A DNA stretch of 20,054 nt from Candidatus Nanohalobium sp. GTDB taxonomy: Archaea > Nanohalarchaeota > Nanosalinia > Nanosalinales > Nanosalinaceae. The notes beneath the pieces are model-generated. The model did not search any database. It worked only from the letters and a program-made list of their open reading frames with translations, and was not told the origin of the DNA. The translations under genes and the position numbers were made by a program. Shown here in pieces: positions 1 to 20,054 of the stretch; position 1 is the first letter of the stretch; each line of letters begins with the position of its first letter. The DNA is taken from NCBI GenBank assembly GCA_042217555.1, contig JBDGSL010000006.1, positions 1-20,054 on the forward strand. Reading direction: 5' to 3'.

Positions 1-41
1 AACACAAGCCTTCGGATGAAGGGCTTCGAACGCTTAGTGGT

Positions 42-54
42 AAGCCCCGAGAGG
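42..54 (+). repeat. attL core AAGCCCCGAGAGG
   Basis: Exact match to 18922-18934 and adjacent to the integrase. Followed by arm TTGAAGTATCTATATTCTAGCCC (57-79). Confidence 0.85.
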
Positions 55-83
55 TTTTGAAGTATCTATATTCTAGCCCGTGA

Positions 84-122
84 CACACCTGACCCTGGGT
101 TTAAAGGCAGGGTTCGGCTGTG
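84..122 (+). promoter_or_regulatory. Putative integrase promoter with TATA box TTTAAA (100-105) inside an inverted repeat
   Basis: GACCCTG (91-97) pairs with CAGGGTT (108-114) and CACA (84-87) with TGTG (119-122). The TATA-like box is about 32 nt upstream of ATG 137. Confidence 0.45.
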
Positions 123-136
123 AATAGGTAAGAACA

Positions 137-1366
137 ATGGGCAACGACAAAACACCAGAAGACGTTGACGAAAGGTTACAAGAACTCAAAAATCAAGAAT
201 ATATCTCGGATCACAACAAGGACATGATGGAGGTCTTCCTTCACAAGCTCCGAGCTGAGGACAACACCTCAAGCGGAAGGAACTACAAGTACATGTACAC
301 ATTCGATGGGATATTCAAAAAATTTGTAGATTTCCCAATCGATAAACCTACCTATGAGAGATTAGAGGTAGCTGTAAGCAAGATCAACCACAGCGAATTG
401 AGTGAATGGACAATAAAGGATTACAAAGGAGCTATAAGGAAGTTCTTGAAGCTCAAGTACCCTCACAAGCAGGAAAGACCAAAGGAAGTACAAAAGATTC
501 TCGATTCACAACTTCTTCGACACAAGAACAGCAAAATAGAGAACGACAAAGAGAAAGTTCCTTTAACTCCTGAAGAGGTGCTTGACATGGTGGATGAGGC
601 ACAAAATCCTAGAGACCGTTTGATCCCTCTATTCATGTTTGAAACCGGAGCAAGGATCACTGAACTGTTGAATATCAAATTAGGTGATGTCGAACTATCT
701 CAACAGTACGCACAGGTAACGGTACCAACCCTCAAGAACAACAAAGAACCGAGAACACTCACCTTGACCAAAAGCATAGGTCTCTTACAGGACTGGATGG
801 AGAAACACCCACGCAAAGGCCAACCGGATGCACCTCTACTTGTGAACCTACAGGACAAGAAATGGAGCAACCGAGTTAACAAGGAGGACGATCTCAACTA
901 CAAAGGAAAACAAATGACCAGCACAAACACGATGAGCATCCTTCGTAAATTGGCCGAAAGAGCCGACATAGACAAGTACATCAGCAACCACGTGATGAGA
1001 CATTCATCAGCAACCTACTGGGGAAAGAAATTAGGCCTTGAAACCATGATGTACTGGTTCGGCTGGTCATCACCTGAGACCGCCAAAACATACCTCCACC
1101 ACGATGAGGAACAAACCAAAAAGAGCATGTTGAATCTGGCTGGTATTGATCAGGAAGAGAACAAAGACCCTACCGAAAACAAGGTATGTCCACGGTGTGA
1201 GGAAAAGCAGCCACCGACAGCACAGTATTGCTCCCAGTGCTCTATGTCACTAGATCAAGAAGCAGCACAAAGGGTGAAGAAACTGGAAGAAGCCGGTGAA
1301 GACATAGCAAGAGCCAAAATAAATGGACTGACCGATGAGGAGATGAAGGAACTTCTAAGAGATTAA
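137..1366 (+). CDS. Tyrosine recombinase/integrase with C-terminal zinc ribbon
   Basis: Catalytic set ETGARITE (R), PTLKN (K), NHVMRHS (HxxR), FGW (W), AKTYLH (Y). C-terminal CPRC...CSQC zinc ribbon, as in many archaeal integrases. Confidence 0.95.
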   Translation: MGNDKTPEDVDERLQELKNQEYISDHNKDMMEVFLHKLRAEDNTSSGRNYKYMYTFDGIFKKFVDFPIDKPTYERLEVAVSKINHSELSEWTIKDYKGAIRKFLKLKYPHKQERPKEVQKILDSQLLRHKNSKIENDKEKVPLTPEEVLDMVDEAQNPRDRLIPLFMFETGARITELLNIKLGDVELSQQYAQVTVPTLKNNKEPRTLTLTKSIGLLQDWMEKHPRKGQPDAPLLVNLQDKKWSNRVNKEDDLNYKGKQMTSTNTMSILRKLAERADIDKYISNHVMRHSSATYWGKKLGLETMMYWFGWSSPETAKTYLHHDEEQTKKSMLNLAGIDQEENKDPTENKVCPRCEEKQPPTAQYCSQCSMSLDQEAAQRVKKLEEAGEDIARAKINGLTDEEMKELLRD

Positions 1367-1477
1367 GACTGTCAGAATTTGAAGGCTCATTTCTTGAAAA
1401 TTAGTTTTTAGAAAAGTCATCTGATGATGGAGAAGAGTGTTAAAAATGAAAACTCTTCAATACCTAAATGTGATTTT

Positions 1478-4400
1478 ATGGGGAAGGACAAAATAAAGAC
1501 TAAATTTGAAGAAGTAGAAACTTTTTCCAACCTAGTTGAATTCATCGCAAATGATCTTGAGTACAGCAATTTGATGGATCCCAAGGATAATATACAAGAA
1601 CAGGATTTCTGGGACGGGAAAGGAAGAGAAGTCCACCTCAAAAACGAAGATAGAACAATTGTCCGCATAATTCGAGTAGAAGAAAACGAAGTAGATCTCA
1701 GAGATATTAAAGACAGAATAAAGAGAAAAGGCCGTAGAAACCAAGAACTATTCACAGTATTTACATATGTAGACGAGGACGGAAACCTAGCAGGCAAAAC
1801 AAGATTCTTCTGGCTGAACAGAAGGCTTTCAGAAGAAGATGTAGACGTAGAATACGATCTAAGGTACTTTGAAGCAAATCCAGAAAAATTGGAGCCTGTT
1901 TATATAGACTATTTAGATAATCTCAGAGTAGGAAGTAAGAGTATAGAAACTCTTGAAGATGATGAATCCGACAAAGGCCTTAGAGAGATCTTCTCTATTG
2001 AAACAATTACTAAGAGATTCTACAGCGAGTTCCACGATGTAATAGAGGAAGTAGAGGACCATATTGAAGGCCTTGATAATGATGTAGATGAACACCACTA
2101 TGCACAGGTCTTGATCAACAGAATCCTCTTCATCATGTTTATAGAAGAGAAAGAATGGCTCAGCAAAGAACCAGACGACTACTCCGGCGACAAAAAATAT
2201 CTGGAGGAGAAATACGAGGAGCTGCGGGATAGCGATGAAGTTGATGATATCTGGAACGACTTCTTCAGAAACCTGTTTTTCGATGGACTCAGCCACAAAG
2301 GAGAAAGCCCAGATATTGTAGGAACAGTACCTTATCTGAACGGAGGGCTGTTCGAGGAAAAAGAATACGAACAAGATGTTTATGTAGAGAAAGAGTTCTT
2401 TGAGGCTTTGCTTAACCCTGAAACAGATGCACAGGGCAACAGGAAAGGCTTCCTGCTACAGTACAAACTCAAGCTGAGTGAGAGCAATCCTTCAGAACAG
2501 GAACTTGTCGTTGACCCAGAGTTCATCGGCCGCGTATTTGAGATGTCTATGCAGCAAGATCCAGAAGAGCGTGGAGAGAAAGGCGCATTCTATACTCCAA
2601 AAGATATTACGCAGTACATGTCCAAGAACTCAATTAAACAGCTACTTCTGAACGAGCTGCCGGAGAAAGAAGAAGAACTTTCACAGCTGGTGCTGCATCA
2701 TAAAATTGAGGACAACTTTACAGAGGGAGAACTCCAGAAGATCCACGACGAACTGAAGGAAATTAATGTACTGGATCCGGCGGTAGGTTCTGGAGCATTC
2801 ATAATCGCAGTCATGGAGGAACTGGTCGGAATCTTCGAAGCAATCAACCCGGAAATAGGAGAGGAAGAAGACACATACGACCTCAAAGAACACATGATCG
2901 CCAACAACCTCTACGGAGTAGACATCGACCAAGCAGGAATCGAACTCTGCAAATTCCGCACCTGGCTCCACCTCATGCAAGACCTCGACATCAACCTCAA
3001 AACACTCAAACAACAAAACGACAAATACGCACTACCCAACCTCGACTTCAAATTCTTCGTAGGAAACAGCCTCTCAGGAGACTACAAACCAATAGGAGCA
3101 ATCGACAAAATCAAGGAATCTGGAGTACAGAGACAACTTGAACTCACTGGAGATTCGTACGATTCAGAATCATTCGATACAGACTTCCTGAACAAAATAG
3201 AAGCAAAGCGAGATGAGTACACCCGCACGCATGATCAGGATAAGAAAGAGGAACTTGAGCAGGAAATTAATCAGCTGACCGAAAAAATAGAGAACTCAAT
3301 CAACTGGGCAGACACCGACTACTACATGGAAGAAGTAGTAGAGAGCTCAGGAGACGACTTCAAATGGAGCGTCCACATGCCTGAAGTAATGGCAGAAGGC
3401 GGCTTCGATATTGTAATAGCTAATCCTCCATATCAAGGAGGTAAGAATTCAACACATGATTACATCAGCGCTTTAAGCGACTTTTTAAGCGCTAAAAGAG
3501 AGGAATACAATAAAATACCCGGAATGACGAAAGATCTTTATCAAAAATTTGTTTATAGAGGTTTTGAATTGTTAAGTCAAGAAGGAGTCATAAATTATAT
3601 TACGAGTAATACTTTCCTGACTATTGGTTCGAAGAAACCAACCAGGAATATTTTACTGTCAAATGGACTTAAGGAAATCACTCTTTCTAACGAAAATACC
3701 TTTGACGCAACGGTTAAACCTGCTATTTTCCTTGCTAGAAAAACAGAAGCTGAAAGTTCAGATCTAATCAGATTCAACGATGCAAGAGAAAAAGATATCA
3801 GCAACTACACACTTTTGGTGACAGAATCGTTCTCTGAAAATAGCTATTTCATAGAAAAAGGAAAATATGACGAGGCATTTCGAAAGGCATTCTTTCCTCC
3901 AACTGAAGAAAACTTGAGATTTTTTGAACGATTTAATTCTAAGCTTTCTTCCCTAGAGAACGACTGGGAAGATGCTATTAGAGATTCAGAAACTGTTGAA
4001 GAGAACTTAGATGAGATCAGAGAAAATCACTTCAATGATCTTGCCGAAGGAGATACAACTATTCTTGGACTAAATGCTGTAGGAGGTCAAGGAATAAATA
4101 CTGGAGATAATGAGGAATTTATCGCCTACATCGAAGGAACTGATGGCGCTCAAGAAGTAAAGGATAGAAATGAAAATTTTGAATATGAAAAGAAGAACGA
4201 AAAAACCTATAAATGGCTCAGCAGAGTTGTAAAAGAAGAATCAATACATAAACTCGAAGGAAAGAAAGTAACTGAAAAAGAAAAGGAAAACGGCTTTAAA
4301 ACTGAATCTGATTACTATTGGGTTCCGCTAGAAAAAGGATTCAAGGAATCCGATGTTTACTACAGACCTCAAAAGAATGTAATAAACTGGTCTGAGGAAG

Positions 4401-4834
4401 CTGTTGAGGAAATGAGAGAAGCTGGTACAATGAGAAATTTGAGATACCAGTTTGAAGAATGCCTCTTTATATCGTGCGGAGGCACAGGAGATGAATTTAG
4501 AGTTCGGATGATAAAAGATTCTGTAGCAACATCAGCAGGCGTGATTTTCAACCCGATCAACGACCAGATGTCTGTCAAATACTTACTAGGTCTTCTTAAT
4601 TCTGATGTGATAAGGCACCTGGTTACGAACTTCATAAATAACACAGTCAATGTTGCTATCACAGATATTAGATATGTGCCTATAGTAATTCCTGATGATA
4701 ATCAGGAGCAAGAGGTCATAGACATAGTTTCTGACATCATTGAGAAAAGAAAGGACGGAGAAGAAATTAAAGATCTAGAGAGGAACTTAAATTCAAAAGT
4801 TTCAGAAATCTATGGTGTTGAGTTGGATGAGTGA
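1478..4834 (+). CDS. Eco57I/Type IIG-like N6-adenine DNA methyltransferase (gamma class) with C-terminal target-recognition domain
   Basis: Motif X GAFYTP, motif I VLDPAVGSGAF, motif II YGVDID, motif IV GGFDIVIANPPY, and TaqI_C-like tail YLLGLLNS...IRYVPI. The ORF is open from 1424. ATG 1478 is preferred because a TATA-like GTTAAAAA lies about 30 nt upstream. Confidence 0.92.
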   Translation: MGKDKIKTKFEEVETFSNLVEFIANDLEYSNLMDPKDNIQEQDFWDGKGREVHLKNEDRTIVRIIRVEENEVDLRDIKDRIKRKGRRNQELFTVFTYVDEDGNLAGKTRFFWLNRRLSEEDVDVEYDLRYFEANPEKLEPVYIDYLDNLRVGSKSIETLEDDESDKGLREIFSIETITKRFYSEFHDVIEEVEDHIEGLDNDVDEHHYAQVLINRILFIMFIEEKEWLSKEPDDYSGDKKYLEEKYEELRDSDEVDDIWNDFFRNLFFDGLSHKGESPDIVGTVPYLNGGLFEEKEYEQDVYVEKEFFEALLNPETDAQGNRKGFLLQYKLKLSESNPSEQELVVDPEFIGRVFEMSMQQDPEERGEKGAFYTPKDITQYMSKNSIKQLLLNELPEKEEELSQLVLHHKIEDNFTEGELQKIHDELKEINVLDPAVGSGAFIIAVMEELVGIFEAINPEIGEEEDTYDLKEHMIANNLYGVDIDQAGIELCKFRTWLHLMQDLDINLKTLKQQNDKYALPNLDFKFFVGNSLSGDYKPIGAIDKIKESGVQRQLELTGDSYDSESFDTDFLNKIEAKRDEYTRTHDQDKKEELEQEINQLTEKIENSINWADTDYYMEEVVESSGDDFKWSVHMPEVMAEGGFDIVIANPPYQGGKNSTHDYISALSDFLSAKREEYNKIPGMTKDLYQKFVYRGFELLSQEGVINYITSNTFLTIGSKKPTRNILLSNGLKEITLSNENTFDATVKPAIFLARKTEAESSDLIRFNDAREKDISNYTLLVTESFSENSYFIEKGKYDEAFRKAFFPPTEENLRFFERFNSKLSSLENDWEDAIRDSETVEENLDEIRENHFNDLAEGDTTILGLNAVGGQGINTGDNEEFIAYIEGTDGAQEVKDRNENFEYEKKNEKTYKWLSRVVKEESIHKLEGKKVTEKEKENGFKTESDYYWVPLEKGFKESDVYYRPQKNVINWSEEAVEEMREAGTMRNLRYQFEECLFISCGGTGDEFRVRMIKDSVATSAGVIFNPINDQMSVKYLLGLLNSDVIRHLVTNFINNTVNVAITDIRYVPIVIPDDNQEQEVIDIVSDIIEKRKDGEEIKDLERNLNSKVSEIYGVELDE

Positions 4835-7800
4835 TGATGTTCAGTATCCTGGTGTGATGGATAATCGGGAGTGGAGTGTTAGTGACCGGGCTAATCAGTA
4901 TTGTGCGGGTGCTGAGACGGTTAAGGTGGCTGTTGGTTATTTTTATGTTGCTGGTTTTGAGTTGTTGAAGGAGAGTTTTGCTGATGTTGATGAGGTTAAG
5001 TTGTTGATTGGTCGGCAGACTGATGAGCAGACCAGGGATGAGTTGGTGAAGGGTTTTGCTGATGAGTTGGATGATGTTGAGCAGAATGAGGATACGAATC
5101 AGAGTGTTAGGCATCTTTATCAGTTGATTCAGGAGGATAAAGTCAAGGTTAAGATTTATACGGGGAGCAGGTTCCATCCTAAGCTTTACTACTTCGATAG
5201 AGGTGATATCAAGGATACGGCTATTGTAGGTTCTTCGAACTTCTCTCCGAGCGGTTTGAAAGGTAATGTAGAATTGAATGTGGAGAAAAACGAGCCCCTG
5301 CCTACCAATTTCTTGAATAACTGGTTTGAGGAGTTATGGGAAGAGGCGGATGAGTTCAAGAAAGATTTGCTTGAGGTAGTTGAAAGTTCCAAGTTTGAAG
5401 ATGAGGCGAAGAAACCTGTTGATCCGGGTGTTGAAGGTCTGATCAGTCCGAAACAAGCTACCGAGATGTATATCCGGAATCACTTCGAACGAGAAGTTGA
5501 GGACGGTACATTATTTGAGGATATTGAGGGAGAGTATGAGGATCAACTTGCCGAGTTCCAGAATGATGCAGTAAGAGCAGCAAGATATACCCTGGATCGC
5601 TACAACGGAGTTATTCTTTCTGACAGCGTTGGACTAGGCAAGACTTGGATCGGTTCTGCACTTGCTGAAGAATATTCGAATCCACAGTCCCAAGAGTTGA
5701 TTATCGCTCCTAAACGGCTTCACAGCATGTGGGAACAAACTCTAAATAAAGAGTTCAATGTGCAGGGAGAGCAGAGAATTATTTCCTTCCAGGAACTCTC
5801 TATGATGGATGCAGACGATATCGAGCGCTTCAGAGATTATGACCTGATTTTAATTGATGAGGCCCACAAGTTAAGAAATCAGGGCAGTAAGCGTTACAGC
5901 AATATTCAGAATATCGGGCGTAAAGACAAGAAATACATTTTACTAACTGCTACTCCTGTTCAAAACTCCGCTACAGATCTAAACAATATTATTAAGATTT
6001 TTGCGGACGATGATGACTTCGACATCAATCTGTACAATGATGAAGAGGTTTCTGATATTTTCAAGGCCTATCAGAAAGAAAGTCTGAAGGATGATCCTGA
6101 TGAAGCTAAGATGGAGAGATTAAAGGAGGATATTGAGAGAATAATGCGTGAAGTAGTTATTTCCAGAACTAGAGACTATATTATGGATAATTATGATAAT
6201 GTCATGATTGGAGATCGGGAAATTAAGACTCCTGATAGGAAGCCCAAGCTTATACCTCCTGAAAGCGATGATATGAAGGTCCTTTACAGTGAGATCATCG
6301 ATATTGTGGCCGGAAGAGATGATCAGGATGATGAAGGCCTTAATCTACCTTATGTGGGAGTTCAGCGTTATGGAGATGCAGAAACAGATGAGTTTGAGAT
6401 CCAGTACCGGAATGCTGGCGCCTTGATTACTATTTTACTCTTTAAGAGATTAGAGAGCAGTCTTGCTGCATTCCAACAATCAATCCATAGATTAAAAGAG
6501 CGTGAAAAAGCTATAAAGGAAATTGCTAGCGGAGATGTTAATTCTCCTCAAAAGCGGCAAGAAGTGATGGACTACTTTGAAGAGAGAGATGATGAAGGAG
6601 AGCTGGAAGATGTAGATATTGACGAAGTTATAGATGCTGTTGAAAATTTAGACAGAGATGAGAGAAAAGAAATCACTACCGATGTTGACGAAGATCTTAT
6701 AGATCTAAAAGAACTAGAAGACAAGGCTGAAGAATTTATTCATGAAGACGGTACTGATGCTAAAGTTGAGCAGCTAAAAGATCTACTGAACGACGAATTG
6801 GATGATGAGAAAGTTCTGATTTTTACCCAATATGTACCTACGGCAGAATATATCTTCGAAAAATTAACCGGAAATACTGGCTCTTCACAGATTGGTCAGT
6901 TTGAAGATAAGAAAATAGGCTATGTTCACGGAGACTCATTCAAGCGAGAAGTAGTTACCCAATTTGCCCCAAACTCACAAGGAGCTCAGACAGGTCTATC
7001 CGATGAAGATGTAGATGTATTAATCACAACAGATGTTCTTTCTGTTGGCCAGAATTTGCAAGATGCAAGGGTTGTTGTAAACTATGATTTGCATTGGAAC
7101 CCTATGAAGATGGAACAAAGGATAGGTAGAATAGATAGAATCACTACTGAGCACGATGAGCTGCTTATTTACAACTTTATACCTACACAGGAGCTTGATG
7201 ATACATTAGGGCTTTTAGAAAGGATAAGAAGAAAAATTGAAGATATTTCAAACACATTTGGAAAAGAAGCACCTATTCTAGAAGATGCTGAAGATCGTGT
7301 TGAGAAAAACCTGATTATATACGACAAGGTTCAAGAAGATGGATCTGAATTCTCAGAGGAAGACTTTGAGAAAGCAAAGTCCAAGTACGACCAGTTTAGG
7401 TCACAGGTTAAGGAGTTCTGTGAAGAAAACAATATAGATCTTGGTGATTTAAAAAGAATTTCTGCATTAGAAGATGAATCACGGGTTGCATCAAACTTTG
7501 ATGCCGATGAGGAGGCATACATGGTTATGGCTCACTTAGAGTTCACTAATGGTACAGAAGATGTGAGATCAATAATAACTAGGAACGAGTTCGGCATGGA
7601 GACTTACGACATAGATGGGCAGAGAGCAATAACTAACCTCCCAATAGATGAAGATGATGAGGCAGAAATTTTTGATATAATTAAATCGAATCGACCAGAT
7701 AAGAACCCGGATATAGAAGAAGCCAGAGAAATCGAAGACATCCTTACAAGCCCAACTAAATGGAATAAACAAGTATTAGACATCGAAAATAGTGTGCCAG

Positions 7801-8078
7801 ATGATTTAAATGATCTATATAACTATTGCAGTGAAATAAAAGATGATTCAAGCTATTCTAAGGAAATAAGAGAGAAAGCACAGGACATAGTAGATAATTT
7901 AGATAACTATAAGCTCACAGATTATTATATCAAGGAGTTAAGAAATATCTACAGATATAGAAGAAATTACGAAGACAATTCTCTAATTGAGCATGTTTGG
8001 GAGAAGATGCAAAACTTCGAAATGATATCCCCTAGAAAAGTGAAAAATGTCGACATTAAACTGATTGAGAAGGTATAA
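4827..8078 (+). CDS. PLD (HKD) nuclease fused to SNF2-family SF2 helicase
   Basis: FHPKLYYFD...VGSSNFS (HxKx4D...GSxN), DSVGLGKT, IDEAHKLRN, LTATPVQN, TDVLSVGQNLQ, EQRIGRIDR. ATG 4827 overlaps the methyltransferase stop (ATGAGTGA). The ORF is open from 4812. Confidence 0.93.
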   Translation: MSDDVQYPGVMDNREWSVSDRANQYCAGAETVKVAVGYFYVAGFELLKESFADVDEVKLLIGRQTDEQTRDELVKGFADELDDVEQNEDTNQSVRHLYQLIQEDKVKVKIYTGSRFHPKLYYFDRGDIKDTAIVGSSNFSPSGLKGNVELNVEKNEPLPTNFLNNWFEELWEEADEFKKDLLEVVESSKFEDEAKKPVDPGVEGLISPKQATEMYIRNHFEREVEDGTLFEDIEGEYEDQLAEFQNDAVRAARYTLDRYNGVILSDSVGLGKTWIGSALAEEYSNPQSQELIIAPKRLHSMWEQTLNKEFNVQGEQRIISFQELSMMDADDIERFRDYDLILIDEAHKLRNQGSKRYSNIQNIGRKDKKYILLTATPVQNSATDLNNIIKIFADDDDFDINLYNDEEVSDIFKAYQKESLKDDPDEAKMERLKEDIERIMREVVISRTRDYIMDNYDNVMIGDREIKTPDRKPKLIPPESDDMKVLYSEIIDIVAGRDDQDDEGLNLPYVGVQRYGDAETDEFEIQYRNAGALITILLFKRLESSLAAFQQSIHRLKEREKAIKEIASGDVNSPQKRQEVMDYFEERDDEGELEDVDIDEVIDAVENLDRDERKEITTDVDEDLIDLKELEDKAEEFIHEDGTDAKVEQLKDLLNDELDDEKVLIFTQYVPTAEYIFEKLTGNTGSSQIGQFEDKKIGYVHGDSFKREVVTQFAPNSQGAQTGLSDEDVDVLITTDVLSVGQNLQDARVVVNYDLHWNPMKMEQRIGRIDRITTEHDELLIYNFIPTQELDDTLGLLERIRRKIEDISNTFGKEAPILEDAEDRVEKNLIIYDKVQEDGSEFSEEDFEKAKSKYDQFRSQVKEFCEENNIDLGDLKRISALEDESRVASNFDADEEAYMVMAHLEFTNGTEDVRSIITRNEFGMETYDIDGQRAITNLPIDEDDEAEIFDIIKSNRPDKNPDIEEAREIEDILTSPTKWNKQVLDIENSVPDDLNDLYNYCSEIKDDSSYSKEIREKAQDIVDNLDNYKLTDYYIKELRNIYRYRRNYEDNSLIEHVWEKMQNFEMISPRKVKNVDIKLIEKV

Positions 8079-8234
8079 AATTTCTTTTACAACTTTTGAT
8101 TATCTATATCCTGATTCAACTTCTAACTGGTATTTCTCCTATTTTCCGCTTTGGTACTTGTCTACTTACTTCTTGTTCTCTTGCTCCTTGTCAACAAGCA
8201 CCCCTATGTGTAATTGTTGTTAAGTTGCTTGTTT

Positions 8235-8855
8235 CTATGTAACTTCTATCAGTAAGTATTTGAATTCGGCTTCTTTCCTGTCTGGTTGGTTTTGGTAATT
8301 GTAGCTTTCCCAGCTAAGGTTGTATGTTCCATTAAGGCTTATTGGTTCTGGATCTTTTGACCCTTTCCACTTTAAAGTGCCTTCTAACTCTTTACCCTCA
8401 TGTAAGCGGAAATCTTCGTCCTGAGGGTGCTCTTTTCTTGCACGATCGCCGTTCCAACAAAGGCCATTGTTCGTAAGAAAAACTACATAACCTTTCTCAC
8501 CATGATCCTCGACATATTTCTCTACTCTATGGATGTCCTCAACTACGGCTCTTCTATTTTTATTCTCTGCTTGCTGATTCTTCAAATTGTAGCTTTCTCC
8601 ATCTATCTTTGTTTCTAACCCTTTAGTCTTGTATTTAAGCTCTATAGGTATTTTAGAATCATTAGATATTACTAGTATATCTAAATAGCTTCTTTTTCCT
8701 TTTTCATCTTGAAGAAACTCTCTTTCCAACCTAATGTCGCTGTTTTCCAGCTCTGATTCAAGGTACATTGCTAAAGAGTGTTGTAGATCTGCTTCTGAAT
8801 GAAAAATTCTGCTGTTTTCCTGTAGGAACTCTTCCAACTTATCTTTCATATCCAT
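8235..8855 (-). CDS. PD-(D/E)XK superfamily nuclease
   Basis: FHSEADLQ helix, IRLER, YLDILV and PIELKYK (D...ExK), later DIHRVE. Confidence 0.8.
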   Translation of the reverse strand: MDMKDKLEEFLQENSRIFHSEADLQHSLAMYLESELENSDIRLEREFLQDEKGKRSYLDILVISNDSKIPIELKYKTKGLETKIDGESYNLKNQQAENKNRRAVVEDIHRVEKYVEDHGEKGYVVFLTNNGLCWNGDRARKEHPQDEDFRLHEGKELEGTLKWKGSKDPEPISLNGTYNLSWESYNYQNQPDRKEAEFKYLLIEVT

Positions 8856-8886
8856 ATTTTCGATTCCTCTGGCCTAAAGTCTTTTG

Positions 8887-9705
8887 CTAGGCCTTGTTAA
8901 GCCAGTAGTCTTCTTCTATATTTTGAGAGTTAGGGTGAACATACAGTATAGAGACCTCATCGCCTCTTAAGTTGCTTATTTTCTCTCTTGCTGCTTCCCC
9001 TACTTTTTTGTGGACCTGTAGGTTGCCATTATATTCTTCTTCGCCTTCGGGTTCTTTTCCTTGGTACATGTAGTTGTTATTGGAAAAGATAAGGAGGTAT
9101 TTATCTACATCGTCCGGTAAGCCATCTAATTCGTCAATATCTCCTTTGCTATTATTTCCGTCACTGTCTTTACTATTTTCTCCTTTGTAGAGGCTGTTTT
9201 CTTCTAGGTTAAGCTGTTCTTTGATTTCTTCCTTAGTCATATCTTTGTTATCTGAGATACTGGTTTTGGTGGGGAAGTGTCTTTTATTTTTCACAAATTT
9301 GAGTTCGATTGCTGCATCTATATCATTCTCACTATATCGTTTGGATCCTTGCTGTACCCATTCAACATCTACTTCGCCATCTTTCTGGAAAATAACTACA
9401 TCTATCCTCTTTCCTTCCTCAAGGCTTACTTCAGTGTGAATACGGTTGATTTTACCGCCGTTATCTCTTATCATCTTCCAGTAAGTCTGTTTGTACTTAT
9501 TGCTATTTCCGAATTCATACTTTTCTTTGCCGTCTTCGTCTATGCTTTCGTAAAATTCGTCCCGGTTTACTGATGTCTTTTTCTCTTCTAGTTCTTCTTT
9601 CAGTAGTTCAATGAATTTGACTCTGATGTCTTCTTCAGTCACAAAGTTAAGCGGATTATTAGCAAACTTATCAGCTAAATCTTCAGATACTTTGGTAATA
9701 TCCAT
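8887..9705 (-). CDS. PD-(D/E)XK superfamily nuclease
   Basis: FVTEEDIR helix, IHTEV, RIDVVIF and AAIELKF (D...ExK). Same motif order as the neighbouring gene. Confidence 0.75.
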   Translation of the reverse strand: MDITKVSEDLADKFANNPLNFVTEEDIRVKFIELLKEELEEKKTSVNRDEFYESIDEDGKEKYEFGNSNKYKQTYWKMIRDNGGKINRIHTEVSLEEGKRIDVVIFQKDGEVDVEWVQQGSKRYSENDIDAAIELKFVKNKRHFPTKTSISDNKDMTKEEIKEQLNLEENSLYKGENSKDSDGNNSKGDIDELDGLPDDVDKYLLIFSNNNYMYQGKEPEGEEEYNGNLQVHKKVGEAAREKISNLRGDEVSILYVHPNSQNIEEDYWLNKA

Positions 9706-9772
9706 AAGAATAGAATGTCTTTCTTACCTTTTACAGATTTCTAAAGTAATGAAGAACAGATAATCTGAGCCC

Positions 9773-10360
9773 CTAAACTAGTTTATCAAATCTAGAAAGC
9801 ATTCCCTTTCTGAATCTTAGGGTGAAACTTTTGAGCTTGCGTGGTGTTGAAAATCCGATATAGGCCTCTAATTCTTGATATTTCCTTCCTTCAGCCATGT
9901 GAAGACTAACACTCATAGCTCTATGACATCCATCTCTTACTCGTGGCGACTTCAAACCGTTAACTGTGACTATTATTGGGTGTTTTGGTGTCTCTTCAGG
10001 TAAATTATTAGCCAGTTCTCTAATATGGTCTGTACCGACACCTTCCTTATTCAAAGTCTTAGATACTTTCGAATCTGGGTTCTGTAGCTGTTTACCTAAT
10101 TTATCTATAGTATGATCTGGGATGTCGTAGTTTGCCCAAACCGAGTAAAGTTGTCGAAACTCTTTTTCCGAAAGTTCGGTTTTATACCATTCAAATGATT
10201 CTTCGAGAAAGAAGCCAGCAGTTTCAGGTTCTTTTTCCTGTAATTTCGCTAACTTTTTTGATTCACTCATTTCGTCTAAATTAGAAATAGTCTCATTATG
10301 TTTCTCTAGCTCTTTTCTTAACCAAGACTCTATTACCTCTTCTTGAGAGACTCTTTCCAT
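9773..10360 (-). CDS. ParB/sulfiredoxin-fold protein
   Basis: PIIV...RVRDGCHRAMS matches the ParB/Srx P-h-h-V...DGxHR signature. Confidence 0.6.
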   Translation of the reverse strand: MERVSQEEVIESWLRKELEKHNETISNLDEMSESKKLAKLQEKEPETAGFFLEESFEWYKTELSEKEFRQLYSVWANYDIPDHTIDKLGKQLQNPDSKVSKTLNKEGVGTDHIRELANNLPEETPKHPIIVTVNGLKSPRVRDGCHRAMSVSLHMAEGRKYQELEAYIGFSTPRKLKSFTLRFRKGMLSRFDKLV

Positions 10361-10417
10361 GATATAATTTTTAGACTCAACTTTCGGCTGATCTACCTTT
10401 TCATTTCCTAGTTCTAT

Positions 10418-11371
10418 TCAATTTATAGTTTTGCTGTAAGAGTCCTGATCTAGTACTTTGTTGGTTTCTTTATTGCGGATCTCAGCAGTGAATACATATT
10501 CTCCGGTGCTGTTGATTGATTGGTAAAGGGAAATGTCTTCAGTGCTTGACTTGCCGGCAGCTAATTCAGAGAAGAACGTTACTGCATCGTCGCTTGAGTA
10601 TATCTCTGAACTGTCATGTGAGATGGTAATACCTACTTCAGGCATAAATGAGATTTCGCCTGTGTTCTCAATTTTAACCTCAACGTTGCTAATAGTTCCT
10701 GAATCGGATATGTATTGTGAGTCATAATTTGTCCATGAACTTTGTACTGAAACTATCTCAATAGAGGCCTTAGGTTTAGGTTTCTCGGCAAATTCAAGGC
10801 TATATCTCGTTTCTTTATCTGGGAGTTCATAAACTGCTGTACTTGATCCAAATAAGGAGAACTTGTATTTGAATTTCAGATTAGATACATTCTCAGGTAC
10901 TTCAAATGCTATTCTTCCTCTTTCTTTTCCCCCTGGAAGAATTTCTCCTGAAGTAAACCCTTTCTCTAGAGCAGATGCAGAATAAATACTTGGCTCATAC
11001 GTATATCCTTCTCCATCTTGTACCTCTGCAGTTAGAATATTTGAAACTGTAACTGACTTGTTCTTTTGCTGATTATAAACTGTAATATCAACTAGAACAT
11101 AGTCTTTTCCTGATGAAGCTTTGGAATTGTAGTAGGAACTTGTTACAGGTATTTTATTCACATAGTTGACTGAATTAAGCTTAACTGCCATATTGCCGGT
11201 AGAGGCTTTTTCACCGACTGAAAAAGTATTTACAAAGGTTTCTTTATTCACATCTTTCGTAGTATTATTTACTTTAGATGGGTTATCATAGTCTTGTGAG
11301 CTTGAACAACCTGATGCAATCAAAACTAAGCCAATAAGTAGTGCAGGCATGAACTTTCTAATTATAACCAC
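10418..11371 (-). CDS. DUF4352-like surface lipoprotein with C-terminal Ig/CARDB-like domain
   Basis: Signal peptide with lipobox LIASGC. YVLVDITVYN, VQDGEGYTY and GEILPGGKERGRIAFEVP are typical of DUF4352. SD GGAGGT before GTG. Confidence 0.8.
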   Translation of the reverse strand: MVIIRKFMPALLIGLVLIASGCSSSQDYDNPSKVNNTTKDVNKETFVNTFSVGEKASTGNMAVKLNSVNYVNKIPVTSSYYNSKASSGKDYVLVDITVYNQQKNKSVTVSNILTAEVQDGEGYTYEPSIYSASALEKGFTSGEILPGGKERGRIAFEVPENVSNLKFKYKFSLFGSSTAVYELPDKETRYSLEFAEKPKPKASIEIVSVQSSWTNYDSQYISDSGTISNVEVKIENTGEISFMPEVGITISHDSSEIYSSDDAVTFFSELAAGKSSTEDISLYQSINSTGEYVFTAEIRNKETNKVLDQDSYSKTIN

Positions 11372-11468
11372 CTATTACCTCCATTTTTGAGCACCTTTTT
11401 CAAGTTACCCCAATTCAATTTGAAAAAGAGGAAAGTTGACAAGGTTGAATCAAAAACCGCATACCCAC

Positions 11469-11646
11469 CGATTTTGCTCACGATTTTTTGGCCGATTATC
11501 TGTAAAAAATTACAAAGTTAGCTGTTTTCCAGAGAAAAAGTGGCTTCTACCGAAACCTTAAGAATAATATAATTATTAGGGAATCGGTAAAAACCACTTT
11601 CTCTATAGCTTTTGTCTAATAGTGTAAAAAACACCAAAAGATCGGT
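11469..11646. other. Putative replication origin: iteron-like CGATT repeats plus a 74-bp imperfect palindrome with AT-rich centre
   Basis: CGATT at 11469, 11481 and 11493 (12-bp period). Palindrome 11531-11604 AAAGTGG.TT.TACCGA..CC.TAA / TTA.GG..TCGGTA.AA.CCACTTT around AATAATATAATT. Lies immediately downstream of the Rep gene. Confidence 0.55.
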
Positions 11647-14147
11647 TATTTTAGAAACCACTCAATTTTGCGGGAAAATCCACTTTCTTTTCGACTACTA
11701 ACTTCACCGCCATCTTCTAGATTTTCGAGCTGTTCACGGACTCTTTTCTCATCTCCTAAAACACTCTTCTTGATTTCAGTGGTCGTTTTACCACTTTCAT
11801 CTAGAAGATCAAGAATATCTTCTTTGATATCCTCATCTGACCTTGTAGTCTTCATGCTGATTTTTCCTGAATTATAGGTGTGGTCTTCACTTTCACGAGC
11901 AGCACCTTTGATGTCGTTACCAGGAACACCAGTGTAGCTGGTTATCTGCTTTACACTCTTTCCGCTGTATTCATCAAGAACCTCATTTTCACGCAAAGCT
12001 TCCTGAACCATCTCGTTAATAGAAACATTTTCCACATCATCTCTATCTAATCCTAGACTATCTAAAAGATCTTCAGGAACAATACCCGCAACAAAAATAT
12101 GTTTTCTCTGCTGCCTCATATTCCTTAACCTGAGAGCAGCATCAGTTACAGCACTGTTCACAAGCATATCGTGAACTACCTTGATGTTCTTATCTTCATC
12201 GCTGTAGTAATACTCTCTTTCACCTTGATCGTTTTTCTTGTACTCTGCATCCATTCGTGATGAATTGTTGTACTTTGTATCCTCACGAACATCATCATTC
12301 ACAAGTGCCGGAAAATCACCTGTCATCAAATAATACCTTTTGATGTAGGAAAGATGGTTCTTGTTCGGTGTCCCGACAAGGAAAATCCTTTCAAAGTCCT
12401 CAAAGTCATTTGTGCCCTGAATGCCTCCGCCATCCCAGTACTTGAAAGGTAAGTCACCAAAAATTGTAGGTTGAACTATGGAATCCACATCATATTCACC
12501 TTCTAGGAAATCCATGTAGCCTACAAAACCTGTGTTATCGAACATTTTTGCTATTTGCTTCATTCGTGCCTTGAAGCTCTCGCTGAAATGCCTTTCACCA
12601 GTAATATCTGTAGACAGGCTTGAACGACTGAATGTGCCGTTTCCCGGTCTAGTAACTTTGTAGATATCGGCCTTAAGCCCAGCACTTTCTACATGTTCGG
12701 AAGCATCTGTAATCCTTGGTACGATGTGCTCTTCAAGGTTGTTAATGTCGTAATAACTTTTCTTGTCGAAGCTTTGCTTTCCACCTGGATGATACCTTTC
12801 AGGCATTATCTTGTACTCTGCTTCGTCCTTCCTCATCTTGTAGTCTAAATATCTTCTTCCCACAGTATTGAACCATTCTTCGTTGAATCCGGCCCAAGCC
12901 CACTTTACATCTACATTGTGCTTCAAAGAAAGGTCAAATATACGAAAAGCATGAGGTTTCGACATCCAAAACAGCACCCTCTTTTGACTGCCTATCTTCT
13001 TCCCTTCCTCACAATGCCACTCGCCGTTGTAAGCCCATTTTTCACTTATCACAACATTCATGTCCTTGCTCTCCCATAGAGTACGGGAAAGCCGGATCAC
13101 TTCAACAGCTGATTCAACAGCTTCACTATCTTGTATTTCGCCATCGGACATGTTCTCATTGATGACATCATAAAGAATGTTTGCAAGCTTCCCGTGATCT
13201 CTAGAGTCTATAAACATGTAATAGAGCTTTTTGAAGTGTTTCTGGAACATGTCATCTTCAAAGTCATACAGGCGGTTTATGTGTGAAATGTAGTAATCAT
13301 CTTTGTTAGATGCTCTATCTTCGTCTCTATCTTTGTTAATATGGAAGTTAACTTCTCCTTTTTCTTCCGCCTTGAAAAGCTTGTTCAAACTTCCATTAAA
13401 CCTGTTAAACAGCTTTTTCTTGTTATACTGGTTGAATGCATACTCAAATACTTCAAGAAGCTCGTCCAGTCTTTCCACATATTCACCACTGTCACTGATA
13501 TTGCTGACACACTTTTTCAGTACCTTTATCATTTCTTCTATAGATTCAAGGTCTTTATCAAATGTAAACTCTCTTTCCTCACCGTCTATACCTTCGTCTA
13601 TCAACAAAGTATCAAGGCTTTTGTATTGCTGTAGATGGTTGAATTGTAGAGGATCAAGGTATGGTGGTTCTTCTTCCAGTTGCTTCTTGTAGACGTTGTC
13701 CTCATAATCTAACAGCGTCTTAGAAATTATAGCAGGTCTAACACCGGCATCGTACATGCTTTGAGCCTTACTTATTACATCGTCCGGAAAGCCTTTCTCT
13801 CTTAACAACTTGATTAAACCCATTCGATGGGTAGCACCATCTATGTCCTCTTTAAACTCGTTTTCCAAGTGGTCGTGTTCCCTAGAAGTAATAGCAACGT
13901 CTTTATCTGTCTCATTCACAAACTCCTTCATCCAGTGGGTTTTGCCAAGACCTTGAGGAGTCGTATTGATATCGACGAAGTGTTGTTTCAAATCTATGCT
14001 TATCGGTCCGCCATCGATATTTATTTTATCAAAAGTATCGTCTCTCCTGTAGAATTCTTTGTGAATAGGTGCTGCTTTATTCCTTGCACCTTGAACTTCT
14101 TCACTGTTCGTTAAGTTCTTATTAACATCCTTACAATTCTTTACCAT
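11646..14147 (-). CDS. Putative replication protein: divergent SF2 helicase (UL9/CyRepA1-like) with C-terminal winged helix
   Basis: Walker A TPQGLGKT, Walker B LLIDE, second RecA-like domain QGTNDF...FLVGTPN, motif VI-like DAALRLR, C-terminal wHTH KTTTEIKK...VREQLENLEDGGEV. Confidence 0.65.
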   Translation of the reverse strand: MVKNCKDVNKNLTNSEEVQGARNKAAPIHKEFYRRDDTFDKINIDGGPISIDLKQHFVDINTTPQGLGKTHWMKEFVNETDKDVAITSREHDHLENEFKEDIDGATHRMGLIKLLREKGFPDDVISKAQSMYDAGVRPAIISKTLLDYEDNVYKKQLEEEPPYLDPLQFNHLQQYKSLDTLLIDEGIDGEEREFTFDKDLESIEEMIKVLKKCVSNISDSGEYVERLDELLEVFEYAFNQYNKKKLFNRFNGSLNKLFKAEEKGEVNFHINKDRDEDRASNKDDYYISHINRLYDFEDDMFQKHFKKLYYMFIDSRDHGKLANILYDVINENMSDGEIQDSEAVESAVEVIRLSRTLWESKDMNVVISEKWAYNGEWHCEEGKKIGSQKRVLFWMSKPHAFRIFDLSLKHNVDVKWAWAGFNEEWFNTVGRRYLDYKMRKDEAEYKIMPERYHPGGKQSFDKKSYYDINNLEEHIVPRITDASEHVESAGLKADIYKVTRPGNGTFSRSSLSTDITGERHFSESFKARMKQIAKMFDNTGFVGYMDFLEGEYDVDSIVQPTIFGDLPFKYWDGGGIQGTNDFEDFERIFLVGTPNKNHLSYIKRYYLMTGDFPALVNDDVREDTKYNNSSRMDAEYKKNDQGEREYYYSDEDKNIKVVHDMLVNSAVTDAALRLRNMRQQRKHIFVAGIVPEDLLDSLGLDRDDVENVSINEMVQEALRENEVLDEYSGKSVKQITSYTGVPGNDIKGAARESEDHTYNSGKISMKTTRSDEDIKEDILDLLDESGKTTTEIKKSVLGDEKRVREQLENLEDGGEVSSRKESGFSRKIEWFLK

Positions 14148-14265
14148 AGTAAAAGATCACTTCAGCAACCGTTGAAGTCCGACCTCTCCAAGCCAGATCT
14201 TTATCTCCGGAGCACGGCAATGCTCTGGAGCTTCTTCTTTTCTTATTAGATTTTGAATGCATCAT
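14131..14265 (-). CDS. 44-aa putative leader peptide overlapping the rep start
   Basis: Read by hand: MMHSKSNKKRRSSRALPCSGDKDLAWRGRTSTVAEVIFYYGKEL*. SD GGTGA just upstream. Overlaps the rep ATG by 17 nt. Below the ORF-track cutoff. Confidence 0.4.
   Translation of the reverse strand: MMHSKSNKKRRSSRALPCSGDKDLAWRGRTSTVAEVIFYYGKEL
14150..14244 (+). ncRNA. Candidate antisense (copy-control) RNA to the rep leader
   Basis: Hairpins CTTCAGC-AACC-GTTGAAG (14160-14177) and CTCCGGAGCA-CGGCAA-TGCTCTGGAG (14205-14230), each with a G-U pair that works only on the + strand. Followed by CTTCTTCTTTTCTT. TATA-like TTATTAA at 14119-14125. Confidence 0.4.
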
Positions 14266-14273
14266 TATCACCT

Positions 14274-14510
14274 TTAACTATTCATGGGATCAGCCCACTC
14301 AGAATCGTGCTTGTCCATTTCTTCCTGTAGCGGTGTGTAATCTGCCGAGGCCTTCTTTGGTTCAGCATCTGTGATCTTGCTGAGCGCATGTATCTTCCTT
14401 GAACTACACTCTTTGCATCTCTGGGGTTTGCTTTTCACTAATATAGTCCAGTATTCAGCTCCACAGCCTACACACTTGATCTTGAATCTGAGGTCACGGT
14501 TTGAACTCAT
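14274..14510 (-). CDS. Small zinc-ribbon protein
   Basis: CVGC...CKEC motifs in 78 aa. Lies in the leftward replication operon. Confidence 0.75.
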   Translation of the reverse strand: MSSNRDLRFKIKCVGCGAEYWTILVKSKPQRCKECSSRKIHALSKITDAEPKKASADYTPLQEEMDKHDSEWADPMNS

Positions 14511-14548
14511 ATTATTAATTTATTCGTTGTTCTTTAAGACTCCTACCG

Positions 14549-14779
14549 TTATTTACCCTTTTTGATCGATACCAAGAGATCTGAGACCTTTGCATCTGTA
14601 ATGGGGAAGGGTAAGACAGTAAGATCCGTGTACTTCCCACTACCGGTTCCACTTCTCTGTATGGACAGGTCTTTACCGTACAGTTCTCTGAACACCAAAT
14701 AATGGAGGTCTAAAACCGGTGTAAAGGCCTTTAATGTCCTTTTTAACGTGGTTTTATGGCTTCGGTTTGAGGCCTTCAC
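14549..14779 (-). CDS. Hypothetical protein (76 aa, doubtful)
   Basis: GTGA overlap with the recombinase stop. Basic composition is unlike the acidic neighbours, so it may be non-coding. Confidence 0.3.
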   Translation of the reverse strand: MKASNRSHKTTLKRTLKAFTPVLDLHYLVFRELYGKDLSIQRSGTGSGKYTDLTVLPFPITDAKVSDLLVSIKKGK

Positions 14780-15831
14780 GATTCAACTACCTGGTCTTCG
14801 ATCTCGATATAATCTGATATGTCGATCTGGTACTTTCTCTTCAGTGTATCGATGTAGATCTCGGTTGTTTCTTCGTCGCTGTGTCTTGCGTAATTGCTTA
14901 ACCGTGACTTGATCTGGCTGTAATCATAATCGTTGTCCTCGTCTTCCGCCATCTTCTTACCAAGTTTAACCAATCGTGAATGCCTGAAATCGTGTGTGCC
15001 TTCAAGGTCTACTGCTACTTTATCGGCTGCTGCCTTTAACGGATTTAAGACACGGTAATACAATTTTTTCAGGTCGTCGGTATCTTTGAAGAATATTTTT
15101 TCATCTCCATTCACGTTTTCGGGTTTGAAATCCTCTATCCTTGTTCTAGTGCTGTCCGTGACCTTTACCGTGCCTGAATTTTTGCTTTTCGACCTATCAG
15201 CGTGAATAAGTATCTGGTTGTCGTCCAGCTTTACACCTGACCATGTATCTCTTTCATAGTCCTTCCACCGTAAACGTGCTATATCGCTGAACCTGCCTGC
15301 TGTTTCATACATAACCTGTAAAAACAACTTTAGTTCCTCTTCATCAAGGACTTCGATGTGGTCGCCGACCTTGTCTATAATCCTTAAAATCTCCTGCTCA
15401 CTGTGGATCTTTGCCCTTATCTTGTCCTCCTTGCTTCTGGCTTCCGTTGATTCACCTACACTGTGAACCTGGGACCTCAAATAGTTAGCATTCCTTGTAG
15501 CAGTTCTACCGCTTCTTTCGGCCTTGAAATCAAGGTACTTCTTAAGACCGTATTCAGTGGCTTTACTTCCGATGTAGTTGACCATTTCGTTGTTGATCTT
15601 GTCTATAACCATATCTTCGTTCTCATCAGGTTCTAAATCTATTACACCAAATCTGTCGTGATGCTTGTAGCTGAATGCATAGTACCTCTTAACATAGTTG
15701 AAGTAATCCGTTACTGTCTTGTCTGAAGTATGGTTTTCCTCGAGGTACTCTTTGAAGTTTTCCAGCTCGTCCACCACCGACTCATCAAGTTCAATGTTCG
15801 GTTCGTTGATGCTGTAGTTCACAGTTGCCAA
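14776..15831 (-). CDS. Second tyrosine recombinase (Xer-like, putative resolvase)
   Basis: N-terminal SAM-like SDKTVTDYFNYVKRY, ETAGRFSDI (R), RSKSK (K), THDFRHSR (HxxR), ARHS (H), TEIYI (Y). TTG start with upstream GGGTG SD. Confidence 0.92.
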   Translation of the reverse strand: MATVNYSINEPNIELDESVVDELENFKEYLEENHTSDKTVTDYFNYVKRYYAFSYKHHDRFGVIDLEPDENEDMVIDKINNEMVNYIGSKATEYGLKKYLDFKAERSGRTATRNANYLRSQVHSVGESTEARSKEDKIRAKIHSEQEILRIIDKVGDHIEVLDEEELKLFLQVMYETAGRFSDIARLRWKDYERDTWSGVKLDDNQILIHADRSKSKNSGTVKVTDSTRTRIEDFKPENVNGDEKIFFKDTDDLKKLYYRVLNPLKAAADKVAVDLEGTHDFRHSRLVKLGKKMAEDEDNDYDYSQIKSRLSNYARHSDEETTEIYIDTLKRKYQIDISDYIEIEDQVVES

Positions 15832-15840
15832 GTTAACACC

Positions 15841-15868
15841 CTTTATACTAACTTTACTTAGTATCTTT
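15841..15868. promoter_or_regulatory. dif-like 11-6-11 site CTTTATACTAA-CTTTAC-TTAGTATCTTT
   Basis: Perfect ATACTAA/TTAGTAT inverted arms with a 6-bp spacer and TAA-N6-TTA geometry, 10 bp upstream of the recombinase start. Confidence 0.5.
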
Positions 15869-15957
15869 CTTGTTCCTTTCGATTTTATCGATTTCTACGG
15901 ATTGAAAGGCTTTATTACCTTCATAAAAAGATAAATAAGAATTAGAAAAGGTCTATT

Positions 15958-16392
15958 TCAGCTTTTACTTGTATTAACCTCTTTGACTGTTAGATTTTCT
16001 ACTATAATTTCCCAGTTTTCCTCACAAAGAGACTGGATGAATAACAGAATACGGACACCATCTTTTGCATCCATATCTCTATTCTCAAAATTAACCAGTT
16101 CCTCAAACCGGAGTTTGTCTGTTGACATAGTTGAGTCTTCAAGGAGAGAAGAAACAACTTCTTGTAGGTGCTCCGTATTCAACCCTAAATGATACCAGAT
16201 TTTTGCCCCTGTGGTATTGGAATAATGAATCCCACGTCCTTCTTTCGCTTCTTCCCATTTCTGATTGCATGAGTCAAGCCGATGCTTCAGGACTTGGAAA
16301 ATTTTAGATTCTTCAGGATCAAGCTCTTTTCTCGTCGTGTTTTCTTCATCTCTAATGACGATAGAGGGAGTTACTGAACCGCCTTTAGACAT
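15958..16392 (-). CDS. Hypothetical protein (144 aa)
   Basis: Strong SD GAGGTGA, acidic composition, part of the leftward operon. Confidence 0.75.
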   Translation of the reverse strand: MSKGGSVTPSIVIRDEENTTRKELDPEESKIFQVLKHRLDSCNQKWEEAKEGRGIHYSNTTGAKIWYHLGLNTEHLQEVVSSLLEDSTMSTDKLRFEELVNFENRDMDAKDGVRILLFIQSLCEENWEIIVENLTVKEVNTSKS

Positions 16393-16398
16393 TATTCA

Positions 16399-16491
16399 TC
16401 ACCTCTTTCCCTCTTCTTTTTTGTAATAAACAGGTTTTGAACTTTTTTGCTCCTCTCTCGAGGAAACTGTGTTGTTCTGTTGTGGTGTCAT
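16399..16491 (-). CDS. 30-aa micro-ORF
   Basis: Read by hand: MTPQQNNTVSSREEQKSSKPVYYKKEEGKR*. SD AGGTG. Fills the gap between neighbouring genes of the operon. Confidence 0.45.
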   Translation of the reverse strand: MTPQQNNTVSSREEQKSSKPVYYKKEEGKR

Positions 16492-16501
16492 TTTGATACA
16501 C

Positions 16502-16780
16502 CTAGTATTGTTTTTCAGCTCTCTCGAGCTGCTCTAGTTTATCTTCGATATTTTCCTTCCGTTCCATCAGGTATTCACGTCTACCGTCGATTGAATTAGG
16601 GTACTGGTCTTGCTTCTCAACTATCTCCGCCAGCAAGTCTATAATTTCGACTGGGTCAAGACCTTCCATCATGTGCTTGAGATATCCCCTAGACATGCTC
16701 ATGAACCCGTCAAAACTACTCCGGCCTTGAGGAGTATCACCTCTTGAGCCTCGCTTAAGCTTCGTGTTCCTCGATCCCAT
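16502..16780 (-). CDS. Hypothetical protein with C-terminal coiled coil
   Basis: SD GGAGGTGA precedes ATG 16780 (the ORF track starts at GTG 16789). Helical acidic tail. Confidence 0.7.
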   Translation of the reverse strand: MGSRNTKLKRGSRGDTPQGRSSFDGFMSMSRGYLKHMMEGLDPVEIIDLLAEIVEKQDQYPNSIDGRREYLMERKENIEDKLEQLERAEKQY

Positions 16781-16943
16781 GAGGATCACCTCCTTTTTTT
16801 GTCTCCTCGAGCACTTGCTTTGTCCGTTTAACCACTTCCTTCACGAGACCATCGTCAAGTGCTTCTATTTCTTCCTGGGTTGCATTTTCGACAACTTCTA
16901 AAGCATCGGTGATAGATTGTAGGTAGGTGCGGGAACTGGTCAT
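16755..16943 (-). CDS. Small helical hypothetical protein, first gene of the leftward operon
   Basis: ATG 16943 (MTSSRTYLQS...), acidic, divergent from the wHTH gene. Confidence 0.65.
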   Translation of the reverse strand: MTSSRTYLQSITDALEVVENATQEEIEALDDGLVKEVVKRTKQVLEETKKGGDPHGIEEHEA

Positions 16944-17026
16944 TTTTCGTGCCTCTACCCCACCATTCAACAGAGAACTATCATGACCAATCTGAAACGA
17001 AGAAAAACTTCGGTTTGGTGCGAAAT

Positions 17027-17758
17027 ATGAGCAAAGCGGATAAAAAGCAGATATACGACTACATCAAAGAAAGAACTGAAAAAGCACTTCTACCTGTAAC
17101 TATGAACGATCTAAAAAAAGAGTTTGATCTCAGTGAGAAAACTATAAGGAAGAAAAGAGATCAGCTTAGACATCAAGGTAAAATCGTGAAGGCCTTGAAT
17201 AAAAGTATGAATGGACAGGAATACTATGTACCTTCCTTATACGATCCTGAAATACTTCTTGAGGACTACAATAGGCTTGCTGGCGAAATAAGAAAGGCAG
17301 TTATAGAGATAAGAGAGATAACATACTTTAAAAATCCTAGGAAGCAAGATGTCGCCGACTGGATAGATAGAGAGTGCAACGACCTATTCAAAAACACTTT
17401 TGATGCTGCTAGGCAAAAATACGGATTTGAATGGTACAAGCCAAGTGAGGAAGAGATCGAAAATGCAAAGTTAAAGACCCAATGGCTCATGAAAACATCT
17501 TTCAGGATGCACAAGAATTGGCACCCTCTTGGCAACTACGACGACGAGCGTATAGAAGATGAGATTAATGCTGATGAACCACTCATTGTTGCCAAAAATT
17601 TTGCTCAAGATCATTCTGATTTATTAGATGAATTTGAAGTCAAAGATAAGATGAAAGACAAATCAGGTGTACCCAAAGCTGCTTTAGTAGAAGTTCCGCA
17701 CAGGTTAAGACCTTTCGTGGACGATAACAAGTTTGGAGTAGAAATTCAGCCATTATAG
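17027..17758 (+). CDS. Winged-helix DNA-binding protein (putative repressor)
   Basis: N-terminal wHTH IYDYIKE...VTMNDLKKEFDLSEKTIRKKRDQLRHQGKIVK. ATG 17027 has GGTG upstream. Possible second HTH at PRKQDVADWI. Confidence 0.75.
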   Translation: MSKADKKQIYDYIKERTEKALLPVTMNDLKKEFDLSEKTIRKKRDQLRHQGKIVKALNKSMNGQEYYVPSLYDPEILLEDYNRLAGEIRKAVIEIREITYFKNPRKQDVADWIDRECNDLFKNTFDAARQKYGFEWYKPSEEEIENAKLKTQWLMKTSFRMHKNWHPLGNYDDERIEDEINADEPLIVAKNFAQDHSDLLDEFEVKDKMKDKSGVPKAALVEVPHRLRPFVDDNKFGVEIQPL

Positions 17759-17785
17759 ATCGTGGAAGTTAAGGATCACATAATC

Positions 17786-18310
17786 TCATTCACTCTCAGC
17801 AAGCATTACATAGATTACAAAACCAAAAGCACCAGCTGATATCACTTGACTAAATATCGATCTTATGTATACGGCAGTAGCACCGGAGAAAATAGATAAT
17901 GTAGGCACCACCACTAAGAAGCATATAAGAAATAAAACCGTTCTTTGAACCTTTTCAGCAGCTCTATCAAACAAGGGAAGGCCTTTCGCTCTTTTCATAC
18001 TTAAATTAATGTCTTTAGTTGACTCCCCAGATGAATATGGCATTAACTGTATTAACTGTATTTGAAGATCCTTAACAAATTCAAGTTCTTGCTGATACTT
18101 GCTGTAGTTTCTTTTCTTTACTGCATCATTCACAATATGTATCATAGGTAGTGAGAACGACAACACAATGCCTGAAAGGATGGATAGTAAAACAGAAGTG
18201 ACTGTTATCGGTTCAGAACTAAAGAATACATTTGATGACCAATGAAGGCACAGAGAAATGAATAGTACAAGTAAAAACAGTTTAAGACTATCAGAAAATC
18301 TTTTCCACAT
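17786..18310 (-). CDS. Integral membrane protein (about 4 TM helices)
   Basis: Two N-terminal and two C-terminal hydrophobic segments around a soluble loop. ATG 18310 is preferred over TTG 18337. Confidence 0.7.
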   Translation of the reverse strand: MWKRFSDSLKLFLLVLFISLCLHWSSNVFFSSEPITVTSVLLSILSGIVLSFSLPMIHIVNDAVKKRNYSKYQQELEFVKDLQIQLIQLMPYSSGESTKDINLSMKRAKGLPLFDRAAEKVQRTVLFLICFLVVVPTLSIFSGATAVYIRSIFSQVISAGAFGFVIYVMLAESE

Positions 18311-18370
18311 ACTCTTTAGTTTACATTTAAATCTCAAGTAATTTTTGATCTAGAGGAATCGAAGAAGAAA

Positions 18371-18751
18371 TTACCGACCGTTCCATTCAGGGTCAAACTT
18401 CTGAATCAATGGATTCTCTAATGCCCGAACCATGTCTAGTTCTAATCCTCTGTAACTGATTTGATTTGGCGATAGAGACCAAATACCTACTTCACTACCC
18501 GATTCCAACTTCTCAGTTATCTTCTCTTTTATTTTTTCATTGGTTTTTTGGCTTTCATGAGGATTCTTATAACCTGTAATCCTTGTTTTAAGCGTTTTAT
18601 TCGTCTTACCTATATACATAGGAACTCCATCAGATGTTATGACATAAACTGCCTCTTTAGATGAGTTAGCATTCAAGTCAAAGTCTACTTTACCGTTTTC
18701 CAGATAAAAGTTACCTGACTTCACAAAGCCATAATCCTCCAAATTTGTCAT
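18371..18751 (-). CDS. GIY-YIG nuclease
   Basis: AVYVI...MYIGKT...LKTRITGY, catalytic ALENPLI, C-terminal PEWN. Confidence 0.88.
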   Translation of the reverse strand: MTNLEDYGFVKSGNFYLENGKVDFDLNANSSKEAVYVITSDGVPMYIGKTNKTLKTRITGYKNPHESQKTNEKIKEKITEKLESGSEVGIWSLSPNQISYRGLELDMVRALENPLIQKFDPEWNGR

Positions 18752-18921
18752 AGATAAAATAGTCCTCAGTTACATGAAAAGCTTTCGATGCTGTGATGAT
18801 CTGGTTGAAAGAATATCTCACTTACTTCTCTTTTCTTAATAATCCCCTAGAGCATAAGAAGGTTTAGATCTTAAGAATTACTCGAACGAAAATCAAGAAA
18901 GGGCTACAAATGAGATACTTC

Positions 18922-18934
18922 AAGCCCCGAGAGG
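18922..18934 (+). repeat. attR core AAGCCCCGAGAGG
   Basis: Exact match to 42-54. Preceded by arm GGGCTACAAATGAGATACTTCAA, the inverse of 57-79. Confidence 0.85.
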
Positions 18935-19019
18935 GATGGAACCGAGCTCGGAAAGTCAGGCAGGCATTCTAAGTATTCTTGCTTAAATTTTAAGTATCTT
19001 TAACCGTTTTTATAACTGT

Positions 19020-19163
19020 ATGAAAATGCAGGTTAAGCCAAATGGTCAAGCCGTCATCACCATCCCAAAGAAACTAAGGAAAGCCAAAGACTGGGAAGAT
19101 AAAGAAGAACTAGAATGGAATATAAACAACCAAGGAGATCTAGAACTTAGGGAAAAGAACTAG
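19020..19163 (+). CDS. AbrB/MazE/SpoVT-family DNA-binding protein (47 aa)
   Basis: Read by hand: MKMQVKPNGQAVITIPKKLRKAKDWEDKEELEWNINNQGDLELREKN*, matching the swapped-hairpin pattern GQ..ITIPK.LR. TATA-like TTTAAGTA about 25 nt upstream suggests a leaderless mRNA. Missed by the ORF track. Confidence 0.85.
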   Translation: MKMQVKPNGQAVITIPKKLRKAKDWEDKEELEWNINNQGDLELREKN

Positions 19164-19272
19164 ATAAAGCAGAAAAGAGATTTCGAGAATATATCGTTGA
19201 GTCTTCTACTCCACTTATTCTAAACATTTACATTAGACACCAGGGGTGTTTTAAGCCGCCCTCTATCTTTCT

Positions 19273-19291
19273 ATTAACCCTTAGGGTTAAT
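19273..19291. promoter_or_regulatory. Perfect palindrome ATTAACCCT-T-AGGGTTAAT (putative operator)
   Basis: 9-bp perfect arms in intergenic DNA upstream of the micro-ORF operon. Confidence 0.5.
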
Positions 19292-19423
19292 TTACTAACT
19301 TTAGAAGAGAAAAACGTCTTTAACTTTAAGATATAACTCTAAAAGTGAAGCTCAAGAGTTTATTTAGGCCAAAAGCATAAAAAACATCTAATCAACATAT
19401 TTTACAGAAGGTGAAACCGCTTT

Positions 19424-19564
19424 ATGACAAATACCGAACGAAAAAATCAGTGCTCTGTCTATGGAGAAAACTGGGCAGAGTCTATGCCGCCAAATATGGT
19501 AGAGACCGCAATTGAAAACGGAAAAATCGATGAAAGCTGCAGAAGCGAGGATAACAGTGAATAG
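19424..19564 (+). CDS. 46-aa hypothetical protein
   Basis: SD AAGGTGA. Reads MTNTERKNQCSVYGENWAESMPPNMVETAIENGKIDESCRSEDNSE*. Confidence 0.55.
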   Translation: MTNTERKNQCSVYGENWAESMPPNMVETAIENGKIDESCRSEDNSE

Positions 19565-19566
19565 CT

Positions 19567-19674
19567 ATGAAGAAACTTCCGCAGGCAGCAAAAGACCTAG
19601 AAAAACCGGAAAAATCCCTTAAAAAAAGCTTAAGAAACCTCTTAGAGCATCATTTAGAAGAGCAAACTGCATAA
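19567..19674 (+). CDS. 35-aa hypothetical protein
   Basis: Reads MKKLPQAAKDLEKPEKSLKKSLRNLLEHHLEEQTA*. Packed between neighbours 2 nt after the previous stop. Confidence 0.45.
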   Translation: MKKLPQAAKDLEKPEKSLKKSLRNLLEHHLEEQTA

Positions 19675-19686
19675 GAGGTGAGAAAA

Positions 19687-19920
19687 ATGAATAAGAGGAG
19701 GTATAGGGAAACTCCGAGAGAAAGATGGCTTAAAAAATTAAATAAATCCAGCGAATCGGTCAAGAATCAAGGCCAGAAACTACAACTCCCTGTCAGATTT
19801 GAGAGAAAAACTCTGAAACTAATTGAGAATATTTCTAGCACTTGTGGAGTCAGCAAGGCAGAGGCAGTTAGAAGACTTGTCAAACTAGGGATTAATCGGA
19901 GTAGAAGTGATCAAAAATGA
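19687..19920 (+). CDS. Ribbon-helix-helix (CopG-like) protein
   Basis: QLPVRFERKTLKLIENISSTCGVSKAEAVRRLVKLG fits the RHH pattern. SD GAGGTGA before ATG 19687. Confidence 0.8.
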   Translation: MNKRRYRETPRERWLKKLNKSSESVKNQGQKLQLPVRFERKTLKLIENISSTCGVSKAEAVRRLVKLGINRSRSDQK

Positions 19921-20054
19921 ACCAGAAAATAAACAAGCCCATTTCAGAGTTTACTGATAAGCAGTTAGAAGCCTATAAGACAGCGATGGAGGAGGCTAAG
20001 AAACCTCTAAATAGGAGACAACTCTACTTCAAAATCAGAGAAGAAAGGATTTAC
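19917..20054 (+). CDS. Hypothetical protein, truncated by the window end
   Basis: ATGA overlap with the RHH stop. Reads MNQKINKPISEFTDKQLEAYKTAMEEAKKPLNRRQLYFKIREERIY... with no stop in the window. Confidence 0.6.
   Translation, partial: MNQKINKPISEFTDKQLEAYKTAMEEAKKPLNRRQLYFKIREERIY

Follow-up and report, generated by a model that had tools for sequence, protein, structure and literature searches.

The locus and its genes

The DNA analysed here, referred to as the window, was the 20,054-nt stretch of Candidatus Nanohalobium sp., an archaeon of salt lakes (GCA_042217555.1, contig JBDGSL010000006.1, positions 1 to 20,054, forward strand). It carries a putative restriction-modification (R-M) pair, of which a second copy with the same layout is located on another contig, C10. 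The features are the following:

137..1366, + strand: tyrosine integrase gene (PF00589, E 8e-23)
1424..4834, + strand: Type IIG-like restriction-methyltransferase (MTase) gene (Eco57I PF07669, E 3e-29; PADLOC REase_MTase_IIG, E 1e-46)
about 2774-2794, + strand: MTase motif I, DPAVGSG
2794..3112, + strand: left A/C arm, A/C at 99 of 103 synonymous third positions (maximal patch)
3114..3279, + strand: small inner variable block, 52% identity to C10, exchanged separately
3280..3438, + strand: second, weaker A/C arm, ending just past NPPY, 86% identity to C10
3422-3433, + strand: MTase motif IV, NPPY
3439..4802, + strand: exchanged cassette (remaining MTase core and putative target-recognition region), 36% GC, no keto skew, 54% identity to C10
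4803..5165, + strand: right G/T arm, comprising the last MTase codons (YGVELDE) and the first 113 helicase codons
4827..8078, + strand: PLD-nuclease/SNF2-helicase partner gene (PLDc_2, SNF2-rel, Helicase_C; PADLOC HKD+Snf2, E 1e-82)

Given the tyrosine integrase gene, the R-M pair is placed on a predicted integrative element; no tRNA was found in the window. Translation of the MTase likely starts at 1478, as suggested by alignment with the C10 copy. As in Type IIG enzymes, the N6-adenine MTase motifs I and IV and a C-terminal variable recognition region were present in a single polypeptide, and a domain profile search gave no nuclease family match for its N-terminus. The start of the helicase gene overlaps the MTase stop by 8 bases. 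The predicted Type IIG-like enzyme and its putative PLD-SNF2 helicase partner have their domain content in common with DISARM- and BREX-related parts, and no complete set of DISARM or BREX genes turned up next to the pair.

Opposite third-position skews in the two genes

Between 2825 and 3112, 91 of the 96 codons ended in A or C, the exceptions being CCG, GAG, two Met and one Trp codons, while G or T ended 102 of the 104 codons in 4827-5138, all except GAC and ACC. These counts and exceptions agreed exactly with those of an earlier reading of the same DNA (the sequence-only reading). The second A/C patch that it had placed at about 3280-3406 was also recovered, with 34 of 42 codons ending in A or C and Met or Trp making up five of the eight exceptions, as were the mainly A/T third positions between the patches (326 of 468 codons, 70%, in 3407-4810), where keto skew was absent. 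Elsewhere in these genes the corresponding shares were 57% A/C and 55% G/T; tested against them, the A/C patch had a binomial p of 5e-20 and the G/T patch one of 2e-23, for coordinates picked after the skew had been seen. The maximal G/T patch covered 4813-5165, with G or T at 116 of 120 third positions, so that the G/T arm starts within the final MTase codons.

Exchange of the cassette between conserved arms

In the alignment with C10, the left arm was identical at 295 of 300 bases over 2794-3093 and the right arm at 356 of 363 bases over 4803-5165, with uninterrupted matches of 241 and 228 bases within the arms. Among five alleles compared, the arms were near-identical and the cassettes showed 20-65% identity. 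For the four close alleles, the composition-corrected identity at four-fold sites was 0.75-0.90 in the left arm and 0.45-0.61 upstream of it; the values for the right arm and for the DNA downstream were 0.56-0.82 and 0.16-0.28. The helicase arm had no homologue among viral contigs. Beyond the strong skew, at 5334-5572, there was another uninterrupted match, of 239 bases.

Three other studies yielded contigs that covered the arms only, with breaks at 3429-3439 and 4803-4806; on the left side loose ends of metagenome contigs were located at 3429 and 3438 and a joint at 3439, and on the right side at 4806. In the metagenome reads, runs X3, X4 and X6 contained the arms and gave zero cover over 3531-4740, and in X3 the inner block was swapped for 115 other bases, joining 3114 to 3251. 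In run X2, which may be the source sample, a 1,486-base cassette contig overlapped both arms at similar depth. An assembly chimera was rejected on the basis of this contig and of the identical layout of the C10 copy. The cassette borders showed only short low-complexity matches, with neither direct or inverted repeats nor recombinase sites, and a site-specific inversion or shufflon system was rejected for this absence of recombination sites. Comparison of the alleles shows the two patches as homology arms of a cassette that has been replaced repeatedly through homologous recombination, as the sequence-only reading had proposed for the target-recognition domain (TRD). It had expected breakpoints at NPPY and at the gene junction, and they were found just past the former and just ahead of the latter.

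Skew at other sites in the genome and lineage

The source genome contained 173-175 A/C or G/T patches, so the feature is not unique to this locus. In a ranking by purity of the 130 patches that span 90 codons or more, the two arms and their paralogues took places 1, 2, 3 and 5. All four full-length Eco57I-type (Type IIG-like) genes of the genome, including copies about 33% identical, were bracketed by A/C and then G/T; 31 haloarchaeal-type homologues had neither the bracket nor the skew, and of eight related helicase loci of family members one or two only were bracketed.

Intein homing proceeds through breakage of the recipient DNA. The intein sites of genome G003 exhibited the same step in their intein-free alleles, with a mean of +0.196 (8 of 11 positive, null SD 0.127) that none of 20,000 resamples matched; three of the 11 sites had no step. 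For the intein site in PolD DP2, all 24 nanohaloarchaeal loci had a positive step, of at least 0.30 in 8 of them; other archaeal loci exceeded 0.2 in 0 of 51 and 1 of 51 cases (two counts), and seven Thermococci reached just +0.01 to +0.12. At gene gain/loss junctions (163) the step was larger than at conserved ones (314), with a difference of +0.075 for G003 (p 4e-4) and of +0.10 for G000 (p 4e-9), the genomes compared being related and hence not independent samples. Tests on patch pairs across the genome gave weak results, with gaps of <30% identity in 26 of 46 A/C-G/T pairs versus 12 of 37 reverse pairs (Fisher 0.045), Mann-Whitney 0.07 and Wilcoxon 0.057; the asymmetry of patch shape was modest. 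The sequence-only reading had raised the concern that equally extreme patches might lie at random across the genome; patches were indeed genome-wide, yet non-random, marking swapped DNA, inteins and gain/loss junctions. The geometry at the locus and at the intein and gene-gain sites was fixed, with the A/C strand pointing at the swapped DNA, and these independent sites strongly support the composition of the arms as a directional footprint of recombination.

Codon or mRNA-level selection, favouring A/C-ending codons or an unstructured message and leaving the bracket as a coincidence, would agree with coding strands that average 56-59% A/C (65% in the most conserved genes) and with the majority of patches being A/C on the coding strand. 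In G003 this was the case for 270 of 311 patches, in ordinary genes, which the NucS model proposed below leaves unexplained. Such selection cannot, however, produce an arm of 98% G/T on the same coding strand and is insufficient for the intein steps. The skew was also present in intergenic DNA (r mostly about 0.3-0.55), and at four-fold sites G/T and A/C patches were complementary mirror images; both findings uphold the earlier argument that translation or transcription bias cannot yield opposite skews. We consider this explanation highly improbable as a whole; selection of this kind may contribute, and then just to the left arm.

Replication starting locally, or bidirectional synthesis anchored by a motif, appears hardly more credible. 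A switch from A/C to G/T is the polarity of a bacterial origin, and G003 had no two-replichore skew. On the other hand, the skew faded within 0.3-1 kb, no palindrome, GGCC included, anchored the switches (largest mean step 0.03), and the switch sites coincided with swapped DNA. The tRNA genes of G000 were flanked by A/C upstream and by more G/T downstream (means 0.39 and 0.54), an observation not counted as evidence because promoter and terminator composition confound it.

Mismatch repair and a proposed mechanism

NucS was found in 36 of 41 genomes, MutS_V in 1 of 70 and MutS_I in 0 of 5, and the lineage thus combines presence of NucS with absence of MutS, as in NucS-only mismatch repair. EndoMS cuts G/T, G/G and T/T mismatches and barely A/C, A/A and C/C (PMC4838380), a specificity also reported in vivo (10.1101/2023.11.26.568737), and in Haloferax gene conversion requires nucS (PMC11276520). 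Mycobacterial NucS repair has been reported to be short-patch and recombination-independent, which counts against a role of NucS here. NucS is not sufficient for the skew, since several NucS-positive relatives showed little of it: the density of patches per 100 kb within the family went from 35 in G021 and 32 in G003 down to 0-3 in G004, G009, G013, G017 and G020, and was 1 and 0 in G043 and G044, from other families, where NucS was found and MutS was not. G074, the only unrelated archaeon that stood out in the DP2 test, had 62 patches in 147 kb, with NucS, a partial MutS_V match and no MutS_I. In G040, where NucS was not found, there were 0 patches in 143 kb, which is uninformative as the NucS-positive G044 was likewise without patches.

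As the molecular cause of the polarised arms we infer repeated cassette exchange together with NucS/EndoMS-biased heteroduplex repair, to which we give slightly less than an even chance. The resident cassette would break and be resected, and the two 3' tails, running toward the cassette, would invade a donor copy. In this MutS-less host NucS/EndoMS is the sole mismatch sensor found; a tail with G or T at a polymorphic site would be cut, then converted or lost, and a tail with A or C would pass. Because NucS/EndoMS cuts G/T, G/G and T/T and not A/C, A/A and C/C, the invading strands would drift to A/C. Over many exchanges each tail strand would be enriched in A/C, giving a top strand rich in A/C left of the cassette and in G/T right of it, with a skew fading with tract length, and the cassette, freshly copied from varied donors, would stay unskewed. 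As a by-product, the arms of separate lineages would converge in sequence, which should ease later swaps.

Silent sites and competing explanations

In G/T patches defined without Ile, the ATA fraction decreased from 0.40 to 0.12 and that of ATC from 0.36 to 0.22. The ATA fraction seen in G/T patches (0.12-0.13) was close to that of a toy model of EndoMS bias with hand-set weights (0.13-0.14) and far from the 0.37-0.40 of transition-only models, and the Ile-codon test requires A-to-T transversions. The toy model was too high for ATA in A/C patches (0.60-0.66 versus 0.42-0.45 seen) and too low for ATC in G/T patches; the Ile codons of A/C patches were well fitted by transition-only models. At four-fold sites the GC content was unchanged and the purine fraction changed, and T was more depleted than G on the A/C strand.

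Deamination of single-stranded tails (C to T and A to G), as invoked by the sequence-only reading, was largely refuted by these data and keeps only a slight probability. In animal mitochondria deamination does produce A/C versus G/T strands (PMC1794132), and donor tails in an ends-out geometry would suit it. At a recipient break, however, the polarity is the opposite one, the 3' tails being the A/C-rich strands; the stronger depletion of T than of G, and the greater loss of ATA than of ATC in the G/T arms, are the reverse of a C-to-T-led process, which fits the required transversions poorly, and uracil glycosylase was found in 5 of 5 genomes.

A mutagenic skew at the same recombination sites is unlikely, though better matched: strands re-made after resection, running away from the cassette, would gain G/T by error-prone synthesis through wobble or tautomer mispairing, a route already suggested for bacterial GRINS (see below). 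The newly made strands would be the G/T-rich ones, in agreement with the polarity, and the decay with distance, the intein association and the A/C-patch Ile codons also fit. The transition-only ATA values in G/T patches speak against it, as do the retention of GC content and not of purine fraction and the fact that G/T mispairs are the preferred NucS substrate.

We regard as similarly doubtful that the arms were selected, or are self-driven, as recombinogenic sequences. The 3' tails of an ends-out linear donor run away from the cassette and would be the G/T-rich strands, and such donors would spread. G/T-rich single strands are good for RecA/RadA loading; they would be free of secondary structure and tolerate mismatches via G.T wobble. 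This explanation matches the polarity in ends-out geometry and accounts for A and C both being lost, whatever the route, as well as for the skew of the C31 pilin gene, which reaches the amino-acid level. Yet intein sites, where the recipient is broken, have the same polarity, NucS would cut G.T mismatches, and selection would be needed on hundreds of single silent sites. DprA was found in just 1 of 70 genomes and, like NurA (1 of 5) and Cdc6 copy number, did not separate high-skew from low-skew genomes.

Relation to GRINS and other known systems

GRINS, described in 2021 (PMC8256042), have GC and TA skews that are correlated with each other and most pronounced at third positions, with sharply bounded blocks of A/C and of G/T along one strand. 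They are reported as duplicated, as made uniform by gene conversion, as associated with specificity-determining domains and as commonest in Streptomyces; in the parts of the naming paper available to us their origin is stated as unknown, the survey is of bacteria only, and the word archaea occurs 0 times. They are defined by a duplicate of >500 bp at >80% identity and by mean absolute GC and TA skews >0.15 in 150-nt windows. Here, identity to C10 was 85.7% over 1431-3651 and 87.4% over 4803-7342. The mean absolute GC and TA skews were 0.22 and 0.36 in 2600-3114, 0.16 and 0.29 in 1431-3438, and 0.51 and 0.17 in 4803-5303; the whole of 4803-7342 did not reach the threshold (0.26 and 0.13), which is lax, since the unskewed cassette passes it too (0.18 and 0.18). 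The two skews were correlated in 2600-3114 (r 0.76) and 4803-5303 (r 0.68), with r of -0.52 in the cassette and -0.46 over the 6 windows of 2794-3114, and the third-position skews were -0.75/-1.0 (left) and +0.88/+0.97 (right). Homogenisation was indicated by the long identical runs and by four-fold identity above composition.

By the formal definition the arms are GRINS, and the phenomenon that the earlier reading took as a possibly undescribed mechanism is thus in part a known one; for their polarity, archaeal occurrence and mechanism no literature report was found. Compared with GRINS, what is new is that the host is an archaeon, that the polarity around the swapped DNA is fixed and that single-copy genes carry the skew as well, at intein sites and at gain/loss junctions, whereas GRINS skews lie inside intragenomic repeats; neither a fixed polarity around an unskewed cassette nor a link to NucS is described in the portions of that paper at hand. 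The geometry may explain this puzzling bacterial pattern. It is possible, if less than probable, that polarised arms are a general and self-reinforcing footprint of gene conversion strand-biased by NucS/EndoMS blind spots, also explaining bacterial GRINS and patchy archaeal skews, and marking the position and direction of a hotspot from one genome. If this holds, recombination and not translation would shape silent-site composition in these archaea, codon-based and phylogenetic inferences would need correction, and hypervariable cassettes (defence specificity, pilins, surface proteins) would be findable in uncultured archaea from a single genome.

In GC-biased gene conversion a bias in the handling of heteroduplex mismatches alters silent sites near recombination hotspots; the bias here would be its amino/keto counterpart, strand-polarised and with GC content unchanged. 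Furuta et al. 2011 (PMC3077401) reported that R-M recognition domains are replaced through recombination within conserved flanking sequence and that this can also happen from one locus to another, which resembles the present swap. The flanks in their case are short repeats, and the sections available mention no skew in composition, compared with 300 bp skewed arms and no border repeats here. A/C-rich versus G/T-rich strands and an A/C-to-G/T switch are common to replication keto skew and mitochondrial strand asymmetry, from which the present skew differs in its sub-kilobase scale, in hundreds of switches per genome and in the depletion of T beyond G on the A/C strand.

Codon skew and cassette exchange at the restriction-modification locus

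The skewed gene pair lies downstream of an integrase, in a 1.3 Mb genome with an acidic proteome, and codes for a Type IIG-like restriction-methyltransferase and a PLD-nuclease/SNF2 helicase. The host belongs to the nanohaloarchaea: in the same-genus genome G003, the PolD segment shares 81-91% identity with records named Nanohaloarchaea. The segments of the gene pair are:
2794-3112, left arm, coding strand A/C-skewed
3280-3438, second arm, coding strand A/C-skewed
3439-4802, cassette
4803-5165, right arm, coding strand G/T-skewed

The hand counts of the sequence-only reading proved exact. Codons ending in A or C make up 91 of 96 in 2825-3112; for 3280-3406 the count is 34 of 42. In 4827-5138, 102 of 104 end in G or T. 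The intervening 468 codons were 70% A/T-ending, with no keto skew.

The same reading had proposed a cassette-exchange hotspot, which comparison with homologous loci and with contigs from sequencing runs confirmed. A second copy, on contig C10, was identical to the window at 295/300 bases of the left arm and 356/363 of the right arm (98% each), compared with 54% identity in 3439-4802 and 52% in 3114-3279; farther outward from the arms, identity dropped to 75-90%. Three of the 36 metagenome loci (L032-L034) carried the same arms with differing cassettes, giving five cassette alleles in all, with about 20-65% amino-acid identity in most 30-codon blocks. Because skew by itself raises identity, four-fold sites were corrected for composition before the alleles were compared. 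Among the four close alleles, identity in the left arm exceeded the composition-based level by 0.75-0.90, and upstream of it by 0.45-0.61; for the right arm the excess was 0.56-0.82, compared with 0.16-0.28 downstream. The second A/C arm gave low and variable values (0.06-0.73). Contigs from four (X2, X3, X4 and X6) of 23 listed sequencing runs were aligned to the locus. Those of X3, X4 and X6, runs that belong to three further studies, covered only 2684-3530 and 4741-5345, with loose contig ends at 3429, 3438 and 4806. X2 covered the whole region and also contained a joint from 3439 to 4803. A search for border repeats at the cassette edges found none.

The window also carries, on the minus strand:
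11646-14147 and 14776-15831, an 833-residue ORF without Pfam match adjoining a second tyrosine integrase
Together with several orphan genes, this ORF and integrase suggest that the contig represents one or two integrative elements. On C10 (L077:470-3251, minus strand), a short prokaryotic Argonaute (PADLOC pAgo_I, E 5e-144) and its nuclease partner (Aga_REase_Archaea, E 4e-80) come directly after the paralogous restriction-modification/helicase pair.

Skew patches across genomes

Using a simple ORF caller and a segment scan, 173-175 skewed patches were called in the window's genome (G000) and 308-311 in the same-genus genome G003. The pattern is neither unique to this locus nor random in the genome. 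All four full-length genes among the six Eco57I-type matches in G000 were bracketed by A/C then G/T patches, the other two matches having coding-strand A/C patches only. At 163 gene gain/loss junctions, compared with 314 conserved ones, the orientation-adjusted step had the same sign as at the intein sites described below (p 4e-4 in G003 and 4e-9 in G000); patch-pair tests were weaker (p 0.045, 0.07 and 0.057). The skew extends over intergenic DNA and is maximal at cassette edges, as upstream of a tRNA-Leu on contig C15 and within a pilin gene on C31.

None of the gene pair's 31 homologues of haloarchaeal type had the bracket (4 named, 27 assigned by GC and identity, some near-duplicates), and it was likewise absent from two low-GC loci of unassigned host. 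Among eight related helicase loci in family members, G001 showed a clear bracket and G004 a similar pair of putative restriction-modification identity. In samples of 60-143 kb, G021 had 35 patches per 100 kb; five other genera had 0-3 and three further families 0-1, all cross-genome counts in this work being inflated by kinship.

Several further loci were observed. In the pilin-like gene (C31:14006-14470), A/C skew is strong enough to enrich the protein in T, N, Q, K and I, and it breaks off sharply where a C-terminal domain of normal composition begins. A/C and G/T patches alternate along the gene for a surface protein of 2,583 residues with nine LamG matches (L078:6695-14443, contig C12), which may be a modular adhesin whose domains are exchanged. 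At L081:708-5638 (contig C47), a Schlafen-group-3 helicase gene ends in an A/C patch and a McrB-like gene begins with a G/T patch; the roughly 1.2 kb between the patches is probably a further defence cassette subject to exchange. In G003, coding-strand A/C skew runs nearly continuously for about 10 kb (383523-394075) over surface-protein and mixed genes, a G/T block following from 394610; this stretch exceeds the length of simple repair tracts. G003 also carries an NgoPII-family restriction gene and a C5 methylase within a strong patch (L130:488-2407), and GGCC is depleted in G003 (ratio 0.41) and not in G000 (1.1).

Skew at intein sites

Aligning G000 with G003 revealed 14 genes that together hold 15 intein-like insertions; Intein_splicing matches numbered 28, 1 and 0 in G000, G003 and G004, respectively. 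In G000, PolD DP2 has two inteins 39 codons apart, and a Cdc6 gene at the start of contig C50 has an apparent intein directly followed by a 250-codon G/T patch. The step, i.e. the rise from A/C to G/T across the site, was measured at 13 of these sites; the second DP2 site and PolB (intein-bearing in G003) were excluded, and 11 of the 13 had enough upstream codons. In G003 the mean step was +0.196 against a null SD of 0.127, and 8 of the 11 steps were positive; although 13 values instead of 11 were drawn in the resampling, the conclusion is unchanged at about 5 standard errors. The intein-bearing G000 alleles had weaker steps.

The survey took in 86 DP2 loci, among them 3 duplicates and 7 that lacked an intact site. 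The step was positive in 24/24 nanohaloarchaeal loci (mean 0.21), 0.14 in one sister-family locus, and averaged -0.06 in 51 other archaea, none above 0.2. A pattern scan added 54 DP2 loci, 51 of them usable, with a mean of +0.02 and one outlier, G074, which has 62 patches in 147 kb. In this unrelated 2.4 Mb archaeon (L332, L347-L356) the A/C and G/T patches are stronger still and extend over several kilobases; it has NucS and lacks a MutS_I domain. The phenomenon is thus not limited to nanohaloarchaea.

Origin of the skew and relation to known systems

We consider the skewed arms very probably a footprint of recombination. As general background, RecA and RadA prefer G/T-rich DNA, and GC-biased conversion is a known process. 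At four-fold sites the purine fraction shifts with GC content unchanged. Deamination of single strands, as suggested from the sequence alone, is unlikely: in G/T patches defined without Ile (530 codons pooled), the share of ATA dropped from 0.40 to 0.12, a larger fall than that of ATC (0.36 to 0.22), and transition-only models fail to reproduce this change.

Since the A/C strands run towards the cassette, we take them to be the 3' tails formed at a break in the recipient; the G/T strands would have been made anew during repair, or would be the tails of a donor integrating ends-out. Homing of inteins proceeds via a recipient break, which favours the recipient-tail geometry.

The study lineage has NucS, with MutS not found, whereas the Haloferax control has both. 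EndoMS cleaves G/T, G/G and T/T mismatches most readily and barely cuts A/C, A/A or C/C (PMC4838380), with like specificity in vivo (10.1101/2023.11.26.568737). It limits recombination between diverged sequences (PMC8228993), and Haloferax gene conversion requires nucS (PMC11276520). All mismatches formed by an A/C-rich tail would be of kinds that EndoMS overlooks or cleaves poorly, so that the tail would survive or win in the heteroduplex. We put this NucS/EndoMS step forward tentatively, at slightly below even chances, as the cause of the skew. A 2026 survey of archaeal skew rules out a priori any strand specificity of NucS repair (PMC12999951); that statement concerns replication, and the strands of a recombination joint are told apart by geometry.

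The arms satisfy the definition of GRINS, skewed gene-converting repeats known from bacteria (PMC8256042), so they work like, and formally are, archaeal GRINS. TRD replacement via conserved flanks was already known (PMC3077401). In literature searches judged mostly from titles and abstracts, with few subscription journals covered, we found no description of polarised arms around cassettes or inteins, no report of such skews in nanohaloarchaea and no NucS cause for them. What appears to be new is a GRINS variant with fixed geometry around swapped DNA and a testable cause.

A toy equilibrium model of the EndoMS bias, with hand-set weights, fitted the four-fold sites and ATA in G/T patches and misfitted the Ile codons in A/C patches. 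Several NucS-positive relatives show little skew, so another factor must set how strong it is, probably the exchange rate.
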